64,000 nucleotides of DNA, taken from the IMG/VR virus record IMGVR_UViG_3300033075_001920, one strand, 5' to 3'. Positions 1 through 64,000 of the stretch are shown here, piece by piece. The notes under the pieces are model-generated. The model had not been told where the DNA came from, ran no database searches, and worked only from the letters and a program-made list of their open reading frames with translations. The translations under genes and the position numbers were made by a program. How positions within the stretch are numbered: the stretch's first letter is position 1; each line of letters starts with the position of its first letter. This DNA comes from a virus. Its lineage: Duplodnaviria > Heunggongvirae > Uroviricota > Caudoviricetes.

Positions 1-59
1 AATTTCCAAAAGGATATTTAAAAGCCCCAACCTTATTTCCCTCAACCGATTCGGACAAT

Positions 60-686
60 ATGAATTGTGAATTGTGCGGTAAAACACCCATACGCACGAT
101 GTACTGGCTTCAAAATGATAAAATGAAGTGGACAATGGGTGTAGGCTCTGAATGTGTAACACACTTTGGAGATGGCGCTTCCGGAAAGGACAATGTTAGA
201 CAGTATAAAATTAACCGAGCCATTGTTTTAGACAATGATCTTTTGAATCTAAAAAAACTAATCCGTGAAAAAACATCAAAAATCAGACACATAGGATACG
301 GCAAAGAAGTCAGAGAATGGAATAGTGCTAACTTCTATGATGATTCCGGAAATGATAGAATTCAAGAGTTTTACGATTTAGTAAAAGAAAATAAATTGGA
401 TTTATTGTTTGAAGTTGGTAAAACTGGCCGAAACCGGTCCAATAAAAAAACAATATACTGGGATTATGTGTATGGAGCAATACCAATATTTGGTTATAAA
501 AGAGATATTCTAATGGCTGAGGGGCAGGGTAGAACCAAGGAAAGGATAGAAAAGGATCTTCTGAGCTGGTATTCAAAGAATGAAAAAATAGCTGTAGAAA
601 TGATGCAGCAGTCCATTATGGCTCTTGAATCAGCCTATTCGACAAAAGTAGATTTTAACTCTGAATATATGCAACAACAACCATGA
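60..686 (+). CDS. hypothetical protein
   Basis: 208-aa ORF with ATG start and an N-terminal Cys pair (MNCELCGK). No family recognised by eye. Confidence 0.55.
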   Translation: MNCELCGKTPIRTMYWLQNDKMKWTMGVGSECVTHFGDGASGKDNVRQYKINRAIVLDNDLLNLKKLIREKTSKIRHIGYGKEVREWNSANFYDDSGNDRIQEFYDLVKENKLDLLFEVGKTGRNRSNKKTIYWDYVYGAIPIFGYKRDILMAEGQGRTKERIEKDLLSWYSKNEKIAVEMMQQSIMALESAYSTKVDFNSEYMQQQP

Positions 687-744
687 AACCCATGTTATCC
701 AACCCTGTGCATAACTGAGGGCAATGTCTTAGATATTAGGCATG

Positions 745-752
745 TATTTTTG
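745..752 (+). promoter_or_regulatory. Bacteroidota-type -7 promoter box (TATTTTTG)
   Basis: Exact match to TAnnTTTG, 18 nt upstream of the ATG at 770. The same 8-mer recurs before four other late genes. Confidence 0.45.
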
Positions 753-769
753 ATGAAAATATAAGATAT

Positions 770-1306
770 ATGCGTAATATTAATAAAGTCCTTTCTGCAA
801 ATGGACTTGAACTTGCAAATTTACCGGAAGAATTTCAAACCAGAATTAACAATCTGGAAGCGCAATTTATTGCCTACAATGAAAAGTGCGATGATATAGA
901 GCAAAATCCGGGCAACTACACAGCAGAACAAACCGATGAAGTCTTCCAGGAAGGAAATGGGTTAGATGTTCTTGATGCTGAACTCAGTGGAGAAATAAAA
1001 GCTTGGTACAAATCGGAAAAAGACAGGCTTAAAAAAGAAGCTGCAGAGAACAAAAAGAAAGAGGAAGATCGCCTGAAAGCTGAACAGGAACAAGCCGAGA
1101 AGGAAGCTGCCGATAGAGCTGAAGCTGAACGGTTAGAGAAGGAAAAGGCGGATAGAGAAGCTGCCGATAGAGCAGAAGCTGAAAGGATTGCTGCCGAGCA
1201 GAAACAGAACGATGAAAAGAAAGGATCAGGAGCACTGGGCCTTTTTGTGGGCTTAGGTCTTACTATAATAACACTCGGAGTATACAACGCGTTTAAAGAA
1301 AAATAA
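770..1306 (+). CDS. coiled-coil protein with C-terminal membrane anchor
   Basis: 178 aa with a highly charged K/E/A/R helix region. It contains the direct repeat AADRAEAER (DNA 1103-1132 and 1157-1186). C-terminal hydrophobic helix GALGLFVGLGLTIITLGVY. Confidence 0.6.
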   Translation: MRNINKVLSANGLELANLPEEFQTRINNLEAQFIAYNEKCDDIEQNPGNYTAEQTDEVFQEGNGLDVLDAELSGEIKAWYKSEKDRLKKEAAENKKKEEDRLKAEQEQAEKEAADRAEAERLEKEKADREAADRAEAERIAAEQKQNDEKKGSGALGLFVGLGLTIITLGVYNAFKEK

Positions 1307-1311
1307 TCATA

Positions 1312-1977
1312 ATGGCGTATTTGGATACATTATCAACCTCCGCAATTGCAAATGCTAAGATCTTAGCAGAAACATGCCGGTCAAGAGGTGTATCCAATCC
1401 GGTTTCTATTGCTGCGGCAATGTCAGTTGTATCCAAGGAGTCAGGCTTTATTCCCAAGTTCGAAACCGGTTATTCCGGAACTTCTATAAGCCGAATCAGG
1501 GAGATATTCCCTTCTACATTAAAAAACTTTTCCGATGCCCAACTCGTAAAACTCAAAGCGGATGATGTTAAATTTTTTAATGTCATTTATGGTGGAAGGT
1601 ATGGTAATGGTCCAGACGAAGGGTATAAGTACCGTGGTGGTGGACTGAACCAGGTAACGTTTAAAAATAATTATAAAAAGCTTGCCCAATTAACCGGCCA
1701 CGATCTTGTTAACCATCCCGAGCTGATTAACGACATTCACGTAGCTTCGGAATGCATGGTTGAATATTTTAAATCCTGCTTTGTCAATTCTGCACCAATA
1801 GTGCTGAACCGGTACGGAGCCAAACATATTAATGATTTCACCAATTTGGAAACCGCTGCCAAAGCATTTTATAATGCCAATGCCGGGTTTGCCAAGGATA
1901 CCAGAAACAGTAAGATGGATGGATATAAAAGGACACTTGATCGGGTGGATGAATTATACAGTCTAATACATTTTTAA
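1312..1977 (+). CDS. glycoside hydrolase family 19-like muramidase/chitinase-like enzyme
   Basis: SKESGF..FE followed by YKYRGGGLNQVTFKNNYKKLAQLTGHDLVNHPELI. This matches the GH19 catalytic Glu region and the GRGxxQLTxxxNY core by eye. Confidence 0.7.
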   Translation: MAYLDTLSTSAIANAKILAETCRSRGVSNPVSIAAAMSVVSKESGFIPKFETGYSGTSISRIREIFPSTLKNFSDAQLVKLKADDVKFFNVIYGGRYGNGPDEGYKYRGGGLNQVTFKNNYKKLAQLTGHDLVNHPELINDIHVASECMVEYFKSCFVNSAPIVLNRYGAKHINDFTNLETAAKAFYNANAGFAKDTRNSKMDGYKRTLDRVDELYSLIHF

Positions 1978-2226
1978 ATGACAGAATTATATATCATATG
2001 GTTTGAAACAGCCAAAGAACTAGAAATCAGCCAAGCGGCTAGTTTTCTACAATTAGGACTTGGTGTTTTTTATGGTCCGGATGAAAACTGGCCAAACGGA
2101 TATAAAAGGCTCGAGCAACCATTAAATCAGGAACAGATTGAAATTGTCAATCAGTTGTGCGATCAGCATGTTGCTATTAATTGTGTAAGAGGACCTTATC
2201 CTCCGTATTCACCTACAGGTAGATGA
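1978..2226 (+). CDS. hypothetical protein
   Basis: 82-aa ORF abutting the previous stop (TAAATG). Its stop overlaps the next start (ATGA). Confidence 0.5.
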   Translation: MTELYIIWFETAKELEISQAASFLQLGLGVFYGPDENWPNGYKRLEQPLNQEQIEIVNQLCDQHVAINCVRGPYPPYSPTGR

Positions 2227-2702
2227 AAAATCAATTTAAAATCACAGAGATGGCTAAATTTATGCTGGCAATGTGTTTAAGAACCTTAGAACACAGATAT
2301 TACTGCTATGGGCTTTTCAATAGCCGTATTATCAATATCGTGTTACTGTGGTCTATTATTCCAATTGGAATACTTGCTTATCTGATCATGTACAAGTGGC
2401 TTCCTGCAGATGCAATTTATCAGCAATGGGATGCCAACTTTATTTCCGAGAGCATACAATTCTTTTTTATGGGTCTTTTGATTTATTCGTCGTTTCAAGG
2501 TACCAGACATGCCGGCATGGCAACATCAGTACTGATATACTTTATTTTTCACCTGATCAATAGTATTCGTGGCGTGTACATGAAGGTCTGGTGGTTTGGT
2601 CTATCGTGGAAACTGGTTTTGCTGGGGATGGTCTTTTTTACCTTTTACAAATATTTTAAAGGGGCTAAAAAAGATAACCATGTCGAACGAACAATTAAAT
2701 GA
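2223..2702 (+). CDS. multi-pass membrane protein (holin-like candidate)
   Basis: 159 aa with about four hydrophobic segments (IINIVLLWSIIPIGILAYLIMY, FFFMGLLIYSSF, SVLIYFIFHLI, LVLLGMVFFTFY). Confidence 0.55.
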   Translation: MKNQFKITEMAKFMLAMCLRTLEHRYYCYGLFNSRIINIVLLWSIIPIGILAYLIMYKWLPADAIYQQWDANFISESIQFFFMGLLIYSSFQGTRHAGMATSVLIYFIFHLINSIRGVYMKVWWFGLSWKLVLLGMVFFTFYKYFKGAKKDNHVERTIK

Positions 2703-3012
2703 ATGGCTCGGAGTACTGCTTTGGCTGGCAGTAGTATCGCTTACGAAAATAGCATCAGCTTCAAAGGATAAAAAATTAACCACAGCTGAGATGGTTTCAG
2801 AAGTTGCACATGCCTTTTTTGGAGGCATTTTTGCATATCTTTCCATACGCGCTTACAAGGATTTTCAGTGGAAGTGGGCGGTCATTACCGGTGGGGCTGC
2901 AGCAGGAGCTGAACTAATGAAATTTTTTACCCTCAATGTTAAAGCCGGTCTTCGAACGGTAGGAAAAAAAGTTCAAAGTAAAGTCGACAATATTGATAAT
3001 TTAGAAAAATAG
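2680..3012 (+). CDS. membrane protein
   Basis: The track ORF opens at 2596, but the ATG at 2680 (MSNEQLNEW) avoids a long overlap. Hydrophobic helices WLGVLLWLAVVSL and FFGGIFAYLSI. Confidence 0.5.
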   Translation: MSNEQLNEWLGVLLWLAVVSLTKIASASKDKKLTTAEMVSEVAHAFFGGIFAYLSIRAYKDFQWKWAVITGGAAAGAELMKFFTLNVKAGLRTVGKKVQSKVDNIDNLEK

Positions 3013-3014
3013 TC

Positions 3015-3022
3015 TATTTTTG
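3015..3022 (+). promoter_or_regulatory. Bacteroidota-type -7 promoter box (TATTTTTG)
   Basis: TAnnTTTG match 30 nt upstream of the ATG at 3052. Confidence 0.4.
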
Positions 3023-3051
3023 AATTTTCAAAACCATTAAATATTATACAT

Positions 3052-3300
3052 ATGGATAGTCAACCAACCCAAGAAGGCAGACCCCTTACCTATGGAGAAA
3101 AAGCCGTAGGTCTTTCTTTTAATCCATCAGGAGATCCGGCAGTAAATGAATGTAAAAGCATTTTTGCAAGAGCGATTGATCAGATGAATGATCTAAGAGA
3201 AAAATCCGAAAGTAATGAGCAGAAGCGCCATTGTTCTATTGCCATTACCGATATGGAGACAGCCCAGATGAGAGCTGTTAAAGCTATTACCTGGAAATAA
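3052..3300 (+). CDS. hypothetical protein
   Basis: 82-aa soluble ORF followed by an intrinsic terminator. Confidence 0.5.
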   Translation: MDSQPTQEGRPLTYGEKAVGLSFNPSGDPAVNECKSIFARAIDQMNDLREKSESNEQKRHCSIAITDMETAQMRAVKAITWK

Positions 3301-3333
3301 CGATCTGAAATTGTACTGTTCCACCACTTAAAA

Positions 3334-3367
3334 GAAGCCGGTTCGAAAGAATTCGGCTTCTTTTATT
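3334..3367 (+). terminator. rho-independent terminator
   Basis: GAAGCCG (3334-3340) pairs with CGGCTTC (3354-3360), followed by a TTTTATT run. Confidence 0.7.
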
Positions 3368-3401
3368 ACATTTGTATAGTATTTTTATTTTTTATTTTGG
3401 T

Positions 3402-3433
3402 ATCTGAGTCCTGTAGCAATATAGGACTCAGAT
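3402..3433. other. perfect 11-bp stem hairpin in a non-coding gap
   Basis: ATCTGAGTCCT (3402-3412) and AGGACTCAGAT (3423-3433) form a perfect inverted repeat with a 10-nt loop. No T-run follows. Confidence 0.6.
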
Positions 3434-3516
3434 ATTGTAAATCAAACAATTATAAAAAATGTGTTTAAAATAATATACAGATTCTGAATCTAAAAAAATA
3501 TCCTTTTTATTATCTA

Positions 3517-3524
3517 TATTTTTG
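3517..3524 (+). promoter_or_regulatory. Bacteroidota-type -7 promoter box (TATTTTTG)
   Basis: TAnnTTTG match. The extended CTATATTTTTG resembles the box at 7945-7954. It ends 1 nt before the ATG at 3526, so the ATG at 3544 may be the real start. Confidence 0.4.
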
Positions 3525-3525
3525 T

Positions 3526-3807
3526 ATGATAAATCAAAGGATTATGCAAAATTTTTTAAATACAGCTCTCGGCTCATATCTTAAAGTTTTACTTGCTATG
3601 GTCTTAGCTATTGTATTAAAAGACATTGAGTCCGGCAAGACTCTTATGGATATTCTTCACAAAAGCAATCTCAATACCTATGGTACAATTTTGCTCAGTG
3701 GGCTTATTCCTATTATAATCAATGCCCTGAATCCAAAAGATCTTCGCTATGGTAAAAAACCAAAGCCAAAGGATTTCGAAACCAAAACAGACAAACCCAC
3801 TAATTAA
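3526..3807 (+). CDS. membrane protein
   Basis: 93 aa with two hydrophobic helices (YLKVLLAMVLAIVL, GTILLSGLIPIIINAL). An alternative start at 3544 is possible. Confidence 0.55.
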   Translation: MINQRIMQNFLNTALGSYLKVLLAMVLAIVLKDIESGKTLMDILHKSNLNTYGTILLSGLIPIIINALNPKDLRYGKKPKPKDFETKTDKPTN

Positions 3808-3818
3808 TCATAGTTATT

Positions 3819-3935
3819 ATGGCAACAACAGAAAAAACTCCGTCATTAGGAATGGCTATCCTCGGCTTAGGTATATCACTGGCAGTGGTATTTACAGTAG
3901 CCTATGTAGCCGGAAAAGGCTGGAAAAAAGCGTGA
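3819..3935 (+). CDS. micro-ORF, single-helix membrane peptide (38 aa)
   Basis: Not in the track because it is under 60 aa. MATTEKTPSLGMAILGLGISLAVVFTVAYVAGKGWKKA. Its TGA overlaps a GTG in the next frame (GTGA). Confidence 0.4.
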   Translation: MATTEKTPSLGMAILGLGISLAVVFTVAYVAGKGWKKA

Positions 3936-4417
3936 ATAAAGTTTTCGAGCATATCGGTGGTGCTGCTAAGGGTAGTTTGTCCGGAGCATTGGTATACGCA
4001 GGCATAATAGGTCTGATGCTTACCGATGCTGTTCTGACACCTGGGGATATCGCTGCCGACATGCGTGAAAAATCACTCAGGGATAAAATGAGTGAGGGCA
4101 CTATCACTTCCGGGCAATATCAGAAAAAGGCTTCCAATGCTTTTACCTTATATCCTCCCGCATGGTGGGCTCTTGTTCTTGGTCTGGTTTATGTTTCAAA
4201 GGGCGATTATGTTCAGAAAGCAAAATTTGCCGGTATACTCATTGGTTCGGGTGCACTTGCCGCTTTAGCCTTGAATACAAAAAAGCCGGATATTTTGACC
4301 GTAAGAGATAATATGCCGAAGTCAAAACCGGTATCCAGCACCCTGCCTTTCAACGGCCCGAACAAAAAGAAACGAATGGCTCTTATGAGCGGAAATAAAT
4401 TAAAATTCATCAAGTAA
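3932..4417 (+). CDS. membrane protein
   Basis: The track ORF opens at 3749, but its first ~60 codons are R/S/N-rich, overlap two better ORFs and look non-coding. GTG 3932 (VNKVFEHIGG) is proposed instead. Hydrophobic segments GALVYAGIIGLMLT, WWALVLGLVYV and ILIGSGALAALAL. Confidence 0.45.
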   Translation: MNKVFEHIGGAAKGSLSGALVYAGIIGLMLTDAVLTPGDIAADMREKSLRDKMSEGTITSGQYQKKASNAFTLYPPAWWALVLGLVYVSKGDYVQKAKFAGILIGSGALAALALNTKKPDILTVRDNMPKSKPVSSTLPFNGPNKKKRMALMSGNKLKFIK

Positions 4418-4744
4418 ATGGATCCAACACCCAGCCCTACACCGCCAGCATTTGGCTCAGGTCCTCCGCCACCGCCACCAGCGCCACCTGCACCGCCAGC
4501 AACTCCACCAGCGCCACCAATGGCTGAGGGTGGTCAAACTCAATCATCAACTGATGTGGGACAATGGGTTGCTATTGTACTCATTTCGCTTACGTTGGTG
4601 AATTTAGTTCTACAAATATCTTTAAATAGGAAACAGCATGCTCAAATCGGTAAAACCGACGACCAGATAAAAAGAGATATCAAAGAACTTAAACTGAACG
4701 TCCAAAAATCGATGGGAGATAAATATGAACCAGTCACAGTCTGA
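4418..4744 (+). CDS. proline-rich single-pass membrane protein
   Basis: 108 aa with an N-terminal GPPPPPPAPPAPPATPPAPP tract, then helix WVAIVLISLTLVNLVLQI and a charged tail. Confidence 0.6.
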   Translation: MDPTPSPTPPAFGSGPPPPPPAPPAPPATPPAPPMAEGGQTQSSTDVGQWVAIVLISLTLVNLVLQISLNRKQHAQIGKTDDQIKRDIKELKLNVQKSMGDKYEPVTV

Positions 4745-5387
4745 TTTCCTTGATAAAGTAGTTTATGGAACACCCACAGACAGCGATAAGCCGTTTTTGG
4801 TCAAATCTGAATTCGATGAAGTTTTAACCTCTCTTTACATTAAACCTTTCCCGGCATCCGGAAGCGAGGCGACCAAGGATGAAATCCGTGAGCTGATTGC
4901 ACTTCAGCAAGATGCAGCTCAAATGGACCCGAAAATCTCCGGAAGATACCTGCGCTACGACCAGGATATCATTGGTAGTCTTAAAATTATCATTGCCAAA
5001 CATATTCCGGATGAATCAATATCCGGGCTTATTGATCAGATAGTGCAGGATTGCCTGCCGATCATCACCAAATTAAAATACAAATTTCAACGACCAAGGC
5101 CAAATCAGATAGCGCAGTATTTAAAAGCAGCACTGTTTCCCCTTAAAAGTGTTTCCGCATTAAGCCCATCATATCCTTCTGCCAGTGTATTTTATACTCA
5201 GGCTATTTGTGAAGTAATCGGGAGTAAATATCCGGATAAACATGAACTGCTTGAAGAGTTGACTTTCGATGTGGCAACCAGTCGCCTGTATCATGGATTG
5301 AACTATGCAACAGATAATGAATTTGCCATTTACGCGGCAAAGCAGTTATGTAAGCTAAAAGCATTTACAACTAAGTACGGAATATAA
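4725..5387 (+). CDS. PAP2 (acid phosphatase/haloperoxidase) superfamily-like protein, catalytic His residues substituted
   Basis: KLKYKFQRP fits K-x6-RP. SYPSAS sits where PSGH would be. SRLYHGLNYATD sits where SR-x5-H-x3-D would be, with His replaced by Asn. Confidence 0.45.
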   Translation: MNQSQSDFLDKVVYGTPTDSDKPFLVKSEFDEVLTSLYIKPFPASGSEATKDEIRELIALQQDAAQMDPKISGRYLRYDQDIIGSLKIIIAKHIPDESISGLIDQIVQDCLPIITKLKYKFQRPRPNQIAQYLKAALFPLKSVSALSPSYPSASVFYTQAICEVIGSKYPDKHELLEELTFDVATSRLYHGLNYATDNEFAIYAAKQLCKLKAFTTKYGI

Positions 5388-5855
5388 ATGTCAATAAAAA
5401 AGAAGATGTCAAGAAACTTAACACAGGATAACCGTCAGCTCAGGGAGTTTTTAAGCGTATTAACTTCTTCAATAGATAATTTGGGTATTATGCAAACTAC
5501 TCAGATACTCAAGAAAGCACGTAATTCCACAACCATTAATACAGATCTTGCGCATGCAACATATATTGTTGCCGAAATCTTTCAGCTAGCCCCGGATGCT
5601 CTTTTTGGCAAAAGCAGGAAATACCCAAGAAAGTATGCATTTGCAATTTGGGCATTTATAGCATCTGCAGATCTGAATTATTCACTCAAAGACACTTCCT
5701 TATATTGTAAAGCATCAGAAAGCACTTTAAGTAAAAATATAAAGTTTGCCAGAGAATTCCCGGAAAAGACGAAATTTGAAAAGGATATAAAGTTAAAATT
5801 CAATCAATGCCGAGAACGCATTAAAGAACAAATAGTAAATAAATATAGTAAATAG
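5388..5855 (+). CDS. hypothetical protein
   Basis: 155-aa ORF that starts directly at the previous stop (TAAATG). Confidence 0.5.
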   Translation: MSIKKKMSRNLTQDNRQLREFLSVLTSSIDNLGIMQTTQILKKARNSTTINTDLAHATYIVAEIFQLAPDALFGKSRKYPRKYAFAIWAFIASADLNYSLKDTSLYCKASESTLSKNIKFAREFPEKTKFEKDIKLKFNQCRERIKEQIVNKYSK

Positions 5856-5859
5856 TATT

Positions 5860-7002
5860 ATGACCATAGAAAAGAATGACGAATCCGTTTTTTCCCCGTT
5901 TGAAGGAAATGTAAGAGACAGATCATACACCAAACCTGCGATATCACAGAATGAAGTAGGCGGCGAAATTCCTGAGCCTGTATATACCCCTCCTACTATG
6001 GGGCAGATGCAGGAAGCCATGAACGATAAGGCTTTTGAAAATAATCTCGGGGGATTTGGTGCAAAACCTCAATCAAATACCACTTCCAGCACTTCCGGCT
6101 CAGGAAATTCTTCTTCTGGTGGTGATAAAGTAACACCTCCGCCAAAAGCACCTATGCAACCGGTCAATCCGGTCATGAACGAACTGGAGGATACTGAAAA
6201 AAGAAAAGCGGCTCAGATAGCAGTTGAAGCTGCTATGGACGGATACAAAGGTTTGAATAAGTTTGGAAACAGTAAAATCATGTTCAACCTTCCGAAGATT
6301 TCCAAGATGGTTAAGGAAGGAAAGGTAGACCCGCGTATTATTCTCGAACCGGAACCCGGTATAAAGATGCCACTTTTGGAATATATGAAGACATATAACG
6401 CCAATGTGGATGGTATAATCAGTGTTAGCCCTGAATTTGAAAAAAAGGTAAAACCGATTATGACCAGGGTGTTTATGAAAAGGGGAATTGGTATGTCTGA
6501 TGAAGGGCTTTTAGCTTATTACTTCGGAATGGATATTCTGACCAAAACCAAATTGCTCTACGACCTGAATAAGACACTCAAAGATCTGACAGGTGATATT
6601 ATTGAAAGGTCAGCTATTACATTAGCCGGCTCTCCAATCGCGTCCCAGACTTCATATCAACCCGACGTTACTGAGCCTCAGGAAAAAAGAAGTCATCCCG
6701 AGCCTGACCCAACGCCCTCAGGTGGAAACAACTCAGGTGGAGAAAGAGAATTTATAGAACCCCAACAGGAAATAAGCCGTACTTTTGAAGAACCGGAAGA
6801 AAAATCTGCTGTAAAAGAGGAAGTTCATCACGAACCAATTTCTGTCAGCACTGTAAAGGAAAGAACAGGTTCCGAAAAAGTAGAGCAGCCAGTTATTGTT
6901 ACTTCGAAAAGAAAAAGCAAACCTCCTCAATTTGGCAATCCTGAAATATTGAGTGATATGGAACGTGTGGCTAAAAAGGGTACAACAAGAAAAAGAAGAT
7001 AA
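5860..7002 (+). CDS. low-complexity virion/assembly protein with basic C-terminus
   Basis: 380 aa with S/G/T/P/E-rich disordered ends and a C-terminal KKGTTRKRR. It lies immediately upstream of, and is translationally coupled to, the packaging ATPase (TAATG). Confidence 0.5.
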   Translation: MTIEKNDESVFSPFEGNVRDRSYTKPAISQNEVGGEIPEPVYTPPTMGQMQEAMNDKAFENNLGGFGAKPQSNTTSSTSGSGNSSSGGDKVTPPPKAPMQPVNPVMNELEDTEKRKAAQIAVEAAMDGYKGLNKFGNSKIMFNLPKISKMVKEGKVDPRIILEPEPGIKMPLLEYMKTYNANVDGIISVSPEFEKKVKPIMTRVFMKRGIGMSDEGLLAYYFGMDILTKTKLLYDLNKTLKDLTGDIIERSAITLAGSPIASQTSYQPDVTEPQEKRSHPEPDPTPSGGNNSGGEREFIEPQQEISRTFEEPEEKSAVKEEVHHEPISVSTVKERTGSEKVEQPVIVTSKRKSKPPQFGNPEILSDMERVAKKGTTRKRR

Positions 7003-7850
7003 TGGAAGAACTACGCGAACCATTATTAGGTGTGGCCATTGGCAAAAAAGGGGTTGGAAAATCATATCAGACCGATAAACTGATATCGGGCTATATTGCC
7101 GGTAATCCATCTAAGGGTATAAAGGGAAGAAAAGTATTAATCATAGATCCCAACGATGAGTATACCCATATCAAGGCTATTGCATTACAGGATGTAGTTC
7201 GCTTCTCGGTCAGCCCGGTAGTGGAAGCCAGAAGAATTCGTCCATATATCATTGATAAAAATGGTAACACCGAAAGAATGCGATTGGAAGATCTATCCAA
7301 TACTTTAAATATTGTAATGGATGCTTTTTCCGGAGGTCTTCTATTAGTAGAGGATATTAACCGCTATGTGGGAGATAATATGAAGCAGGACGTTATGGGT
7401 GCCATAGCAACCAACCGTCATAGAGATCAGGATATTATTTTGCATTATCAAGGTATTGGACGTATCGGTCCTAAGGTATGGCAGAATTTAAACTGGCTCA
7501 GGTTCCATAAAATCACAGAACCGGTTCACCGCCATAAAAACAAATTCATAGACAAATATGAATTATTGCGTATTACCGAGATTATGGTCAATAATGAATT
7601 CTTCAATGACAATATCCGCTATTTTATTTATGTCGATTGCGACAATATGAAACTGCAGGGAAATATTGATTCTGAAAAATTCAATAAGGCTTGTCTGGAA
7701 TACCTGGAAGAAAACTATTCAACTACCATAGGTCCGATGCTTAGAAGCAGGGGAGATGGTGGCAAAAAAAGATACACTTATGAATCCGCGCTTGCCCATG
7801 AGAAGGACAGGCTTACTAAGTTGTATTTAAAATCAAAGTCTAAAGATTGA
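7002..7850 (+). CDS. FtsK/HerA-superfamily genome-packaging ATPase (A32/PRD1-P9-like)
   Basis: Walker A GKKGVGKS, LIIDPNDEY, Walker B LLLVED, then NRHRDQDIILHYQ (RH-x9-Q signature). Small size of 282 aa. Confidence 0.6.
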   Translation: MEELREPLLGVAIGKKGVGKSYQTDKLISGYIAGNPSKGIKGRKVLIIDPNDEYTHIKAIALQDVVRFSVSPVVEARRIRPYIIDKNGNTERMRLEDLSNTLNIVMDAFSGGLLLVEDINRYVGDNMKQDVMGAIATNRHRDQDIILHYQGIGRIGPKVWQNLNWLRFHKITEPVHRHKNKFIDKYELLRITEIMVNNEFFNDNIRYFIYVDCDNMKLQGNIDSEKFNKACLEYLEENYSTTIGPMLRSRGDGGKKRYTYESALAHEKDRLTKLYLKSKSKD

Positions 7851-7946
7851 ATAATAGCAAGGCTTTTGCCTCTTTATTCAAATAAAATCAACTTTCAACT
7901 TGCTTTTACATCGTGTTGGTAATGAGTTATTACCGAGGATGTGTTA

Positions 7947-7954
7947 TATTTTTG
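7947..7954 (+). promoter_or_regulatory. Bacteroidota-type -7 promoter box (TATTTTTG)
   Basis: TAnnTTTG match in the gap after the ATPase gene. It implies a ~90-nt leader before the ATG at 8050. Confidence 0.45.
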
Positions 7955-8049
7955 AATTCGATTATCAGTCTGTGCTGAAAATCACCCAAGACTCATCGAG
8001 AAAACGACAACAAAAATTTTTACAACACATTAAAAACACCCTTCAAAAA

Positions 8050-8769
8050 ATGAGACAAAACAATAACATCCGTCAATACTTGGATGAAGCGTCTAACAAC
8101 GCACATCAGAAGTTTTTGAACGCGGACGGTTTCTTTGATGACGATCTGAGCTTCACAGCCGGAGAAGACTTCATGAATACCGACGGCAACGCGGTCAGTA
8201 ATGGACCTGCTCCAACCTCTCAGCCATACATCATCATTGTAACAAACACAGGTTCTGCTGTTTCGAACTTTGATTTCCTTGGCTCTAACCAGTACTTGTT
8301 CGATACTGCGACATCAGCATGGACTACCGCCGGTAATCTGGTGGTAAGTAACATCACGATTTCCAGTGGTATCCCGAACATCACGTACCGTGAGGCTCTT
8401 CAACAATTCCAGCAATCGCCGTTCAGTGTGGGTCTTACCTACATTCAGTCGTCTTCTGCTTCTCAGTTGTTACAGGCCATTTCCGTAAACACCAGAGACG
8501 CTAATGGTAACTTGGCGCAAAAACCATTGATTCCAACCATTGACCCGTATCAGCAACAAACTACAGTGCTGGCCATGAAATTTGGCTACCGCATTGATGG
8601 TTTCACAAAGCTGATCATCAACTCAGTGCTGGCTTCAACAACAGTAACCTTCAACATCTACCCATCAGACAACATCAACATCGCTCGTGGTCTGACTGGA
8701 AAACAGGTGTCAAGAGAGTTCGCTTCTCCTGGTATCGTGAAATCACAGACAGTACGTCTGGTTCAGTAA
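8050..8769 (+). CDS. candidate major capsid protein (small beta-rich, jelly-roll-sized)
   Basis: 239 aa from the ATG at 8050; the track ORF opens at 7900 inside the promoter/leader. Beta-strand-like S/T/N/I/V-rich body. It follows the ATPase and is bracketed by its own promoter and the strongest terminator in the window. Function is inferred from context only. Confidence 0.4.
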   Translation: MRQNNNIRQYLDEASNNAHQKFLNADGFFDDDLSFTAGEDFMNTDGNAVSNGPAPTSQPYIIIVTNTGSAVSNFDFLGSNQYLFDTATSAWTTAGNLVVSNITISSGIPNITYREALQQFQQSPFSVGLTYIQSSSASQLLQAISVNTRDANGNLAQKPLIPTIDPYQQQTTVLAMKFGYRIDGFTKLIINSVLASTTVTFNIYPSDNINIARGLTGKQVSREFASPGIVKSQTVRLVQ

Positions 8770-8795
8770 CCAAACCACCCAACACAAAATTCCAA

Positions 8796-8836
8796 AACGG
8801 GGCTGAATGCTGTCTAAGCTCAGCTCCGTTTTTTTT
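8796..8836 (+). terminator. rho-independent terminator
   Basis: AACGGGGCTGA (8796-8806) pairs with TCAGCTCCGTT (8820-8830) over 11 bp with one G-U pair, followed by T8. Confidence 0.8.
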
Positions 8837-8850
8837 AAAACAAAAATCAC

Positions 8851-9288
8851 ATGAGCATGTATGACTATATAGCCAGGAGAGATCCAAGAGGAGCAGTAAA
8901 AGTTCTTTCTGATTTCGGCTATCGTGTTACAGAACCAAGAACAATGGGAAACAACCTTCGCCTTTTGGTTCAAAAAGAAGGTCAACCGGCTCTGATTGCT
9001 ATTTTAGGATTACATCCGGACAAGGATGTAATTTTAGAAGCTTTCGGAGAAGAACAATCCACCCCGCAGGAAAAACCATGCGGATGCAAAGGTTGTTCAG
9101 AAAACAAAAGTTTCGTTAATGCCGATGGAAGCAAGGGTTTAACCTTAAATGAGCTTCTCCCAACCATGAATGCAAATATGCAGGCAAATAACGACGCTAA
9201 TAAACTCGCATCAACCAATAATGCCCTGATCATAGCAGGCGCATTGTTGTTTTCAACCCTCATATTCGTCAACATCAAAAACAAATAA
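8851..9288 (+). CDS. C-terminally anchored membrane protein with FVNADG motif
   Basis: 145 aa with KSFVNADGSKGLTL and the C-terminal helix ALIIAGALLFSTLIFV. Confidence 0.6.
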   Translation: MSMYDYIARRDPRGAVKVLSDFGYRVTEPRTMGNNLRLLVQKEGQPALIAILGLHPDKDVILEAFGEEQSTPQEKPCGCKGCSENKSFVNADGSKGLTLNELLPTMNANMQANNDANKLASTNNALIIAGALLFSTLIFVNIKNK

Positions 9289-9293
9289 CGACA

Positions 9294-9902
9294 ATGGCAA
9301 CATTAAAACCCGAAGATAAACTTTTTACCGCGATGGCTTATACCATCGATAAAAAGCCTAAGGAAACATTGGCTGTAATCAGAAGAAATGGCATATTGCT
9401 TCCTTCCAATGCCAGCCGAAAAGACATCCAGGGAGCTGTTGCTTCCCTTTCCATGAGAAGTAAACCTTTCTGGAAGGATTTTTCGCTTTTAGTTCAAAAG
9501 ACAGGCGAAGAAAATTTCAAAGGATTTGTCCATGCTGACGGAACCCAAGGCTTGAACGATAGTGTAAAGGACAGTAAGAGTAAAGAAAAGAAGGACTATG
9601 CCGACTCTACCTTAGGGAAGGTATTTACTCCAGACTTTATTCAAAATATCCTTGGAACCGGAGTTCAGGTATGGGCTAACAAGCAAAACTCCAAGGCCGG
9701 TGTATCAGGTGTCAATAATGACATCAATTCCGGAAGGAGCAATTACTCCAATGAAGTATCCGGTTCTTCCGGAGATGGTACAGGCAATCCTCCACCTTCA
9801 AAAGGAATCGGGACTACCGGTATCATTTTGATTTCAGTGGGCGCTATTGCATTGATAGGCACAGTGGTCTATTTTGCAATGAAGAGTAAAAAAGGAAAAT
9901 GA
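9294..9902 (+). CDS. C-terminally anchored membrane protein with FVHADG motif
   Basis: 202 aa with GFVHADGTQGLN and the C-terminal helix GIILISVGAIALIGTVVYFAM. Confidence 0.6.
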   Translation: MATLKPEDKLFTAMAYTIDKKPKETLAVIRRNGILLPSNASRKDIQGAVASLSMRSKPFWKDFSLLVQKTGEENFKGFVHADGTQGLNDSVKDSKSKEKKDYADSTLGKVFTPDFIQNILGTGVQVWANKQNSKAGVSGVNNDINSGRSNYSNEVSGSSGDGTGNPPPSKGIGTTGIILISVGAIALIGTVVYFAMKSKKGK

Positions 9903-10141
9903 GTGAGGAAAATAAATATCAAGCTGCATTAGCAAAAGTCAGGAGAGAAAAAACCAACCTTTTAACAGATCAGTCAGGTGAAACGATGAATCTGGTAAAG
10001 GGAAGTGCTTTTGGACTTTTAGCTGGAGCCGGATATGGATTTTTCAAAAAGAAAAACGTATACGTCTGTGCCGTTTTAGGGGCGGTAATAGGCGGAGTGA
10101 TTAACGGAATTGTAATCCCCTATGCAAGTGAGAATATATGA
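9899..10141 (+). CDS. small glycine-zipper membrane protein
   Basis: 80 aa with GSAFGLLAGAGYGFF and VCAVLGAVIGGVINGIVI. ATGA coupling at both ends. Confidence 0.55.
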   Translation: MSEENKYQAALAKVRREKTNLLTDQSGETMNLVKGSAFGLLAGAGYGFFKKKNVYVCAVLGAVIGGVINGIVIPYASENI

Positions 10142-10386
10142 GTAAAGCTGAAAAAATAACACTTGTCTGTATTGCCGTTGGAGCACTGGCTCTTATTGGC
10201 TTGTACGGCAAAAAGATTTCGAGCTATTCATCATCAGACCCTGATGCACCGGTAGGCGACGAAACAGATTTTAATGCAGATGGAAGTCAGTTTAATTACA
10301 ATGCACATGGAAGTAAATTTTCAGATCGCCTGCAACAAAGACAAGTAAAAACCAAAAAGAAACTAACCTTAAATAACCTGTTATGA
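10138..10386 (+). CDS. N-terminally anchored membrane protein with FNADG motif
   Basis: 82 aa with helix ITLVCIAVGALALIGLYG, then DFNADGSQFNYNAHGSKF. Confidence 0.55.
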   Translation: MSKAEKITLVCIAVGALALIGLYGKKISSYSSSDPDAPVGDETDFNADGSQFNYNAHGSKFSDRLQQRQVKTKKKLTLNNLL

Positions 10387-10490
10387 ACAAAACAACCAAA
10401 ATCGTATTTACCATTGCCTTAGTTGGCATTGCAGCATTTTTAATATTCAAAAAACCGGCAGTTGTAGATCCGCCAAAAGAAGTCAAGTAA
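10383..10490 (+). CDS. micro-ORF, single-helix membrane peptide (35 aa)
   Basis: Not in the track. MNKTTKIVFTIALVGIAAFLIFKKPAVVDPPKEVK. Its ATG overlaps the previous TGA and its stop lies 1 nt before the next ATG. Confidence 0.45.
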   Translation: MNKTTKIVFTIALVGIAAFLIFKKPAVVDPPKEVK

Positions 10491-10491
10491 T

Positions 10492-11019
10492 ATGAAATCA
10501 AAAACCCTCATAAAGATTGCAGGAGCCGGATTGCTTGTTTATTTGATTTTCAAATCTTCAAAAAAGTCTGAAGCTCCGAAGGAAACTCCTAAATCTTCCG
10601 GTGGGGGTGGTGGAGGCGGTATGGCATCCAGCCCGATAATTCCTATTTATCCATCCTTTGGTGTTCCTTCAACAACAATAAATACTGTTGTTGGACCAAA
10701 TACCGGAGGCACCCTGTTTAATCCAAATCCTAATTTAATTACTCAGAAGGAAACAACAGGTACCAAGGCTGAAACCACAAAAACCGGAGATAACCAGAAC
10801 ACTACCTATAAAACCCAGGGAGAAGTAACAGGCGGTGGTATTACAGGCGGAGGCACAGGTCAAGGTACCGGATACACGACATCCGGAGGTTCTGGCAGTA
10901 ATGTTTTGACCAAGGATGGAGCAGGCTCCGGAACTAATACAGGAGGCGGACTGGTAGTAAACATGGATGGATTTTCCAAACCAAAAAAAGGCTTACATTT
11001 AGATCATTTCAGAAAATGA
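10492..11019 (+). CDS. N-terminally anchored Gly/Thr-rich membrane protein
   Basis: 175 aa with helix IKIAGAGLLVYLIF, a GGGGGGG tract, G/T-rich repeats and VVNMDGFSKPKKGLHL near the C-terminus. Confidence 0.55.
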   Translation: MKSKTLIKIAGAGLLVYLIFKSSKKSEAPKETPKSSGGGGGGGMASSPIIPIYPSFGVPSTTINTVVGPNTGGTLFNPNPNLITQKETTGTKAETTKTGDNQNTTYKTQGEVTGGGITGGGTGQGTGYTTSGGSGSNVLTKDGAGSGTNTGGGLVVNMDGFSKPKKGLHLDHFRK

Positions 11020-11342
11020 ATAAAACAATTAAAACAGGACTAATGGTGGTAGGTGGCATTGCGGTAGTAATGTTTGCTGCAGGATTCATGGGTAAAAGAA
11101 AAGCTGCTGAAACAGCTTCACCAACCCCGAGCAAACCGGAAGAAAGACCTTCCGATAATGCAAAAGATACGACCACGGCCAATTCGTATGACCCTACGAA
11201 ATTTGGATACAATCCGGGAGCAAAACCTCCGGACATTAAAATAAGTAGTGGCCCTATTCCAACTGAAGTAAATCCGGATTCGAAAACAGTCTTTACTGCT
11301 TTTGATGGTGGGTTAACACTGTCAAAAATACCAAGACGATGA
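11016..11342 (+). CDS. N-terminally anchored membrane protein
   Basis: 108 aa with helix GLMVVGGIAVVMFAAGF and C-terminal FTAFDGGLTLSK. Confidence 0.55.
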   Translation: MNKTIKTGLMVVGGIAVVMFAAGFMGKRKAAETASPTPSKPEERPSDNAKDTTTANSYDPTKFGYNPGAKPPDIKISSGPIPTEVNPDSKTVFTAFDGGLTLSKIPRR

Positions 11343-11662
11343 AAAAGATATTATACATCATAGTGCCAATTGGTCTTGCAGCTGCAGGATTTTTGGTGTA
11401 TAAGAAGTTTTCATCTTCCGGCTCTACCGATGCAGGACCGGTTGAAACTACTCCGGAATTAAAAGATCCGGCTCAAACCCCGTCGGCTCCAAAATTCGAT
11501 ACAGCCAAGGTACCGGCCGTAAACAGCGATAGCAATATTGCAAAAAGCGGAACAGGAAGCTGGATGGCTCCATCAGGTGGCGCAAGCGGCGTGGTTGCAA
11601 ACTTTTCAGGAACAGAAAAAAAAGGATTGTACATAAATGATATCGGCAAATCAGGAATATAA
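11339..11662 (+). CDS. N-terminally anchored membrane protein
   Basis: 107 aa with helix ILYIIVPIGLAAAGFLVY and C-terminal VVANFSGTEKKGLYIN. Confidence 0.55.
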   Translation: MKKILYIIVPIGLAAAGFLVYKKFSSSGSTDAGPVETTPELKDPAQTPSAPKFDTAKVPAVNSDSNIAKSGTGSWMAPSGGASGVVANFSGTEKKGLYINDIGKSGI

Positions 11663-11909
11663 GCTCTCAGGATCAACTTTGCCTTTCGCCCAGTGGCTTG
11701 AAAGGGAAAAAACAAAAGGCAGATTCATTCCCAACAAGGGAGCGACAGAGGAATTCATGAATTTTGCAGGAGCGGAAAAATATCCATCTCCGGATGGAAG
11801 TGAACCAATTCCTGCAGCAAACTACGTGGTTCCAAACCTGCTTAGAACAGCTGCTTTGATTGGTGTTGTTTACATAGTTTATAGAGTATACAAAAATGCC
11901 CAAAAATAA
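11637..11909 (+). CDS. C-terminally anchored membrane protein
   Basis: 90 aa with EEFMNFAGAEK and the C-terminal helix LLRTAALIGVVYIVY. Confidence 0.5.
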   Translation: MISANQEYKLSGSTLPFAQWLEREKTKGRFIPNKGATEEFMNFAGAEKYPSPDGSEPIPAANYVVPNLLRTAALIGVVYIVYRVYKNAQK

Positions 11910-12153
11910 GGTTGTAAAATATGCGCTCATTACACTTGGACTTATAGTATTATATGTCAACAGAGCTATTTTCAACCCTGTAAAATTGCCATTGAATGCA
12001 GATGCCGGTGCCAAAGGAGAAGATGCTAACGTAGCCGATCCCGAAAACGCCAAGAGTGATAACCAGACAGCAATTGACCGTGCATTACTCAAAATCAAGA
12101 CAGGTTCTGTAAAAGTAAATCCAACATCGAAGGAGGCGAGCCAGAGCCTATGA
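11896..12153 (+). CDS. N-terminally anchored membrane protein
   Basis: 85 aa with helix VVKYALITLGLIVLYV, then LPLNADAGAKGE. Confidence 0.5.
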   Translation: MPKNKVVKYALITLGLIVLYVNRAIFNPVKLPLNADAGAKGEDANVADPENAKSDNQTAIDRALLKIKTGSVKVNPTSKEASQSL

Positions 12154-12944
12154 AGTATAGAGTAACGACTAACAACGCACCGATTCGTCTGGAAATAAAA
12201 GTTAAAACATCAAAACCCGAAACGCTGTGTGTATTGGTCTATGATGAAAAGAATCCGGAAGGTACTGTATTTACAAACCGGTGGAAAACAATCAATGGAG
12301 AGGAAACATTTTCCGTCCGTCTTCCATTGAGTCCGGCAACTGCCATTGTGGAGGTTTATAACAAAGCACTTGGCCGTGGAATAAAAAGGGAAAATGAAAC
12401 TTCGTTCTCTATAGAATCAGTTGAAAAGAAAGCACTTGAGCGCAAACTTGCACCAAGCGATATTGCCAATGCCGATATAAGGTCCTTTGTTGACTTTGCG
12501 TGTGCAGTGGCATATAACCTTGGCACAATGGAGCCGGATAAGGCTTACCAAAGTGATGACGGCAAATTCTTCATTAAACTCTCCGGCAGAATGCTGGATA
12601 AACAGGGAAATGAAGTAACCACCCCGGCAAGGATTAACCGCCATACAGGTGTAATTCAGGTATCTAAAAAGCAGATGCTTAAAATGACTGTTCCAATGCG
12701 TTTTGCAATCTTAATGCATGAATTCAGCCATTATTATCTGAATGAAAAGATTGACGATGAGATGGAAGCAGACTTAAACGGCCTGCTGATTTATCTCGGA
12801 TTGGGATTCCCGAGAATAGAAGCATATCAGGCTTTTCTTGAAACCTTCAAGAACCGCCCGAGCGAACTAAATAAAGACCGGTATGATATTATAAATAAAT
12901 TCATTACCGATTTTGAAAACATAGGAATAGTGATCAACAAATGA
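12150..12944 (+). CDS. putative zinc metallopeptidase (HExxH)
   Basis: 264 aa containing FAILMHEFSHYYLNE (HExxH) with a downstream E/D-rich segment. Embedded in the membrane-protein run. Confidence 0.5.
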   Translation: MKYRVTTNNAPIRLEIKVKTSKPETLCVLVYDEKNPEGTVFTNRWKTINGEETFSVRLPLSPATAIVEVYNKALGRGIKRENETSFSIESVEKKALERKLAPSDIANADIRSFVDFACAVAYNLGTMEPDKAYQSDDGKFFIKLSGRMLDKQGNEVTTPARINRHTGVIQVSKKQMLKMTVPMRFAILMHEFSHYYLNEKIDDEMEADLNGLLIYLGLGFPRIEAYQAFLETFKNRPSELNKDRYDIINKFITDFENIGIVINK

Positions 12945-13081
12945 CAAAGAAAATAATTATCATATCGCTTTTGTCAGCCGGGTTAATAGCACTTGGAATC
13001 CATTATGTATCCAAAGATAAAAAGATGCGTATGGGCTCAAAAGAAGCTAATCAGGCGCTGGAAGGTATGAAAATGTATTAA
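12941..13081 (+). CDS. micro-ORF, single-helix membrane peptide (46 aa)
   Basis: Not in the track. MTKKIIIISLLSAGLIALGIHYVSKDKK... ATGA overlap with the previous gene. Confidence 0.45.
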   Translation: MTKKIIIISLLSAGLIALGIHYVSKDKKMRMGSKEANQALEGMKMY

Positions 13082-13084
13082 CAG

Positions 13085-13936
13085 ATGGCAGACCAGTATG
13101 GATATCGTGCAGTAATGATTAACCAGGCTAATCCGGGTTATCCGGCCGGTGCTGTGGCTATCATTAATTTTCTTAAGGATAAATACCGTAAGGAAATAGA
13201 TGCAGCTGCAGACAGGTGGAAAGTTCCGCCACCCATTCTGTATTCGTTCTTTGGAGTTGAATCAGGAAGGGGAGGTAACGATTTGGATTCTTTTGATAAG
13301 CGCACAGTTGGAGGCGTAACAGTTCCCAACACATATGCGCTATGTCAGACCAATTCGATTGGAATTAATGGAGCAATCAAATCCTGTCTGGCAGGCGATT
13401 GCACCCTTGGTCAGATCTATCCGGTTTATGATGCCTTTCCGATAGCGTTTAAGATTGTAAAGAATCTTCCTCCAAAGGCAGATTTCTGGAAAGATGAGTA
13501 CAAGACCAAGAGAAATGAGAAGGCCAGTGATTATTTTGAACTCAGTGATGCTGCCAGAGCTTTTGAAAAAGCAAAGGGAAACATTAAGTCGTATTGGGAT
13601 GCCGGCGCTAAAAAATTAAAATCAGATCCGGGCTTCTCTACCAATATTGGAGCAATACTTTTGAGCAAATATCTCTTAGAGGATTTATCAAAGGTAAAAG
13701 AGGAGGAAATTGATGGAAAGAAAGTAAAGATGGCAAGGCTCGACTGGGTAATTACCAAGTACAATGCCGGTCCGAATGCTTTCAAAAACATGGAGGAGAA
13801 AAAAAATGACAAGGTACAAGCTGATACCACAGTGTTTATTACGATTGTTCCCAGCTATACCAAGTCGTATATTATAAAATTGGTAGGCAAGGATGGTCTA
13901 CTGGATGTACAAAAAAGAGGACTTGTAAAAGTGTAA
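13085..13936 (+). CDS. lytic transglycosylase (SLT domain) protein
   Basis: FFGVESGRGG (catalytic E-S), ALCQT and ITKYNAGPNAF match SLT motifs by eye. Confidence 0.65.
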   Translation: MADQYGYRAVMINQANPGYPAGAVAIINFLKDKYRKEIDAAADRWKVPPPILYSFFGVESGRGGNDLDSFDKRTVGGVTVPNTYALCQTNSIGINGAIKSCLAGDCTLGQIYPVYDAFPIAFKIVKNLPPKADFWKDEYKTKRNEKASDYFELSDAARAFEKAKGNIKSYWDAGAKKLKSDPGFSTNIGAILLSKYLLEDLSKVKEEEIDGKKVKMARLDWVITKYNAGPNAFKNMEEKKNDKVQADTTVFITIVPSYTKSYIIKLVGKDGLLDVQKRGLVKV

Positions 13937-13937
13937 T

Positions 13938-14381
13938 ATGGCAGTTAACACATGGAATATCGCACCGGATTATGATGAATGGGGAGTTGATTCTTCCTGG
14001 ACAGCAGCCGATTGGATTCAGTGGCATAAGCTGCTTAAGGAAAAATTTGGCAAAGACAAAGCAAAAATTGCCTGGGAATATGCCTATGCGAAAAATGGTG
14101 CTTTTGCCAAGGCTTGGGATTACCGAGTGTTTAATTCAGGTTTCCGCCAGTATGTTCAGGATGAAAACCTTGATCCGTATGTCAATGCCGGGTTATTCGA
14201 TCCTCTTTTGAAAGGATACGCAACCGTATCGGATGTATTTGATTCTGTAACGGATGGTATATCTGGAGTATTCGGAGGAAGCAAGACAGGAAAAACCGTA
14301 GTTACGGTTATACTTATTGCCGGTATTTCGTTTGCGGTTTTCAAAGGAGTTCAGGCATTTAAAATGTTAAAATCAGAGTGA
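13938..14381 (+). CDS. Trp-rich protein with C-terminal membrane anchor
   Basis: 147 aa. The C-terminal helix is TVVTVILIAGISFAVF. Confidence 0.55.
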   Translation: MAVNTWNIAPDYDEWGVDSSWTAADWIQWHKLLKEKFGKDKAKIAWEYAYAKNGAFAKAWDYRVFNSGFRQYVQDENLDPYVNAGLFDPLLKGYATVSDVFDSVTDGISGVFGGSKTGKTVVTVILIAGISFAVFKGVQAFKMLKSE

Positions 14382-14545
14382 TGACAGAGAGTAAAAAAAC
14401 CATATTGATTGTAATCTCCACTGTGCTGATAAGCGGTACCATTATCGGTATGGCGATACATAAAGTGCGTAAGGAGAAGATGAATCTGGTTAATGATAAG
14501 GATTTTCAGGAATTAATGAAAAAAATTGACAATGCCAAAAAGTAA
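14381..14545 (+). CDS. micro-ORF, single-helix membrane peptide (54 aa)
   Basis: Not in the track. MTESKKTILIVISTVLISGTIIGMAIHKVRKEK... TGATG overlap with the previous gene. Confidence 0.45.
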   Translation: MTESKKTILIVISTVLISGTIIGMAIHKVRKEKMNLVNDKDFQELMKKIDNAKK

Positions 14546-15023
14546 AGTATACATATTTTCAGGTCTGGCCATTTCGCTCTCGATTGTAGCTTACTTTTTT
14601 ATAACCAAAAAGAAAAAGTTACCGCCAAGTGAAATACCAAAAGTGGATGCTTCCGGTGAAGAAATTACCAAGGAGCAAACAGTCATTCCTGAATCTTTGG
14701 CAGCTCTGATGAAGCTATCGGCAGCTAATGCGACCAAAGCGCTTAGGGGTAAGGATGTATATACTAAACTGAATGATGCCAACGCGCGGGAAGTTGCCTG
14801 GGTAAACAATGGGGTTATAAATAATCTCATAGGTACCATTAAGACCAAGGGCACTTATGTCGGAAAAATACTGGATGTGGAAGAGGATGGCAATGGAGCA
14901 AGAAACGGAGACAGAATATACAAGTGGGTAATGATTGCCCCAACAAGCAAGGAAGCGCGTAAAGACCTGGGAACCGATAGACCAATTTATTTAAGAGAAG
15001 ACGTAATTAATTTGACAAAATGA
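14532..15023 (+). CDS. N-terminally anchored membrane protein
   Basis: The track start at 14526 is TTG; the ATG at 14532 (MPKSKVYIFSGLAISLSIVAYFFI) is preferred. Confidence 0.55.
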   Translation: MPKSKVYIFSGLAISLSIVAYFFITKKKKLPPSEIPKVDASGEEITKEQTVIPESLAALMKLSAANATKALRGKDVYTKLNDANAREVAWVNNGVINNLIGTIKTKGTYVGKILDVEEDGNGARNGDRIYKWVMIAPTSKEARKDLGTDRPIYLREDVINLTK

Positions 15024-15649
15024 ACAGAACATTAAAATACAGCCTTTATTTTGGCGTAGCAGCATTATCAACACTAATTCTTGTCAAGTTGCTAAGGAAA
15101 AAAGAAGAGGAGCCTGTAATCGATTTACCTTCACCTTCCGGCGGAGTGACTTTGAATAACATTCCAAAGTCTATAAACAGATCTGCTATTTTAGTTTTTG
15201 GTTCAAAAGGAGCGGAAGTAAAAGAACTGCAGAAGATACTGGGAGTTACTGCCGATGGCATATTTGGGAAAGATACTCAGGCGGCTTTGGCTGCAAAAAC
15301 CGGTCAAACTTCAGCATCGCTTAATACCGTAAGTAGAATCATGGCTGAGTATGCCGCTAAGAAAGCGCTTGAAGCTAAACTCAGTGGTATTAAATCCACT
15401 TTCCCGGTTGGCAAACCGGTTACGGCTGCGGCAACATTCAGGGCGTTTGCTTATCAATTCCGGAATGGGGATTGGTACCCAACGGATGCTAATGGCAAAT
15501 CACTTCCGAGCAAAGAATTTTTGAAAACAGCCGATATGGGTAAGGTATTCGGATATGGAAAAGCAGATCCGAATCTTATCATTATTGAACTGCCTCAGAC
15601 AATAGAGGGATGGAGATATGCAGGTGTAAAATCGACTTGGATTAAGTAA
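15020..15649 (+). CDS. membrane-anchored peptidoglycan-binding domain protein
   Basis: N-terminal helix YSLYFGVAALSTLILV. GSKGAEVKELQKILGVTADGIFGKDTQAAL matches the PG_binding_1 repeat by eye. Confidence 0.6.
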   Translation: MNRTLKYSLYFGVAALSTLILVKLLRKKEEEPVIDLPSPSGGVTLNNIPKSINRSAILVFGSKGAEVKELQKILGVTADGIFGKDTQAALAAKTGQTSASLNTVSRIMAEYAAKKALEAKLSGIKSTFPVGKPVTAAATFRAFAYQFRNGDWYPTDANGKSLPSKEFLKTADMGKVFGYGKADPNLIIIELPQTIEGWRYAGVKSTWIK

Positions 15650-16146
15650 TGGATATTGATGTATTCTATCGCAATGGTGACGCCAGTTTTGGTGTAGATG
15701 GAAATAAAAATTTCGTAGAGGAATTTTCATGGCCAATGATAAATGCGTCAGGTCCGGAGCAGGAAGCACTTTCTTCTTACAGAAAGCAGCTTACCCCAAA
15801 GATGAAATCCGATTGTGCGGCTTTGGCTACTCTTCTATCGCAGGTTAAAAGCGAAATAGAAATAGCGACTGCAGGTAAAATTGCAGCTAAGTCATCGGAG
15901 AAAAAGAAGATTGAACAAAAGATCGCCGGACTTGAAAAGGCGAAAAACGAGATACAGGCAGCATACAATTCCGGAAAATGCGATGCTAAAATAGCGCAGA
16001 AAGACCAGGATGCTCTTTATGCTGCATTAGGTGTAGGAAAAGGTCCGGATGTGGCAAAAGTAGGAACCTACCTTATTGTAGGCGGAATCGGAGTGGTGGC
16101 GTTGGCTGTAGGTGTAATATTGTATAGAAAATTTAGAAAAAAATGA
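15649..16146 (+). CDS. coiled-coil protein with C-terminal membrane anchor
   Basis: 165 aa. The C-terminal helix is TYLIVGGIGVVALAVGVILY. Confidence 0.55.
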   Translation: MDIDVFYRNGDASFGVDGNKNFVEEFSWPMINASGPEQEALSSYRKQLTPKMKSDCAALATLLSQVKSEIEIATAGKIAAKSSEKKKIEQKIAGLEKAKNEIQAAYNSGKCDAKIAQKDQDALYAALGVGKGPDVAKVGTYLIVGGIGVVALAVGVILYRKFRKK

Positions 16147-16817
16147 GCGACATTTCAAAACAACTTGGACTAAGGGTAATTCCGGAAATTAAAAACACAA
16201 AGACCATTGATCAGGAATTGGGTATTGGTGTTAATAAGGAAGGTATTGTAAAGGTTTCTCAGCCTAATGAATTCAATTTTTTAGGTATAGGGGAAGGTAA
16301 ACAAAAAGCCAAAAAAACCTATGGAAAGATAGGTCAGCCGAATGCGACACTTATCCAGGAAGCCCGTAACAGGATTTTAGCAGAATTCCCTTTTGAAAAA
16401 TCAAGAGCTGCCAGTTCTACAGAAATCGGAGCAATGATCAGTAAAGCTGATCAGGAGATGGACCATGCTTTAAATCAGATGGGAGAATCCAGAAAAAGCA
16501 TAGGAAAATTCATCGGTACCGATTTTAAAGGCAATGGAACATGCGGAGATAACATAGAGTGCGTGAATAAAGCGTTTGCATCCTATCAACAATGGGATAA
16601 ACGCAGAACTGAGCTGGTAAAAGACCAGATAGATGCCGTGGCAAGAGAAGAAAAAGCAGCCGAAAAAGCCGCATCTGATTCAGCCCCTTCGCCTAAAAGT
16701 AAGCCGGGAGCTGGTAATATCACGGCAAACATAAAAAACAACTGGTTGTGGTGGACTCTTGGTTCAGCGGCAGCCATATCAATTGTAGTATTTATTTACA
16801 AAAAACGAAATGGATAA
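16143..16817 (+). CDS. protein with C-terminal membrane anchor
   Basis: 224 aa. The C-terminal helix is WLWWTLGSAAAISIVVFIY. Confidence 0.55.
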   Translation: MSDISKQLGLRVIPEIKNTKTIDQELGIGVNKEGIVKVSQPNEFNFLGIGEGKQKAKKTYGKIGQPNATLIQEARNRILAEFPFEKSRAASSTEIGAMISKADQEMDHALNQMGESRKSIGKFIGTDFKGNGTCGDNIECVNKAFASYQQWDKRRTELVKDQIDAVAREEKAAEKAASDSAPSPKSKPGAGNITANIKNNWLWWTLGSAAAISIVVFIYKKRNG

Positions 16818-17079
16818 TTTTACAGAATTTTTTAACGACACAGGGTCATCCATTGACAGTTTTCAAGTCAATCAGACCATTGAGAAAGCAAAAACATTTT
16901 CTCAAAAGCTTCAAGACCTAATCGGTCCGGAAGCCGGTAAATTCATTGCTCAGGAACAAGCAAGGGCAGACAGGCTCAATGCCAAGGAAGCCATTGTTCC
17001 GAATGTGCCAAACAGCGCATTGTATTACATTGCTGCAGCTGGAGCACTTTATCTGGGATACAGACTGTTATTTAAATGA
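16810..17079 (+). CDS. small protein with C-terminal membrane anchor
   Basis: 89 aa. The C-terminal helix is ALYYIAAAGALYLGYRLLF. Confidence 0.5.
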   Translation: MDNFTEFFNDTGSSIDSFQVNQTIEKAKTFSQKLQDLIGPEAGKFIAQEQARADRLNAKEAIVPNVPNSALYYIAAAGALYLGYRLLFK

Positions 17080-17591
17080 AAAAAAGCACCATCATATTGC
17101 TAACCGGAGGCGCTGTGGTAGCGGGGCTTATGGGCAGGTATGTGTACAGAAATATTGTACTTGCAAAAGACTACGATTTCAAGTTCAATGGTTTCATACC
17201 TACCGGAATTCGTCTTACAGGAGATGATCCTAAAATTTCAGGCAAGGCATCGCTGCAGTTTATCAATAAGAGCGATATCAAAGCTGTCATTAAGGATATC
17301 AATATACAGGTGTTCAGTAAAAATGTTCGCCTGGGAGCAATTGAAAAGCCGGAAGTAGTTTCTATAGCACCAAAAGGATTTACAACATTCAATTTTGATA
17401 TTTCCTTTAATCCAAAATCGGTTGTAGATAATTGGCGCATTTTAACATCAACAATAATCAACGATAAGAACATACCTATGGATTTTGTTGGTCAGTTAAA
17501 AGTGGATACTGCTTTTGGATTTATAAAGATTCCGATTAAGTATTCCACAACGGGTAAAGATTTGTATGCGCTTTATCAACAGTACTACTAA
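17076..17591 (+). CDS. N-terminally anchored beta-sandwich (LEA_2/NDR1-like) protein
   Basis: 171 aa with helix IILLTGGAVVAGLMG. The alternating beta pattern (ASLQFINKSDIKAVIKDINIQVFSKNVRLG) resembles LEA_2 domains. Confidence 0.4.
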   Translation: MKKSTIILLTGGAVVAGLMGRYVYRNIVLAKDYDFKFNGFIPTGIRLTGDDPKISGKASLQFINKSDIKAVIKDINIQVFSKNVRLGAIEKPEVVSIAPKGFTTFNFDISFNPKSVVDNWRILTSTIINDKNIPMDFVGQLKVDTAFGFIKIPIKYSTTGKDLYALYQQYY

Positions 17592-17599
17592 TAAAGAAC

Positions 17600-17607
17600 T
17601 ATTTTTG
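17600..17607 (+). promoter_or_regulatory. Bacteroidota-type -7 promoter box (TATTTTTG)
   Basis: TAnnTTTG match 18 nt upstream of the ATG at 17626. Confidence 0.45.
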
Positions 17608-17625
17608 TATAAATATTAAATATAT

Positions 17626-18078
17626 ATGTTACATAAGATGATTGGTCAAGCGTTCGGACCCAAAATAGAGCGCAATTTCATTAACGGATTAAAAAAATTT
17701 GCTAGTGAGAGTTCAGTTCTGATAAATGAAGTTCAGGTACGAATCACTCCTTCCGTTGTCAATGATCAACCGGCGCTTATTTACCACAAGGCGGTTAATT
17801 GGCAGGTTATGGAAGAGGTTACGTTTAAAAGAATCATGGATTTAAACTTAGATCTTTTAAACTTAGAGGCAAACATATCTCCGGCTATATTTCAAATTAT
17901 AGCTGAGCAGAGCGAAAAACTCTCTATCGAACCGAATATGATTTCTGCATGGATGTTTTTGGTTCAGCAGGAAGAAGCTTCAGAGCCGACGATAATGGTA
18001 TTCTTCTACAATGGCACCGAGCCGGTAAAAGGATATCCGATATTAGAATTATTTGAAACAGAAGAAGAACCAACGTAA
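17626..18078 (+). CDS. hypothetical protein
   Basis: 150-aa soluble acidic ORF, the first gene after the promoter box. Confidence 0.5.
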   Translation: MLHKMIGQAFGPKIERNFINGLKKFASESSVLINEVQVRITPSVVNDQPALIYHKAVNWQVMEEVTFKRIMDLNLDLLNLEANISPAIFQIIAEQSEKLSIEPNMISAWMFLVQQEEASEPTIMVFFYNGTEPVKGYPILELFETEEEPT

Positions 18079-18084
18079 TAAATT

Positions 18085-20157
18085 ATGTCACTTACAGCCA
18101 GTTTAGCCCAGACAATCAAAACCATAGAAGGTAATGGACTTGCCGTTTTTATCAATGAACAAGGAGTTCTTATGCTTAAAGACGTACACGGACAACTGGC
18201 AACGGTGCAATCCTTTATTTCCGGCGGCGGTGGAAGTTCTGACCTTACGGTAGGAACTACTCCAATTCTTTCCGGAGGTTTAAAGCGCGTCCTGTTCGAA
18301 GGAGCTGGTAATATACTTCAAGAATCTTCAAATTTTGTATGGGATTATACCAATAATCGCCTTGGTGTAGGTACAAGCGATCCGGATACAGACATCGCGG
18401 TACAAAAAGCATCAGCAGATGTTGTATTTCAAATTTCAGGTACCTCTGATTTTGACCGCAAGGTGAAATTCAGTTCCTTGGACGGCGGAAGCAATCTTGG
18501 TCGTTTCTCATTTAAGATTACCGGAAACGAAAGCGGATCAGATGCAGGTTCTGATTTATATATTGAGAGATATGATGATGCCGGAGATGTAATAGCCAAT
18601 GCTATGTTTATAGAAAGGGCTACTGGCTTTGTGGGTGTTAATACAAGTTCACCTGCCGGATTCTTTCATATTTTCGGAGCATCTTCTACTACCAATTCAA
18701 TTATAGACGCCAGCAACAATATTGACAGAAACCTTCAATATAGAACCGATGATGTAATACGCTGGAATCTGAATGTTACAGGAGATGAAACCGGTTCGAA
18801 TGCCGGGGCAAATATTGCTTTTAATCGCTACAGCGATGGAGGTGCATTAATTGATGCTGCATTATCCATCACCAGATCGAATGGAAGGGTGGTAGTACTT
18901 AATAACGCCAATGTTGGTGGAGTGCTCGCTCAGACTGCAAGATTAGATGTTGTAGGAAGCAGCGATGTGTCCGGTTCTGCATTGTATATTGGTTCATTAA
19001 GCAATGAAGCTTACCGTATCTATAACAATCGTACAATTGTCTATGGAGGAAGTTCTGCAGCAGCCAGCACACATATCACAGTAAACAACGTCGGAGGTTC
19101 TTCCGGCTCATCCACTTATGCTCAGCAGTGGATAGGCTCAGGTGGAGATAACATTGTGCGAATCTCCAATAACGATGGTTCAAACACCGGTGGTATACAA
19201 ATTTTAAGAACCCAGGCATCGACTTCAAGAACTTCAATTACTGTTGCCGTAGGCTCTACCACTTATTTCAACGTAATGAGCAATGGTATGCTGTATTTTC
19301 CAACAAGAGGTACATGGTTTGATGATGGAACAGCTGCGCATATCCAGTACGTAAATACAGCGGCCGGTAATGCCAATCAGGGATTATGGTTTAATATTGA
19401 AACCGGTTCAGAGGATAGCTTTGTTTTCCATAAATCTCGTTCGAGCGGCGCTATTTCAACAGCGCCATTTATGAGATGGTTCTCAACCTTCACCGATTCC
19501 GGACAGCCGATAACAGGTACCCAAACCATGTTGCGAATAGATCCTACAACCACTTTTACCGGTTCTGGTTCTATCAATCTGGTTGGTATAGAATATAATC
19601 CTACATTAACAAATATCAATGGTGTAAACTATGCTTTGTTAATGAAATCAGGTAGAAATGGTTTTGGTCTTGGTTCTACACTTCCAACTGCAATAATTGA
19701 CATAACCGGTTCGACTACCGGTGTATCCTCCCTGCGCATGCGCTCAGGTACAGCGCCAAGTTCTCCGAATGATGGGGATGATTGGTATACCGGAACAGTA
19801 AGACAATTCAGGGTAGGTTCTACAACACGTACATACGAGTTTACACCTGTTACTCAGACAGTAAATGCAACTACAGCTACTACTACAATTGATTTATCGC
19901 TTGCTCAGATAACAATTTTAAATCTACAGACAGCTACTACAGCCCTTACTTTAACAAATCCGGCGGTAGGAACATATATCATTAAAGTCAAGCAGGATGC
20001 TACCGGAAGCCGCTTACTGACCTATACAACTATTATCGCGTGGGCGGGCGGTTCATCTCCAACACTTACAACAACTGCCAATTACAGCGATGTAATTACA
20101 CTGGTATACGATGGAACTAACTTGCTGGCAACATTTACTGCAAACTTTAACGTATAA
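18085..20157 (+). CDS. fibre/spike-like receptor-binding protein
   Basis: 690 aa, G/S/T/N-rich and beta-rich. The N-terminal ~45 aa are shared with ORF 21176 (TIKTIEGNGLAVF...KDVHGQ). Confidence 0.5.
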   Translation: MSLTASLAQTIKTIEGNGLAVFINEQGVLMLKDVHGQLATVQSFISGGGGSSDLTVGTTPILSGGLKRVLFEGAGNILQESSNFVWDYTNNRLGVGTSDPDTDIAVQKASADVVFQISGTSDFDRKVKFSSLDGGSNLGRFSFKITGNESGSDAGSDLYIERYDDAGDVIANAMFIERATGFVGVNTSSPAGFFHIFGASSTTNSIIDASNNIDRNLQYRTDDVIRWNLNVTGDETGSNAGANIAFNRYSDGGALIDAALSITRSNGRVVVLNNANVGGVLAQTARLDVVGSSDVSGSALYIGSLSNEAYRIYNNRTIVYGGSSAAASTHITVNNVGGSSGSSTYAQQWIGSGGDNIVRISNNDGSNTGGIQILRTQASTSRTSITVAVGSTTYFNVMSNGMLYFPTRGTWFDDGTAAHIQYVNTAAGNANQGLWFNIETGSEDSFVFHKSRSSGAISTAPFMRWFSTFTDSGQPITGTQTMLRIDPTTTFTGSGSINLVGIEYNPTLTNINGVNYALLMKSGRNGFGLGSTLPTAIIDITGSTTGVSSLRMRSGTAPSSPNDGDDWYTGTVRQFRVGSTTRTYEFTPVTQTVNATTATTTIDLSLAQITILNLQTATTALTLTNPAVGTYIIKVKQDATGSRLLTYTTIIAWAGGSSPTLTTTANYSDVITLVYDGTNLLATFTANFNV

Positions 20158-20191
20158 TAAGCAAATCCGGTCAACTTTTAAATAAAATAAC

Positions 20192-20653
20192 ATGCAAGAT
20201 ATTCTTAAACTTCAAACAGCACTGGAACTTACCGATTGGACAAATCGCGGTCTTACACACAGTGTTTCAGATGATCCTGTAACCGGTAAGAACAGAATTG
20301 CCTTAATGGGTGGATTTGATCACATAGACTTCAATAACAACAAGCTCGGAGTTTATGTGGTTATCTACAATTTGGACGACAATGGCAAACCGCTCAATGG
20401 CAGACTGTCTAAGGCAGATGGGTCTATCTATCCCAAAGAGATATTGATTCAGGCCAACAATGAAACATTTGTTTCGCTTCCCGGTTTAACTGTTATTCCA
20501 AATGAGGATGTTACAGACGACATGCGAAATAATGTTGATTACGGAAATGGATATATGCGCGAGTTTGACGCCTATTTTGCCGTAGCCCAAGCGGGAGCAA
20601 TCAACTTGTTTGATTTAATCAGAAACGCTATAGACACATCTTCCCAGGTATGA
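20192..20653 (+). CDS. hypothetical virion-associated protein
   Basis: 153-aa ORF between the fibre-like genes. Confidence 0.45.
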   Translation: MQDILKLQTALELTDWTNRGLTHSVSDDPVTGKNRIALMGGFDHIDFNNNKLGVYVVIYNLDDNGKPLNGRLSKADGSIYPKEILIQANNETFVSLPGLTVIPNEDVTDDMRNNVDYGNGYMREFDAYFAVAQAGAINLFDLIRNAIDTSSQV

Positions 20654-21165
20654 TTCAGACAGGTGATATAGCAATGGTGCATACACCGTTTAACTGGAGA
20701 CAGCCGCTTACAATTATCAGTTTTCTGATTCGAAAAGTCACCGGATTCTTCTGGAACCACAATATGACATTTTATACTGTGGACGGATTAGTATTTGTAG
20801 TTGAAAGCGATATTTCCGGAGTTGTCATATATCCCATATACAACATCAATCCGAGTAAAATAGTCAAAATATACAGATTGCCTGATCCGGGGGATAAGAA
20901 CAGACTCCTGAGTAGGATCCATAAAACCAAGTATGATTTTCGCGGGTTATTCATTCACGGGTTAGTCAAAGAATATTTAGGCATCTGGATAGGTCCAACT
21001 TGTCCGGGCGCTCAATACGAAAAATTCACCTGTTGTGAGTTTGTTCTCTGGTGGAGAAAGCAACCGGATGCATATAAATCAAAACCATCTGACGTTGAAA
21101 AATACTGTCTTGAAAATCAAGGAACTGTTGTATATGAAGGATCTGTAAAAAATATAATGTCGTAA
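20650..21165 (+). CDS. putative permuted papain-like (YiiX/C92, NlpC/P60-related) amidase
   Basis: WNHNMTF..VFVVESDISGV (His, then a Glu-bearing strand) followed by a late FTCCEFVLWW. The order fits permuted papain-fold amidases. Weak call made by eye. Confidence 0.3.
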   Translation: MIQTGDIAMVHTPFNWRQPLTIISFLIRKVTGFFWNHNMTFYTVDGLVFVVESDISGVVIYPIYNINPSKIVKIYRLPDPGDKNRLLSRIHKTKYDFRGLFIHGLVKEYLGIWIGPTCPGAQYEKFTCCEFVLWWRKQPDAYKSKPSDVEKYCLENQGTVVYEGSVKNIMS

Positions 21166-21175
21166 TGATTACTTA

Positions 21176-21664
21176 ATGATTACTAGGAGTTTACCACATA
21201 CCGTCAAAACTATTGAAGGCAATGGCTTAGCGGTTTTCGTGGACGATACAGACTCCGAATTAAAAGTTAAAGATGTCAATGGTCAGGTTTTTAATATTGC
21301 AGATCTAATTTCAAATGCATTAGAGAACAGAATATCATTTACAAAAGCTTTTTCATTACATGATCCCGACACTTCAGATATCATTCTTCTCAGAACAGAC
21401 CACCAATATCTTATTCAGGAAGTGTATTCACTGGCTCAGGGAGTTAATCCTGAAATTTCATACAACATTTATTTTGCTCCCAGTTATAGCGATACCCCTA
21501 CACAACTGTGGGATGAGGATAAGCTTATTACCGGCGAAAGTGCGTTTACGGAATTTGATCATTCAAGAATTGACAGCGCTAATGTTATTTGGTTTAAAAT
21601 TAATTCTTTATCCGGAAGCGACTTAAAATTTCATACAACCATCACTTTTATAAAAATTCATTAA
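21176..21664 (+). CDS. short fibre/adaptor protein sharing an N-terminal module with ORF 18085
   Basis: 162 aa. The N-terminus SLPHTVKTIEGNGLAVFVDDTDSELKVKDVNGQ is paralogous to 18085. Confidence 0.5.
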   Translation: MITRSLPHTVKTIEGNGLAVFVDDTDSELKVKDVNGQVFNIADLISNALENRISFTKAFSLHDPDTSDIILLRTDHQYLIQEVYSLAQGVNPEISYNIYFAPSYSDTPTQLWDEDKLITGESAFTEFDHSRIDSANVIWFKINSLSGSDLKFHTTITFIKIH

Positions 21665-21670
21665 TCCAAA

Positions 21671-22093
21671 ATGTCAGTAGTAGCATTAACCCTTTATCCT
21701 TCATTTGTCGAAGGTAAAAACGAAGGAAAACACAATCTTCAAACCGACCAGATTATGGTTGCATTCACTAATGCAGCCCCTAACCCTGCTCATACCGTTT
21801 TGGCTGATTTAAGCCCGATAAACCATGCAAATATGTCATCCAGGGTGCTGTCAATGGTGTCATCATCAATGAGCGGAGGCACATACCGGTTTATAGTTGC
21901 GGATAATACCATCACCTCTTCCGGCGGTTCATCCGGTCCGTATCAGCATATACACATATACAACAATACGGCAACAAATAAGGATTTGATTGCTTACGGA
22001 AGCTTTGCCGCTGCAAAAACCTTGGAAGATACCGATCAGCAGGTTTTGGATTTTGATGGAACAGAAGGACTTTTAAAAGATGTTATCGTTTAA
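21671..22093 (+). CDS. hypothetical virion protein
   Basis: 140-aa ORF. Confidence 0.45.
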   Translation: MSVVALTLYPSFVEGKNEGKHNLQTDQIMVAFTNAAPNPAHTVLADLSPINHANMSSRVLSMVSSSMSGGTYRFIVADNTITSSGGSSGPYQHIHIYNNTATNKDLIAYGSFAAAKTLEDTDQQVLDFDGTEGLLKDVIV

Positions 22094-22095
22094 TT

Positions 22096-22476
22096 ATGGA
22101 ACAAGAAATATTACAACAAATCAGTCAGCTTCGCTCTCAATATCACGATAATATTGACAAGATGACCATAGCTCAGGAAGCAGATCTTTCATCGGCTATC
22201 AAAAAAGCATGCTCCCAGCTTCAAGACTTTTACTTAAAAGGTGTTAAAATACCTGGTAATGTCAATGGCAATGTGCTGGGTATGAGAAAAAACGAGCATA
22301 CTATTGAAATTGGCTGCCAAGTGATGGTAACAATCGGCAAAAAAGTAACCCCTGTTTTTATTAAATCCCAGGGTGTAACCCAAGAGTTAGCTGCAGCCAG
22401 TTGGAATGCGGATGATTTTATCAATAAGGCAGGACTTAAACTTGTTTGGAAGGGAGATGATATAGTATGTCAATAA
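22096..22476 (+). CDS. hypothetical protein
   Basis: 126-aa ORF. Confidence 0.45.
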   Translation: MEQEILQQISQLRSQYHDNIDKMTIAQEADLSSAIKKACSQLQDFYLKGVKIPGNVNGNVLGMRKNEHTIEIGCQVMVTIGKKVTPVFIKSQGVTQELAAASWNADDFINKAGLKLVWKGDDIVCQ

Positions 22477-23276
22477 CCACTCTCGACGGTGTTATTGCCG
22501 GTGCCAAGCCTCCAGTATGGTTTGCAAAGGCAATTACTCCTACTCTTGTAGCGGGTAAGCCTCAAAGCCTATGGGGATTAGGTGGCAATCCCGGTGCGGG
22601 TGCTTTCAGTGGCTCATTGGCAGGTGCTGCATTGTCATCCTCAGGTGGATTGGTAGCAGGTCAGCTGCCTTATAGCGATCCAAGCAATAATTCATATTTG
22701 AGCCTGTTTTCAGCGATGGCAACGCAGGCCGGTATGCTCTTACTATGCGATAGATTATGGCATAACGGTGGTTTTACAATTACCTCCAACACTTCTCAAA
22801 CAGTGAACTCAGTTGCTTTCCCTGCCAGAGATAATAATGGATCCGCTAATGGCGAAGGTGTTCTTTTAGGTCTTGAAATTTCCTCGGGAGCCGGCGCCGC
22901 TGCTCCAACCATCACAGTAAGTTATACCAATAGCGATAATACCGCAGGAAGAACAGCTCTCAATTCATTTGCTACAGCAAACTCCCCTGCTGCAGGTTCG
23001 TTTTTTCCAATTGGTCTGCAGGCAACCGATAAGGGAGTCAGAAGTGTTCAGAGTTTAACATTATCGGCATCCTGGCTTTCCGGTACCATGAACTTAGTGG
23101 CTTACAGGGTTCTTGCAGCAATTGAGCTTATAGGGGCAAACATCCCTAATGCCATAGATGCTGTCACCGGGGGCTTTCCAAAATTACACAACGGCACTGT
23201 TCCGTTTCTTATTTTCATTCCCAATACTACTACTGCTTCATATGTGAACGGAAGGGTAGTGTACTCACAAGACTAA
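22467..23276 (+). CDS. beta-rich structural protein (second capsid/vertex candidate)
   Basis: 269 aa, G/A/S/T-rich with no hydrophobic helix. The size is compatible with a jelly-roll protein. Context-based call only. Confidence 0.35.
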   Translation: MSITTLDGVIAGAKPPVWFAKAITPTLVAGKPQSLWGLGGNPGAGAFSGSLAGAALSSSGGLVAGQLPYSDPSNNSYLSLFSAMATQAGMLLLCDRLWHNGGFTITSNTSQTVNSVAFPARDNNGSANGEGVLLGLEISSGAGAAAPTITVSYTNSDNTAGRTALNSFATANSPAAGSFFPIGLQATDKGVRSVQSLTLSASWLSGTMNLVAYRVLAAIELIGANIPNAIDAVTGGFPKLHNGTVPFLIFIPNTTTASYVNGRVVYSQD

Positions 23277-24214
23277 TGCATCAGCTCTTATCCTCATATG
23301 GCATTCAATCTAAGTTCTTGAAAAGAAGAGCTCGGCTCCTGAATTTAGAAAAGACCAATATGGCTTTTCCAAATACAGATACAGCTTCGAGTGTCATTTG
23401 GCAGGATTGGTATAGCAGAGGACAAAGTTTAAACACTGTACATAATGATAGTTTTACGACCGGCCGCATAAATGCATCAGCAGTTTCTTTAAATTCCAGA
23501 ACCGTTAGAAATGATTCTGCCAGCGGTGATCAGTCCGATAGTTCTGTGATTTCAATTTCTGCCATAGCAGTGAGAAAAGAGGCTATTTCAGTGTCTCAAA
23601 CAAATAATACAGCCGTCTCCCTGATTCAAAGAATTATTTATCGTGCCACAATTCCCAAGGCAGAAAATAGTTCTCAAAGCGTAAATATCCAAGCTTTCAC
23701 CAAAGCAACAGCTCAGCATGCGACGGTCCAAACGCAAAATCAATCTAACGCGATAAATCAAAGCACGGTTTATAATGGGCTATTCACCCCGTCTGTCCTA
23801 AACAGCCAGAGCGAACCGGTAAGCTATAGAATGGTTTATTCCCGGCAACTGACTCCATCCGGGCAGCAATCCCAGGCAAATGTTATAGATGGACGAAACA
23901 TAAAACGAAATACGGTCTCTCCGGCATCAAATCAAGCTGCGGCAGGAGAGATATCGGTTAAAAAAATCACTCCAAATCAGTTTCAAGATGCTCAATCATT
24001 GAGTTATGTGCCTGAAATTCAAAGTTTCAGTATTGTATCAGACACAGTGAATGCCGGGTTATCCCATGCTGTTAGTAATATAATGAATTCATACTCAGTG
24101 AGTCAATTTACTTTTGTAAAAGCAGTGGTTAATGCCTCCGGAATTAACATTCAGGAAAGCTTCATCCACAACACATCGCCGTCGATGTCCAAGAAAATAA
24201 TATTCATAATTTAA
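23276..24214 (+). CDS. Ser/Asn/Gln-rich hypothetical protein
   Basis: 312-aa low-complexity S/N/Q/V-rich ORF. Confidence 0.45.
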   Translation: MHQLLSSYGIQSKFLKRRARLLNLEKTNMAFPNTDTASSVIWQDWYSRGQSLNTVHNDSFTTGRINASAVSLNSRTVRNDSASGDQSDSSVISISAIAVRKEAISVSQTNNTAVSLIQRIIYRATIPKAENSSQSVNIQAFTKATAQHATVQTQNQSNAINQSTVYNGLFTPSVLNSQSEPVSYRMVYSRQLTPSGQQSQANVIDGRNIKRNTVSPASNQAAAGEISVKKITPNQFQDAQSLSYVPEIQSFSIVSDTVNAGLSHAVSNIMNSYSVSQFTFVKAVVNASGINIQESFIHNTSPSMSKKIIFII

Positions 24215-24224
24215 ATAGATACAT

Positions 24225-24608
24225 ATGGACAAATCAAAAAACAAACGAAATCCAGATCAAGTGCCTCCAAAAGAACACTTGGTCGAAGCAAAGGTAGAGC
24301 CGGCAAAAGACGGCAAAATCTATGTTACAAAATCTGAGCTTGATTACATCAAGAAAAAAGATACTGTTACTGCGCAGATGAAGGACCGCATTAGTGATAT
24401 CACCATCAATATAATGGTTCTTGAAGAACAGAGAAAGAATGTATTTTCTCAGTTGAAAGACCATTTAAGGCAGTTTGATGAATGGCAAGGAGAATTCATT
24501 TCGCCAAAATACGGAAAGGGTAACATCAACCTTGAAACAGGTGAATTTATTGCCCAGGCGAAGGAAGTACCAAAACAGGAAGTAACGTTAGAAGCCGCCG
24601 CAAAATGA
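24225..24608 (+). CDS. hypothetical coiled-coil protein
   Basis: 127-aa K/E-rich ORF. Confidence 0.45.
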   Translation: MDKSKNKRNPDQVPPKEHLVEAKVEPAKDGKIYVTKSELDYIKKKDTVTAQMKDRISDITINIMVLEEQRKNVFSQLKDHLRQFDEWQGEFISPKYGKGNINLETGEFIAQAKEVPKQEVTLEAAAK

Positions 24609-25081
24609 TTGTAGTGTTTTACGGCGCCCGAGACAGCGGTAAAACGACACTATGCAAATTGTTTCACAGCTGGCTACGGAGCGAGACGAATTATAAAAAG
24701 ATACATTACATTGATTCTGATAAAATCAAGTATGTATTTAGTAAAGGACAGACCATGTATGATATAGCATCATTTGGACTCCACGACAGGGCAGTTATAT
24801 GTGCCCGTTACGAAGAATCGCTTAATGAAGTGGTCCTTATGGCTATGCCTTTTCCTACTCAGAAAGAACGAGATCTTTTATCCGATCATCCAAACACACT
24901 TTGGTTGTATTTAAAAGATATAAATTCGGCCAGAGAATTAAAGAATAAAAAGCCCATTATTCCATTTGAAGAGCCAAGTGATCAGATTATCGATACAGGT
25001 CTTAATAATGAAATCAAAACCCTTGATATCGTTATTGAAAAATTTAAACAATTTACATTTAACCAGGTAATGAAAAACTAA
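24605..25081 (+). CDS. P-loop NTPase/kinase-like protein
   Basis: N-terminal MIVVFYGARDSGKTTLCK (Walker A directly after beta-strand 1), 158 aa. This layout is typical of small nucleotide or APS-type kinases. Confidence 0.45.
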   Translation: MIVVFYGARDSGKTTLCKLFHSWLRSETNYKKIHYIDSDKIKYVFSKGQTMYDIASFGLHDRAVICARYEESLNEVVLMAMPFPTQKERDLLSDHPNTLWLYLKDINSARELKNKKPIIPFEEPSDQIIDTGLNNEIKTLDIVIEKFKQFTFNQVMKN

Positions 25082-25083
25082 CC

Positions 25084-25782
25084 ATGCAGGTACCATTCGG
25101 ATTTATGTCATCTACTCCTTCCATAGGCACAGCCAGAGTTCTTCGGGTTGCTGGCGGTGGTGGGGGTGGTGAATATAATGGCGGTGGTGGCAGTGCGGGT
25201 GAATTTTTAGACACGCCCTCTGAGGTTATTCCCCAAGGCGCCAATACCGTTACAGTAGGTATTGGTGGTCCGGGTGCGCCCGGTTCAGGTTCTCCCGAGG
25301 CAGGCGATGACGGAGGCGATACAACCTTTAATGGTGTAACAGTATCGGGAGGTGCGGGAGGTGGAGGAGATACAGGTCTTGGTGGAAACGGTGCCGGTTC
25401 TGCAGGCTCAGGTAGAGACGCAGGAGATGGATTGTCAAGCGATATTTCCGGTTCTACGCTATTTTATTCAGGTGGTGGTGGAGCGTCCGATGGTGGAAGC
25501 ACATTGCACGTGGGTGGTAGTGGAGTGGGAGGAGATGGCTCGGTTAATGATACTGCAACCCCTGCCACAAGTGGAGTAGCGAACAGGGGATCAGGAGGAG
25601 GTGGAGACTGGTTTGGTATAGATGCCGGTGATGGTTCAGACGGTGTAGTAGTGATTGCTTACAAGACAGATGGTTCTGATGGTATTTCAAATTCATCTAC
25701 CGGAGGAACAATTACCACAAGCGGAGCATACACAATTCATACATTTACCACAAGCGGAACCTTTACATGCGTGTATTCATAA
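25084..25782 (+). CDS. glycine-rich fibre-associated protein
   Basis: 232 aa with GGGGGG/GGAGGGG/GSGGGG tracts. The N-terminus MQVPFGFMSS is shared with ORF 25822. Confidence 0.5.
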   Translation: MQVPFGFMSSTPSIGTARVLRVAGGGGGGEYNGGGGSAGEFLDTPSEVIPQGANTVTVGIGGPGAPGSGSPEAGDDGGDTTFNGVTVSGGAGGGGDTGLGGNGAGSAGSGRDAGDGLSSDISGSTLFYSGGGGASDGGSTLHVGGSGVGGDGSVNDTATPATSGVANRGSGGGGDWFGIDAGDGSDGVVVIAYKTDGSDGISNSSTGGTITTSGAYTIHTFTTSGTFTCVYS

Positions 25783-25821
25783 CAGGAAAACATGAAATAA
25801 AACAAAACTAACGAAAATAGA

Positions 25822-28800
25822 ATGCTGGTACCATTTGGATTTATGTCTTCGGACGCGGAAGTTAACACAGACAATTATAACTTTACGTTATCTGCGCCGG
25901 CAATGGTGAGTGCCGGTGTTTATGATTCTGATGATTATCTGCTGAGGGTTCTTTTCCAGGGGGAATATTTAGAAGCAGGCAATCACGTATTTACATGGGA
26001 TAAACTCGACAGACAAGGTAATCCCGTTACGGGCACTCCCGGTGTTGATTGGGTTATAAAGTATTTGAGGTCTGAGGCAAATATTGTCTATCAATCTCCT
26101 TTAATAGGAAACTCCTCCACCGTTGAGCATGGCCGGCATAAACTCAGATCATTCAATCCGCTGCAGTGCGCCGTATTGGATGGTAATATTATGACCTTTG
26201 GATGCGGATATGCCGAAGGTATCAGCTCTGCCCACCAATTACTTTACGATAACAAGGGAGAAAAACTTAATGACCTTCTAGATGGTATATTTGGTGAAAA
26301 TGGTCAGGAAACAGAATTTATATGCTCAGACGGAACTATTGTTTATCTGGCCGGCTTTGACCCGTACAACAACGTTACTTCATGGGTCTTTGGAGTATTA
26401 CTGAACAATACAACAGAATTTGAATTTGCGGATGGTGTTCCATACACATGCTCTATCGGACGAACATATAACTGGTGTATTGGATACATGGATGGCGGCA
26501 CCGATGAACAAATAACCGGAATAGCCGTATCGGATTCATATCTATACATTGCCAGAGGCGGCATTGATACTATTCAGATTTTAAATAAACTTACCGGTGA
26601 ACTCCTTGTGACCAACACGGATTATACGAACCCGAGGGCTATATCTATCATTGGAGATAAAATGACGATGATTACCGGCACTTCAGGAGCGGGTGATGTT
26701 GATACATATACACTCTCAGGCACTACAATTACCCTGGATGTATCACTAGCCAGTCTGGTTGACCCGTTAAATACGGCTATGAGCGTTAGGCTTATAGAGT
26801 ACCTGCAATCAACAAACAGTTCAATTTCCGGATACGATACACTTCAAACATGGAGACCGGTTTCAACCCAGGAAGTAGTAACGGTAACAACTACCAATGT
26901 AAGCACAGAATATCTTTTAAAAGCTTTCAATACCGGCGCCATTGGTCTTACATCCATTCCTGCATGCGATTGGGAATTTAACACCTATTGCAGAGCTTCG
27001 CTGGCTAATCAGAAGCTGGTTTACAGGGTTTATAAACGCGCAGTCGACACCACGGAAACACAATTATTTACCGTAACGTCTGCAAATATGACAAACGGAA
27101 GTGTTCCGCCATACGATTTATTGACTACAACCAGTTCACAGGGTGCATTCACAATAGACCCTACTGATATAATTGTTGTAAAAATATACGCATACAGAAC
27201 TACCGGCTCGGCTGCGACAGTTAATATCGCCTACGACGGGGCTACTTACATGTCTTACTTTAAGGCAGTTCCTACCACGCCATACATATATATTATTGAT
27301 GGTGGTTCAAGTATGCAAATTAAGCGTTATGATCTGGCCGGTAGCAGTGTAGATACATTTGGAACAGCAGGAGGGTATATCACAAATTCACCTGCAGTAA
27401 CAAATGCTAAATTTGCTTTTGACGATGTTACTGTTCCTTATGGAGAAAGTAATGGATTCAGACCGTTTATTTTACCGGTATTTGATTCAACCTATTGGGT
27501 AATGGATCCGGGGCTGGAAAGATTCCAGCATTATGATTCAAGTAATACGTACATAGAACGCATTAACTGGCTGATCAACTCATACATTGTTATGGGTGTT
27601 ACCGCTGACCCTACAAGGGTATTTAATAAGCTCAATGAATACAGCGTGCCACTGGAAACCCCAGAAGATGCTCAAACCCCTGTAAACTACTGGGCAGGAA
27701 AATTAACGGCAGATTATTTCGACCAGTGGGTGCAGTCATACAGGCAAATTGTAGAGTTTCCTAACGGGGAAACCTATATGCTGTTAAACCATCCGTCAGA
27801 AGGTACATACGAACTTGTCAGGTTAGATCCAACCGTAGGTATTGTTTACTTGGGTATAGATACCGATGCCGACTATGGAACAAGGGTATGGATTGATGAA
27901 GCCACAGGTGATTGGTATTGGGCTGATACAACCTTCTCGGTTGGCGATCCAATTTACATTAAAAAAAGAACCGTTACAGGTTATTCAGGCGGAGGACTTA
28001 TTCCTACATACAGCGCATGGGCTGTCAACACTACCACTCCTGATATTGTAGCAAATTCTGTTACTGCGGATGCTTCCAACAATATCTTCGATACATTCCC
28101 GGTAAAAACATTAAGCGGAAAATTTGCGCTTTATAATCCTGAAAAAACCAATTTAGGATACCACCAAAATATCATAAGAGAGGGAGATAATGCCTGGGAT
28201 TCAGTTTCACATCCTGCCACCTGGTTTGGATCTGCAACTGATAACCCCTATGGTGTTCCGGATGGGTATTATGGAGGATATCCGGATAAGGGATATCATG
28301 ATATAGCCAACCACGTTCAATATGCAGGCTCGAGAATGTTTACGGCCAATAACTTCCTTATACTGCTTTATAGAGGGGAATTCTGGCACGATACGCAGAC
28401 CAATAAGATGTTCCTGTATAACGATATGGGTCTGATGGTTGGTATTATTGGAATAACAGCCGATTCATCCAGAGCTTTAAATGATGATCCATATTATTCA
28501 GCGCAGGCAACGCCGTACATGGTTGGAAATGCATTTACAGCTGCATTCTTTTATTCAGGAACTACTCTTTACATACGTCAAAACGATGAAAGCTATCAGT
28601 CAGCGGTGACTCCTTGGAAAATTGAAAATATGGACTCAGTGGTTGTGGCCAATGCAACCATAGGTGGAACTCTTATTGATGATGGATATGTAAGCTTGCT
28701 TGATGATGTTCCGGTAAGGGACGACGAAGTTCTGTCCGTTGGAAATTTAGTTCGTACTCCAAACAGCCAGTACCATAACGTGCCATCGGGAGATAACTGG

Positions 28801-29370
28801 TGGAATGTCATTTCCGGACATTACAGTTATTTACCGGGCACAAATGACGTTTCTGTTCGCGGAAGAAGCACATTAGGTGCAACATTGAGCTTTGACTTTG
28901 AAATAGATCCTTCGCCGGTGGTTTCTTCTGAATTTACAGTAAGGGGAGGTATTATACTTGCGGCTCCGTTCCCAACCAATGAGGATGTTGGTATTCAATT
29001 CCAGATATTGGACGATACGGATAAAGTTATTGCAAGGATGAAACCAATGTCCTATAATGGTTTCCCATATCCGGTTTTCAGAATGCTGATGAACGACGAT
29101 GATTCCATGTTCCAGCTCGAAGGATATGACTTCTCATACGGTCCGTATTTTAAAGATAATGCAGATTTTTCAATCAGGGTATATTCAGGTGGCTGCGACT
29201 TTACTTTTGGAGATGAAGATCCGCTCACAGGTGTTGCGCTTATGGATCCGACTGCAGACAGGTTCTCTCCTGCAAAAGTCAGAATATTAATAGTAACCAC
29301 CGATGGATTGGATAATTGGACAAACGATAATTTAATGATCATAAAAGCCTTAGAAATCAAAAAAGAATGA
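25822..29370 (+). CDS. large fibre/spike or host-recognition protein
   Basis: 1182 aa, the largest ORF. The N-terminus is MLVPFGFMSS. The body is beta-rich and aromatic-rich with no membrane helices. Confidence 0.5.
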   Translation: MLVPFGFMSSDAEVNTDNYNFTLSAPAMVSAGVYDSDDYLLRVLFQGEYLEAGNHVFTWDKLDRQGNPVTGTPGVDWVIKYLRSEANIVYQSPLIGNSSTVEHGRHKLRSFNPLQCAVLDGNIMTFGCGYAEGISSAHQLLYDNKGEKLNDLLDGIFGENGQETEFICSDGTIVYLAGFDPYNNVTSWVFGVLLNNTTEFEFADGVPYTCSIGRTYNWCIGYMDGGTDEQITGIAVSDSYLYIARGGIDTIQILNKLTGELLVTNTDYTNPRAISIIGDKMTMITGTSGAGDVDTYTLSGTTITLDVSLASLVDPLNTAMSVRLIEYLQSTNSSISGYDTLQTWRPVSTQEVVTVTTTNVSTEYLLKAFNTGAIGLTSIPACDWEFNTYCRASLANQKLVYRVYKRAVDTTETQLFTVTSANMTNGSVPPYDLLTTTSSQGAFTIDPTDIIVVKIYAYRTTGSAATVNIAYDGATYMSYFKAVPTTPYIYIIDGGSSMQIKRYDLAGSSVDTFGTAGGYITNSPAVTNAKFAFDDVTVPYGESNGFRPFILPVFDSTYWVMDPGLERFQHYDSSNTYIERINWLINSYIVMGVTADPTRVFNKLNEYSVPLETPEDAQTPVNYWAGKLTADYFDQWVQSYRQIVEFPNGETYMLLNHPSEGTYELVRLDPTVGIVYLGIDTDADYGTRVWIDEATGDWYWADTTFSVGDPIYIKKRTVTGYSGGGLIPTYSAWAVNTTTPDIVANSVTADASNNIFDTFPVKTLSGKFALYNPEKTNLGYHQNIIREGDNAWDSVSHPATWFGSATDNPYGVPDGYYGGYPDKGYHDIANHVQYAGSRMFTANNFLILLYRGEFWHDTQTNKMFLYNDMGLMVGIIGITADSSRALNDDPYYSAQATPYMVGNAFTAAFFYSGTTLYIRQNDESYQSAVTPWKIENMDSVVVANATIGGTLIDDGYVSLLDDVPVRDDEVLSVGNLVRTPNSQYHNVPSGDNWWNVISGHYSYLPGTNDVSVRGRSTLGATLSFDFEIDPSPVVSSEFTVRGGIILAAPFPTNEDVGIQFQILDDTDKVIARMKPMSYNGFPYPVFRMLMNDDDSMFQLEGYDFSYGPYFKDNADFSIRVYSGGCDFTFGDEDPLTGVALMDPTADRFSPAKVRILIVTTDGLDNWTNDNLMIIKALEIKKE

Positions 29371-29564
29371 GCACTATTACCCAACTTCCGGAGCAATTAA
29401 AAATCGTAAGAACGCCTAACAATATGCCAAACGATATGGTTTGCACTTGTGGTAAAAAACTGCAAGTCCCCATAGATTTAAAACAGTGGATTTTGCCGAA
29501 AGTAGAAGAGAGAATACAGAAATTCTACGATGAGCACAAGAAATGCAAACCATTGAGTAAGTAA
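29367..29564 (+). CDS. small Cys-containing hypothetical protein
   Basis: 65-aa ORF with ATGA coupling to the previous gene. Confidence 0.45.
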   Translation: MSTITQLPEQLKIVRTPNNMPNDMVCTCGKKLQVPIDLKQWILPKVEERIQKFYDEHKKCKPLSK

Positions 29565-29612
29565 GAGAAAAGGCACTTGCACTTACGTTTTATGCCTTTT
29601 AGAAATAATTTG

Positions 29613-29620
29613 TAAATTTG
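29613..29620 (+). promoter_or_regulatory. Bacteroidota-type -7 promoter box (TAAATTTG)
   Basis: TAnnTTTG match 4 nt upstream of the ATG at 29625. Confidence 0.35.
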
Positions 29621-29624
29621 TACT

Positions 29625-29915
29625 ATGTCTATTATAGCAATTGGAGAAGTTGCAGCTGTTCTTACCAAAGCGGGAATAGATTTGCACGATAGTAACCAGC
29701 GAAGAAAATTCGACCAGGCGGTTGCGGGTATGAATGCCGCCAAGCAAAGAGAACTGGCCGATAAGCTTGCCAAAGAGCAGAGCAATGCCATGCGTATGCA
29801 GATTATAGCCGATGCTATAAAAAAGCAGCAACAGAATCAATATATTCCCATATATATTGGAGCCGGTTTACTATTGACAGGACTCATTGTAACGCTTATT
29901 ATACTTAAAAAATAA
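29625..29915 (+). CDS. protein with C-terminal membrane anchor
   Basis: 96 aa. The C-terminal helix is IPIYIGAGLLLTGLIVTLIIL. Confidence 0.5.
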   Translation: MSIIAIGEVAAVLTKAGIDLHDSNQRRKFDQAVAGMNAAKQRELADKLAKEQSNAMRMQIIADAIKKQQQNQYIPIYIGAGLLLTGLIVTLIILKK

Positions 29916-29918
29916 ACC

Positions 29919-30242
29919 ATGTTTGACAAAACAAAAATAAAATACTTTATCGGTATAGTTGCCATTACAGGTTTGCTCATTTTTGTGCTTAAGCCTAAGG
30001 ATAAGAGCGGAATAAAAACACCGTCACTAGCGGATAAGAAAAAAATTGACGAGAAAGAAAACGCCAGAATTGCGTTGGATGCATATCTGAATGCCGTGGA
30101 AGCCGGGGAAAACCAGCAGGCTTTACTGAAGTTGAATGCAATTATGTCCGAGCAGTTTGGTATCAGAGTAGCGAGAAAAAAAGATGGCACATGGGTTGCC
30201 AGATCTTCCGATGGAAGGGATATATTGTATGTAAGAGCATAA
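29919..30242 (+). CDS. N-terminally anchored membrane protein
   Basis: 107 aa with helix YFIGIVAITGLLIFVL. Confidence 0.5.
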   Translation: MFDKTKIKYFIGIVAITGLLIFVLKPKDKSGIKTPSLADKKKIDEKENARIALDAYLNAVEAGENQQALLKLNAIMSEQFGIRVARKKDGTWVARSSDGRDILYVRA

Positions 30243-30691
30243 TGGCATCAAAGAAGCCCAAAAGACGAACTGACAAGACAGTTCCCCAAAAGCAGCAAGA
30301 AGGGGATAAAAAAGGTACGTCCGTGGGTAAGGGTAACTCATCAACAGCCCAGACAAGTTCTCAGGGAGCATTCTTTTTTCAATTTGACAATGACCGGCCT
30401 GAGTACATTAAAGGTCAGAAAGAAGGTCAAAATCTCTCTATACGTGTTCTTCCAAGTATTGATGGTGGCTTTAAAGCGCAGTGTAACGATAAGACATTTG
30501 AACTGTATTACGATGCACTTATTGGATTTTATTGTTTCCGGTTCAACAGACGATTCACAACAATATTTCCATTAATTTCACATGCTCCTGTTGATCTGTT
30601 AATTTCCCTTACAAGGGTTTCTTCCTCAATTGCTGTGTTTAATGATTTTGTAGGACATTCCTTTAAAATTTTCTATAAAGAACATGCCTGA
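30242..30691 (+). CDS. hypothetical basic protein
   Basis: The track ORF opens at 30191. The ATG at 30242 (MASKKPKRRTDK) abuts the previous stop (TAATG). Confidence 0.45.
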   Translation: MASKKPKRRTDKTVPQKQQEGDKKGTSVGKGNSSTAQTSSQGAFFFQFDNDRPEYIKGQKEGQNLSIRVLPSIDGGFKAQCNDKTFELYYDALIGFYCFRFNRRFTTIFPLISHAPVDLLISLTRVSSSIAVFNDFVGHSFKIFYKEHA

Positions 30692-31127
30692 TTACATACC
30701 AACTTTAACTACTTCATCGACTCCTTTTATAGAAGTAACTTCAGCAGGTGGTGTCAGCTACACTGAAATACAGAACTCTATTGGAACTTATGTTTACCAG
30801 ATATTGAACTTATACCAGAGAGCCAGTAGTATAAGTCAGATAATGCAGAACATCCTTTTGAGAAAATACGACAAATTTGGTAATCGTCAGCTCAGATTGA
30901 TGGAAATGAACATTGATCCGTTTCAGTTTCAGGCTTCACTTAATAAAAACATGCGGAATCTTGACTACCGTTTTGACAACAATAACAATATGTACATGAC
31001 GGTTGAAGGCAATACATTGATAAACATTGTTATAGATATGATAGAATTGAACCGGGCTGATATGCTCGGTCCCAATGATACATTTAAGGAGATTGAATTT
31101 TTGAAGGATTATAATATTGATTTTTAA
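30684..31127 (+). CDS. hypothetical protein
   Basis: 147-aa ORF. Confidence 0.45.
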   Translation: MPDYIPTLTTSSTPFIEVTSAGGVSYTEIQNSIGTYVYQILNLYQRASSISQIMQNILLRKYDKFGNRQLRLMEMNIDPFQFQASLNKNMRNLDYRFDNNNNMYMTVEGNTLINIVIDMIELNRADMLGPNDTFKEIEFLKDYNIDF

Positions 31128-31430
31128 ATGGCAAAGATATATTCTGTAGAAAATCAACCCGGCATGTTTGGATTTTATTGTCCCGGATGTAAGATGGATC
31201 ATGGATTTACCATTGCGCATCCGGATATGGACCATAAAATCAAGTGGGTATGGAATGGCAGTTTTGATGCTCCCACGGTCAGGGATAGTATACGGGTTGT
31301 GTATCCTTGGGGAGATCCGCCGGTTCAAATGCTTTGTCATTTATATTTGGACGATGGGTTTATCCGGTTTTTAGATGACTGCACGCATGGATTGAAGGGG
31401 CAAATAATACCAATGAATGAAGTAGAATGA
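31128..31430 (+). CDS. small Cys/His-rich (putative Zn-binding) protein
   Basis: 100 aa with CPGC...H...H...LCH...DDCTH spacing. It resembles small phage metal-binding proteins of unknown function. Confidence 0.4.
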   Translation: MAKIYSVENQPGMFGFYCPGCKMDHGFTIAHPDMDHKIKWVWNGSFDAPTVRDSIRVVYPWGDPPVQMLCHLYLDDGFIRFLDDCTHGLKGQIIPMNEVE

Positions 31431-31789
31431 AACAGAAGCAGATTATATTGCAGGTTCAGAACAATATGAGCATTCAGGCTCCCATATCTCTTTTTGGCGG
31501 TATGTTTGACCCAAATGGCAATACAGTTAATACGCACAACCGCTGGGCATGGGATATCAGTGCTCAGACTTACGTAGGACTATCATTGTTCCAGTTGCAA
31601 TATAGAAGAGTAGGGGTAATTCCCTATACCACCATCAGCATGCCTGTACCGGGCAATTTTGCAGATGTAATCCGGATTTTAAATTTACAAGGTCTTGGAA
31701 CGTTTTGGGCTGTAAGTTTGATTCTGCCACCACTGATGATTTATACTATGTCCGATACTCTGCAGTTTAATCAGCTTTCAATAGCATAG
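31427..31789 (+). CDS. hypothetical protein
   Basis: 120-aa ORF, the last gene of the + block. It converges with and overlaps the - strand methyltransferase end by 23 nt. Confidence 0.45.
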   Translation: MKQKQIILQVQNNMSIQAPISLFGGMFDPNGNTVNTHNRWAWDISAQTYVGLSLFQLQYRRVGVIPYTTISMPVPGNFADVIRILNLQGLGTFWAVSLILPPLMIYTMSDTLQFNQLSIA

Positions 31790-33011
31790 CCTCATATTGT
31801 TCGATTGCTTTTGCAATTTGCATAAACACTTGTGGTACAATTGCATTACCGCCTGCCTTTATAGATTGTTCTCTCCACCGTGTAAAGGTTTTTTTTGGTT
31901 TTACGTTGTTTCTTCTTGGGTCTTGATAAACGGCAGTAGGGTCCAATCGGGAGGGAATCCCATCATTTCCATCACAAAAAGGGGAGACAGTTGGCCACTC
32001 GTCCCAGTATGATCCTGCATTACTGCGCAGAGATAATCCTTTTCTGACATGTGTACATGACTCTTTGAGTTTAGCGGTCCTACTCCCTTCCACTCCGATG
32101 CTCGAGGGGTTGGAATTAGCCCATTTTCTTTCAAAACTGTTTTCAAGGCTTTGCCCCCTTGTGCGAAATTTGTGTTTCTGTCCGCCCCCGATGTTGGCGT
32201 CGGAATTAGTCCCTGTATTTGAAGATATTCCAAATGGCTCTCTAAGTATGACATTGCGACTAAATGACCCTTTCTTTCCGCTCTGGTATGGTATCCTTCC
32301 TGTCCGCCAACTCGAGGAGTTGGAATAAGACCGTGCATTATTGTGTCTGTCAGATTCAAACTGTGGCTGTTGCCGTTTGCCGCTTTTCTGCGTCCAGTTT
32401 TTGTTAATTCCGCTTTGGGGTGTGGAGTTTCTTGTGTTGTTACTGTAGGCAATAAACCAGACTCTATATCTCCGGTGGGGTGCTCCGACACCAGCAGCTG
32501 GAAGTACAAACGGGAGAACCTCATATCCTTCGGACTCGAGCTGCTGCGTCTGATCACTGTCTTTGAACGCAGCTCCCAAGTCAGCTTGCACCTCGTCGAA
32601 GACCATCCCGGCATTCCAATTAATAAGCCCGAGAACGTTCTCGCCCACGACCCAACGGGGACGAACCTCTCGAATGACTCTAAGCATCTCTGGCCAGAGG
32701 TGGCGTTCATCCTCTTTTCCTTTTTGTTTTCCTGCGACTGAGTAAGGTTGGCATGGTCATCACGGGAACCCTCCGACGAGAACAATGTCATTTGTCCTCC
32801 AGAGGGTTCCTTTTGTTTTTGAAATTTCTTCATTTAATTTTTGGTAATTGAGAGTATGAATATCGTCATGATGATAAGCATCAGGCCAATAGTATTTTAG
32901 TAGATGTCTGCAAAAAGGATTTATTTCGCATGAGGATAGAACTTCCCAACCTAAGGCAGAAGCCCCAAGTTCAAACCCACCCATTCCGGAAAAAAGGCTA
33001 ATTAATTTCAA
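31767..33011 (-). pseudogene. DNA (cytosine-5) methyltransferase, interrupted by in-frame tandem TGA-TGA inside motif IV
   Basis: Motif I FSGMGGFELG and GGFP, then TGA TGA (32757-32762). The same frame continues PCQPYSVAGKQKG, ENV, GAPHRRYRVWFIAY and GNAIVPQV. A second frame carries GLIPTP repeats and MGFPPDWT. Confidence 0.75.
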
Positions 33012-33014
33012 TAC

Positions 33015-33575
33015 TTATGGATCTAAACGCATTGAATTACAGATTCCGGACTTCACATTAATAAATCCATCCCATTCTAAAGATCCTGATCTGGTTCTGG
33101 CAGACCATCCATAACTACCCTCTTTGGCTATAATGGTAACAAATCCATCTGCATTACAGGCCGGCTCTCCGGAAATAACATATTTGGTAATTGTGCCTAC
33201 ATAGCTGCCATTTACCGATATATCAATAACTTCCCCGAAATTATGGTTCACATAAAACACGCAGGTACCCCTTACGTTTTCTATGTTTACAATTTGGGAA
33301 GCGGAAGAGGAAACATTGTCGATACTTGTAGCTTTTAGATTCACAAGGTAAGAACCATTTTTGCTATACTTATGGGTTGTATGCTTTGATGTGGAACTTG
33401 CGCCATCTCCAAAATCCCAATTGAATTTTTCTCCGTTGGAGGTATTATTGGTAAAGGTAACGCTCCCTTCATCGGTGGGAGAGATAAAGTATGAGAAACC
33501 GGTTTCCGGTGTTACTTTTTTGCAGCCGCTTACGGTTGCAAGCAGGGTAATTAAAATTAATTGTATTATTTTCAT
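33015..33575 (-). CDS. lipoprotein with PKD domain
   Basis: Lipobox signal MKIIQLILITLLATVSGC. FNWDFGDGASSTSKHTTHKYSKNGSYLVNLKA matches the PKD domain core. Confidence 0.7.
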   Translation of the reverse strand: MKIIQLILITLLATVSGCKKVTPETGFSYFISPTDEGSVTFTNNTSNGEKFNWDFGDGASSTSKHTTHKYSKNGSYLVNLKATSIDNVSSSASQIVNIENVRGTCVFYVNHNFGEVIDISVNGSYVGTITKYVISGEPACNADGFVTIIAKEGSYGWSARTRSGSLEWDGFINVKSGICNSMRLDP

Positions 33576-33603
33576 ATTTGTTCAATATTCAAAGCTTGTG
33601 CCA

Positions 33604-34290
33604 TTATTTCTTGTAGAAATACTTTGGAGTAGAATCCGGCACATCCAGCATCTTTGGTTTAATCTTTTTAAGCTTGAAGAAGTCCTTACAAGCTTTTTGA
33701 GCACCCTCCAAAGCCCAATCGTCGATAATAATGATTCCTCCTTTTGAAACAAAGGGATATAGGTTCATTAAAGCATAAAGGGTAGGATCGTAAATATCCA
33801 TATCCAAACGTAGGATAGAAATAGCCCCTATTTTATTAATTGTCTGCGGGAGGGTATGTTGTATCCATCCTTCGACCAATTCAATGTCCAGTGAGCCATA
33901 AAGACCCCAATCGGTTAAATTTTTGATTACCTGCTGGCGGGATACGGAGGTAACACCACTGGATTTCAGAAGTTCCTCTTCAGGTACATTGACATCGTGG
34001 GTGATAGTACCTATACCTGGCTGTTCTTTATCATTCTTACCGGCAAGCTGAATTCCCTGAAAAGAGTCAAAACCCCAGAATTTTCTTCCCGATGGTCCTC
34101 CGGCGTCAAGTACACCGAGCATCATACTGGCAAAGTTTCCTGCTGCAGCCACTCCGCATTCAATAATATCTCCGGGAATGTTTTGCTCAATGATTTCTTT
34201 ACCACACTGGTAGCTGTGCAGCTGAGTTTGTTTGGTTGAATAGACATACTGTCCGATACGGTCCAGTTTTGCCTGAGTATTTATATCCAT
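33604..34290 (-). CDS. TylF/macrocin-O-methyltransferase-like class I SAM methyltransferase
   Basis: IECGVAAAGN (SAM-binding loop) and ISILRLDMDIYDPT...GGIIIIDDW match TylF-family hallmarks by eye. Confidence 0.6.
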   Translation of the reverse strand: MDINTQAKLDRIGQYVYSTKQTQLHSYQCGKEIIEQNIPGDIIECGVAAAGNFASMMLGVLDAGGPSGRKFWGFDSFQGIQLAGKNDKEQPGIGTITHDVNVPEEELLKSSGVTSVSRQQVIKNLTDWGLYGSLDIELVEGWIQHTLPQTINKIGAISILRLDMDIYDPTLYALMNLYPFVSKGGIIIIDDWALEGAQKACKDFFKLKKIKPKMLDVPDSTPKYFYKK

Positions 34291-34360
34291 AATCGTTGGA
34301 ACTTATTTTTTGGTAAAAATAATATTTTTTAAGTTATTCGAAAGTAAAAAGCTATAAACG

Positions 34361-34368
34361 CAAATTTA
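34361..34368 (-). promoter_or_regulatory. Bacteroidota-type -7 promoter box (TAAATTTG on - strand)
   Basis: + strand CAAATTTA is the reverse complement of TAnnTTTG, ~70 nt upstream of the start at 34290. Confidence 0.3.
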
Positions 34369-34383
34369 TAAAATACATTAAAA

Positions 34384-35010
34384 TTAGAATAATTTCAACT
34401 GTTTTTTGTATTGATTGAACCTTTTAACACCAGCATCAAAATAAGTAGTATTTATTTCGCATATATCTAAATCATATCCCATTTCATCGCAGGCAATAGC
34501 AATACTCATTGAACCTCCATGTGTATCTAAAATTTTAGCATTTGCAACACCTGACCCAAATTTATCAAGAAGGTACTTATACAATTTGACCGGTTTTTGT
34601 GTAGGATGGATTTTATCTTCATTTGTCCTTACAGTTGATTGTCTAAATATTTTTGATGGTTTGTCAAACGAAGTCCATGCATATTCTGCTGCGCTAAAAT
34701 TTTCAAAAGGCTGTTCTTTATCCCATATAACAAAACATCTGTTAGGAGGAAGATCGAAGTAATTCCCCCCCCATATAATTTGATTCTTTGAAACCCTAAA
34801 CAATTCGTTAAAATATTCTTCACTTGGCGCGGTATCCCATTCTTGAATATTACCTCTATTTAAAATTCTGTTTTTTAATTTACCGCTCCCTTGAGAAGAG
34901 CTTTTTGGCATTCCATATGGAGGATCGACAATTGCTAATTCATAAATCTTATCTTCTTTTCCTTTCAAGAAATCCATAGCATCGACATTGTAAAATTCAA
35001 TATTGCTCAT
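34384..35010 (-). CDS. DNA methyltransferase, N6-adenine/N4-cytosine (beta class, DPPY)
   Basis: IVDPPYG (motif IV) comes first, then HPTQKPV and LDTHGGSMS (motif I). Confidence 0.8.
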   Translation of the reverse strand: MSNIEFYNVDAMDFLKGKEDKIYELAIVDPPYGMPKSSSQGSGKLKNRILNRGNIQEWDTAPSEEYFNELFRVSKNQIIWGGNYFDLPPNRCFVIWDKEQPFENFSAAEYAWTSFDKPSKIFRQSTVRTNEDKIHPTQKPVKLYKYLLDKFGSGVANAKILDTHGGSMSIAIACDEMGYDLDICEINTTYFDAGVKRFNQYKKQLKLF

Positions 35011-35441
35011 TTTCTCTTTTTTCTATGATCTTCCATATCGATGTGCAAATCCGGTTTAAAATTAGGGTTTGCTATACACTTTTGTTCGTGTTGTACCAAA
35101 ACCCTCAAAGCTTCTTCTTTGGAAGGGAATCGCGTATTATGTAGGTATTCGTCTGTCCGAGAGGATGGAATGGGTTCATACACATATTTTGTGCCCTGTG
35201 TCAGGCTTTTTGCTAAAGCCCAGGTATTATCCATTAAAACCTTCCAAAGAACTGTTCCATCTCTCTGAATGGCTTTATGGATATAAATTTCCCGACCGAA
35301 TGAACCATCGTTCATCCTATAAGCTCTGGATTCACCAATATAAAAACTATCAGCAGCTAAGTTCCAGTCGAACGGAAGCATTCCGCAAATCTGTTGGTCA
35401 AAATTTTCTTGTATATCTTTTGGTACGTTCATTTTTTTCAA
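35007..35441 (-). CDS. hypothetical protein
   Basis: 144-aa ORF coupled (ATGA) to neighbours. Confidence 0.45.
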   Translation of the reverse strand: MKKMNVPKDIQENFDQQICGMLPFDWNLAADSFYIGESRAYRMNDGSFGREIYIHKAIQRDGTVLWKVLMDNTWALAKSLTQGTKYVYEPIPSSRTDEYLHNTRFPSKEEALRVLVQHEQKCIANPNFKPDLHIDMEDHRKKRK

Positions 35442-35689
35442 TGTATATTTTTCCCCCGAATATCTTTAATTAAATCTTCCTCAAATCCATTTTCCTTAAG
35501 TAATTTAATGGCATCAGTATATGCTTTCACTAGTTTTTGGTTATCAATCACAGCCAGATTGTAAAATGTGGGATGAATCTCATCCTTTCGTTGTTCCATC
35601 CGTAATGCAATATCTTTTACTGCATCCAAGTGCTCTTTAAGGGATTTTATCGGTCCGAGTGGATTTTTAATTGAACTTTTACCGTACAT
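35438..35689 (-). CDS. hypothetical protein
   Basis: 83-aa ORF. Confidence 0.45.
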   Translation of the reverse strand: MYGKSSIKNPLGPIKSLKEHLDAVKDIALRMEQRKDEIHPTFYNLAVIDNQKLVKAYTDAIKLLKENGFEEDLIKDIRGKNIH

Positions 35690-36473
35690 AGGGGAATTGT
35701 CTTATTTTTAAACTTTCAGGAAAATTATTTATGTCATTGCCGTGGCGATCTGAGCCAAGTTGCAATTTTTGGGCAATATGGGTACCAAGCTGCTTTACAA
35801 AGACCGGTACACCCATAGACTGACAATGACCAGCGATAGACTGAATCCATTCTACTTCACATTTGCGGTACCGGTATTTACCGTTTTCATTTCCGGATTC
35901 CCCGCCTATGATTACCCAGTCAATTGTGCCAATTTCAAACTTTCTTGTATTGTCAAGAAATTTGTCAAGCCAGAAAGAAAATAAATCCACCGGCCCTATA
36001 AGAGGTTCGCAGCTCAGGAATCTAACCTTTGCCGGCACCGAAAGAAGCGTAGGGATTCTCTTTCTGGCAAACTCATCATTTTCAACAGAAACGCCTAACC
36101 AGACATTATTCCATCCATCGCCCCAGTCGGGGGGTAAACATTGAAGTATTCTATCTTCACGTTTGGTAAGAATCTGCCAAATAAGATCAGGACGGGAGCG
36201 AATGATATCCCATGCAGCCGGCCTCCACTGGTCAGCTTCTTCTATAAAGAAGTCAGACCAAGAGCATGTAAATATCTTATCTCCGGGCTTTGCCTTACGC
36301 AGTACCTCATTGATAGTTTTTTGCTTTACCTGGATAACCTGTGATGGATCCAGCCCATATCTTTCCTTATCCCGGTACATATAGCAAAATTTACATCCAG
36401 GCGATGTCTTGCGGCATCCTGTCCAAAAGTTCAAGGTATGATCAGTCCATTCAATGGAGGAGTTGGTTGTCAT
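35679..36473 (-). CDS. phage Gp37/Gp68 family (DUF5131) protein
   Basis: The N-terminus SIEWTDHTLNFWTGCRKTSPGCKFCY is the characteristic IEWT...GC...GC..CY signature. Also WVIIGGESG. Confidence 0.7.
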   Translation of the reverse strand: MTTNSSIEWTDHTLNFWTGCRKTSPGCKFCYMYRDKERYGLDPSQVIQVKQKTINEVLRKAKPGDKIFTCSWSDFFIEEADQWRPAAWDIIRSRPDLIWQILTKREDRILQCLPPDWGDGWNNVWLGVSVENDEFARKRIPTLLSVPAKVRFLSCEPLIGPVDLFSFWLDKFLDNTRKFEIGTIDWVIIGGESGNENGKYRYRKCEVEWIQSIAGHCQSMGVPVFVKQLGTHIAQKLQLGSDRHGNDINNFPESLKIRQFPYVR

Positions 36474-36475
36474 AA

Positions 36476-36733
36476 TTAATCGATAAATCCAATTACTGTT
36501 GTTATGTCTCCGTTTACGATGGACTGCTTCCGTTTTCCTTCTTCCATTAATGGCTTAGGATTCATAGGACCGATGATATGCTTTACAATAAACTTTTTTT
36601 GCTTAATAAGATCATCACTCTGATCTTGGTTGAATGCTTGCCCAAAATGAAGATTCCCTTCTTTGTCAGTCCATTTGATTACAAAACCTCCTTTTTCCCG
36701 ATTACCCATAATATCTTTGCCGTTGTATGACAT
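36476..36733 (-). CDS. hypothetical protein
   Basis: 85-aa ORF. Confidence 0.45.
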   Translation of the reverse strand: MSYNGKDIMGNREKGGFVIKWTDKEGNLHFGQAFNQDQSDDLIKQKKFIVKHIIGPMNPKPLMEEGKRKQSIVNGDITTVIGFID

Positions 36734-37035
36734 TATTTTGTTTCCAAATTGACCGGTGGGTTATTCCCGATTTGAACGGATTGGGTTTTATAGAATTCAA
36801 TTTCCTTAGCAGTCAATTCCCTGCACTTGGATTTTGGGAATAGCACATCTATTAAGCCAAAACCTGTCACCCAGTTTCCAATGTAATAGTCTGGTGTTTC
36901 ATGGGTTGCCACAAGTAAATCTTCTTCGGTCCGACTGATTTCTCCCAGTGTGTGGTGAGCCGTAGTCCCCATCATGTATTTAAGTTCAATGGGAGTTTTC
37001 TGGTTTAATTGTTCTTGAATTTCTTTGTCTTTCAT
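36733..37035 (-). CDS. hypothetical protein
   Basis: 100-aa ORF. Confidence 0.45.
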   Translation of the reverse strand: MKDKEIQEQLNQKTPIELKYMMGTTAHHTLGEISRTEEDLLVATHETPDYYIGNWVTGFGLIDVLFPKSKCRELTAKEIEFYKTQSVQIGNNPPVNLETK

Positions 37036-37466
37036 GATTTTAAAGTTAAAGTGGTTAAATCTATGGCAAACCCTTTTGGAATGAGATTAAATATATCAAA
37101 CTTTTTAGAAAGAAGCCATAGTGTTACATCTATTCCTCTTTGGGAATGATGCCAATTAATGATAGGTCCTGCCTGAATTTCCGGTAGAATGTTTTTGGTG
37201 GATGTTGAAGATAAATCTCTGTGAAATTCACGTTTTTCCGAATCTGTCATGCTGGATAAAGGTCGGAGCAATAGTTTAAATGGAAGTGGCATTTCATTTT
37301 TATCTTCAATTTGCCACAAGAGATCAATTAAGGGATGTCCGGTCGAAGAATATCCACCCACTTCATCAATATTAATATTGTCAATTTTTCCAGAATCATT
37401 CCATATGATTTTTAAATCAAAAGGAATATATGAAGCGAATTGTTGAAATGTCAGTTTATTTTTCAT
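37032..37466 (-). CDS. hypothetical protein (paralog family with C-terminal ..GFAIDLTTL)
   Basis: 144 aa. The C-terminus LWLLSKKFDIFNLIPKGFAIDLTTL resembles the C-terminus of ORF 58353. Confidence 0.45.
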   Translation of the reverse strand: MKNKLTFQQFASYIPFDLKIIWNDSGKIDNINIDEVGGYSSTGHPLIDLLWQIEDKNEMPLPFKLLLRPLSSMTDSEKREFHRDLSSTSTKNILPEIQAGPIINWHHSQRGIDVTLWLLSKKFDIFNLIPKGFAIDLTTLTLKS

Positions 37467-37512
37467 CCCTGTATTATTTTTGATTTTTATTGATTTTAAA
37501 TTCCTTGATTAT

Positions 37513-38055
37513 TTAAGTAACATTTTTTATAAATTCATCCCAATCTTCGATTGTATCAGCTTCTTCACCTTCTATAAAAAGACTTTTTCCACCTCTGCCT
37601 CTAAAATAACAGCAGCCCTTACATCTGTCTATTCCGTGCAATCTTTGAGATTTACAACCAAGACATCCACAGTGAAATATAATATTTGGATTATTGCCAG
37701 ATATAATAATCCCATTTGGATATTGTTCGGTAAGCCATTCAGTTCTATAAGCGTCCGCATACATTTTGTATTCAATGTAATCATCATCAGATAGAAACTC
37801 TATACACCTCATAGGTTTGTCGTAGTTCTGAGTATCAATCCAGAAATGCTTGAATGCTTCTTTTCGGTCATTTGGAAACATAGCAAAGTAGTCAATGTAG
37901 TATATATCCTTCATTTTTTCCTCATACTCTATTTGTGCCGCAATTCTTTCGCGCTCATCAATCTCAAAATGCTTTGTATTTGTTGGCAAATTCTCAACCT
38001 TATGTGTCATGTATATAAGCCATGCAACTACAATAATTGTAATTAATATTTCCAT
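37513..38055 (-). CDS. N-terminally anchored Cys-rich protein
   Basis: 180 aa with helix ILITIIVVAWLIYM and the C-terminal cluster HCGCLGCKSQRLHGIDRCKGCCYF. Confidence 0.5.
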   Translation of the reverse strand: MEILITIIVVAWLIYMTHKVENLPTNTKHFEIDERERIAAQIEYEEKMKDIYYIDYFAMFPNDRKEAFKHFWIDTQNYDKPMRCIEFLSDDDYIEYKMYADAYRTEWLTEQYPNGIIISGNNPNIIFHCGCLGCKSQRLHGIDRCKGCCYFRGRGGKSLFIEGEEADTIEDWDEFIKNVT

Positions 38056-38117
38056 TTTATTTTCACATTTGATTGTATTGCTTTCATCTTAAAAGTAATC
38101 TGCATTAAAACATTAAT

Positions 38118-38531
38118 TTATAGGGCTTTTAATCGATTGATTACATCAGCCGGTGTATGGCCATCAAACTCAAATAATGCTCTATCTTTTGCGGGGATTC
38201 TAAACAGATCCCAATCCTCTCTTTTGTAGTGATTAGTTATCTGTCCTGTAGGGAGCATGGCAACCACTACAAACCAATTTTCATCTCCGAAGCAATATTC
38301 GCCGTCAGCATGCCTAACGGATTTATGCACATCATACATTCCGGCTGCAGCCCATTGATTAAAGAGTGCGGCATTATAAACTTTCCGAAACTCATACAAT
38401 TCATCAAACGTATGATATCCGTCTGATATGTCTTTACTTATACAGAACTTCCCAATTACATCATTAACGATTTTGGTATTGTATAGCTTATCTTTCTCGT
38501 CAGATCTTAGTGATATTGGCATTGTTTTCAT
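38118..38531 (-). CDS. hypothetical protein
   Basis: 137-aa ORF containing YHTFDELYEFR...HADG...WFVVVAMLPTGQITNHY, a widely seen phage family of unknown function. Confidence 0.45.
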   Translation of the reverse strand: MKTMPISLRSDEKDKLYNTKIVNDVIGKFCISKDISDGYHTFDELYEFRKVYNAALFNQWAAAGMYDVHKSVRHADGEYCFGDENWFVVVAMLPTGQITNHYKREDWDLFRIPAKDRALFEFDGHTPADVINRLKAL

Positions 38532-38535
38532 TTTT

Positions 38536-38688
38536 TTATCTGGGTTTATGTTTTATATACCGAAAACGATTATTTGACATTAAATCACAAATACTATCAC
38601 AAGTTGAGCGCATCCAAGTCCATTGCTCTAATTGTTTATCCCAAAGTTTGATCCAATCACCCCTGAGTTTTGCAAAATTTGGTTTCAT
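38536..38688 (-). CDS. micro-ORF (50 aa)
   Basis: Not in the track. MKPNFAKLRGDWIKLWDKQLEQWTWMRSTCDSICDLMSNNRFRYIKHKPR. ATGA overlap with the upstream gene. It fills the gap exactly. Confidence 0.4.
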   Translation of the reverse strand: MKPNFAKLRGDWIKLWDKQLEQWTWMRSTCDSICDLMSNNRFRYIKHKPR

Positions 38689-38906
38689 TTGATTGTATCT
38701 CCTATTTGATATTTTTTACAGGAATCTTCGAACAAGTGTAAGTTATAGTCTGAATAATATTCATACATACAGATACACGGCATCAGTTTCTTTCTTGGCT
38801 CGAAGGAATACGACTTTGATGCTATAACTTTACCTCTCGGTTTTGGAGTATAACCGCAACCACTGAATACCAAAATTGATAGTATTAAGGCGATAAGTTT
38901 TTTCAT
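38685..38906 (-). CDS. small lipoprotein
   Basis: Signal plus lipobox MKKLIALILSILVFSGC. Confidence 0.55.
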   Translation of the reverse strand: MKKLIALILSILVFSGCGYTPKPRGKVIASKSYSFEPRKKLMPCICMYEYYSDYNLHLFEDSCKKYQIGDTIK

Positions 38907-39142
38907 TATTTAAATGTTTCTTGATAATATTCTCCGCCTTCTGTGAACAAGGTATTATCACCTATATCGTTAGTGCTATTACTAAATCCTTTGTTAAAAG
39001 CATCTATGATAACCTGTTTTTCGGTTGGTAGTTTACGAATAGCGAGTTGTTTACAGTATAGATATACTTGCCTGTTAGAAATAGGACCTCTTTTGGCAGC
39101 TTTATCAAATTCCTCTATTAATTGTTGCAATGGTGTTTTCAT
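38906..39142 (-). CDS. hypothetical protein
   Basis: 78-aa ORF. Confidence 0.45.
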   Translation of the reverse strand: MKTPLQQLIEEFDKAAKRGPISNRQVYLYCKQLAIRKLPTEKQVIIDAFNKGFSNSTNDIGDNTLFTEGGEYYQETFK

Positions 39143-39327
39143 TTCTTTTCGCTTAAAAGTGTTTCAATTTCAGAATCCGTGATTTGCCCAGTATGGTCGT
39201 AGCCCTTATTAAGGCCGTAAACCAATACCTTTCTTACCTGTTCTTTGGTCATCGGTTTGCCGTTATGGACAAAAGCTCTATATGACTTATTTATCTGGGC
39301 TAATGCCCCTTTGATATCTGCATTCAT
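39139..39327 (-). CDS. hypothetical protein
   Basis: 62-aa ORF. Confidence 0.4.
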   Translation of the reverse strand: MNADIKGALAQINKSYRAFVHNGKPMTKEQVRKVLVYGLNKGYDHTGQITDSEIETLLSEKK

Positions 39328-39875
39328 TTCAATAATTCTTTAGCTTTTACTTCCATGTCCCGGATGTCTCCATTATTGTTAATAGATCTACCATGTTCAG
39401 CAAGTGCTTGAAAATTATCATAAAAGAATCTTAAACAGGCTCTGAGCCTTTCATTCTCACTTTTTAAAACCTCAAATCTTGCAGACTGTTCTTTCATTCC
39501 TGATGTTAAAGTTTCTATTATAACATTTCTCCCTTCTAACTGTTCTTTTAAAACCTCTATCTCGGAAGGTTCAGCACTTTTCAATGCAGGTTCGATAATT
39601 TCAGAACGATATTTGTCTTTAAGAGAAGGTTCAGCACTTTCTATGATATTACCACTTGAATCTAAAAAGACTTCGGTGTAGCCTTTAGGTGGGATATCGG
39701 AATTATAAGTAATATAATCAGCATTGTCAACAATACCTTCATAATCAATAAACCAATATTCGCCAATTATCGGAGCATCAACTTCCCAAAGATTGTTCTC
39801 CCCTCCCAATTTTTCAAGTGCAGGAATAACAAACTGTTTGTTTTCTTCTGTTACTCTTATGTATCTTTTTCTCAT
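39324..39875 (-). CDS. hypothetical protein
   Basis: 183-aa ORF with a C-terminal coiled coil. Confidence 0.45.
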   Translation of the reverse strand: MRKRYIRVTEENKQFVIPALEKLGGENNLWEVDAPIIGEYWFIDYEGIVDNADYITYNSDIPPKGYTEVFLDSSGNIIESAEPSLKDKYRSEIIEPALKSAEPSEIEVLKEQLEGRNVIIETLTSGMKEQSARFEVLKSENERLRACLRFFYDNFQALAEHGRSINNNGDIRDMEVKAKELLK

Positions 39876-39879
39876 GGCT

Positions 39880-40050
39880 TTAATCGTTACGCGATTTTAA
39901 ATATTCAAAAATATCCTTTGGAAATCCGAACCATAATTCCCGGAAACCTTCCGATTTAGCGAACATTATCATACCAATGATGGTGCAGCAAATAAGAGCA
40001 GTGGCGGCAAGCCAGATCGTTAAAAGAATGGAAAGAAAGAATAATTTCAT
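39880..40050 (-). CDS. small membrane protein
   Basis: The internal ATG at 40050 (MKLFFLSILLTIWLAATALICCTIIGMIMF) avoids overlap with the upstream gene. Confidence 0.45.
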   Translation of the reverse strand: MKLFFLSILLTIWLAATALICCTIIGMIMFAKSEGFRELWFGFPKDIFEYLKSRND

Positions 40051-40057
40051 AATTTGA

Positions 40058-40525
40058 TTAAATAAGAAAGTAATTACCCACCTTTGAATAAACAACATTG
40101 TTCTTCAACATCTCCATCCACTCTTCTTTAGAGGCGGTATAATTAGCAAATGTTGTGCAGTTTTCAGCAGCATATTCACAAAGCTTTTCCAGTTCATCTG
40201 CTTTAAATACAGGGCTTTCGGGTGTTCCTTCTGATGTCTCTTCGTATAACTGAATATGGGTTAGTTCCTCTGGAGTATATTTTTTGGTTTGATATCGTTC
40301 TATCTCAGGAGCGTCTCCATTCCACATAGCATAAAACGGGTATTTTTCTTTTGAGGCATCCCCGCTTAACAAATCAGGATGCGTTCCGGCTTCCCATAAT
40401 TGATGGTTATGTAACCACTCATTTAATGCATCGCCATAATATTTATTAAACATAGGGATGTAATTCCCATCACTGTCCTTTGGATGCTCCCATCCTTCGG
40501 GAACTTTTCTAATTATTCTACCCAT
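40058..40525 (-). CDS. hypothetical protein
   Basis: 155-aa ORF. Confidence 0.45.
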   Translation of the reverse strand: MGRIIRKVPEGWEHPKDSDGNYIPMFNKYYGDALNEWLHNHQLWEAGTHPDLLSGDASKEKYPFYAMWNGDAPEIERYQTKKYTPEELTHIQLYEETSEGTPESPVFKADELEKLCEYAAENCTTFANYTASKEEWMEMLKNNVVYSKVGNYFLI

Positions 40526-40531
40526 AATGAT

Positions 40532-41467
40532 TTATTTTGGGAGTTGTACAATTGCTCCGGAGTTTGGGGAAAGCACAGTAGTAGGATTTACCCCATTCCA
40601 TGTTTTAACTTTTAGATATTCAATATAAAGCGGAGTAAGCTGCATCTGCTCTTTCTTTATTGCTTCCGCGCGTCCGGATGCGGCGATCACAGCCTGGGCA
40701 GAATCTCCTCTGGCTGTGGCTATTTTTCGCAGAGCTTCCGCTGCAGCTACCTTGGTTTGGCTTTCGGCTACCATAACATCCTGTATTGCTTTGGTTTTCT
40801 GAACAATTGATTCTTTAAGGGCATCGGGAGGCATAATATTGGTTCTAAGTTGCGATATCGTAAACCACTTTCCGGTACGTTTTATAGTTTCAGCAATGAT
40901 CGACATTTCAAATAGTTCTCTGTGATTAAAAATACTATCTACGGTCCAGCTATTACTTACATCATTTATAGAGCTGGTAATGGCGGTTTTAAGCCATAAT
41001 TGTTCTACTTCTTTCAAGGGAAGTCTAAGGTTGGAAAACATATCTCCTACCGTGCCCGGAATAAGTGAATAGTTAAAGGAAGGTTTTATAATAGTTGGAA
41101 ATCCACCCTTGGTAATTACCGGCTGCTCAGGATAATCGACATGTTGCTGGAAGATCTGGTATTCGTATAGTTTTGAAAACCAACTATTATAAACCACCCA
41201 TCCGCCTTTTAATTCGTATTTCGAAATTCCTCTTTCATTTCCGGATAAGCGAAAAACTATACCTACACTCCCGGCATCGACTCGTTTAATTGTAAATGGC
41301 TGGATAAATGAAAAAACGATTCCGCCTGAGAAGATGGAAAAGGTGATAATAGCTGCTTTGATTTTTGAGCTTGCGCTGGCGTCAGAATCAGTAAAAACGC
41401 TTAATTTTTTGAAGATGTACCAAACGGTAATTGCTATCGTTAAAAGTACGAAAATTGTAGTAATCAT
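40532..41467 (-). CDS. SPFH/band-7 (prohibitin-homology) domain membrane protein
   Basis: N-terminal helices, then VDAGSVGIVFRLSG... and a C-terminal Ala/Glu-rich helix (VAAAEALRKIATARGDSAQAVIAASGRAEAIKKEQ) typical of SPFH proteins. Confidence 0.6.
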   Translation of the reverse strand: MITTIFVLLTIAITVWYIFKKLSVFTDSDASASSKIKAAIITFSIFSGGIVFSFIQPFTIKRVDAGSVGIVFRLSGNERGISKYELKGGWVVYNSWFSKLYEYQIFQQHVDYPEQPVITKGGFPTIIKPSFNYSLIPGTVGDMFSNLRLPLKEVEQLWLKTAITSSINDVSNSWTVDSIFNHRELFEMSIIAETIKRTGKWFTISQLRTNIMPPDALKESIVQKTKAIQDVMVAESQTKVAAAEALRKIATARGDSAQAVIAASGRAEAIKKEQMQLTPLYIEYLKVKTWNGVNPTTVLSPNSGAIVQLPK

Positions 41468-41679
41468 TGTTGTGGGTTATTTTTTTTTGGTTTTAAAATT
41501 TCGATTAACAATCCGAGGAGTATAAGACTCACTCCCAGTATAGCTACAGCGCAGCCCATCTGAAGCCAGGTATCACTACTTTCGCTGAAAAGGCTGAATA
41601 GGTAATCAAGAATCATCATCCAGCCAATTAGTATAATGGAAGTGAGCATGATTTTTTTGAAGATGGTTATTTTGTTCAT
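41464..41679 (-). CDS. two-helix small membrane protein
   Basis: 71 aa with LTSIILIGWMMILDYLF and CAVAILGVSLILLGLLI. ATGA-coupled upstream of the SPFH gene. Confidence 0.5.
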   Translation of the reverse strand: MNKITIFKKIMLTSIILIGWMMILDYLFSLFSESSDTWLQMGCAVAILGVSLILLGLLIEILKPKKNNPQQ

Positions 41680-41811
41680 ACAGATTTGATAATTAAGTTT
41701 TTTTGATTTTACCGGTTGCTACTTCCTTCTTTGACTTACTACTTGAAATACAATCCAAAATGAGCAGGATCAAAGAAAGGATTGCAACAGTCCTGAAAAA
41801 GCAATTTCTTC

Positions 41812-42204
41812 TCACTTGGCTTTAATAATTAAGGATGATTCGTCTAAGGTAATAGAATACGGCTTTTTGCACGCCGAGCATTCAAATGCTGTGTCGTTAA
41901 AAACAATTTTCATATTTTGAATAGCTTCTTCCTGTCTGTCCACATGATGCGATTCATAAGAAAAGAGCTTCTTCCTTCCGCATATGCAGGTAAATGTCCC
42001 GCCGGCCACTATGGATGATACTTCTTCATTGCTGTATAAGACCAGAACAGAGAGAATAATTCCAGAAAGCAGATCATCGTGGTACTTTTGAGTTTTTTTA
42101 AAAGCCCGGATATGTTCACTGTTGTGTATCTGAGGTATGATTTTTCTGCCGTTGGCAAGCATTGTTCCGTCAGTAGAAACGGAGTAAATTATTCTATTTT
42201 CCAT
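41812..42204 (-). CDS. hypothetical Cys-containing protein
   Basis: 130 aa with CICG...H and CSACKK pairs. Confidence 0.45.
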   Translation of the reverse strand: MENRIIYSVSTDGTMLANGRKIIPQIHNSEHIRAFKKTQKYHDDLLSGIILSVLVLYSNEEVSSIVAGGTFTCICGRKKLFSYESHHVDRQEEAIQNMKIVFNDTAFECSACKKPYSITLDESSLIIKAK

Positions 42205-42257
42205 TGTAATTGTGATTCAACATTATACCATTGTTTTAATATTTCCAAATAAATTAT

Positions 42258-42821
42258 CTAAGGGTATTGAACAGGGTTTTTTGAGAAAACCAAGATCTTT
42301 CCCTCAAATGAGGGCATATACTTGTTTTCATTAGAATTAAACCATTCTAAAAAATTTCTATGTCCAAGTCCATCATTCTCTGCTAGTTTATTGATTGTAT
42401 CATCGTAATGATCAAAAAGCCATTCGCCTCCATTGAATTTTATAGCATCAAGTCCAAAGCCTAATTCAACCGGGATAATTTGATTAATTGTGGAGCACGC
42501 AAATATCATCTGAGCTGTGCGGTATGGTCTGCCGCTCCAAACGCGTAAAGAAGCCGGTTCTCCTTCCTTAAAACGGGAGGTCCTTCGGATAGTGTGAATT
42601 TTGGTTCTTGTGGTTTCAAAGTCAAGGTAGAGGGAATCAAAAAAGCTGTTAATCTGTTTTAACGAAAACCGGTCGCTATTTTCTTTGATCAGGAACTGAC
42701 GGTATTTTTCATTTATAGGAATATGCAGTCCTTTTAGAACAGATTCCACAAAATAAGTAGATTGGCCAGCCCTTGGATGGTAATGGGGGAATTCCCTGGA
42801 AAATGATAATACCTTTGCCAT
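42258..42821 (-). CDS. hypothetical protein
   Basis: 187-aa ORF. Confidence 0.45.
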   Translation of the reverse strand: MAKVLSFSREFPHYHPRAGQSTYFVESVLKGLHIPINEKYRQFLIKENSDRFSLKQINSFFDSLYLDFETTRTKIHTIRRTSRFKEGEPASLRVWSGRPYRTAQMIFACSTINQIIPVELGFGLDAIKFNGGEWLFDHYDDTINKLAENDGLGHRNFLEWFNSNENKYMPSFEGKILVFSKNPVQYP

Positions 42822-43027
42822 TATTGATTTGCTTCGTTAAAGATTTTCCATCCTCGATTAAAATGCTCCTGGTTTCTGTAAGCCCAAAATTCCTTAGGGG
42901 AGCATCGAACCCCGTCTTCCATCACATATTCATCCTCTTCCTGTTTTACCCATTCGCCACTAGAAAAATATTCATGAGTAAGTACTTTTCCGGCAAGCAG
43001 AGCTTGTTTTGCTTCTAGCATGTTCAT
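42821..43027 (-). CDS. small hypothetical protein
   Basis: The track start at 43123 overlaps the methyltransferase gene by 73 nt. The ATG at 43027 (MNMLEAKQALLAGKVL...) removes the overlap. Confidence 0.4.
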   Translation of the reverse strand: MNMLEAKQALLAGKVLTHEYFSSGEWVKQEEDEYVMEDGVRCSPKEFWAYRNQEHFNRGWKIFNEANQ

Positions 43028-43049
43028 ATCTGATAATATTTGTAAGTGG

Positions 43050-44570
43050 TTATAATTTTTCCGGTAATGTTTGCCCTTTAATCTTCGCATATCTCTGCAT
43101 AAGTCTGGCCCAGACGTTTTCATCTTTGAACTTTAAGTGCAGGCTTCCTTTCATATATCCCTTAATTTCAAAGAAACCCCAATCCATCCACTTGCCAAAT
43201 TCAGATTTCTGTTCTACAATTTCAAGTTCAACACCTACTTTGGCAGCCTCCTGCTTTACATGAACCAGCGAATCGTATTTATCTTCGTGCAGGTATTTAT
43301 ATTCTCCCCATGATCGGATAAACTGTCCGTCTTTTTTAACATGGAATGAGTACCTTGTTAAATTGTACAAATCCGGTATGGTGTCATAGTCAATTCCTTC
43401 ATTGGCGGCAATAACCTTTACAAGGTCATTTAAGCGCTGTGCGTTCGAATAAGAACTGTGGGCGGATTTGGCGTACATACGACCTACTTTGTATCCTTTT
43501 TCAGTCATGTAGTCAAGGATGAATTTTTTGTTCAACATATAACCGGAATTGGTTTTCCATCCTTCTACGTTGTAGCGGTTTTCGTGCGTATGGCGCGTAA
43601 AGTTATCGACGGCCTCTTCCAAAGCTTTATTAAAAATCTGGTCTTTGGTCCCACGGATAATATCAAACATTTTGTAGATATTTCTCATAGTGAAAGGGAT
43701 TTGAGTCTGAGTTTCTACAAACTTATTGATTTCACCAATTACACCAGCAGTGAGATACTTAGACATATTCATTTCATTGAATAAATGCTCCCATGCTTTC
43801 TTCTGAAGTGCTTTTTTAAACTCGTCATGCGTACATACAGTATCGTTGTACCCAACTTGGAAGGTAAAACCACCCACGCCGAAAGGAGCGGTATACTTGT
43901 TCATTTTTTTATTTAATTCCAAATGCTCATCAAAGCACTTTACAGAGCCGATATATCTTTGGACAATATCACGAACATAATTGTATTTCATGATTCCTTC
44001 CCTTGCCGGTCCTTCGGGTTCTTCCTCGAGAAAAAATCCATCAAATTCATTGTTTTCATCTGCAGGCTTGAATAAGCGTATTAAGCCGACATGGACATCG
44101 GTACTGCGCTCAGCATCTGAAAAGGGATTACCTAAGTTTTCAAGACTTCCATATGATTCAATAATTGGAAACAGTTCCTGTGCTGCAGTTCTATACTGGT
44201 TTTTAATGCTGCTATGGTTTACCAGTGAAACAATTTCACATCCTGCAGGAGCAATCTTCCATGCATGCAAAATATGGGCGCAATCGTTGGAAAAAGGAGG
44301 ATTCATAACTATAGCCCCAATATGGCTTACTTCATTAGGAACTACCTGTAAAAAGTCGTTTTTCAAAAACTGAGCTTTACTACTGATAATTTTAGCAAGA
44401 TCCATATGAATTTCACAAGCCAAAACTTTTGCCCCATAGCTTTTAAGCACATCTACAATGTTACCTTTACCGGCTGATGGCTCTAAAACAGTTTTACCAT
44501 TTACGTCCATTCCATGCAGCATTGTATGTATGGTATTTTCGGGGGTTGGATAGAAATCTGAATTAAACAT
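43050..44570 (-). CDS. N6-adenine DNA methyltransferase (gamma class, NPPF) with large C-terminal domain
   Basis: FYPTPENT, VLEPSAGKGN (motif I) and IVMNPPFS (motif IV), followed by ~300 aa of unassigned domain. Confidence 0.7.
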   Translation of the reverse strand: MFNSDFYPTPENTIHTMLHGMDVNGKTVLEPSAGKGNIVDVLKSYGAKVLACEIHMDLAKIISSKAQFLKNDFLQVVPNEVSHIGAIVMNPPFSNDCAHILHAWKIAPAGCEIVSLVNHSSIKNQYRTAAQELFPIIESYGSLENLGNPFSDAERSTDVHVGLIRLFKPADENNEFDGFFLEEEPEGPAREGIMKYNYVRDIVQRYIGSVKCFDEHLELNKKMNKYTAPFGVGGFTFQVGYNDTVCTHDEFKKALQKKAWEHLFNEMNMSKYLTAGVIGEINKFVETQTQIPFTMRNIYKMFDIIRGTKDQIFNKALEEAVDNFTRHTHENRYNVEGWKTNSGYMLNKKFILDYMTEKGYKVGRMYAKSAHSSYSNAQRLNDLVKVIAANEGIDYDTIPDLYNLTRYSFHVKKDGQFIRSWGEYKYLHEDKYDSLVHVKQEAAKVGVELEIVEQKSEFGKWMDWGFFEIKGYMKGSLHLKFKDENVWARLMQRYAKIKGQTLPEKL

Positions 44571-44574
44571 GCAA

Positions 44575-44582
44575 CAAAATTA
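44575..44582 (-). promoter_or_regulatory. Bacteroidota-type -7 promoter box (TAATTTTG on - strand)
   Basis: + strand CAAAATTA is the reverse complement of TAnnTTTG. It lies 4 nt upstream of the start at 44570 and 2 nt from the palindrome. Confidence 0.45.
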
Positions 44583-44584
44583 AA

Positions 44585-44602
44585 GTTATTTTACAAAATA
44601 AC
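44585..44602. promoter_or_regulatory. 18-bp palindromic operator GTTATTTT-AC-AAAATAAC (copy 1 of 3)
   Basis: Perfect 8-bp inverted arms with a 2-bp spacer. Identical arms occur at 51088-51105 and 53838-53855. Confidence 0.65.
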
Positions 44603-44779
44603 AATAAATATTTTCATAAAATTGGTAAAATGCAGAAAATCAGCAATAAAAAATAAATACATGAATAAAATACGTAGTATTAAGTAAATATTAACCGGAT
44701 ATACCTTTTTAATATTTTTTTTATTGTGAACAAATATTATGTAATTTGTAATATATAAGCAATTAAAACTTACACAGTG

Positions 44780-45445
44780 ATGGAAAAAATAGATATAAAA
44801 AAAGATTTTGTAATATCAAATCTATTCCGAAAATACAAAAGGGAACTTGATGAACAAAAAATATCGACTAAGGGATTAAGAAAATCATTAGAACTTATCG
44901 GAGATGGTGAAATAATTGAAAAATCGGAATACAATATCGAGGGTGATAATTTAATGTATAAAGAATTTTCTAAGGATCAAACAAAAATATTTGTTGTTCA
45001 TGCGCAAATTGCGAGAAGTCCTTATGGTGGGCCATTCGGATATGCTTATGAAATAGGTGTTTATTTAAATGATCCAAGCACTATTCAGATAGGTGGTGGT
45101 TATGGGACGTCGGGAATAATTCAAATAAAACATACCAGTCTATTTGCAAAAGGTTTTGGAGATGAAGTTTATTTTAATGAAAATATCATTTCAAAGGTTT
45201 GTGATGTTATTAAAGATTACTTTGATTTTTCAATTAAAATGAGTCAAGGTGGATCAATAGGAAATAAAGGTACATTTAAATCGCTTGGCTCAGCAAAAGA
45301 ATTAGGAATAAAACCAGATATTAAATCGCATGATATGATTGCTATCTGTGATTGCGGGGGAAAATTCAGCTATCAAAATTCAAAGAAAAATATACCCTGG
45401 CAATGCCCCGAATGTAACAAAATAAAACGGATTAAAACTGTTTAA
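44780..45445 (+). CDS. hypothetical protein with C-terminal zinc ribbon (opposite-strand island gene)
   Basis: The ATG at 44780 follows a GTG at 44777. C-terminal CDCGG...CPECNK. It is the only + strand gene inside the - strand block. Confidence 0.5.
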   Translation: MEKIDIKKDFVISNLFRKYKRELDEQKISTKGLRKSLELIGDGEIIEKSEYNIEGDNLMYKEFSKDQTKIFVVHAQIARSPYGGPFGYAYEIGVYLNDPSTIQIGGGYGTSGIIQIKHTSLFAKGFGDEVYFNENIISKVCDVIKDYFDFSIKMSQGGSIGNKGTFKSLGSAKELGIKPDIKSHDMIAICDCGGKFSYQNSKKNIPWQCPECNKIKRIKTV

Positions 45446-45498
45446 ATTTACTGAGAGAGGTTTTTCTGATAGGATACTATTGGCATACCAAATAATTT

Positions 45499-45765
45499 TT
45501 ATAGAAGTTCAATCGCTTTTACAATCATACTCTCGTATTCTGAAATATCGGTATCCGGTTGATCGTTTAGAGTTTGATTAGGATTTGCCTTCAATTCATC
45601 GTGCATGACATGAGCTTGTGGAGGATTTTTACTCTTCCAGGACTCAATAGCACCAAGCTCGGTCTTAAGCATATTTTTTGCTAAGTCCGGTCCATATTTC
45701 TTCCGCATAAAGCTTGATAACTCCTCGGCGGAATGAAACATCACAAATATTTCTGGTTTATACAT
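45499..45765 (-). CDS. hypothetical protein
   Basis: 88-aa ORF. Confidence 0.45.
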   Translation of the reverse strand: MYKPEIFVMFHSAEELSSFMRKKYGPDLAKNMLKTELGAIESWKSKNPPQAHVMHDELKANPNQTLNDQPDTDISEYESMIVKAIELL

Positions 45766-46360
45766 AAAGTCTTTGTATTATATCGATTCCATAAAAAACA
45801 TGATCACCTCTCTGCAGTGGAAGTGTACCTGGGAGATAAAGTGGATGAGCTGGTGAACCGTCGCTGTTGAGTTTGATATGAAATCCATCCGGGAAATTTG
45901 ATTTCAACCATTTGTCTTTTTTAAACTGTGCTCCATCCTTTCCCCAAGCGTACACGACGCAGGCAGAATCTTTAGCCATTTCCTTTAAATAGAACAAATT
46001 TTGCTCCACAATTTCAACGGTTTCACTTTGAGCGTATTGCGAAAATAATTCTTTCGGGTTTGGAGTTCTGAAAGTCCATAAATTACCAACATAGAACCCG
46101 CCGGCCTTCCAGTATTTTGAAAAAGAGATAAGTCTTCTTATAGTAGCATCATTGATATTGTGGGAAGCGGTCGAAGGATTAAGCATTACAAAAAGAATCT
46201 TTGGCCTGTCATCCCAGTAGCGATACAAGGTATATCGGTGGGACATATCTTCGGAAAATGTTGCACTGGACAAAATCTTTCCATTTTGATCGTTGGTACT
46301 GAGTGTTTTGGTTTTTAACCAAGCTCTGTCTTGTATCATTTCATTCATAATTTTTGCCAT
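45758..46360 (-). CDS. DUF1643 family protein
   Basis: ILFVMLNPSTAS...DATIRRLISF...GGFYVGNLWTFRTPNPKEL matches the DUF1643 signature by eye. Confidence 0.65.
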   Translation of the reverse strand: MAKIMNEMIQDRAWLKTKTLSTNDQNGKILSSATFSEDMSHRYTLYRYWDDRPKILFVMLNPSTASHNINDATIRRLISFSKYWKAGGFYVGNLWTFRTPNPKELFSQYAQSETVEIVEQNLFYLKEMAKDSACVVYAWGKDGAQFKKDKWLKSNFPDGFHIKLNSDGSPAHPLYLPGTLPLQRGDHVFYGIDIIQRLYV

Positions 46361-46611
46361 GCCATTCCGTTCCAGGTATGTTTTATACCCTGAACAATTT
46401 TTTCACTTACTCCGGATATTAATTCTTCGGTTGTTTCGTTAACTATATTTTGAATTCTGTAGCCATGATTGTAATATTTAGGATCATCGCATACGGTCTC
46501 GAGTTTCTGTTTTGCAATAAACTTATCAGGAGCCTCAATGGTAATTGGCTTTTCAATATCCTTAAAAAAAAATTTATACCGGTTCATTCTATTTAAAAAG
46601 CGGGTGTCCAT
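46345..46611 (-). CDS. hypothetical protein
   Basis: 88-aa ORF. Confidence 0.45.
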   Translation of the reverse strand: MDTRFLNRMNRYKFFFKDIEKPITIEAPDKFIAKQKLETVCDDPKYYNHGYRIQNIVNETTEELISGVSEKIVQGIKHTWNGMAWQKL

Positions 46612-47000
46612 TCTGCTTCAACCCATTCTGCAGGAGCGATAAGAAAAATTAAATTTTCATCTTTACTGATTCTATCTTCAAAGCACATTCGATACACATT
46701 TGCCAAAGAATCGGGATGTTCCATAATAAACCGGTCAGTCGTTTTTACTTTTCCGCAGTACAATTCGTATGGAGGATAGTATCCTTTTATAGCCGGGATA
46801 TCATACATTTGATAATCCCCATTGAGAATTAATTTTTTATCGCTTACACAATTGATGACATTGTATTTATCGATGTAATAAAATCCATTGGGGTCATCGC
46901 CTTTGTGGTTGTAATAATTTACTCCATTATCTCGTAATAGATAAGAAATAATGATGTTTCCTGTTTTTTTGGTACCGTCTGATGCAAATACTGCTTTCAT
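46593..47000 (-). CDS. hypothetical protein
   Basis: The internal ATG at 47000 (MKAVFASDG) abuts the upstream stop. The track start at 47066 would overlap by 67 nt. Confidence 0.45.
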   Translation of the reverse strand: MKAVFASDGTKKTGNIIISYLLRDNGVNYYNHKGDDPNGFYYIDKYNVINCVSDKKLILNGDYQMYDIPAIKGYYPPYELYCGKVKTTDRFIMEHPDSLANVYRMCFEDRISKDENLIFLIAPAEWVEAEWTPAF

Positions 47001-47215
47001 TATACAATTGTTGGAATTTTTGCGCGGTTGAGTCTTTGATAAAATACTTTCAGGCAGTCGGGACAAAATTGTTTCATGTCTTTCTGCCTAAGAGCATCTG
47101 ACCAAGAACAGCATGATTGGTTATACCGTTTTTTCATCGTATTCTTAATAGATGGAGACATGCTTGAATTCATCAAGCAAAAAATATTTCCATCTCTTTT
47201 AATATGAGTTGCCAT
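47000..47215 (-). CDS. small Cys-containing protein
   Basis: 71-aa ORF containing CCSWSD...CPDC. Confidence 0.4.
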   Translation of the reverse strand: MATHIKRDGNIFCLMNSSMSPSIKNTMKKRYNQSCCSWSDALRQKDMKQFCPDCLKVFYQRLNRAKIPTIV

Positions 47216-47550
47216 TATTGTATTAAATTTTCATATCCCCTGAGACATCTGGAATAGTTCAGCCACTGGGCAGCATCAATAATATATTTGTCCTGATTAA
47301 TGCTTATGTCAATGGAATTGTTGCGCCTTACGCGATATTTAAGATCGATCCTCGAACCAACTCCATATCTGGGCTCACGAAACTTTCCGGTTTTTACAGG
47401 TTCAACCCGCTTGGTATTATCTTCCAAAATCCAAACCTTGGAGTGTTTACTGCTCGTATAAGCGACGATTGTGCCAGCGCTGTCCATATGCTCGCTTTTT
47501 GAGCAACCGAAGCACCAGGTGGCAAATATGGCAAAAATCAGAGTTTTCAT
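47215..47550 (-). CDS. lipoprotein
   Basis: The internal ATG at 47550 gives MKTLIFAIFATWCFGC (signal plus lipobox) with ATGA coupling to the upstream gene. Confidence 0.55.
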   Translation of the reverse strand: MKTLIFAIFATWCFGCSKSEHMDSAGTIVAYTSSKHSKVWILEDNTKRVEPVKTGKFREPRYGVGSRIDLKYRVRRNNSIDISINQDKYIIDAAQWLNYSRCLRGYENLIQ

Positions 47551-48287
47551 AAATTCAATGTGAAAGATCCGCCAAAGTGAAGTTTGCCATCGTAAAAACC
47601 ATTCAGCCCGAAGCGCTTTCTTTTTGACAATACACACAGGCCGGCATTGGGCAGGTTGTTATAAAGTCCGCCATTAACAAGCAGACCTTTGTAAAGGGAG
47701 CGATAAAGCTGAATGTTTATTACCATAGGGCTTGATTTAACCTCGGATTTATTGGCATAGTACCTCAGGCTGGATTCAAACCCTATATGACGGCTGTATC
47801 CGTTAAATCCGGCTCTTAATCCTGTCTGGTATTTAGAACGGTCAAAACGACCATCTACACCAACATGCCAATATCCCTTCATATTGATAAAGCCCATAAA
47901 GCTAAAAAGGCATTCAGTGCTCTGCGCGTAGCTGATGTTTAAATTTGCTCTTTTAAGCAAATCATCATAAGAAAATCCCGCAAATATGAATTTTGGCCTT
48001 TTCATATCCTCGTCAGGTAGTAAGTTCTGATTGTTTACCATTATTAGCAGTTCGGAATTAAACCTAATGTTTGTAAGCATGCCGCTTTCTGAATTTCCAA
48101 AATGTCCATAAGCTTTTTCCGGAACTGTTGAAGCAGGTTGCGTAAAGTGGCCTAACGTGGTCCGGAGCACCGGAGTCTTTACCCCAAAATTTAATCGAAG
48201 CAAAGACATGTCTTCTCCGTTAATCCGGATTGATTGCCCCTGGACTGCAGTGGCAATTACAATGAGTAAAAAAAGTATTGATTTCAT
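47547..48287 (-). CDS. secreted beta-barrel outer-membrane-like protein
   Basis: Signal peptide MKSILFLLIVIATAVQG. The body has alternating hydrophobic/polar beta patterns rich in G/Y/F/N/R. Fold is inferred only. Confidence 0.4.
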   Translation of the reverse strand: MKSILFLLIVIATAVQGQSIRINGEDMSLLRLNFGVKTPVLRTTLGHFTQPASTVPEKAYGHFGNSESGMLTNIRFNSELLIMVNNQNLLPDEDMKRPKFIFAGFSYDDLLKRANLNISYAQSTECLFSFMGFINMKGYWHVGVDGRFDRSKYQTGLRAGFNGYSRHIGFESSLRYYANKSEVKSSPMVINIQLYRSLYKGLLVNGGLYNNLPNAGLCVLSKRKRFGLNGFYDGKLHFGGSFTLNL

Positions 48288-48748
48288 GGTTGTTTGTTCT
48301 GATCGTTTCTGATTGGAATAGGAATCTGAATTCTAAAATATAGAGATCTGATAAGGCTATACCATCTGAATTTTTGAAGATAAGTATTGATGGATTTTAA
48401 TCCCTGATGGAACGTTTGCTGATTGGACGGTGCTGGTTTCCTGCGCTCTACCTTCGTGTAGTTATCGATGCGCTTGTCTAAAAACCGGTTAAAATCATCC
48501 CCAAGGTCTTTCTTGTATGGGGATCTATACCATTTGGCAAAAGCGGCAGTATCAAATCCCCGCATGCGCATATCCCGGAACATCCAAACCATATGGGGTA
48601 TTGGTTTTTCTTGTTTTTTAACATTTTTAGGGCGATTACCGAGCATTTCTCCCAAGACGAGTATAACACCAATCATTAGCGCCATCCAGACACCAATTGG
48701 CAAATTAATGAGATTGTAAAGTATATTCATAAGTAGTTTGTTAATCAA
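48284..48748 (-). CDS. N-terminally anchored membrane protein
   Basis: 154 aa with helix INLPIGVWMALMIGVILVLGEML. Confidence 0.5.
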   Translation of the reverse strand: MINKLLMNILYNLINLPIGVWMALMIGVILVLGEMLGNRPKNVKKQEKPIPHMVWMFRDMRMRGFDTAAFAKWYRSPYKKDLGDDFNRFLDKRIDNYTKVERRKPAPSNQQTFHQGLKSINTYLQKFRWYSLIRSLYFRIQIPIPIRNDQNKQP

Positions 48749-48754
48749 TTTTAT

Positions 48755-49057
48755 TTAAGTTTTGTCAATCCCTTCTATCAGTAATTCAAAAAGGGCAGCC
48801 CTTGCGGCGTCTCTAAAAGAAGAGTATTGCATACGACCAATTTTATTTTGTATCTTCTTGCAAAATTCAAGATTATCCTTAATATTTTGCTTCACCAATT
48901 CAACGCATTCTAAAAACATGCAAGCAAATTGTTCATCATTTCCATCAATGTGCTCACTTGCAAATTTAATAATTTCCGACTGAGGTTTATAGCTATTATA
49001 CATGGCAACCATTTCAGTCTTTAATTTCCAAAGTCTGTCAATTTCCTGTTGTTCCAT
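48755..49057 (-). CDS. hypothetical protein
   Basis: 100-aa helical ORF. Confidence 0.45.
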   Translation of the reverse strand: MEQQEIDRLWKLKTEMVAMYNSYKPQSEIIKFASEHIDGNDEQFACMFLECVELVKQNIKDNLEFCKKIQNKIGRMQYSSFRDAARAALFELLIEGIDKT

Positions 49058-49277
49058 TTTTTAAAAAATAAATACGTAAGTTAATTCGAAGTAAAGAATC
49101 GATTGTAACACCAAATAAATCACTCATTTTGACAATGATTTCTATAGGAGGATTACAACGGGATTCTTCATATGCCCCAACGGCGGATCTGGAAACACTG
49201 AGCTGCTGAGCCAAATCACTTTGAGTCATCTTCCTTTTGCTACGTAAAAATACAATATTTTCACTCCAAATGCTCAT
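49038..49277 (-). CDS. XRE/Cro-C1-type helix-turn-helix transcriptional regulator
   Basis: FLRSKRKMTQSDLAQQLSVSRSAVGAYEESRCNPPIEIIVKMSDLFGVTIDSLL is a canonical HTH_3 pattern. Confidence 0.8.
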   Translation of the reverse strand: MSIWSENIVFLRSKRKMTQSDLAQQLSVSRSAVGAYEESRCNPPIEIIVKMSDLFGVTIDSLLRINLRIYFLKNGTTGN

Positions 49278-49687
49278 AATTTGATAGCAAAGGGCAGTAG
49301 AGACGGATAATTCTCTTCACATTCTATACAAAGTCCATTAAAGATGGTAAAAGCGTCTTCTCTGGATTTAGCCTTTTCTTTTCCGGCATTGAAAAACAGA
49401 TAGATGTTTCCGGTCTCCGAGTCCCATGCCCCGAACGAGAACTGTCTTGTAAGGTTTTTGTTCTTTAATTTAATGGGATTTGCAATCCGGAACTTCCTTT
49501 TGCTTTCGACAAATTCATTTATGGCTATATGGTATTTACCTTGCCATATTATTGTCTGTTTGCAGCCCTTTATAAGCTTATCATTGCGCTCTAGTAGTAT
49601 TTCAGGATTCTGATCGTAATGCATAAGCGATTCCGAGTCAAATAACTGGGAAGGGGATGCTAAAAATAACTTTATTGGTTCTGCCAT
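49274..49687 (-). CDS. hypothetical protein
   Basis: 137-aa ORF coupled to the HTH gene. Confidence 0.45.
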   Translation of the reverse strand: MAEPIKLFLASPSQLFDSESLMHYDQNPEILLERNDKLIKGCKQTIIWQGKYHIAINEFVESKRKFRIANPIKLKNKNLTRQFSFGAWDSETGNIYLFFNAGKEKAKSREDAFTIFNGLCIECEENYPSLLPFAIKL

Positions 49688-49712
49688 GTTCTATATGATA
49701 ATTTTATACTTT

Positions 49713-50159
49713 TTATTTCTGACACATTTTTAAGTGACGCGAATAACCTCCCATTTGTGTACCAATAATTCTTTCACATTTAGGGCATTTAATATACATA
49801 TAACTTCCTGCTCTACCTGTTGGGAATTTGCCATCTATTTCGCTTACAAAAAAACCACGATGCGATTCAAAAAATTTTTTATTTAAAAACCCATCAACGA
49901 GCCAGACCTGACTATATTCAGATTTTCTAATAAATTCACATCTAAAACTTCCACTATTGGTTCTGTATCCATTTTCTAAAATAAATTCATGTCCTCCGTT
50001 AATAGTGTACACAAGATGCCACATTTGATCGGTAGACTTTCTTACGCGCTTTACTTTTAATACATCCTCACCATTGTTTATATATGCCGATTCTCCAATA
50101 GAAAGAAATAATTTATTGTCGCCAATTGTGAATTCGTATTTATATTTTTTTTGTTTCAT
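49713..50159 (-). CDS. hypothetical protein with C-terminal C2HC-like finger
   Basis: 148 aa with CPKCERIIGTQMGGYSRHLKMC. Confidence 0.45.
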   Translation of the reverse strand: MKQKKYKYEFTIGDNKLFLSIGESAYINNGEDVLKVKRVRKSTDQMWHLVYTINGGHEFILENGYRTNSGSFRCEFIRKSEYSQVWLVDGFLNKKFFESHRGFFVSEIDGKFPTGRAGSYMYIKCPKCERIIGTQMGGYSRHLKMCQK

Positions 50160-50197
50160 AATTATTTTAGGTTAGTTATACATATAATAACCTTTAT

Positions 50198-50950
50198 TTA
50201 TGCTTTCTTTTTCTTCTTATCTTCGAATACCAGCTGTTTGAAATTAAATCCAAGTTTTCTAAGGTAGTTGTGTACTATTTTTCTGTTTTCTTTCGTGCCT
50301 CTGTAATAGATACAATCGGTCCTGTAAGCTTCAAACTCATTTCCGAGAAGTGCAGCCATGTCATTCATCATTTCATAACACTTGTATCTGATTGACCTGT
50401 ACATGTCTTTCATTTTTGGGTGTTCAGGTTCAATGATCACCGGCTTGGTTTTATCGAGCTTCCCCTTTTCGAAATTCTGATAAGCAGTATTTCTGCCAAG
50501 TACAGCTAAGGCAGCCAGACGAACTCTTTTATATTCATCCCCGCCGGCTCTTTTAAAGGTATTATCAGAAATCATTCCAAGGCGGTATGCCATTACCCAG
50601 TAAGCTGAATCAATATCGGTACCTTCCAGTTCGCCGTAGGAATCATCGTAATCGTAGTTTGTTACATTGGTTGGAAGTTTTTTTGGAGCTTCCCAATCAG
50701 GGTGTACCTGAAGGAACTTTCTTGCATCCATTTTTACAGATCTGAAAACCCATAATTGATTGATTGCAAAACCCTCCTCATTCCGGTTTGGAAATGAATA
50801 ATCGATGTTATTATGAATGATGGTGGTCATGTAACTGGTCTGACGGAACAAAAAAGTCTTACCTTTTTTTTCGAGTGTTTTCTTTAACACCCCAGGCTTG
50901 CGTCTGGCGTTAAACCTTGTTTCAATAATTTCCAAATCCTTTCTAACCAT
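50198..50950 (-). CDS. hypothetical protein
   Basis: 250-aa basic ORF. See the rejected polymerase-motif note. Confidence 0.5.
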   Translation of the reverse strand: MVRKDLEIIETRFNARRKPGVLKKTLEKKGKTFLFRQTSYMTTIIHNNIDYSFPNRNEEGFAINQLWVFRSVKMDARKFLQVHPDWEAPKKLPTNVTNYDYDDSYGELEGTDIDSAYWVMAYRLGMISDNTFKRAGGDEYKRVRLAALAVLGRNTAYQNFEKGKLDKTKPVIIEPEHPKMKDMYRSIRYKCYEMMNDMAALLGNEFEAYRTDCIYYRGTKENRKIVHNYLRKLGFNFKQLVFEDKKKKKA

Positions 50951-50953
50951 ACG

Positions 50954-51067
50954 TTATCTATCTAAGAAGTGGGGCTTTTTACGCATAAGATATCTGCCCA
51001 AACAATACAAGGTTATTGGCATAGAAATCATAAGCGCGATACCGATCCAAAAATATACTATTTCCAT
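50954..51067 (-). CDS. micro-ORF, single-helix membrane peptide (37 aa)
   Basis: Not in the track. MEIVYFWIGIALMISMPITLYCLGRYLMRKKPHFLDR. It starts 10 nt after a -7 box and ends 3 nt before the next ATG. Confidence 0.4.
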   Translation of the reverse strand: MEIVYFWIGIALMISMPITLYCLGRYLMRKKPHFLDR

Positions 51068-51077
51068 AATTACGGGA

Positions 51078-51085
51078 CAAATATA
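51078..51085 (-). promoter_or_regulatory. Bacteroidota-type -7 promoter box (TATATTTG on - strand)
   Basis: + strand CAAATATA is the reverse complement of TAnnTTTG. It lies 2 nt from palindrome copy 2, the same spacing as at copy 1. Confidence 0.45.
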
Positions 51086-51087
51086 GT

Positions 51088-51105
51088 GTTATTTTTTAAA
51101 ATAAC
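51088..51105. promoter_or_regulatory. 18-bp palindromic operator GTTATTTT-TT-AAAATAAC (copy 2 of 3)
   Basis: Perfect 8-bp inverted arms identical to those of copies 1 and 3. Confidence 0.65.
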
Positions 51106-51115
51106 AAGAGATATT

Positions 51116-52156
51116 TTAAATTTCTCCCCCTTTTTCGAATTTAGATATAGCCAGATTGGTTTGTTCTATAAGGGCATTGCTCTGAGCGAGGTAGTCTTTT
51201 TTACTGATAATTTTATCTCTGAGCAGTCTTTCCAATCTGTCGAGTTGTTTTTCCTGACGGTCCATAATAGCCTGAATATTTGCAGCTCTTTCTGAGCCGG
51301 ATATTTTACCCGGTTTCGGAGCAGGAGGTGGTACCGGTGGCGCTGGGGGTTGCTTACCTACTTTTACTTTAACTTCTGGGCGCTTACGCTTACGCTTCTC
51401 TTTTTTAGATAATTCCTCTTTGCGCCTCTTTTCAAGTTCTTTTTGCCTTTCAATGACATCCTTCCTTCTTTCTTTCCTGATTTCCGGGCTTGGCTGGGGA
51501 AGTTCTATTTCGGATTCTTCAAACGTCTGTGTGGGCGGGATGGGCTCACCATTGGTATCAACTAGGGTAAACTGGATAAAATAACTACTGGCTTTACCAT
51601 CATCCTGCTTTCCTTTTCGAATAACAACAGATCCAACCCACTCAGGGCCGGATTTGTTTTCAATATCCATCCTCAGATTTTCAACAATCTGATTGAGCCC
51701 GGAAGAAAAGTATTCGTATTTAAATCCTCCATTGGGCATGTATAGGCTCAGCATGCCCGTGGTACCATATTGGTCGCCGGCATTACATTCAAAACGAATA
51801 TTAAGCGGAGTGACCATAGCTGCAAAGTCCGTGGTAAGAAAGTCATCAATTTCCCACCAGGGGATACCGGTGAGGGATGCGATGTCTAATTGCAGTGGAT
51901 TGAAGTATCGTTCAGCTTTAACTTCTTTATCTCCAAATTCGAGATCGAAGGCTGTTTTCCGGATATCCTTTACTTTAACCTTTCTAAAATTCTGTCCTTT
52001 ATAGGAGAGATAAGTTTCATGAATTAAGGCTTTTTCCTGTTCAGGCGTTAATTCAAGTTTATTGGATTTTAGTTCTTTTAGTACACTTCTTTTGACCTTC
52101 TGATAGAGCCGAGAGGAAGCTTTTATCTTTTGAGATTTAGACTTTGATCTGGTCAT
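51116..52156 (-). CDS. basic/coiled-coil protein, first gene of the leftward early unit
   Basis: 346 aa with a K/R-rich N-terminus, a central beta-rich domain, a K/E-rich coil and a PPAPPVPPPAPKPG tract. Confidence 0.5.
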   Translation of the reverse strand: MTRSKSKSQKIKASSRLYQKVKRSVLKELKSNKLELTPEQEKALIHETYLSYKGQNFRKVKVKDIRKTAFDLEFGDKEVKAERYFNPLQLDIASLTGIPWWEIDDFLTTDFAAMVTPLNIRFECNAGDQYGTTGMLSLYMPNGGFKYEYFSSGLNQIVENLRMDIENKSGPEWVGSVVIRKGKQDDGKASSYFIQFTLVDTNGEPIPPTQTFEESEIELPQPSPEIRKERRKDVIERQKELEKRRKEELSKKEKRKRKRPEVKVKVGKQPPAPPVPPPAPKPGKISGSERAANIQAIMDRQEKQLDRLERLLRDKIISKKDYLAQSNALIEQTNLAISKFEKGGEI

Positions 52157-52173
52157 AAAGTAAAGGTGGGATG

Positions 52174-52181
52174 CAAATGTA
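52174..52181 (-). promoter_or_regulatory. Bacteroidota-type -7 promoter box (TACATTTG on - strand)
   Basis: + strand CAAATGTA is the reverse complement of TAnnTTTG, 17 nt upstream of the start at 52156. No palindrome is adjacent. Confidence 0.4.
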
Positions 52182-52367
52182 TTATAAAAATTATTATTTC
52201 AAAATATTAATAGTTATTGTAATTGCAAGTCATTGCAGGAGTAAGGAGAAAAAACTATTTATGTCAAATATTATAAATAATTATTCACATTAACGAATTA
52301 ATATTTGCACAGATTAAATTTAATGTATTTATTTGTGAACTTTTCATTAAAAAAGTAATTGGTAAAG

Positions 52368-52400
52368 CAGGGACTTCTTCGGGAGCCCCTGTTTTATTTT
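52368..52400 (+). terminator. orphan terminator-like hairpin with C(UUCG)G tetraloop
   Basis: CAGGGACTTC/TTCG/GGGAGCCCCTG forms a ~9-bp stem with one mismatch, followed by TTTTATTTT. No + strand ORF lies upstream. Confidence 0.45.
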
Positions 52401-52414
52401 ATCGCAATGTATTG

Positions 52415-52422
52415 TATATTTG
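52415..52422 (+). promoter_or_regulatory. Bacteroidota-type -7 promoter box (TATATTTG)
   Basis: TAnnTTTG match 5 nt upstream of the GTG start at 52428. Confidence 0.4.
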
Positions 52423-52427
52423 CCTAA

Positions 52428-53114
52428 GTGAAGTTTAAAACCGAATATATTTTATTTGTACTTGGCGGATTGTTTTCCATAATTCTATTAACCAGCTCTA
52501 AGGCAAAAGGCAAAAGGATTAATCCAAAGGGTATGACCGTCGCGTTTATAGGTGATAGTCAAATGGCAAATTTCACAGCATCCGGATGGCAAAATCAGAT
52601 GATTAGGGAATACGGAATGAAATTATTGCCGGTACCCATGAACAATGGAACAGGGGCTTCAAAAAACAGCAATCTGGCACAGGTTGGTAAAACTACCACT
52701 TGGATGAAGAATATACTTTCTAAATTCTATAGTACCTGGCTTTTCCGGCCGGATATACTATTTATATACGGAGGAGGTAATGATATATCCAATGGAATCT
52801 CTCCAGAGTCAGTAGTAAAGAACACTCAGGACATGGTGGATCTTGCCAGAAAATATGGAACAAAACATATTTATGTTATTCCAGGATATCGGAGCAGTAA
52901 AGTATCTTTAAAGGCAAAAGCAATCTCAGAATCCGATGCTCAATTACGGGATTCTTATAAACAGATGTTAACAACCCAAATTAAAGGGGCAACAGTTCTG
53001 CCAATATGGGAACAAGCCGATTCAACTTATTCGAGCGATGGTTTACATATATCCGATCAGGCAAAGCTCAAACAGTTTAGCGATTTTATTTCTAAAGCAA
53101 TATTTGTCAAATGA
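52428..53114 (+). CDS. membrane-anchored SGNH/GDSL hydrolase (esterase)
   Basis: N-terminal helix YILFVLGGLFSIILLT. FIGDSQ (block I), IYGGGNDI (block III) and SSDGLHIS (block V, DxxH). Confidence 0.65.
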   Translation: MKFKTEYILFVLGGLFSIILLTSSKAKGKRINPKGMTVAFIGDSQMANFTASGWQNQMIREYGMKLLPVPMNNGTGASKNSNLAQVGKTTTWMKNILSKFYSTWLFRPDILFIYGGGNDISNGISPESVVKNTQDMVDLARKYGTKHIYVIPGYRSSKVSLKAKAISESDAQLRDSYKQMLTTQIKGATVLPIWEQADSTYSSDGLHISDQAKLKQFSDFISKAIFVK

Positions 53115-53758
53115 GAATAGACAGGAATATACGTATAGCAATGGGACTTGGCATACTGGCCGGTGCACTTCTGAGTATTAAAGTTGGTCGGGAGGTATAT
53201 GTAAAAACTGTTATCTCTGATAAGATGTTTTCTGACTCTGCAAAGTTGCTAGGTATTGACGAAGCTTTCCTTAGAGCCATAGCGGAAAAGGAGGGTGGAG
53301 GAAAAGGTTTTTATATCAATGGAAAACCTATAGTAAGACTGGAAAATCATATTTTAGAAAAATATTACCTGAGTAAGGGTAAAACTATTGATGCAGATAA
53401 GCTGTACGGAAGTAACAAATCCGGAATGAGTGAATATTCTCGCTTTGTAAGAGCATACAATGATGATCCGGAAGCTGCCATCTATGCAACTTCATTTGGT
53501 GCATTCCAAGTGATGGGATTTAATGCTATTCCAATTGGATATAAATCTTTGTATGAATTTTATAACAAGATGCACCAGTCTGCCGATAATCAATTCGAAG
53601 CAGTGGTTCGCTTTATAAAGAAGAATAATCTGACACCATATATTAAGAATCGGGATTATAACGGTTTTGCAAAAAAATACAATGGTTCTGTTTCATATGC
53701 GCAAGGTCCGAATGGAATTGCAGCTTTACATAAAAAGTGGCTTTCTAAAACCACGTAA
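53111..53758 (+). CDS. N-acetylmuramidase (DUF3380-type endolysin) with N-terminal signal-anchor
   Basis: SFGAFQVMGFN...GY.SLYEF...ADNQFEAVVRFI...DYNGFAKKYNG matches the DUF3380 muramidase family. The N-terminus IRIAMGLGILAGALLSI is Gly/Ala-rich and SAR-like. Confidence 0.7.
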   Translation: MRIDRNIRIAMGLGILAGALLSIKVGREVYVKTVISDKMFSDSAKLLGIDEAFLRAIAEKEGGGKGFYINGKPIVRLENHILEKYYLSKGKTIDADKLYGSNKSGMSEYSRFVRAYNDDPEAAIYATSFGAFQVMGFNAIPIGYKSLYEFYNKMHQSADNQFEAVVRFIKKNNLTPYIKNRDYNGFAKKYNGSVSYAQGPNGIAALHKKWLSKTT

Positions 53759-53837
53759 ATAAAAACAAAACAAGATAAAATAAAAATTAAATGCTCTGAA
53801 AAACAGCATTTTAAAACTATTTCACAAAAAATATGTC

Positions 53838-53855
53838 GTTATTTTATAAAATAAC
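53838..53855. promoter_or_regulatory. 18-bp palindromic operator GTTATTTT-AT-AAAATAAC (copy 3 of 3)
   Basis: Fully self-complementary 18-mer, 12 nt upstream of the -7 box at 53868. Confidence 0.65.
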
Positions 53856-53867
53856 AAAAAAAGGAAT

Positions 53868-53875
53868 TATGTTTG
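53868..53875 (+). promoter_or_regulatory. Bacteroidota-type -7 promoter box (TATGTTTG)
   Basis: TAnnTTTG match 33 nt upstream of the ATG at 53909. Confidence 0.4.
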
Positions 53876-53908
53876 CTGTACAATTACTAACAATTACAAA
53901 GAAAAGTT

Positions 53909-54508
53909 ATGACTACAACCGCAAAACCATCTCAGTATGCTTCCGTTGATTTGAAATACAACATTGAATTAAAAAATGTAAAAATATTTGTACCCGGAAG
54001 CCAAGAAACAATCAACTTCGTAGCCGATATTCATATCAATGGAAAACATGCAGGTTACGCTAATAATGAAGGTCAGGGAGGTCCAACTTCTGTTCAATCA
54101 AAAGATCCACAAAGCAGAGAAGTGTTAAATCAAGTAGAGCAATACTTTGGAACACTTCCTAAAATGCAGTATCAAGGTATGAAAACAGAACTTACCTTTC
54201 AACCTACATTAGATGGCTACATAGATGAAATTATCAATGACCTTTTTAATGAAAAGGAAAGATCAAAGTATGAAAAAAAACTTCAGAAGGATTGCGAAGT
54301 GGGTATTTGTTTTGGGTCGGAAAATCACTATGCAATGGCGTACTGGAATGACCCAAGGAATACGCGTAAAAAAATCGCATTAGCTCAAATGCTTACCATG
54401 CCAAAAGGTAAAGAAACCATTGTGGCTAGAATAGCTGAAATACGCGCTACTTTGGAAGAAGGAGAAAGAATTTTAAACACCAATCTTCCATCTGAAATAC
54501 TTGCTTAA
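53909..54508 (+). CDS. hypothetical protein
   Basis: 199-aa ORF, the first gene after operator copy 3. Confidence 0.5.
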   Translation: MTTTAKPSQYASVDLKYNIELKNVKIFVPGSQETINFVADIHINGKHAGYANNEGQGGPTSVQSKDPQSREVLNQVEQYFGTLPKMQYQGMKTELTFQPTLDGYIDEIINDLFNEKERSKYEKKLQKDCEVGICFGSENHYAMAYWNDPRNTRKKIALAQMLTMPKGKETIVARIAEIRATLEEGERILNTNLPSEILA

Positions 54509-54722
54509 AATGGAAATAAAAGTAAGAATGGTACTCATGTCGCATCTAAGTGATTTATCACTAAAAGCTTCTATGCAGCAAAATGAATATTCAAAAGACA
54601 TATTGGAGCATATTGAGTTCTGCAAGTTTTTGATTCTCGAACACACGGATACAGACAAAGAGATTAATCCGGATACCGAATACCAAAGATTCTTAGAATT
54701 AATAAATAAACGTAAAGGATAG
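54501..54722 (+). CDS. hypothetical protein
   Basis: 73-aa ORF. Confidence 0.4.
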   Translation: MLKMEIKVRMVLMSHLSDLSLKASMQQNEYSKDILEHIEFCKFLILEHTDTDKEINPDTEYQRFLELINKRKG

Positions 54723-54724
54723 TT

Positions 54725-55042
54725 ATGAATACTGCAGACAATTTCGCCTTCAATTTTTTATGTAAAAGAAATGTGCTTTCTGATACTCATGATCAGAGTG
54801 ATTACGTTTTTTTGCTTATGGAATTTGAAAGAATCCACGGAGCCGAAGGGCTTAAGAAACTGGCTGGTTTCTATTGCTTTGTGATAGACCATAAAAAGGA
54901 TGCAAAAGCTCAGATAAGAGCGCTCCAAGAGGTATTTTATCACGATTTAATGGGTGCATCTGAAAAGGGCTTTTTGCCGCGTTCGGACGACTATTTGGAA
55001 TATTGGAACATTGAACTTGAAAAACACCAACTAGTTAACTAA
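54725..55042 (+). CDS. hypothetical protein
   Basis: 105-aa ORF. Confidence 0.45.
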   Translation: MNTADNFAFNFLCKRNVLSDTHDQSDYVFLLMEFERIHGAEGLKKLAGFYCFVIDHKKDAKAQIRALQEVFYHDLMGASEKGFLPRSDDYLEYWNIELEKHQLVN

Positions 55043-55047
55043 ATACC

Positions 55048-55413
55048 ATGAACACAATTGCAATAGGAGCAAGCCTTTCTGTCGATGATGCAAAGATATT
55101 GATGCAAAGCATTAAGACCAATATTGACCAATGGAATTCAGGTAGGATTCCTACTTCAGTTTCTTACATAGACTGGGGTAGTAAAAAAAGAGGCCAAGGG
55201 CGTCGATCCGGTAGCACTATTCTAGGTTCTATGTCTGCTGCTCGCTATGGAATCGTAAAGTATGTTGGCGTAGACTTTAGAAAATATAAAGCAGATTGGA
55301 ATGGAGAAATAATGAAACTGCTTTCATATGATGGTTCTCGGATGAGTCGGTATTACAAAGCTCGGGAATTTGGCTGCAATCAGATTGAGGCAAGACTTTA
55401 CGCCATAATATAA
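55048..55413 (+). CDS. hypothetical protein
   Basis: 121-aa ORF. Confidence 0.45.
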   Translation: MNTIAIGASLSVDDAKILMQSIKTNIDQWNSGRIPTSVSYIDWGSKKRGQGRRSGSTILGSMSAARYGIVKYVGVDFRKYKADWNGEIMKLLSYDGSRMSRYYKAREFGCNQIEARLYAII

Positions 55414-55419
55414 CACTGT

Positions 55420-55704
55420 ATGAATAAAATCGAATTATTAAGCCAAGGCAAACCGATAATAACATCAGAGAAAGGGAATTCTATGTCCCCGAGAATACTA
55501 TCCGGACAAAAACATGAATTAACTCCATGTACACTGGATGATATTATTGTGAATGATATCGTATACTGTAAAGTGCATGGTCGGTTTTATACCCATCTTG
55601 TTAAAGCCAAAGATCCGCTAAAAGGAGTATTGATTTCCAACATGAAAGGCAGAATTAATGGATGGACAAAAAATGTATATGGCAAGGTAACAAAAGTACT
55701 ATAA
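55420..55704 (+). CDS. S24 (LexA/signal-peptidase-like) peptidase-fold mini-protein
   Basis: EKGNSMSPRILSGQ resembles the G-[DN]-S-M-x-P Ser motif and a later LVKAK supplies a candidate Lys. At 94 aa it has no DNA-binding domain. Confidence 0.35.
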   Translation: MNKIELLSQGKPIITSEKGNSMSPRILSGQKHELTPCTLDDIIVNDIVYCKVHGRFYTHLVKAKDPLKGVLISNMKGRINGWTKNVYGKVTKVL

Positions 55705-56222
55705 TGGCAAAAGTAAAAACATATCTGTTTGAAAATATGCATTTAGCTTCCAGTCAAACTATTGAGTTTGTAAAAAGTATCGATCATGAATACGTAGAAA
55801 TTGATACTGAAACAGGAGAATATAGGAGGGAGCGTGATTTTTATACTATGCAGTTACTTATTAATCCGTCTATAGAAAATATAGTCAGCTGCTCCGATTT
55901 TCTTAATATTATGGGACATAAAGCAGAATACAGTTTTCATCGGAGAGATGGTGAGAATAGATACCTTCAAATAGAGCATTTTGCATGGTTAATACGCATT
56001 GCTCTTAGAATAAGAGAAGAAAATAGGTCAAAACACTTAACCATTCATCTTAATTATTTTGGAACTGATTTTTTGCAAGACCTCAAGGATGAAGTATTCG
56101 GAGAAAATACAAAAACTCATTTAATGCTAATTTTAAGACAACAAACAAATGTTACTTTCAAAATTTACAGTGAATATAAATTAGTGAAGACCCTTACAAA
56201 AGAAGAAGACCTTGAACTATAA
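55704..56222 (+). CDS. hypothetical protein
   Basis: The ATG at 55704 (MAKVKTYLF) overlaps the previous TAA. The track start at 55662 overlaps by 43 nt. Confidence 0.45.
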   Translation: MAKVKTYLFENMHLASSQTIEFVKSIDHEYVEIDTETGEYRRERDFYTMQLLINPSIENIVSCSDFLNIMGHKAEYSFHRRDGENRYLQIEHFAWLIRIALRIREENRSKHLTIHLNYFGTDFLQDLKDEVFGENTKTHLMLILRQQTNVTFKIYSEYKLVKTLTKEEDLEL

Positions 56223-56422
56223 TGGCAAAAAAACTAAAAGACTTATCAAGCTATACAAAGCCACAGAACTGCACCGATATAAACGATGCTACTTTGGGGC
56301 TATTAGAACTCACAAACTTCGTTAGGAACGCAAAAAACCCGCCAAAAACAGCATACATTCGAATTAATAAACTTAATCAAAAGATTCAACTATGGAACAA
56401 GAAATTCAACCAAATGTCTTAA
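56222..56422 (+). CDS. hypothetical protein
   Basis: 66-aa ORF. Confidence 0.4.
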   Translation: MAKKLKDLSSYTKPQNCTDINDATLGLLELTNFVRNAKNPPKTAYIRINKLNQKIQLWNKKFNQMS

Positions 56423-56730
56423 TTAAAGCTCAGGTAATGCACTTCCGCAAACCAAAGGGGCAGAATAGCCCAATTTGGCAGAAGTCCGGCTTTAAGGTAT
56501 TTCTATTAACCATCAACCCTGATTACATAGGAAGTCAGGCAATACTTGCAGTAAAGGCTATTGAAGATGTTTTAGAAGATGCAGGCAATCCAAACACTAA
56601 GTTTGTCTACCACGAGCATGAATTCCTTACACATGAAAGCCATTTCTTAAATCCTGATCTGTTTGAAAAACACTTTCAGGAGCGCTTTAAAGCTTATCGC
56701 GAAAAAAAGACACAATCACAAATCAGCTAA
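56392..56730 (+). CDS. hypothetical protein
   Basis: 112-aa ORF. The true start may be the internal MHFRKPKG. Confidence 0.4.
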   Translation: MEQEIQPNVLIKAQVMHFRKPKGQNSPIWQKSGFKVFLLTINPDYIGSQAILAVKAIEDVLEDAGNPNTKFVYHEHEFLTHESHFLNPDLFEKHFQERFKAYREKKTQSQIS

Positions 56731-57420
56731 ATGAATACCAACGATCAACTACGCCTGTTTGGCGAACCAACAACACCGGCCACTGATACAAGAGTACAAA
56801 AGATTGATATCAGCGTATTATCAGCTCATGACATGCTGGGTATGCTGCTTAAAAAGCTAAAACAACCAGGCAGTGTTGATGCGCCTTTGGATGCAATTTT
56901 ACAAGCAGCTCAGGATATGTTGGACTTTGTGCCCAAAGAGCCGGCTCCGGTTACTTTAAGGGATGCCAGAGAAGAAGTCTTTTCTATGCGCACTCAGGGC
57001 ATCAAATGTCCTTGCTGCGATCAGTTTGCCAAGGTATACCGGCGCAATTTGAATTCAAGTATGGCTTCCGGGTTAATCCGTTTTTATATGGCCACTCAGG
57101 ATATCAATAAATTTCATCATGTGCCTACAGTGTTTACCAGAATGAAGATGAACTTTATGAATACCGAATTTTCAAAACTTAGGTACTGGGGACTGGTTGA
57201 GGAGCAGACAAGTGATGATGTTCAGGAAAAGAAAACTTCCGGATACTGGAGAGTTACCGAGAAAGGCCGCGATTTTGCCTTGGCTATGATTACGGTACCT
57301 AAATACATTTACCTTTACGATTCTCAGATTTGTGAAAACTTTTCAGACCCTACCCAGATTGATATCAATCAAGCTTTGGGCTCGAGATTCAACTATCAGG
57401 AATTAATGAGGGCAATTTAA
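56731..57420 (+). CDS. zinc-ribbon plus winged-helix-like putative DNA-binding protein
   Basis: CPCCDQ...YRRNLNSSMASGLIRF...LRYWGLVEE...GYWRVTEKGRDFA. Lies immediately upstream of a PP-loop protein. Confidence 0.4.
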   Translation: MNTNDQLRLFGEPTTPATDTRVQKIDISVLSAHDMLGMLLKKLKQPGSVDAPLDAILQAAQDMLDFVPKEPAPVTLRDAREEVFSMRTQGIKCPCCDQFAKVYRRNLNSSMASGLIRFYMATQDINKFHHVPTVFTRMKMNFMNTEFSKLRYWGLVEEQTSDDVQEKKTSGYWRVTEKGRDFALAMITVPKYIYLYDSQICENFSDPTQIDINQALGSRFNYQELMRAI

Positions 57421-57423
57421 TCT

Positions 57424-58350
57424 ATGACAGAAACCAAGCCAATAGCGCTCACAGTTGTATCGTTCGGTGCCGGTCAGGACACAATCTATTTTGTGCACAG
57501 ACTTTTAAACGACCAGACTTTCTACGATAGACACGTAAAGGGCGATCTTGTTATTGTTGGCTCGGATACCGGCAATGAGCACCCGCATACTTACCAAGCC
57601 ATTCATCATATAAAAGAATTATGCAATGGCCGGTTTGGATTTTTCTGGCTTACTCCTGACATGGGCTTTCATCCTATTACCTGGCAGAGCCTTACATATC
57701 AATATAAATTGAACAGCAGATGCGGCTCAGCTGCATTTCCTCAGACCTGCACAGACAATTTAAAGGTCAAAGTGGTAGATAATTTTGTCGAATGGTATAT
57801 TGGCAGGATGTATCTAAACATTGAACTTCCTCAATTTGTTAACCGCAAATATGTAGGTAGTAATAAGAAAAACTACCATCAATTCTATGAGAATCATGGT
57901 AAGATAAGGCTTATTTTAGGCTTTGCCGATCAAGAGGAGAGCCGGACAAAGAACGGTAATAAGTTTGATCCTGTTTGGAAAAAAAAGGTAATAGAAAGAT
58001 ATTATCCTCTTATTGAAGACAAAACAGACCGTCAGCAGGCTATTGATTACAATGAAGCCAATATTGAAATGAAAATATTCCCGAGCAATTGTATGATTTG
58101 TTTCTATTCATCCGATCAGGAAATACTTTGGCTTTACCGGAACTATCCACAGGTATTCTATGAGTGGGTGGATATCGAAAAGAAAAAGCTCGAAAAAAGT
58201 GCTGACAAAGAAAAGAATTATGGGGTATATGGGAAAATTACCCTGCAGCAGAAATTAGAAAAGGCTGAGAAACTTTATGGGCATTGGTCCGACGATCAGC
58301 TCACTGAATATAAATACTCCCACGGACATTGTATAAAATCAAGATATTGA
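57424..58350 (+). CDS. PAPS reductase-like (PP-loop ATPase fold) protein with degenerate P-loop
   Basis: VVSFGAGQDTIYF sits in place of SGGKDS. Also VGSDTGNEHPHTY (DTG.E.P.T) and QTCTDNLKVKVV (WCT..LK-like). Confidence 0.5.
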   Translation: MTETKPIALTVVSFGAGQDTIYFVHRLLNDQTFYDRHVKGDLVIVGSDTGNEHPHTYQAIHHIKELCNGRFGFFWLTPDMGFHPITWQSLTYQYKLNSRCGSAAFPQTCTDNLKVKVVDNFVEWYIGRMYLNIELPQFVNRKYVGSNKKNYHQFYENHGKIRLILGFADQEESRTKNGNKFDPVWKKKVIERYYPLIEDKTDRQQAIDYNEANIEMKIFPSNCMICFYSSDQEILWLYRNYPQVFYEWVDIEKKKLEKSADKEKNYGVYGKITLQQKLEKAEKLYGHWSDDQLTEYKYSHGHCIKSRY

Positions 58351-58352
58351 AT

Positions 58353-58841
58353 ATGATAAAAATTTTACCGGAACAACAGATGCAGGTATACGCCAGATAT
58401 TGGGGCTGTAAATATTTACTTACAATAAATATTGAAGGCAATCCGGTTGTTCAAACTTTAAGAAGTAGATTCATGTTAGATTTAGAACCTGATTTAGAAA
58501 ACAGACGAGATCTTATTTTAGTCAGAAAAATCGAAAATATAACAGATGAGCATGTATGGGATCTTCTAGCATTGCTTCATGAAAATGAAGAAACAAAAAG
58601 AAAAGACGAAGCTTTGCATTATGGAATAAAATCAGCAATTATTAATGGCTTTCCTAATGCGTGGAAATGGAATTACTGGTCAGCGGTCAAAATCTATACA
58701 TTTCTTATTTCAAAAGGCTACAATATGCCAACATTTATTGGATTTAACGACGTCAAAAGCACTCCGCTGGATTTAGGGATGGCTATTGATGTAGATGAAT
58801 TAAATAAAACTCTTCACCCTCAATACAGAATAACATTATGA
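58353..58841 (+). CDS. hypothetical protein (paralog family with C-terminal ..GMAIDVDEL)
   Basis: The ATG at 58353 follows the previous TGA. The C-terminus FLISKGYNMPTFIGF...LDLGMAIDVDEL resembles ORF 37032. Confidence 0.45.
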   Translation: MIKILPEQQMQVYARYWGCKYLLTINIEGNPVVQTLRSRFMLDLEPDLENRRDLILVRKIENITDEHVWDLLALLHENEETKRKDEALHYGIKSAIINGFPNAWKWNYWSAVKIYTFLISKGYNMPTFIGFNDVKSTPLDLGMAIDVDELNKTLHPQYRITL

Positions 58842-59188
58842 ACTTGGAAGAATTTAATGAAAAACTAAAAAAGCTGATTGAAGAATCCGGTGAGGGGTTT
58901 ACTTTTGGCTTTATAATCTCCTGTATACAGGGCTTACCTGGTAGAGATGCAAAGGGAAATAAGGCAGAGCAGATTCTGCTGTTCAATATCAGACATTCAG
59001 AGCTTTACTATAGTTTACGCAACATAATGGACAATAACGATCAGATGGCTAAGGTAATTTTGGATGTAGCCTTAGGCTATATGGCTGAAAAGAATATCGA
59101 GCCGGTCCTTCCTAATAATAATGGGGAGGGTGAAATTGGCTTGCCGATTATGATGATGCCGGGAAAGAAGGATAAATATGTTAATTAG
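58838..59188 (+). CDS. hypothetical protein
   Basis: 116-aa ORF. Confidence 0.45.
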   Translation: MNLEEFNEKLKKLIEESGEGFTFGFIISCIQGLPGRDAKGNKAEQILLFNIRHSELYYSLRNIMDNNDQMAKVILDVALGYMAEKNIEPVLPNNNGEGEIGLPIMMMPGKKDKYVN

Positions 59189-59196
59189 CAATAATT

Positions 59197-59460
59197 ATGG
59201 CAAAAACATTTAATAAAGAACAAACCGGCAATACTCAGGCACAACCAGATATCATTCATATTGTCGATTATAAGGGGCAAAAGGAAACAAATATCATATG
59301 GGATAGAACCAGGGATGTTGTATACAATGGAGACCAATTACAAATGAATACATATTCATGTTCAAGTTGTGAAAAAGTTTACTATTTCGAACAAATAAAA
59401 CATAGTTTCTGTCCTTTTTGTGGCATAAAATTCAAATACGAAACCGATGTTTCAGTATAA
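59197..59460 (+). CDS. zinc-ribbon protein
   Basis: 87 aa with CSSC...CPFCG. Confidence 0.5.
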   Translation: MAKTFNKEQTGNTQAQPDIIHIVDYKGQKETNIIWDRTRDVVYNGDQLQMNTYSCSSCEKVYYFEQIKHSFCPFCGIKFKYETDVSV

Positions 59461-59508
59461 AATCGATAACTAAATAATTCAAATCAAAAATAAAAAATCA
59501 AATTAATC

Positions 59509-60342
59509 ATGAACAATACCACAACAATCGCAATCATTATCATTGTCTGTCTTCTTATTATCATTTATTGGAAGAAGATAGTAATCAAAATTCTGTCTTT
59601 CTACACAGCGACAGCCATCACTTTGCACACCGCAAAACTCAATGCAAAGAAAGAAAAAAAACCGATTCCTACGCTTACACCTCTTGACCATTTTGCTAAC
59701 CATGCACCGGCTTGTCCGCACTGGTTTGAACCAAAAATGGCAAGAAAGAGTCCAATTATACGCAAGCATCCCAATATGGGCTCCATTGGTCCAGTTACTC
59801 TCCCCAGCGGTGAAATATTGTCGGAAGATGAGGCTCGCAAATATTTAGATGTTCATTATTCCGAAGATGGTGAATGGATCCAAAATCCAGAAGTGGTAAA
59901 TTTGGATTTATGGGGGAAGTACATTACTCTACCGGAAGGATTTAAGGAGTACATTGACAATTATGTTGCCGAATGGGATAAGGAATGTAAGGCTCATCAG
60001 AAATGGTCAAACGATTATGAACTTCAAAGGAATGTCCAGTGGAGATATTATTTTGCCTCTGCAATGGAAGTTCAATCAAAGAAACAGACTACCCAAAATG
60101 ATTGGTTAATCTTACTTGGGGCATTCTCTTCTCTTTTATCAACCATATCTGCAAAAGACGTAATTGAAAAGTATACTAAGAAAGCCGAATCACATGAATC
60201 TCCAATTGAAGAAAATGAAAAAGCCGAATCAAACGCCAAGCTCGAACCATTACCAGATGAAGTTACTGAGCCTGAAAATACTCTATCCCCTACAGATCAG
60301 AAGCCGGAAGGTATAGACGATAAGGCTTTGGAAAATCAATAG
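59509..60342 (+). CDS. N-terminally anchored membrane protein
   Basis: 277 aa with helix TIAIIIIVCLLIIIYW and an acidic C-terminal tail. Confidence 0.5.
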   Translation: MNNTTTIAIIIIVCLLIIIYWKKIVIKILSFYTATAITLHTAKLNAKKEKKPIPTLTPLDHFANHAPACPHWFEPKMARKSPIIRKHPNMGSIGPVTLPSGEILSEDEARKYLDVHYSEDGEWIQNPEVVNLDLWGKYITLPEGFKEYIDNYVAEWDKECKAHQKWSNDYELQRNVQWRYYFASAMEVQSKKQTTQNDWLILLGAFSSLLSTISAKDVIEKYTKKAESHESPIEENEKAESNAKLEPLPDEVTEPENTLSPTDQKPEGIDDKALENQ

Positions 60343-60377
60343 GAAAATTTGACGTTACAAACTATATAAAAAGTATC

Positions 60378-60719
60378 ATGACTGATCACGAATACCTCGT
60401 AAAGAGCACCATTTTCCGGATATACAACCCAACCACAGTTTTTGTTAAATATGGTCGCGGAATCTGCGATTGTAAAGGCTTTATCATATTGGAAGGAAAG
60501 CATAGGCTATATCTTGATATAAATGGCGGGGAATGGGTGGATATTGAAGAAGTTAAATTAATATTAAGGTCTGGCAGATTTACAAATACGATAGAAACCC
60601 ATTGGAATCTGATTAATCAGGGATATTCAATTCCTGTGAGTGTTCCGGGTGAAAATGGGGCAATCCAGATGGTAAACCCTATTGATATTCCTGATTTAGT
60701 AGTTTTAAAAACAGAATGA
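60378..60719 (+). CDS. hypothetical protein
   Basis: 113-aa ORF. Confidence 0.45.
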   Translation: MTDHEYLVKSTIFRIYNPTTVFVKYGRGICDCKGFIILEGKHRLYLDINGGEWVDIEEVKLILRSGRFTNTIETHWNLINQGYSIPVSVPGENGAIQMVNPIDIPDLVVLKTE

Positions 60720-61348
60720 ATCGAAATTATCAATTTAAAGTAGGTCAAAAGGTCAAGATGCTGGATGAAAGCATATTGGAAGAATGGTGGATGCATGGAG
60801 AAGTTGAAGGTATTTGTTCTGATGCTGTTTTCATCCTTTTTGAAGGGGAAACTGAGTCAACCAGGGTAGAGCCAGCCAACTTCAATTTGATCAGGTTCTT
60901 AAATTGTATTACAATAGGCAAAATAGGTATGTCTACTTATTACCAACCATTTGGATTTGTGGCAAGTTCTGATGTTACTATTCTAAAACCTAACTTTCAA
61001 ATGAGTGTTTATACTGCAATGTTTATAGTATCAATATTGAGTATGGATAAATATAAATGGAGTTATGGACGACAAATACGATTAAATGATTCACAAAAAT
61101 TGTCTGTGATGTTTCCTGTAAATTCTGATGGAGAACCAGATTGGAATTTTATGGACTATTACATAAAAAGTCTACCATATAGTAAAAATTTAGATTCTAT
61201 AAAGCATATTAGTAACGCTCCATTGTCTGATGAACAACTTGTTTCAAAATATGAATCAGGGGGAATTGAATTAGCTACCGCGATGGAACCTATGTTACAA
61301 ACACCAAGCAATTCATCAACACTAAAAAAATCAAAGAAAAAGACCTAA
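60716..61348 (+). CDS. type I S-subunit TRD-like (specificity-domain-like) protein with N-terminal SH3/Tudor-like extension
   Basis: GKIGMSTYYQPFGFVASSDVTILKP...YTAMFIVSIL...KWSYGRQIRLNDSQKLSVMFPVNSDGEPDWNFMDYYIKSL resembles a half HsdS target-recognition domain. Weak call made by eye. Confidence 0.3.
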   Translation: MNRNYQFKVGQKVKMLDESILEEWWMHGEVEGICSDAVFILFEGETESTRVEPANFNLIRFLNCITIGKIGMSTYYQPFGFVASSDVTILKPNFQMSVYTAMFIVSILSMDKYKWSYGRQIRLNDSQKLSVMFPVNSDGEPDWNFMDYYIKSLPYSKNLDSIKHISNAPLSDEQLVSKYESGGIELATAMEPMLQTPSNSSTLKKSKKKT

Positions 61349-61398
61349 AATTTAGGTTTATTTGGTACACTAAACTATATAATTGCCTAAATAAAAAT

Positions 61399-62217
61399 AT
61401 GATTATACATGGATATTCTGAAAAAGAATTACTAAAGATAGCTGATAGTAGTATTGATTTAATAATAACATCACCACCATACGCGGATCGTCGAAAAAAA
61501 ACATATGGTGGTATATCAGAGGATGAATATGTAGAATGGTTTAAGCCTATTGCTATTCAAATAAAAAGAATTTTAAAACCCTCAGGTAGTTTTTTTTTAA
61601 ATATAAAGCCACACACCAACAATGGAGAGCGAAGTTTATATGTCTTTGATTTAATACTCATGCTCACCAGGGAATTAAAATTTAGATTTTGCGATGAATT
61701 TTGTTGGACAAAATTGGGCGTTCCAGGTAGATTTAAAGGGCGTTTCAAAAATGCCTTTGAACCTATATATCATTTTACATTAGAATCTGGATATAAACAC
61801 AATCCATATAGTGTTGCTGAAAAAGCAAAAGAGACTTCAATAAAAAGATATAAAAGAAAAGCATGCGGGGAAAGTAAAAATGGTAGCGGCTTTGCTGGTA
61901 TGCGAAAAGAAATTACTAGCCATCTTGCACTACCCAGCAATCATTTACATATTCCACAAAAATCTAATCAATATACCATTGAAAAAAAACATTCAGCGGT
62001 TTTTCCAGTTGCACTATCTAGTTTTTTTATAAAAGCCTTTAGTGATGAAGGTGATACAATTTTAGATTGTTTCGGAGGAAGTGGAACGGTTGCTATATCG
62101 TGTATTGAAACAAATCGAAACTATATTATAATTGAAAAAGAGAAGGCGAATGTAAAATTGATTAACAAGCGAATAAAAATGAAAATTGGGTTGGATAAAA
62201 ATAATAACGATATTTGA
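61399..62217 (+). CDS. DNA methyltransferase, N4-cytosine/N6-adenine (beta class, SPPY)
   Basis: LIITSPPYA (motif IV), HSAVFPVAL and ILDCFGGSGT (motif I). Confidence 0.8.
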   Translation: MIIHGYSEKELLKIADSSIDLIITSPPYADRRKKTYGGISEDEYVEWFKPIAIQIKRILKPSGSFFLNIKPHTNNGERSLYVFDLILMLTRELKFRFCDEFCWTKLGVPGRFKGRFKNAFEPIYHFTLESGYKHNPYSVAEKAKETSIKRYKRKACGESKNGSGFAGMRKEITSHLALPSNHLHIPQKSNQYTIEKKHSAVFPVALSSFFIKAFSDEGDTILDCFGGSGTVAISCIETNRNYIIIEKEKANVKLINKRIKMKIGLDKNNNDI

Positions 62218-62224
62218 ATTATAC

Positions 62225-62880
62225 ATGAACTTACTCGAATTATTCGCTGGTAGCCGATCTATTGGTAAGATTGCGGAAAAACACAATATAAATGTTTTCA
62301 GTTCGGATATTGAACCATTTACTGATATTGATTATGTTGTAAATATTCTTAATTTTGATTGCTCCAAAGTGCCATTTATTCCCGATATAATATGGGCATC
62401 CCCCCCCTGCACTTTCTTCTCTGTGGCATCAATTGGGCGGCATTGGCACATCAATAATACCCCGAAGACAGAAAACGCTGTCTTGGGCGTTAAAATCGTT
62501 CAGAAGACAAGAGATATTATTGAATACTTTTTAAAATTGAATCCTGATCTTATTTGGTTTATGGAAAATCCGCTTGGCAAATTAAGAAAATTACCGGTTG
62601 TGGAAGGTTTGCCTCGGGCGACAATTACTTATTGCAGCTATGGAGATACCCGCATGAAACCAACGGATATTTGGTCCAACCATATTTAATTTATGATTCA
62701 AAGTTCAGATTGAATGGATGGAAGCCAATTGAAAGGTGCCTGCCATCAACTCAAACATGTCATCATGAAAAGGCGACTAGGGGAAGCAAGACTGGAACGC
62801 AAGGTCTGAAAGGATCATATCTTCGAAGTAAAATACCAGAAAAATTGTGTGAGGCAATTATTTCGTCTACATTGGCATGA
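62225..62880 (+). pseudogene. small DNA (cytosine-5) methyltransferase, frameshifted
   Basis: LELFAGSRSIG (I), ASPPCTFFS (IV, PC) and FMENP (VI) in one frame stop at TAA 62687-62689. The conserved tail (RLNGWKP..C..TCHHEKATRGSKTGTQGL...IPEKLC) continues in the -1 frame. The break is at a short T-run (62685-62687). Confidence 0.7.
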
Positions 62881-62899
62881 CTATTGGACATAATAATGT

Positions 62900-63865
62900 A
62901 TGACTGGAATGGAGTCTTATGATAAATACATTGTTGCCTTCTCTGGTGGCAAGGATTCAACGGTATGTTTCTTACATCTGCTGGATCTCGGAATTCCAAA
63001 AGAAAAGATTGAATTATGGCACTGTCTGATTGATGGTAAAGGACCGGTCTATATGGATTGGGAAGTTACCGAGGACTATTGCAGAAAATTTGCGGAAGCT
63101 TTCGGGGTTAAAATTTACTTTGCATGGAAGGAAGGTGGTTTCAAAAAGGAAATGTACAGAGAAAATGCTCTGACAGCTCCAACCACATTTGAAATTCCGG
63201 AAGGCGGAACTAAGACTATTGGAGGCGTCCGTGGCAAACTCACCACAAGGCGTAAATTTCCGCAGGTAAGCCCCGATCTGAATGTGAGATGGTGTAGTGC
63301 CTATCTGAAAATAGATGTGTGCTCTGCTGCCATCAGAAATCAGTCAAGGTTTGACGGATTAAAGACAATTGTGATATCCGGTGAGCGCGGGGAAGAATCT
63401 GCTGCCCGTGCAAAATATGCTGAATTTGAAGTGGATAGGGCGGATGGAAGAAATGGCAGAGGAAAGCGGCACGTCGATCGCGGCAGGTTGATAAAGGATT
63501 GGACCGAGGCTCAGGTATGGGATATCATATCAAAATACAAAGTTGTGGTGCATCCATGTTACTATATGGGATGGTCAAGGTGCAGTTGTAAGTTCTGCAT
63601 CTTTGGCAATGCTGACCAATTTAAATCAGCCTACACGGTTTCTCCGACTCAGGGGGAACTGCTTATATCAGCCGAGGAAGAATTCGGTGTCACAATGAAG
63701 CGGAAAGGTTCTATAAGGGATTTGGTGAGTGCTGGCAATGATTACCCGGGCATATCATCAAGCACAATCGAACTAGCCACCAATCACATCTATACCGGCC
63801 AGATATTTACTCAGCAATGGAATCTTCCAATGGGAGCATTCGGAAATGGATGTGGACCATCTTGA
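62900..63865 (+). CDS. PAPS reductase family (PP-loop ATPase) protein
   Basis: IVAFSGGKDST (SGGxDS PP-loop), VRWCSAYLKIDV and a C-terminal Cys cluster (CYYMGWSRCSCKFCIF). Confidence 0.7.
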   Translation: MTGMESYDKYIVAFSGGKDSTVCFLHLLDLGIPKEKIELWHCLIDGKGPVYMDWEVTEDYCRKFAEAFGVKIYFAWKEGGFKKEMYRENALTAPTTFEIPEGGTKTIGGVRGKLTTRRKFPQVSPDLNVRWCSAYLKIDVCSAAIRNQSRFDGLKTIVISGERGEESAARAKYAEFEVDRADGRNGRGKRHVDRGRLIKDWTEAQVWDIISKYKVVVHPCYYMGWSRCSCKFCIFGNADQFKSAYTVSPTQGELLISAEEEFGVTMKRKGSIRDLVSAGNDYPGISSSTIELATNHIYTGQIFTQQWNLPMGAFGNGCGPS

Positions 63866-63893
63866 TTTGAAATCTCGAAAAGTTTCTGGACCG

Positions 63894-63918
63894 GCCGCCT
63901 GATGAGGGCGGTTTTTTT
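63894..63918 (+). terminator. rho-independent terminator
   Basis: CCGCC (63895-63899) pairs with GGCGG (63907-63911), extendable by G-U pairs, followed by T7. Confidence 0.6.
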
Positions 63919-63946
63919 ATGCCGGGATGAAATGGTTTCCCGGCAT
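63919..63946. other. perfect 9-bp stem hairpin at the right edge of the AT-rich element
   Basis: ATGCCGGGA (63919-63927) and TCCCGGCAT (63938-63946) with a 10-nt loop. Sequence to the right becomes GC-rich. Confidence 0.55.
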
Positions 63947-64000
63947 TCAAAGTGTCCGTCAGGCAGCGAAGAAGTGAGAGAGCATCGCGCGCACGCCCTG

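What the first reader, a model, noticed from the sequence alone, without database searches (positions are those of the whole stretch)
31901..32756. About 850 nt of the C5-methyltransferase locus is open in two same-strand frames, and both frames spell methyltransferase-like motifs
Frame A continues from the N-terminal domain. It carries PCQPYSVAGK, ENV, GAPHRRYRVWFIAY, then YWDEWPTVSPFCDGNDGIPSRLD and FTRWREQSIKAGGNAIVPQV. I recognise that ending from one class of phage C5 methyltransferases. Frame B (track ORF 31901-32833, 310 aa) carries GLLPTVTTQE, GLIPTPRVGGQEGY, GLIPTPTSGADRN, GLIPTPRASEWKG and QLSPLFVMEMMGFPPDWT. Those are hallmarks of another class, with repeated LLPTP(T/R)A and LSPxFVEWMMGFPxxWT. 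The same nucleotides at 31940-31963 encode MGFPPDWT in frame B and (N)DGIPSRLD in frame A. Likewise LIPTPT in frame B is TNSDAN in frame A. The region is visibly more GC-rich and stop-poor than the rest of the phage, and even the opposite strand has 87-132-aa ORFs. I see three possible readings. It may be a composite gene needing two frameshifts, with the B-to-A return near the A8 run (T8 on the + strand at 31889-31896). It may be genuine dual coding. Or the two motif classes may be evolutionary frameshift derivatives of each other.
Basis: partly seen in the sequence, partly recalled or inferred. Interest (0 to 1): 0.7.

Follow-up and report, generated by a model that had tools for sequence, protein, structure and literature searches.

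The report
Nested two-frame phage DNA methyltransferase
One stretch of this phage's DNA encodes two conserved proteins in overlapping reading frames: the catalytic body of a cytosine DNA methyltransferase and, nested inside it, a partner carrying the enzyme's missing motif IX. In this phage the catalytic frame is also broken by two stop codons behind a conserved RNA hairpin, a recurring cassette that ribosomes must somehow get past.

Summary
On the minus strand, frame A (alpha) carries C5-methyltransferase motifs I, IV, VI, VIII and X. Frame B (beta, +1) is a 310-aa ORF nested inside it.

The same layout recurs in Bacteroides, Porphyromonas and Paenibacillus phages, 73/80 viral loci and 69/77 Bacteroidota genome loci. 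Beta's family has about 18,600 representative clusters, no Pfam model and only "hypothetical protein" labels.

Selection tests show true dual coding:
- Alpha alone is constrained around motif IV.
- Both frames are constrained from ENV to motif VIII.
- Only beta is constrained across alpha's linker, though alpha is kept stop-free there.
- Beta's C-terminus is motif IX.

No frameshift is needed. The closest precedent is M.EcoHK31I, whose motif-IX subunit is nested in the alpha gene.

About 88 viral MTase genes carry one or two stops (all three kinds) at exactly this spot. The stops are followed by a Y-Y-N codon and preceded by a covarying 10-12-bp hairpin that stop-free relatives lack. Downstream alpha stays under purifying selection, so it must be translated. 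A ribosomal stop-hop is my leading, unproven mechanism.

The parts
32760..33011 (-). alpha N-terminal ORF (frame A): TTG start, motif I LFSGMGGFE, ends ...VLVGGFP + TGA
   Evidence: PF00145 hit on the frame-A translation, E 3.4e-35
32765..32810 (-). RNA hairpin. Outer stem is GGAACCCUCUG / CGGAGGGUUCC, with an 8-bp inner stem. The apical loop AUGACA contains a frame-B ATG (32790-32788). The 3' arm is the G-G-F-P codons and ends at nt 1 of the Pro codon.
   Evidence: -30.4 kcal/mol, z -4.38, 0/200 shuffles; family covariation; present in 31/34 stop-bearing genes and 0/46 stop-free genes
32754..32765 (-). Recoding candidate site: CCG (Pro, 32765-32763), TGA TGA (32762-32757), CCA (32756-54), immediately before TGC (catalytic Cys, 32753-51)
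   Evidence: identical or similar tandem-stop inserts in L203, L199, L189, L194, L197; single-stop versions in 81 viral MTase genes
31767..32756 (-). alpha downstream part (frame A): motif IV PCQ (32756-32748), ENV (32642-32634), motif VIII GAPHRRYRVWFIAY (32486-32445), linker, motif X GNAIVPQV (31850-31827), TAA stop
   Evidence: phrog_363, 3e-58; purifying selection downstream of the stop in the stop clade
32010..32444 (-). alpha linker. Its amino-acid sequence is unconstrained but it is kept free of stops. It overlaps beta's LLPTP modules.
   Evidence: pN/pS frame A 1.38 against frame B 0.41; 0 stops observed against 5.6 expected in the window
31901..32833 (-). beta ORF (frame B, +1 relative to alpha), 310 aa. 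Candidate starts are ATG 32833, ATG 32790 (hairpin loop) and ATG 32710.
   Evidence: phrog_1008, E 6.8e-13; 1069 homologues, best E 1.7e-70; 18,646 representative clusters; start-codon survey
32444..32698 (-). beta conserved N-domain (SGQRCLE...WARTFSGLLIG...W.S.RCKLTW...LYFQL...GLLPT), dual-coded with alpha motifs VI-VIII
   Evidence: alignment A1; frame-A synonymous diversity 0.26 against 0.5 outside the overlap, p 7e-10; pN/pS A 0.36, B 0.75, control frame 1.98
31928..31993 (-). beta C-terminal motif QLSPLFVMEMMGFPPDWTLLPF, equivalent to C5-MTase motif IX. Frame A reads ...PTVSPFCDGNDGIPSRLD... here.
   Evidence: chimera tests (PF00145 positions 273-323, up to 27.8 bits; frame-A-only controls about 11 bits over motif X only); pN/pS B 0.36, A 0.91
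31889..31896 (-). A8 run just 3' of the beta stop codon. It is not a conserved shift site.
   Evidence: relatives read GITFSKWRNES... here, with no KPKK stretch
32538..32576 (-). Window-specific 13-codon insert (frame A GAAFKDSDQTQQL, frame B TVIRRSSSSPKDM), in frame for both proteins and near-palindromic
   Evidence: absent from all 31 aligned relatives in A1

Best explanation
The locus encodes a two-polypeptide C5-cytosine DNA methyltransferase of the M.EcoHK31I type from one stretch of DNA read in two frames.

Alpha (frame A) is the catalytic Rossmann body, with motifs I-VIII and X. Where a target-recognition domain would sit, alpha has only an unconstrained spacer that is kept stop-free so that motif X stays attached.

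Beta (frame B, +1) is wholly nested in alpha and translated from its own start. It has a conserved N-domain, inferred by analogy with M.EcoHK31I beta to be the alpha-binding part. It also has a variable number of LLPTP modules, inferred to be the target-recognition part, and motif IX. Alpha and beta are inferred to assemble into the active enzyme.

In this phage and about 88 other viral genes, alpha is additionally gated at the catalytic motif. One or two stop codons sit between GGFP and CQP, behind a conserved hairpin. I think the most likely mechanism is as follows. A ribosome stalls with peptidyl-tRNA(Pro) on CCG and a stop in the A site. It then hops 9 nt (6 nt in single-stop genes) to the Y-Y-N codon next to the Cys codon. 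This restores the canonical GGFP-CQP, aided by the hairpin re-zipping behind the ribosome. The result would be little or conditional alpha relative to beta.

Shown: dual coding, motif content, conservation, the stop-hairpin cassette, and selection on alpha downstream of the stop.

Inferred: heterodimer function (about 0.7), hop mechanism (about 0.35).
For: Architecture: frame A hits PF00145 (3.4e-35) and phrog_363 (3e-58). Frame B hits phrog_1008 (6.8e-13).

The nested +1 ORF lies inside intact single-ORF MTases in:
- BKO1-TP3, BS-TP4, a Porphyromonas phage, and Paenibacillus phage Shelly, where it is annotated 'g55 internal gene'
- L085
- 73/80 viral loci
- 69/77 Bacteroidota genome loci

Selection:
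- Third-position entropy at conserved 4-fold frame-A sites is 1.57/1.58 bits outside the overlap and 0.65/0.29 inside.
- pN/pS for frames A/B/control is 0.25/1.55/1.69 at motif IV, 0.36/0.75/1.98 from ENV to VIII, 1.38/0.41/1.08 in the linker, and 0.91/0.36/1.41 in the C-terminal overlap.
- Synonymous shuffles expect 6.0 frame-A stops and 1.9 frame-B stops per gene. None are observed in 79 genes.

Motif IX: chimeras of the beta C-terminus and alpha tail reach PF00145 positions 273-323 at up to 27.8 bits. Alpha-only controls do not.

Precedent: M.EcoHK31I beta (motif IX) is encoded inside the alpha gene in another frame, and both chains are required (PMC2836561; PMC3404938).

Cassette:
- In an unbiased pattern search, the inserted codon is a stop in 81/81 real MTase matches (36 TAA, 26 TAG, 19 TGA). 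The next codon is always YYN.
- Tandem-stop versions occur, including CCG TGA TGA CCA identical to the window.
- Alpha downstream of the stop has pN/pS 0.29, with Cys, ENV, RxR and GNA conserved.
- The hairpin is present in 31/34 stop genes and 0/46 stop-free relatives, Fisher p 4e-19. Covariation is supported: 23 double-sided changes against 8.9 in shuffles, 0/500.
- The window hairpin has z -4.4.
- TGA is an ordinary stop in this genome and no tRNA genes are present.
Against: - No expression or biochemical data exist for either protein.
- The AlphaFold model of beta is poor (pLDDT 53.5), and beta has no PDB sequence relative. Its role as target-recognition subunit is therefore inferred only from motif IX and the modular variable middle.
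- Sequence homology to M.EcoHK31I itself could not be tested.
- In M.EcoHK31I the TRD is said to be in alpha, unlike here.
- For the hop: only about 40% of landing codons are true Pro codons, and the rest need G.U pairs. The hairpin's 3' arm lies inside the ribosome at take-off.
- In many members the hairpin also encloses a frame-B ATG, so it could instead regulate beta initiation.
- No natural in-frame stop-hop has ever been demonstrated (PMC5009743).
Confidence: 0.72

Rival explanations
1. Composite gene: one polypeptide is made by two programmed frameshifts, A to B after motif VIII and B back to A after MGFPPDWT (near the A8 run). This would give a canonical single-chain C5-MTase.
For: Chimeras joining beta's motif IX to alpha's motif X have canonical spacing and score better against PF00145 than frame A alone. 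One P. larvae prophage variant (P0254) is an A-to-B fusion within the linker.
Against: - Frame A is continuous and actively kept stop-free through the linker in 79/79 genes.
- Frame B is under selection upstream, where frame A must also be read for ENV and RxR.
- 132/136 genes have a frame-B ATG upstream.
- The A8 run is window-specific.
- In the M.EcoHK31I precedent, separate polypeptides suffice.
Confidence: 0.05
2. In this phage alpha is simply dead. The TGA-TGA insert made the methyltransferase a pseudogene, and only beta (or nothing) is functional.
For: Tandem stops are the classical way to ensure termination. TGA is a normal stop here and no suppressor tRNA is encoded. No start codon precedes the catalytic Cys downstream.
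Against: - The same insert position, with all three stop codons, recurs in about 88 diverse viral genes.
- In those genes downstream alpha stays open for about 300 codons under purifying selection (pN/pS 0.29) with the catalytic residues conserved.
- The stop never mutates to a sense codon.
- It is always accompanied by a covarying hairpin.
Confidence: 0.1
3. The stops are passed by near-cognate readthrough. This would give alpha with 2-3 extra residues before the catalytic Cys, at a low level that attenuates MTase expression.
For: The base after the last stop is C in most cases, a weak termination context. Pro-stop is a poor termination context (my own knowledge). All three stop codons are used.
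Against: - Tandem stops occur in the window and at least 5 other contigs, which would make readthrough extremely inefficient.
- The residue placed before Cys would be Leu, Pro or Ser, and never Ala or Thr. That pattern fits base-pairing (YYN) better than protein chemistry.
- Known readthrough stimulators lie 3' of the stop, but here the structure is 5' and nothing is seen 3'.
Confidence: 0.12
4. The stop plus hairpin is a coupling or switching device for beta rather than a route to alpha. Ribosomes finishing the alpha N-terminal ORF would unwind the hairpin and reinitiate at the beta ATG in its loop, or shift +1 at CCN-stop to make an alphaN-beta fusion.
For: - In the window and many relatives a frame-B ATG lies in the apical loop, with GGAGG in the stem.
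- AlphaN-beta fusions exist as the default ORF in a Firmicutes-type lineage at an (AG)5-6 run (L292, L294), and in P0017.
- GGAGGG lies 3 nt 5' of the P-site codon followed by UGA, which resembles the prfB site.
Against: - It does not explain how the conserved downstream alpha is made.
- The Pro codon is mostly CCG, so there is no +1 re-pairing.
- The GGNGGN bases covary with the 5' arm instead of conserving an SD.
- Several cassette genes have no ATG in the loop.
Confidence: 0.15
5. Frame B is a non-functional shadow ORF, or the two-frame appearance is an assembly artefact.
For: The region is GC-richer than the phage, which by itself lowers stop frequency.
Against: - The third frame in the same region has about 20 stops.
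- Frame B has pN/pS 0.41 where frame A has 1.38.
- Homologues number in the thousands across independent assemblies, isolates and phyla.
Confidence: 0.01

Closest known systems
M.EcoHK31I (E. coli C5-MTase, YGGCCR; Lee, Kam & Shaw 1995, as described in PMC2836561 and PMC3404938)
   Same: The beta polypeptide is encoded entirely inside the alpha gene in a different reading frame. [quoted passage not shown] Two polypeptides are needed for activity. Beta's N-terminal part mediates association with alpha.
   Different: - Here alpha's variable region is an unconstrained spacer, and beta is long (210-450 aa) with repeated LLPTP modules. Target recognition is therefore probably in beta, not alpha.
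- Beta starts upstream of motif IV and overlaps the catalytic motifs.
- The family is huge and phage-borne.
- Part of the family adds a stop-hairpin cassette in motif IV.
- Sequence homology to M.EcoHK31I could not be tested.
M.AquI (two-subunit C5-MTase; PMC3404938)
   Same: A natural heterodimeric C5-MTase split in the variable region.
   Different: M.AquI subunits are consecutive (I-VIII, then IX-X), not nested. Motif X is on the small subunit.
Translational bypassing: T4 gene 60 and synthetic 'stop-hops' (PMC5009743)
   Same: - A take-off codon is followed by a stop codon.
- Synonymous or near-matched codons flank the stop, so several codons specify one amino acid.
- A 5' mRNA structure is present.
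- The phage gene is interrupted by a short insert yet kept functional.
   Different: - The gap here is only 3-6 nt.
- Landing codons are often only G.U-compatible.
- The hairpin abuts the take-off codon.
- No experimental evidence exists. The review states that no natural in-frame stop-hop is known.
prfB (RF2) +1 programmed frameshift
   Same: An SD-like GGAGGG lies 3 nt upstream of the P-site codon, followed by UGA. The +1 frame is open and functional (beta).
   Different: The P-site codon is mostly CCG, which cannot re-pair in +1. The SD-like bases are not conserved as such. All three stop codons are used.
Classical phage overlapping genes (phiX174, MS2 lysis gene)
   Same: Same-strand out-of-frame nested coding under dual constraint, possibly with translational coupling through termination near an internal start.
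   Different: Here both products belong to one enzyme, and the overlap is about 930 nt, conserved across bacterial phyla and their phages.

Membership tests
C5-cytosine DNA methyltransferase (PF00145) | Motif I FxGxG (AdoMet binding) | tested here: met
   LFSGMGGFE in frame A; PF00145 E 3.4e-35 and TIGR00675 2.4e-31
C5-cytosine DNA methyltransferase (PF00145) | Motif IV GFPCQ with the catalytic Cys, contiguous with motifs I-III | tested here: inconclusive
   PCQPYS is present, but it is separated from GGFP by TGA TGA. The same is true in about 88 viral relatives.
C5-cytosine DNA methyltransferase (PF00145) | Motifs VI (ENV), VIII (RxR) and X (GNAV) | tested here: met
   ENV, HRRYR and GNAIVPQV in frame A
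C5-cytosine DNA methyltransferase (PF00145) | Motif IX and a target-recognition domain in the same chain | tested here: not met
   The PF00145 match on frame A stops at profile position 208/324. The linker is unconstrained. Motif IX is found only in frame B.
M.EcoHK31I-type nested alpha/beta C5-MTase | Beta ORF lies entirely within the alpha gene in another frame | tested here: met
   31901-32833 lies within 31767-33011, at +1. Conserved in 73/80 and 69/77 loci.
M.EcoHK31I-type nested alpha/beta C5-MTase | Alpha has motifs I-VIII and X; beta has motif IX | tested here: met
M.EcoHK31I-type nested alpha/beta C5-MTase | Alpha contains the TRD | tested here: not met
   Alpha's variable region has pN/pS 1.38, while beta on the same nucleotides has 0.41.
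M.EcoHK31I-type nested alpha/beta C5-MTase | Both polypeptides are made and required for methylation | not testable with these tools
   Only evolutionary evidence that both frames are translated
M.EcoHK31I-type nested alpha/beta C5-MTase | Sequence homology to M.EcoHK31I alpha and beta | not testable with these tools
   The original paper and its sequence are not held. No E. coli hits in plasmids.
Programmed translational bypass / stop-hop | Take-off codon followed by a stop, with a matched landing codon next to the resume codon | tested here: met
   Window: CCG TGA TGA CCA TGC. In the family the landing codon is always YYN, and a true Pro codon in about 40%.
Programmed translational bypass / stop-hop | Conserved stimulatory mRNA structure | tested here: met
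   A 5' hairpin with covariation, exclusive to stop-bearing genes. Its role as a stimulator is inferred.
Programmed translational bypass / stop-hop | Protein product lacks the residues of the gap | not testable with these tools
   Needs mass spectrometry
Stop-codon reassignment (TGA as sense) | TGA not used as a terminator genome-wide, or a suppressor tRNA is present | tested here: not met
   24 of 68 long ORFs end in TGA, and there are no tRNA genes. Relatives use TAA, TAG and TGA at the same site.
prfB-type +1 frameshift site | P-site codon able to re-pair in the +1 frame (for example CCC_U or CUU_U) | tested here: not met
   The Pro codon is CCG in the window and in most relatives.

The most novel reading that the evidence does not exclude
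The GGFP-stop(-stop)-YYN-Cys insert plus its 5' hairpin is a natural programmed in-frame 'stop-hop'. Peptidyl-tRNA(Pro) leaves CCN and skips one or two stop codons. It re-pairs on the Y-Y-N codon through G:C or G.U pairs, driven by hairpin re-folding at the mRNA exit. This would rebuild the catalytic PC dipeptide and gate synthesis of the catalytic subunit relative to the nested beta subunit. It would be the first natural case of a recoding class so far seen only in synthetic constructs, and it is present in about 88 phage genes.
Probability: 0.3. Interest if true: 0.9.

Novelty: new variant of a known kind. Interest (0 to 1): 0.8.

Why it matters
1. A same-strand overlap of about 930 nt, conserved across Bacteroidota, Firmicutes and their phages, is one of the longest and best-supported dual-coding regions in prokaryotic viruses. 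It provides a natural test bed for how two proteins co-evolve on one sequence.

2. Beta's family has about 18,600 clusters at 50% identity, no Pfam model and only 'hypothetical protein' labels. Gene callers report either alpha or beta but rarely both. Thousands of methyltransferase loci are therefore mis-annotated, and specificity predictions that look only at alpha will miss the probable recognition subunit.

3. It turns M.EcoHK31I from a curiosity into the founding example of a large class.

4. The stop-hairpin cassette inside the catalytic motif, and the unrelated (AG)n frame switch at the same place in another lineage, point to deliberate gating of catalytic-subunit synthesis. They offer a directly testable candidate for natural stop-hopping.

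Tried and rejected
- TGA recoding or a suppressor tRNA: rejected.
- Assembly error: rejected, because the same layout and the same insert occur in many independent assemblies and isolates.
- Antisense ORFs as genes: rejected (0/136 conserved).
- A8 run as a shift site: not conserved.
- Structure of beta: AlphaFold2 with a 32-sequence alignment gave pLDDT 53.5 and pTM 0.30. It was too poor for a fold search, so none was run.
- Beta profile against PDB sequences: no hit even at E 10.
- Pfam and NCBIfam on beta: nothing.
- Rfam on the hairpin region: nothing.
- Downstream RNA structure as a readthrough stimulator: no difference between stop and stop-free genes.
- Conserved Met before ...ATSG.KC as the universal beta start: rejected, since it is ATG in only 100/136.
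- My first hairpin/stop contingency table was wrong because of an off-by-one arm definition. It was corrected.
- M.EcoHK31I primary paper and sequence: not retrievable. Plasmid tblastn gave no E. coli hit.
- Literature searches for a nested gene or an in-frame stop in phage C5-MTases found nothing.
- Near-identical phage in GenBank: none.
Full report
**What is there.** The gene lies on the minus strand. Frame A starts at TTG 33011 (MKLISLFSGMGGFE..., motif I). It runs in one frame to TAA 31769-31767 and carries PCQPYS (motif IV), ENV (VI), GAPHRRYRVWFIAY (VIII) and GNAIVPQV (X). Two in-frame stops, TGA TGA at 32762-32757, sit between ...VLVGGFP and PCQ....

**Both frames are real families.**
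- Frame A matches PF00145 (E 3.4e-35, but only profile positions 1-208 of 324), TIGR00675 and phrog_363 (3e-58).
- Frame B matches no Pfam or NCBIfam model. It does match phrog_1008 (6.8e-13) and 1069 database proteins (best E 1.7e-70).
- An exhaustive profile search finds 18,646 clusters at 50% identity with E<=1e-3, and 6,872 with E<=1e-10.
- Nearly all are unnamed or 'hypothetical'.

**The nesting is conserved.**
- In Bacteroides phages BKO1-TP3 and BS-TP4, a Porphyromonas phage and Paenibacillus phage Shelly, the frame-B homologue lies at +1 inside an intact, stop-free, single-ORF methyltransferase. Shelly's record even calls it 'g55 internal gene'.
- The closest relative (L085) is the same, and its gene caller reported only frame B.
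- In 80 IMG/VR loci, frame A has no stop across the frame-B match in 74, and a complete MTase ORF contains the frame-B ORF in 73. The third sense frame averages 19.5 stops and is never open.
- In 77 bacterial loci, almost all Bacteroidota, the figures are 69/77 and 20.0 stops.
- No antisense frame is conserved (0/136).

**Selection acts on both frames, region by region.** In a frame-A codon alignment of 70 non-redundant genes, synonymous diversity is 0.52 and 0.49 in the non-overlapped N- and C-terminal ends. It falls to 0.26 over WVVGENV...LPAC and 0.13 over W.NFPT...ITFSKW (Mann-Whitney p 7e-10 and 5e-11). Third-position entropy at conserved four-fold sites falls from 1.57/1.58 bits to 0.65/0.29. 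The table gives pN/pS for the same nucleotides read in each frame across 136 genes.

| Region | Frame A | Frame B | Control frame C | Frame under selection |
|---|---|---|---|---|
| Motif IV segment | 0.25 | 1.55 | 1.69 | alpha only |
| ENV to motif VIII | 0.36 | 0.75 | 1.98 | both |
| Linker / LLPTP modules | 1.38 | 0.41 | 1.08 | beta only |
| C-terminal overlap | 0.91 | 0.36 | 1.41 | mainly beta |

Both frames are also held open by selection.
- With beta's protein fixed, shuffling its synonymous codons gives 6.0 frame-A stops per gene. None are observed in 79 genes. For the window the expectation is 5.6, and 0/200 shuffles are as open as the real sequence.
- With alpha's protein fixed, shuffling gives 1.9 frame-B stops per gene across motifs IV-VIII. 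None are observed.

So alpha is translated through a linker whose sequence does not matter. Beta is translated through a stretch where alpha's catalytic motifs must also be read. That combination requires two polypeptides. It argues against an A-B-A frameshift product.

**What beta is.** Its conserved C-terminus (QLNP.FV.EMMGFPPDWT.LPF) is C5-MTase motif IX.
- Chimeras of beta's C-terminus joined to alpha's tail align to PF00145 positions 273/277-323 in 5 of 10 diverse genes. Scores reach 27.8 bits (E 2e-6), and three exceed the gathering score.
- The same nucleotides read only in frame A hit in 2 of 10, at about 11 bits, over motif X only.
- The window itself gives E 0.15 for the chimera and nothing for frame A alone.

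Frame A's 'DGIPSRLD' motif is therefore mostly the out-of-frame shadow of motif IX. Between a conserved N-domain and motif IX, beta carries a variable number of LLPTP modules, which are the natural candidate for target recognition. This is an inference. The AlphaFold model was poor (pLDDT 53.5) and no PDB sequence relative exists.

[quoted passage not shown] Its alpha has motifs I-VIII, X and the TRD, and its beta has motif IX. Both chains are required, and beta's N-terminus is needed for association (PMC2836561; PMC3404938). The present family matches on nesting and motif distribution. It differs in that alpha has no constrained variable region, and beta is larger and modular. I could not obtain the M.EcoHK31I sequence to test homology. 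I found no paper describing this phage-wide nested gene.

**The interruption at motif IV.** TGA is an ordinary terminator in this genome (24 of 68 long ORFs) and no tRNA is encoded. Six of the first 80 viral loci have a single stop at exactly the same place (GGFP*[P/L]CQP).

An unbiased IMG/VR pattern with two free codons between GGFP and CQP gave 83 matches.
- 81 of them are methyltransferases.
- In all 81 the first free codon is a stop (36 TAA, 26 TAG, 19 TGA).
- In all 81 the second codon is Y-Y-N (CTN 39, CCN 33, TCR 9, TTA 1).

With three free codons, the real MTase hits were as follows.
- CCG TGA TGA CCA (identical to the window)
- CCG TGA TGA CCT
- CCG TAA TGA CCT (twice)
- CCG TAA TGA CCC
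- CCA TAA GGA CCG
- CCA TGA TGG TCA

One-codon inserts do not occur in real MTases.

In 46 non-redundant stop-bearing genes, frame A downstream has pN/pS 0.29, phase-3-dominated variation, and about 90-100% conservation of Cys, ENV, RxR and GNAIVPQ. These genes cluster together, with 59/66 nearest neighbours also carrying a stop and the *L, *P and *S variants mixed within clusters. The stop is thus old, maintained, never converted to a sense codon, and followed by a translated reading frame. No start codon lies before the catalytic Cys.

**A hairpin comes with the stop.**
- The 66 nt upstream fold at a median of -24.3 kcal/mol (z -4.1) in stop-bearing genes, against -5.5 (z +0.6) in stop-free relatives (p 1.3e-15). 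Downstream there is no difference.
- The stem's 3' arm is the GGN-GGN-TTC-C codons, ending at the first base of the Pro codon. The 5' arm encodes G-[T/S]-[L/H/R]-W.
- On a 28-sequence alignment, 90.1% of cells pair (shuffles 83.0+-1.1, 0/500; slid controls 35-62%). There are 23 double-sided changes (shuffles 8.9+-2.2, 0/500).
- The covarying pairs link the Gly third positions to second codon positions in the 5' arm. Many G.U pairs indicate that the sense RNA is what folds.
- A stem of at least 8 contiguous base pairs closing at the Pro codon occurs in 31/34 stop genes and 0/46 stop-free genes (Fisher p 4e-19), with non-overlapping energy ranges.
- The window's hairpin (32810-32765) folds at -30.4 kcal/mol, z -4.38.
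- Rfam has nothing there.

**Mechanism for the cassette (inferred).** The pattern is a Pro codon, one or two stops of any kind, then a codon able to pair with an NGG anticodon by G:C or G.U, placed directly before the Cys codon. This is the signature of a 'stop-hop', which would restore GGFP-CQP. Tandem stops argue against readthrough. The Atkins et al. review states that stop-hops are known from synthetic constructs, but that for natural in-frame cases 'no occurrences are known' (PMC5009743).

Alternatives are not excluded.
- In many members a frame-B ATG sits in the hairpin loop with GGAGG in the stem. The hairpin may therefore couple or gate beta initiation.
- A +1 shift at CCN-stop would fuse alpha's N-terminus to beta.

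Such fusions exist elsewhere. P0017 is one. In a Firmicutes-type lineage, found in two independent metagenomes, alpha's N-terminus is in frame with beta. The intact motif IV-X part lies in the -1 frame, and the junction is at an (AG)5-6 run about 10 codons before motif IV. Two unrelated devices interrupting alpha at the same point suggest that catalytic-subunit synthesis is deliberately gated.

**Verdict.** Dual coding is demonstrated by comparative evidence. The function is best explained as an EcoHK31I-like alpha/beta enzyme. The locus additionally carries a previously undescribed stop-hairpin recoding candidate.

**Context.** This is a novel phage with no near match. The gene sits beside a TylF-type O-methyltransferase, an N6/N4 DNA methyltransferase, a PKD-domain protein and a DUF5131 protein.

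Noticed in passing
L292:1501-2765 and L294:638-1900 (JGI 3300002855 and Logan SRR33870483 contigs): In a Firmicutes-type lineage, alpha's N-terminus (motif I) is in frame with the whole of beta, while the intact motif IV-X part lies in the -1 frame. The junction is an (AG)5-6 dinucleotide run about 10 codons 5' of motif IV. This is a candidate +/-2 frameshift or slipped-strand phase switch.
   Followed up: partly
window 32538-32576 (minus strand): A 13-codon, near-palindromic insert (frame A GAAFKDSDQTQQL, frame B TVIRRSSSSPKDM) between motif VI and the EGYEV segment. It is in frame for both proteins and absent from all 31 aligned relatives.
   Followed up: no
P0254 (Paenibacillus larvae genomes, 10 member sequences): A prophage copy in which frame A (motifs I-VIII) is fused within the linker to frame B and ends at beta's stop, so it lacks motif X. 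It is annotated as DNA (cytosine-5-)-methyltransferase and is probably a decayed or frameshifted copy.
   Followed up: no
window 33604-35010 (minus strand): Directly upstream of the C5-MTase are a TylF-type macrocin-O-methyltransferase homologue (33604-34290, PF05711 8e-34) and an N6/N4 DNA methylase (34384-35010, PF01555). That makes three methyltransferases in a row, with a PKD-domain lipoprotein-like ORF (33015-33575) between them.
   Followed up: partly
L271, L273, L274 (Bacteroides reticulotermitis, B. faecis and an uncultured Bacteroides): Genome copies with canonical GGFPCQP but two frame-A stops inside the frame-B ORF. Alpha may be decaying there while beta stays open.
   Followed up: no
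window 32708-32763 (minus strand): In the third frame, a short ORF (GTG/ATG within CCGTGATGACCATG..., 18 codons) ends in a TGA that overlaps a frame-B ATG as ATGA (ATG 32710-32708, Met42 of beta). This is a classical stop-start coupling arrangement. That Met is ATG in only 100/136 relatives.
   Followed up: partly
L003 (Porphyromonas phage phage018a_AFR5B1) and L085: Published or automatic annotation calls only the nested frame-B ORF ('hypothetical protein') and leaves the complete C5-methyltransferase frame unannotated. This shows how such loci are systematically mis-annotated.
   Followed up: yes

What the first reader, a model, noticed from the sequence alone, without database searches (positions are those of the whole stretch)
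32748..32771. Tandem in-frame TGA-TGA inserted exactly inside the catalytic GFPCQ motif of the C5 methyltransferase
On the - strand the sequence reads GGG TTC CCG TGA TGA CCA TGC CAA, that is G-F-P-stop-stop-P-C-Q. Removing 9 nt (GTGATGACC) would restore a canonical GGFPCQPYS motif IV with no other change. The frame is preserved on both sides. The disruption is therefore a clean 9-nt in-frame insertion carrying two stops at the catalytic Pro-Cys. It is not random decay. Either the enzyme has been specifically switched off, or the locus is expressed as two pieces or by some recoding event.
Basis: seen in the sequence. Interest (0 to 1): 0.6.

Follow-up and report, generated by a model that had tools for sequence, protein, structure and literature searches.

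The report
Conserved stop-codon hop in phage methyltransferase
The two stop codons inside the catalytic Pro-Cys motif of this phage DNA methyltransferase are one example of a conserved signal found in at least 159 distinct phage and prophage genes, where ribosomes most likely skip the stop(s) plus one extra codon, which would be the first natural family of "stop-hops".

Summary
On the minus strand, 32771..32748 reads GGG TTC CCG TGA TGA CCA TGC CAA (G F P * * P C Q). It is neither decay nor an artefact.

Pattern scans found 159 distinct C5-methyltransferase genes (at least 73 lineages) from viral contigs, metagenomes and bacterial genomes of several phyla. All have the same layout: Pro codon, then a stop (TGA 60, TAA 58, TAG 41; sometimes one more codon), then one extra codon X, then Cys.

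- The first inserted codon is always a stop.
- A stop never occurs without X.
- X is pyrimidine-pyrimidine-N in 157/159, the codons a tRNA-Pro anticodon (NGG) can pair with by G-C or G·U.
- Frame 0 downstream of the stop stays under purifying selection and keeps motifs VI, VIII and X.
- Skipping stop(s)+X recreates GFPCQ exactly.

Best explanation (about 0.55): peptidyl-tRNA-Pro hops over the stop(s) and re-pairs on X. This "stop-hop" is known only from synthetic constructs. No experiment supports it yet.

The gene has a conserved nested ORF in the +1 frame (31901..32833), which is the frame under selection across the variable (target-recognition) region. This resembles the two-subunit enzyme M.EcoHK31I.

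The parts
32763..33011 (-). N-terminal coding part of the C5 DNA methyltransferase (alpha, frame 0). TTG start at 33011, motif I FSGMGGF at 32993-32973, ends ...VLVGGFP.
   Evidence: ORF list; Pfam PF00145 positions 1-60; frame-0 selection pattern in homologues.
32763..32765 (-). Proposed take-off codon CCG, the Pro of the catalytic Pro-Cys motif.
   Evidence: Always CCN in 159/159 interrupted genes (CCG 86, CCT 40, CCA 29, CCC 4). CCG occurs in only 1/75 intact relatives.
32757..32762 (-). Gap: two in-frame stop codons, TGA TGA.
   Evidence: In relatives the gap is one stop (152 cases) or a stop plus one more codon (TGA, TAA, TGG or GGA). No 12-nt inserts exist.
32754..32756 (-). Proposed landing codon X = CCA.
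   Evidence: X is YYN in 157/159. Position 2 is a pyrimidine in 159/159 and in 73/73 independent lineages. X is never a start codon. It changes among Pro, Leu and Ser between near-identical genes.
32751..32753 (-). Resume codon TGC, the catalytic Cys of motif IV.
   Evidence: Gap-free alignment to the M.HhaI catalytic loop when the gap and X are skipped.
31767..32753 (-). C-terminal coding part of alpha (frame 0). Includes CQPYS, ENV at 32642-32634, motif VIII PHRRYR at 32480-32463, an open 'linker' across the variable region, motif X GNAIVPQV at 31850-31827, and the stop at 31769-31767.
   Evidence: Frame-0 purifying selection in interrupted genes just after the stop (0.119/0.077/0.345) and at motif X (0.137/0.124/0.422). 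Frame 0 is kept open across the variable region in 125/130 genes against 0.2 expected.
31901..32833 (-). Nested ORF in the +1 frame (beta candidate, 310 aa). An N-terminal part shadows motifs IV-VIII. Then come repeated GLIPTP motifs and SPLFVMEMMGFPPDWT. The ORF spans the stop-codon site.
   Evidence: phrog_1008, E=7e-13. 1,047 database homologues, unnamed. Open in about 80/80 homologues and in 130/130 against 0.2 expected under synonymous resampling. It is the selected frame in the variable region. AlphaFold2 pLDDT is 73-91 only for residues ~230-300.

Best explanation
This is a programmed in-frame translational hop, a 'stop-hop'. A ribosome translating the methyltransferase reaches ...Gly-Gly-Phe-Pro with peptidyl-tRNA-Pro on CCG in the P site and a stop codon in the A site. 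Termination after a C-terminal Pro, with C or U following the stop, is slow (established knowledge, not tested here). In a fraction of ribosomes the peptidyl-tRNA-Pro unpairs, the mRNA slides 9 nt (6 nt in most relatives), and the same tRNA re-pairs on the next pyrimidine-pyrimidine-N codon, CCA in this window. Decoding resumes at TGC, so the product carries the canonical catalytic loop GGFPCQPYS and is a full-length alpha subunit. Most ribosomes probably terminate and release an 83-aa N-terminal fragment. The site would therefore set a low, fixed level of active enzyme, and the second stop would catch any readthrough. What is shown: the layout is conserved, the downstream part is under selection, and the codon after the stop is constrained. 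What is inferred: the hop itself, its efficiency and its purpose. Active methylation probably also needs the product of the nested +1 ORF, as in M.EcoHK31I (inferred).
For: (1) Recurrence. There are 159 distinct interrupted junctions in at least 73 lineages with more than 20% flank divergence. They come from viral contigs, metagenomes and genomes of Proteobacteria, Bacteroidota, Firmicutes and candidate-phyla-radiation (CPR) bacteria, so the mechanism must be general to bacterial ribosomes. (2) The first inserted codon is a stop in 159/159, and all three stops are used. In an unbiased scan for any 6-nt insert, all 86 methyltransferase hits had a stop and none had a sense insert. (3) A stop never occurs alone: 0 methyltransferase hits for a stop-only insert. 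(4) X is YYN in 157/159. The two exceptions, ACG and GCG, keep positions 2-3 of their CCG take-off codon and lie in intact-looking genes. Neighbouring four-fold sites are about 50% purine. YYN is exactly the set of codons that pairs with an NGG anticodon by G-C or G·U. (5) X switches between Pro, Leu and Ser in near-identical genes, while the codon before the stop is always Pro. So X is not behaving as the residue preceding the catalytic Cys. (6) Two-codon gaps include a second stop or a sense codon (TGG, GGA), as expected for untranslated gap content. (7) In interrupted genes frame 0 is under purifying selection immediately after the stop and at motif X. Motif X was found in 62/78, and most of the rest are contig-truncated or motif variants. 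(8) Skipping the gap and X gives a gap-free match to the M.HhaI catalytic loop. (9) C-ending codons are depleted at take-off (CCC 4/159 against 23% background) and at X (9/159). Third bases of take-off and X match more often than expected (38 against 24.5 in 73 lineages; composition control 22 against 16). (10) Precedent: synthetic stop-hops with matched codons flanking a stop work in E. coli (PMC5009743; 10.1101/2024.12.09.627546).
Against: There is no experimental evidence: no protein, peptide or methylation data. Only 76/159 landing codons are exact Pro codons. The rest need G·U pairs, and 2 need a mismatch. Unstimulated stop-hops in E. coli are described as low-level (10.1101/2024.12.09.627546), and I found no stimulator. 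Local RNA folding has z about 0, and anti-Shine-Dalgarno pairing upstream is weaker, not stronger, than in intact genes. The strong synonymous bias just upstream (GGG/GGC, TTC, CCG) is unexplained, and could reflect the overlapping +1 frame or recombination of a junction cassette. The third-base matching is partly compositional. The sample of intact genes is biased toward relatives of the window gene.
Confidence: 0.55

Rival explanations
1. Termination followed by resumption. The release factor frees the N-terminal fragment. The ribosome keeps deacylated tRNA-Pro, slides to the YYN codon and resumes elongation at Cys. This gives two polypeptides (I-IV up to GFP, and CQ...X) that assemble into a split enzyme.
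For: It explains the same sequence rules as the hop: a stop is required, X is YYN, and no start codon is present. The break lies between the cofactor-binding half and the catalytic/target half of the fold (inference). Naturally multi-subunit C5 methyltransferases exist (PMC2836561).
Against: I know of no such mechanism in bacteria. The C-terminal piece would begin with the catalytic Cys and lack the conserved Pro. Nothing in the data distinguishes this from the hop.
Confidence: 0.1
2. Stop-codon readthrough. A near-cognate or suppressor tRNA reads the stop and X is translated, giving GFP-x-(x)-X-CQ.
For: The base after the stop is usually C (139/159), a weak termination context in E. coli (my knowledge). 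Readthrough is the commonest way that in-frame stops are decoded in viruses.
Against: All three stop codons are used, and double stops arose several times, including in this window. The window has no tRNA gene, and hosts span several phyla. The product would have 2-3 extra residues between the invariant Pro and the catalytic Cys. The residue before Cys would then be Leu or Ser in half the genes and would flip between close relatives. The YYN rule and the absence of stop-only inserts are unexplained.
Confidence: 0.07
3. The methyltransferase frame is dead. Only the N-terminal fragment and/or the nested +1 ORF are functional, and frame 0 downstream only looks intact.
For: The +1 ORF is intact and crosses the site. 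Gene callers prefer it. The stop lies in the catalytic motif, where inactivation would be complete.
Against: Frame-0 purifying selection holds in interrupted-only comparisons right after the stop and in motif X, which lies beyond the +1 ORF. Frame 0 is kept open. There are 73 or more diverged lineages with no second lesion. A sense insert or a bare stop never occurs. The nearest intact relative differs at 13% or more of flanking sites, so the state is old and stable.
Confidence: 0.08
4. A +1 frameshift at CCN-stop, of the prfB type, fuses the N-terminal part to the +1 ORF product.
For: The layout GGNGGN-TTC-CCN-stop resembles prfB. The +1 frame is open from upstream of the site.
Against: CCC, the slippery Pro codon, is depleted at take-off (4/159). 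Anti-Shine-Dalgarno pairing is weaker than in intact genes. In L128 the +1 frame has stops about 10 codons after the junction, yet frame 0 stays conserved. The model explains neither frame-0 selection after the stop nor the YYN rule. The fusion would lack the catalytic Cys, ENV and QxRxR.
Confidence: 0.05
5. Ordinary termination-reinitiation at or near X produces a separate C-terminal protein.
For: The Gly-Gly codons lie 9-12 nt upstream of X, a spacing typical of ribosome-binding sites (sequence).
Against: X is never ATG, GTG or TTG in 159 genes, although TTG would satisfy the YYN rule. The only nearby start codons are in the +2 frame, which closes after about 17 codons. The first in-frame ATG (32687) lies beyond the catalytic Cys.
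Confidence: 0.04
6. Assembly or sequencing artefact, or a fast DNA-level on/off switch.
For: None found. When X = CCN, a 3-nt direct repeat flanks the stop and could in principle mediate deletion.
Against: The layout appears in independent assemblies from many projects and platforms. There is no close interrupted/intact pair (minimum 13% divergence). Half of the X codons are not Pro codons, so there is no repeat.
Confidence: 0.02

Closest known systems
Synthetic 'stop-hops' in E. coli (Weiss et al. 1987; summarised in PMC5009743)
   Same: A codon, a stop and a matched codon, where 9 nt specify one amino acid. The stop in the A site is the slow step, and peptidyl-tRNA re-pairs downstream in frame. 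This is the same geometry as CCN-stop-YYN here.
   Different: Those were artificial constructs with low efficiency. The 2016 review says no natural occurrences are known. Here the layout is natural, conserved in more than 150 genes, tolerates G·U pairing at the landing codon and includes 6-nt gaps.
Phage T4 gene 60 translational bypass (PMC5462505; 10.1101/2022.08.31.505936)
   Same: A phage gene. The take-off codon is followed directly by a stop, the landing codon is cognate to the same tRNA, and the joined product is the conserved protein.
   Different: Gene 60 skips 50 nt and depends on a nascent-peptide signal and mRNA stem-loops. Here the gap is 3-6 nt, and no structure or Shine-Dalgarno-like stimulator was detected.
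Streptomyces phage phiHau3 terminase candidate bypass (PMC10732093)
   Same: Short inserts in a conserved phage gene, a slow A-site codon, and bypass supported by junction conservation.
   Different: There the insert is 10 nt and out of frame, is triggered by the rare UUA codon, and occurs in 3 genes. Here the insert is in frame, is triggered by a stop, and is widespread.
M.EcoHK31I heterodimeric C5 methyltransferase (PMC2836561)
   Same: A second polypeptide is encoded entirely inside the methyltransferase gene in another reading frame. Alpha carries motifs I-VIII and X.
   Different: In EcoHK31I alpha is said to hold the target-recognition domain and beta only motif IX. Here the +1 frame is the selected frame over the whole variable region. 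No interruption of motif IV is reported for EcoHK31I. Homology to EcoHK31I was not tested because I had no sequence for it.
M.AquI two-subunit methyltransferase (my knowledge: Karreman and de Waard 1990)
   Same: Relatives L128 and L138 have frame 0 = motifs I-VIII, and an overlapping +1 ORF = variable region + LMGYPxGWT + motif X.
   Different: The window gene keeps motif X in frame 0. The comparison with AquI rests on memory of its description.
prfB (RF2) programmed +1 frameshift
   Same: A stop codon in the A site acts as the recoding trigger, and G-rich codons lie 3 nt upstream of the P-site codon.
   Different: No slippery codon, weaker anti-Shine-Dalgarno pairing than in intact relatives, and decoding must resume in frame 0.

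Membership tests
Translational bypassing / hopping | The take-off codon is followed directly by a slow-to-decode A-site codon (a stop) | tested here: met
   CCN followed by TAA, TAG or TGA in 159/159 junctions. Sense inserts never occur.
Translational bypassing / hopping | The landing codon can pair with the take-off peptidyl-tRNA | tested here: met
   X = CCN in 76/159, and YYN (G-C or G·U with anticodon NGG) in 157/159. The two exceptions keep 2 of 3 positions.
Translational bypassing / hopping | Joining the take-off and resume codons restores the conserved protein sequence | tested here: met
   GGFP|CQPYS aligns without a gap to M.HhaI GFPCQAFS. 76 intact homologues read GGFPCQ.
Translational bypassing / hopping | The protein product lacks the residues encoded by the gap | not testable with these tools
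   Needs mass spectrometry of the junction peptide.
Translational bypassing / hopping | Dedicated stimulators (mRNA stem-loop, Shine-Dalgarno-like element, nascent peptide), as in gene 60 | tested here: not met
   Folding z about 0. Anti-Shine-Dalgarno pairing -7.3 against -8.6 kcal/mol in intact genes. There is a conserved but unexplained context, GGS TTC CCD.
C5 cytosine DNA methyltransferase (Pfam PF00145) | Motifs I (FxGxG), IV (PCQ), VI (ENV), VIII (QxRxR-type) and X (GNAV) in one frame | tested here: met
   All are in frame 0 once the gap and X are skipped. PF00145, 131.7 bits against a cut-off of 22. PDB hits to M.HhaI and M.HaeIII.
C5 cytosine DNA methyltransferase (Pfam PF00145) | Target-recognition region and motif IX between motifs VIII and X in the same polypeptide | tested here: not met
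   In frame 0 this stretch is low-complexity, and the selected frame there is +1. The Pfam match of pure frame 0 ends at profile position 207 of 324.
EcoHK31I-type heterodimeric methyltransferase | Second ORF nested in another frame of the methyltransferase gene and maintained by selection | tested here: met
   +1 ORF open in 130/130 against 0.2 expected. Frame 0 open across the overlap in 125/130 against 0.2 expected. Control frames are closed. Codon-position pattern.
EcoHK31I-type heterodimeric methyltransferase | The nested product supplies motif IX | tested here: inconclusive
   NPxFVxEMMGFPxxWT resembles motif IX by eye. There is no Pfam or PDB sequence hit, and the fold search with a low-confidence model was uninformative. 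A frame-switching chimera aligns to Pfam positions 1-323 of 324 with only +2 bits.
EcoHK31I-type heterodimeric methyltransferase | Both polypeptides are required for activity | not testable with these tools
   Needs co-expression and methylation assays.
Programmed stop-codon readthrough | A single leaky stop in a defined context, with an extended product carrying the inserted residue | tested here: not met
   All three stops and double stops occur. No suppressor tRNA in the window. Hosts span several phyla.
prfB-type +1 frameshift | Slippery P-site codon plus an upstream Shine-Dalgarno-like stimulator, with the functional product in the +1 frame | tested here: not met
   CCC depleted. Weaker anti-Shine-Dalgarno pairing. 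The +1 frame is closed in L128. Frame 0 is selected after the stop.
Pseudogene | Relaxed selection and accumulation of further lesions downstream of the stop | tested here: not met
   Substitution rates at codon positions 1/2/3 are 0.119/0.077/0.345 after the stop and 0.137/0.124/0.422 at motif X in interrupted-only pairs. Frame 0 is open for a median of 243 codons.

The most novel reading that the evidence does not exclude
Phages and prophages across several bacterial phyla use a natural, conserved in-frame 'stop-hop'. Peptidyl-tRNA-Pro skips one or two codons, the first always a stop, inside the catalytic Pro-Cys motif of a two-frame, two-subunit C5 DNA methyltransferase, and re-pairs on a pyrimidine-pyrimidine-N codon. 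This would be the first natural family of in-frame stop-hops, with more than 150 sequence variants that already map the rules for take-off, gap and landing.
Probability: 0.5. Interest if true: 0.88.

Novelty: new variant of a known kind. Interest (0 to 1): 0.8.

Why it matters
Translational bypassing has very few natural examples: T4 gene 60 and its relatives, yeast mitochondrial inserts, and one candidate in a Streptomyces phage. The field's own 2016 review states that in-frame stop hopping was shown only with synthetic constructs and that no natural occurrence is known (PMC5009743).

If ribosomes hop here, this is a ready-made natural series of more than 150 variants. It includes all three stops, one- or two-codon gaps, and exact or wobble landing codons, found in hosts from Proteobacteria to candidate-phyla-radiation (CPR) bacteria. 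It would be testable with a 30-nt reporter cassette.

There are practical consequences too. Annotation pipelines split or miss these methyltransferases. They often call the unnamed nested ORF instead; that family has 1,047 'hypothetical' database proteins. Phage methylation capacity is therefore under-predicted, and 'pseudogene' calls at in-frame stops next to Pro codons deserve a second look.

Even if the mechanism turns out to be different, a stop codon kept by selection between the Pro and the catalytic Cys of an enzyme in 73 or more lineages needs an explanation.

Tried and rejected
1. **Two frameshift lesions (my first reading).** I first read the gene as having two additional frameshifts. 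Intact homologues show frame 0 is continuous, and the apparent shifts are the nested +1 ORF.

2. **Paenibacillus phage 'x2 methyltransferase' annotations.** I first dismissed these as noise. They are in fact the nested +1 ORF annotated alongside the main gene. They are not interrupted at Pro-Cys.

3. **Suppressor tRNA.** No tRNA gene in the window.

4. **Conserved RNA hairpin around the site.** MFE z-scores are about 0 for both interrupted and intact genes. A GGNGGS/GCCARCC pairing seen by eye has no statistical support.

5. **prfB-like Shine-Dalgarno stimulator.** Pairing is weaker in interrupted genes.

6. **Conserved start codon for the +1 ORF.** No universal position. There are frequent ATGs at -83/-68 and +43 relative to the Cys codon.

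7. **Homology of the +1 product to solved structures or Pfam.** None. The AlphaFold2 model has mean pLDDT 59, and Foldseek gave no hit with E <= 0.001.

8. **Close relatives of this phage.** None in the phage collection. No exact copies of the junction-flanking proteins in public assemblies. The one other contig carrying the TylF gene ends before the methyltransferase. Read-level or population variation could therefore not be examined.

9. **Gaps of 12 nt.** None.

10. **Out-of-frame gaps.** Not scanned, because pattern specificity was too low and the +1 ORF would select against them anyway.
Full report
**1. The observation**

On the minus strand the window reads GGG TTC CCG TGA TGA CCA TGC CAA at 32771..32748, that is G F P * * P C Q. 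The upstream ORF is 33011..32763. It has a TTG start and reads MKLISLFSGMGGFELG...VLVGGFP. It carries motif I of C5 cytosine DNA methyltransferases.

Frame 0 continues after the stops without any further stop to 31767. It contains CQPYS, ENV, PHRRYRVW and GNAIVPQV. With the two stops and the CCA skipped, the protein matches Pfam PF00145 (131.7 bits). It also aligns to M.HhaI across the junction without a gap.

**2. It is a conserved feature, not an accident of this phage**

The closest viral-contig relatives (65-70% protein identity) also end the ORF right after GGFP:

| Locus | Junction |
|---|---|
| window | CCG TGA TGA CCA TGC |
| L002, L003 | CCT TGA CCA TGC |
| L006 | CCT TAA CCA TGC |
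| L005 | CCT TAA CTA TGC |

The other 76 loci read GGFPCQ.

Pattern scans of viral contigs, metagenomes and one genome per bacterial species then gave 159 distinct interrupted junctions inside genuine methyltransferase genes. These fall into 73 lineages whose flanks differ by more than 20%. Genome hits include Ideonella, Sphingomonadaceae, Flavobacterium, Muribaculaceae, Oscillospiraceae (including the cultured isolate Muriventricola aceti H5_61), Eubacteriales, Paceibacterota and Peribacteria.

**3. The rules of the site**

- **The first inserted codon is always a stop:** TGA 60, TAA 58, TAG 41. A scan allowing any 6-nt insert found 86 methyltransferase genes, all with a stop, and none with a sense insert. 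The non-stop hits were all chance matches outside methyltransferase genes.
- **A stop never comes alone.** The scan for GFP-stop-CQ gave six hits, none in a methyltransferase.
- **The stop is followed by exactly one extra codon, X,** or by one further codon and then X. That further codon is TGA, TAA, TGG or GGA. No 12-nt inserts exist.
- **X is restricted:** CCA 31, CTG 30, CTA 27, CCG 24, TCA 13, CCT 12, CCC 9, CTT 6, TCG 3, TTA 2, ACG 1, GCG 1. Position 2 is a pyrimidine in 159/159 and position 1 in 157/159. Counting one gene per lineage gives 73/73 and 72/73, while neighbouring four-fold sites are about half purine. X is never ATG, GTG or TTG.
- **The codon before the stop is always Pro.** CCC is depleted (4/159 against 23% of Pro codons elsewhere in these genes).
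- **X changes between near-identical genes.** X changes between Pro, Leu and Ser codons, and between synonymous Pro codons, in near-identical genes. The stop type also changes within lineages. The site evolves, but only within 'stop(s) + YYN'.

**4. The downstream part is translated**

I compared related gene pairs and counted differences by frame-0 codon position. In interrupted-only pairs:

| Region | Rates at positions 1/2/3 |
|---|---|
| 25 codons after the stop | 0.119/0.077/0.345 |
| Motif X | 0.137/0.124/0.422 |
| N-terminal part | 0.131/0.110/0.304 |

This is the same signature as in intact genes. Frame 0 stays open for a median of 243 codons after the Cys. Motif X was recognised in 62/78, and most of the rest are cut by contig ends or have variant motifs. 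The nearest interrupted and intact pair differs at 13% of flanking positions, so the state is old and stable, not a fast switch. A dead gene is therefore very unlikely.

**5. How ribosomes get past the stop**

Translation in frame 0 must resume at X or at the Cys codon, because TGC CAR CCN shows synonymous-type variation immediately after X.

- **Reinitiation** is unlikely: there is no start codon at X, and the only nearby starts are in the +2 frame, which closes quickly.
- **Readthrough** is unlikely. All three stops and double stops are used. The window has no tRNA gene. Hosts span several phyla. The product would carry 2-3 extra residues between the invariant Pro and the catalytic Cys, with Leu or Ser before Cys in half the genes.
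- **A +1 frameshift into the nested ORF** is unlikely. The slippery CCC is avoided. Anti-Shine-Dalgarno pairing upstream is weaker than in intact genes. In L128 the +1 frame closes about 10 codons after the junction while frame 0 remains conserved.

What fits all the rules is a hop. Peptidyl-tRNA-Pro on CCN, facing a stop, unpairs and re-pairs on the next codon that its NGG anticodon can read through G-C or G·U pairs. That codon set is YYN. The next codon, TGC, is then decoded, giving GFPCQ. The two non-YYN cases, ACG and GCG, keep positions 2-3 of their CCG take-off codon and sit in intact-looking genes.

Third bases of the take-off codon and X match more often than expected: 38 against 24.5 in 73 lineages. 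A composition control gives 22 against 16, so this is only suggestive.

From established knowledge, not tested here: termination is slow when the nascent chain ends in Pro, and C after the stop is a weak termination context in E. coli.

The precedent is explicit. [quoted passage not shown] For natural in-frame stop hopping, the review says 'no occurences are known' (PMC5009743). The 2024 preprint 10.1101/2024.12.09.627546 still cites only the synthetic work. My searches found no report of stops in motif IV of phage methyltransferases.

A variant I cannot separate from the hop is release of the N-terminal fragment, followed by sliding of the ribosome with deacylated tRNA-Pro and resumption at Cys. 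That would give two polypeptides.

**6. What remains unexplained at the site**

Interrupted genes have a distinctive synonymous context:

| Codon | Interrupted | Intact |
|---|---|---|
| Gly before Phe | GGG or GGC in 151/159 | GGA 52/75 |
| Phe | TTC 78/78 where the pattern allowed TTT | TTC 59/75 |
| Pro | CCG 86/159 | CCG 1/75 |

Background codon usage is the same in the two groups. On the tree this context changes together with the interruption.

It could be a stimulator of unknown nature, an effect of the overlapping +1 frame, or hitch-hiking of a junction cassette moved by recombination. L094 and L126, which are distant on the tree, share about 38 identical nt around the junction. No RNA structure is supported (z about 0).

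**7. The gene is a two-frame gene**

In about 80 of 80 homologues, and in the window, the +1 frame is open from 56-209 nt upstream of the Cys codon to about 60-100 nt before the end of frame 0. The +2 frame is closed.

Under synonymous-codon resampling:

| Test | Expected open | Observed open |
|---|---|---|
| +1 frame across motifs IV-VIII | 0.2 of 130 | 130 |
| Frame 0 across the variable region | 0.2 of 130 | 125 |
| Control frames and regions | about 0-0.7 | 0-3 |

Across the variable region the fastest-evolving position is frame-0 position 1, which is position 3 of the +1 frame (0.39/0.26/0.27). So the +1 frame is the selected one there, and frame 0 acts as an open linker leading to motif X.

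The window's +1 ORF (32833..31901, 310 aa) hits phrog_1008. It has 1,047 database homologues, essentially all unnamed. Its consensus has repeated LLPTPT motifs and NPxFVLEMMGFPPDWTELPF. AlphaFold2 is confident only for the C-terminal part.

Cultured phages show the same layout: Paenibacillus phage Likha gp51/gp52, Mycobacterium phage Royals2015, Bacteroides phage BS-TP4 and Porphyromonas phage018a. Gene callers sometimes annotate only the nested ORF.

The closest precedent is M.EcoHK31I, whose beta chain is encoded inside alpha in another frame (PMC2836561). Some relatives (L128, L138) instead put the variable region, the MGYPxGWT motif and motif X together in the +1 ORF, which is like M.AquI. 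Whether the nested product supplies motif IX could not be shown by sequence or fold searches.

The stop-codon site lies in the part of the +1 ORF that shows no selection of its own. This may be why a 6-9-nt insert is tolerated there.

**8. Verdict**

The most likely mechanism is a natural stop-hop by tRNA-Pro, with confidence about 0.55. Confidence that some form of decoding continues past the stop to make the catalytic part is about 0.8. All the evidence is comparative. A tagged construct with junction-peptide mass spectrometry, landing-codon mutants and an m5C assay would settle it.

Noticed in passing
window 31901-32833 (- strand), +1 frame relative to the methyltransferase: Nested 310-aa ORF conserved in all homologues. 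It is actively kept open (130/130 against 0.2 expected). It is the frame under selection across the variable region, while frame 0 there is only an open linker. It belongs to an unnamed family of 1,047 or more database proteins (phrog_1008).
   Followed up: yes
L128, L138 (also L127), viral contigs: A second layout in the wider family. Frame 0 ends after motif VIII. The overlapping +1 ORF carries the variable region, LMGYPxGWT and motif X, like M.AquI. These genes also have the stop+YYN interruption.
   Followed up: partly
L131 and L127 (IMG/VR 3300028887 contigs): These genes appear to use all three frames. In L131, NPEWVEWLMGYPIGWT is in frame 0 and motif X (RVVDGVPNRVDRIRCLGNAVVPQQ) is in frame +2. 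This could be assembly indels or further frame changes. It is unexplained.
   Followed up: no
window 32766-32771 and the equivalent positions in 159 interrupted genes: Synonymous-site context specific to interrupted genes: Gly GGG/GGC (not GGA), Phe TTC (never TTT), Pro CCG enriched and CCC depleted. It changes together with the interruption on the tree. It is not explained by base composition, RNA structure or anti-Shine-Dalgarno pairing.
   Followed up: partly
L238 (Porphyromonas phage phage018a_AFR5B1, BK068099.1) and L361 (Logan SRR29078263_8076): In public records the gene caller annotated only the nested +1 ORF ('hypothetical protein') and missed the longer, intact methyltransferase frame. 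Methyltransferases of this family are systematically mis-annotated.
   Followed up: partly
L001 (Paenibacillus phage Likha, MG727702.1) CDS 1280-2317 and 1464-2168: Both the methyltransferase and its nested +1 ORF are annotated as 'DNA cytosine methyltransferase' in many Paenibacillus larvae phages. These cultured phages could be used to test the two-subunit idea.
   Followed up: partly
L143 (IMGVR_UViG_3300020046_001700): One contig carries two genes of this family, one intact (GGFPCQ) and one interrupted (CCG TAG CTG).
   Followed up: no
L094 and L126: About 38 nt around the junction are identical in two genes that are distant on the protein tree. This suggests the junction cassette can move by recombination.
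   Followed up: no
window 31800-33000 compared with its flanks: The methyltransferase gene has higher G+C (0.46-0.50) than neighbouring genes (0.32-0.42). This could reflect horizontal acquisition or be a consequence of coding in two frames.
   Followed up: no
window 33015-35010 (- strand): The gene sits in a modification cluster: a PKD-domain protein with a lipoprotein-like N-terminus (33015-33575), a TylF-type O-methyltransferase (33604-34290) and an N6/N4 DNA methylase (34384-35010). A DUF6527 protein lies on the other strand (31128-31430). The methyltransferase TTG start (33011) lies 3 nt after the stop of the PKD gene, which suggests translational coupling.
   Followed up: no
L230 (Muriventricola aceti H5_61, NZ_JAOQKF010000002.1): A cultured bacterial isolate carries an interrupted copy (CCT TGA CCC) with frame 0 open for 212 codons after the junction. 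It is a possible native system for methylome and proteome tests.
   Followed up: no
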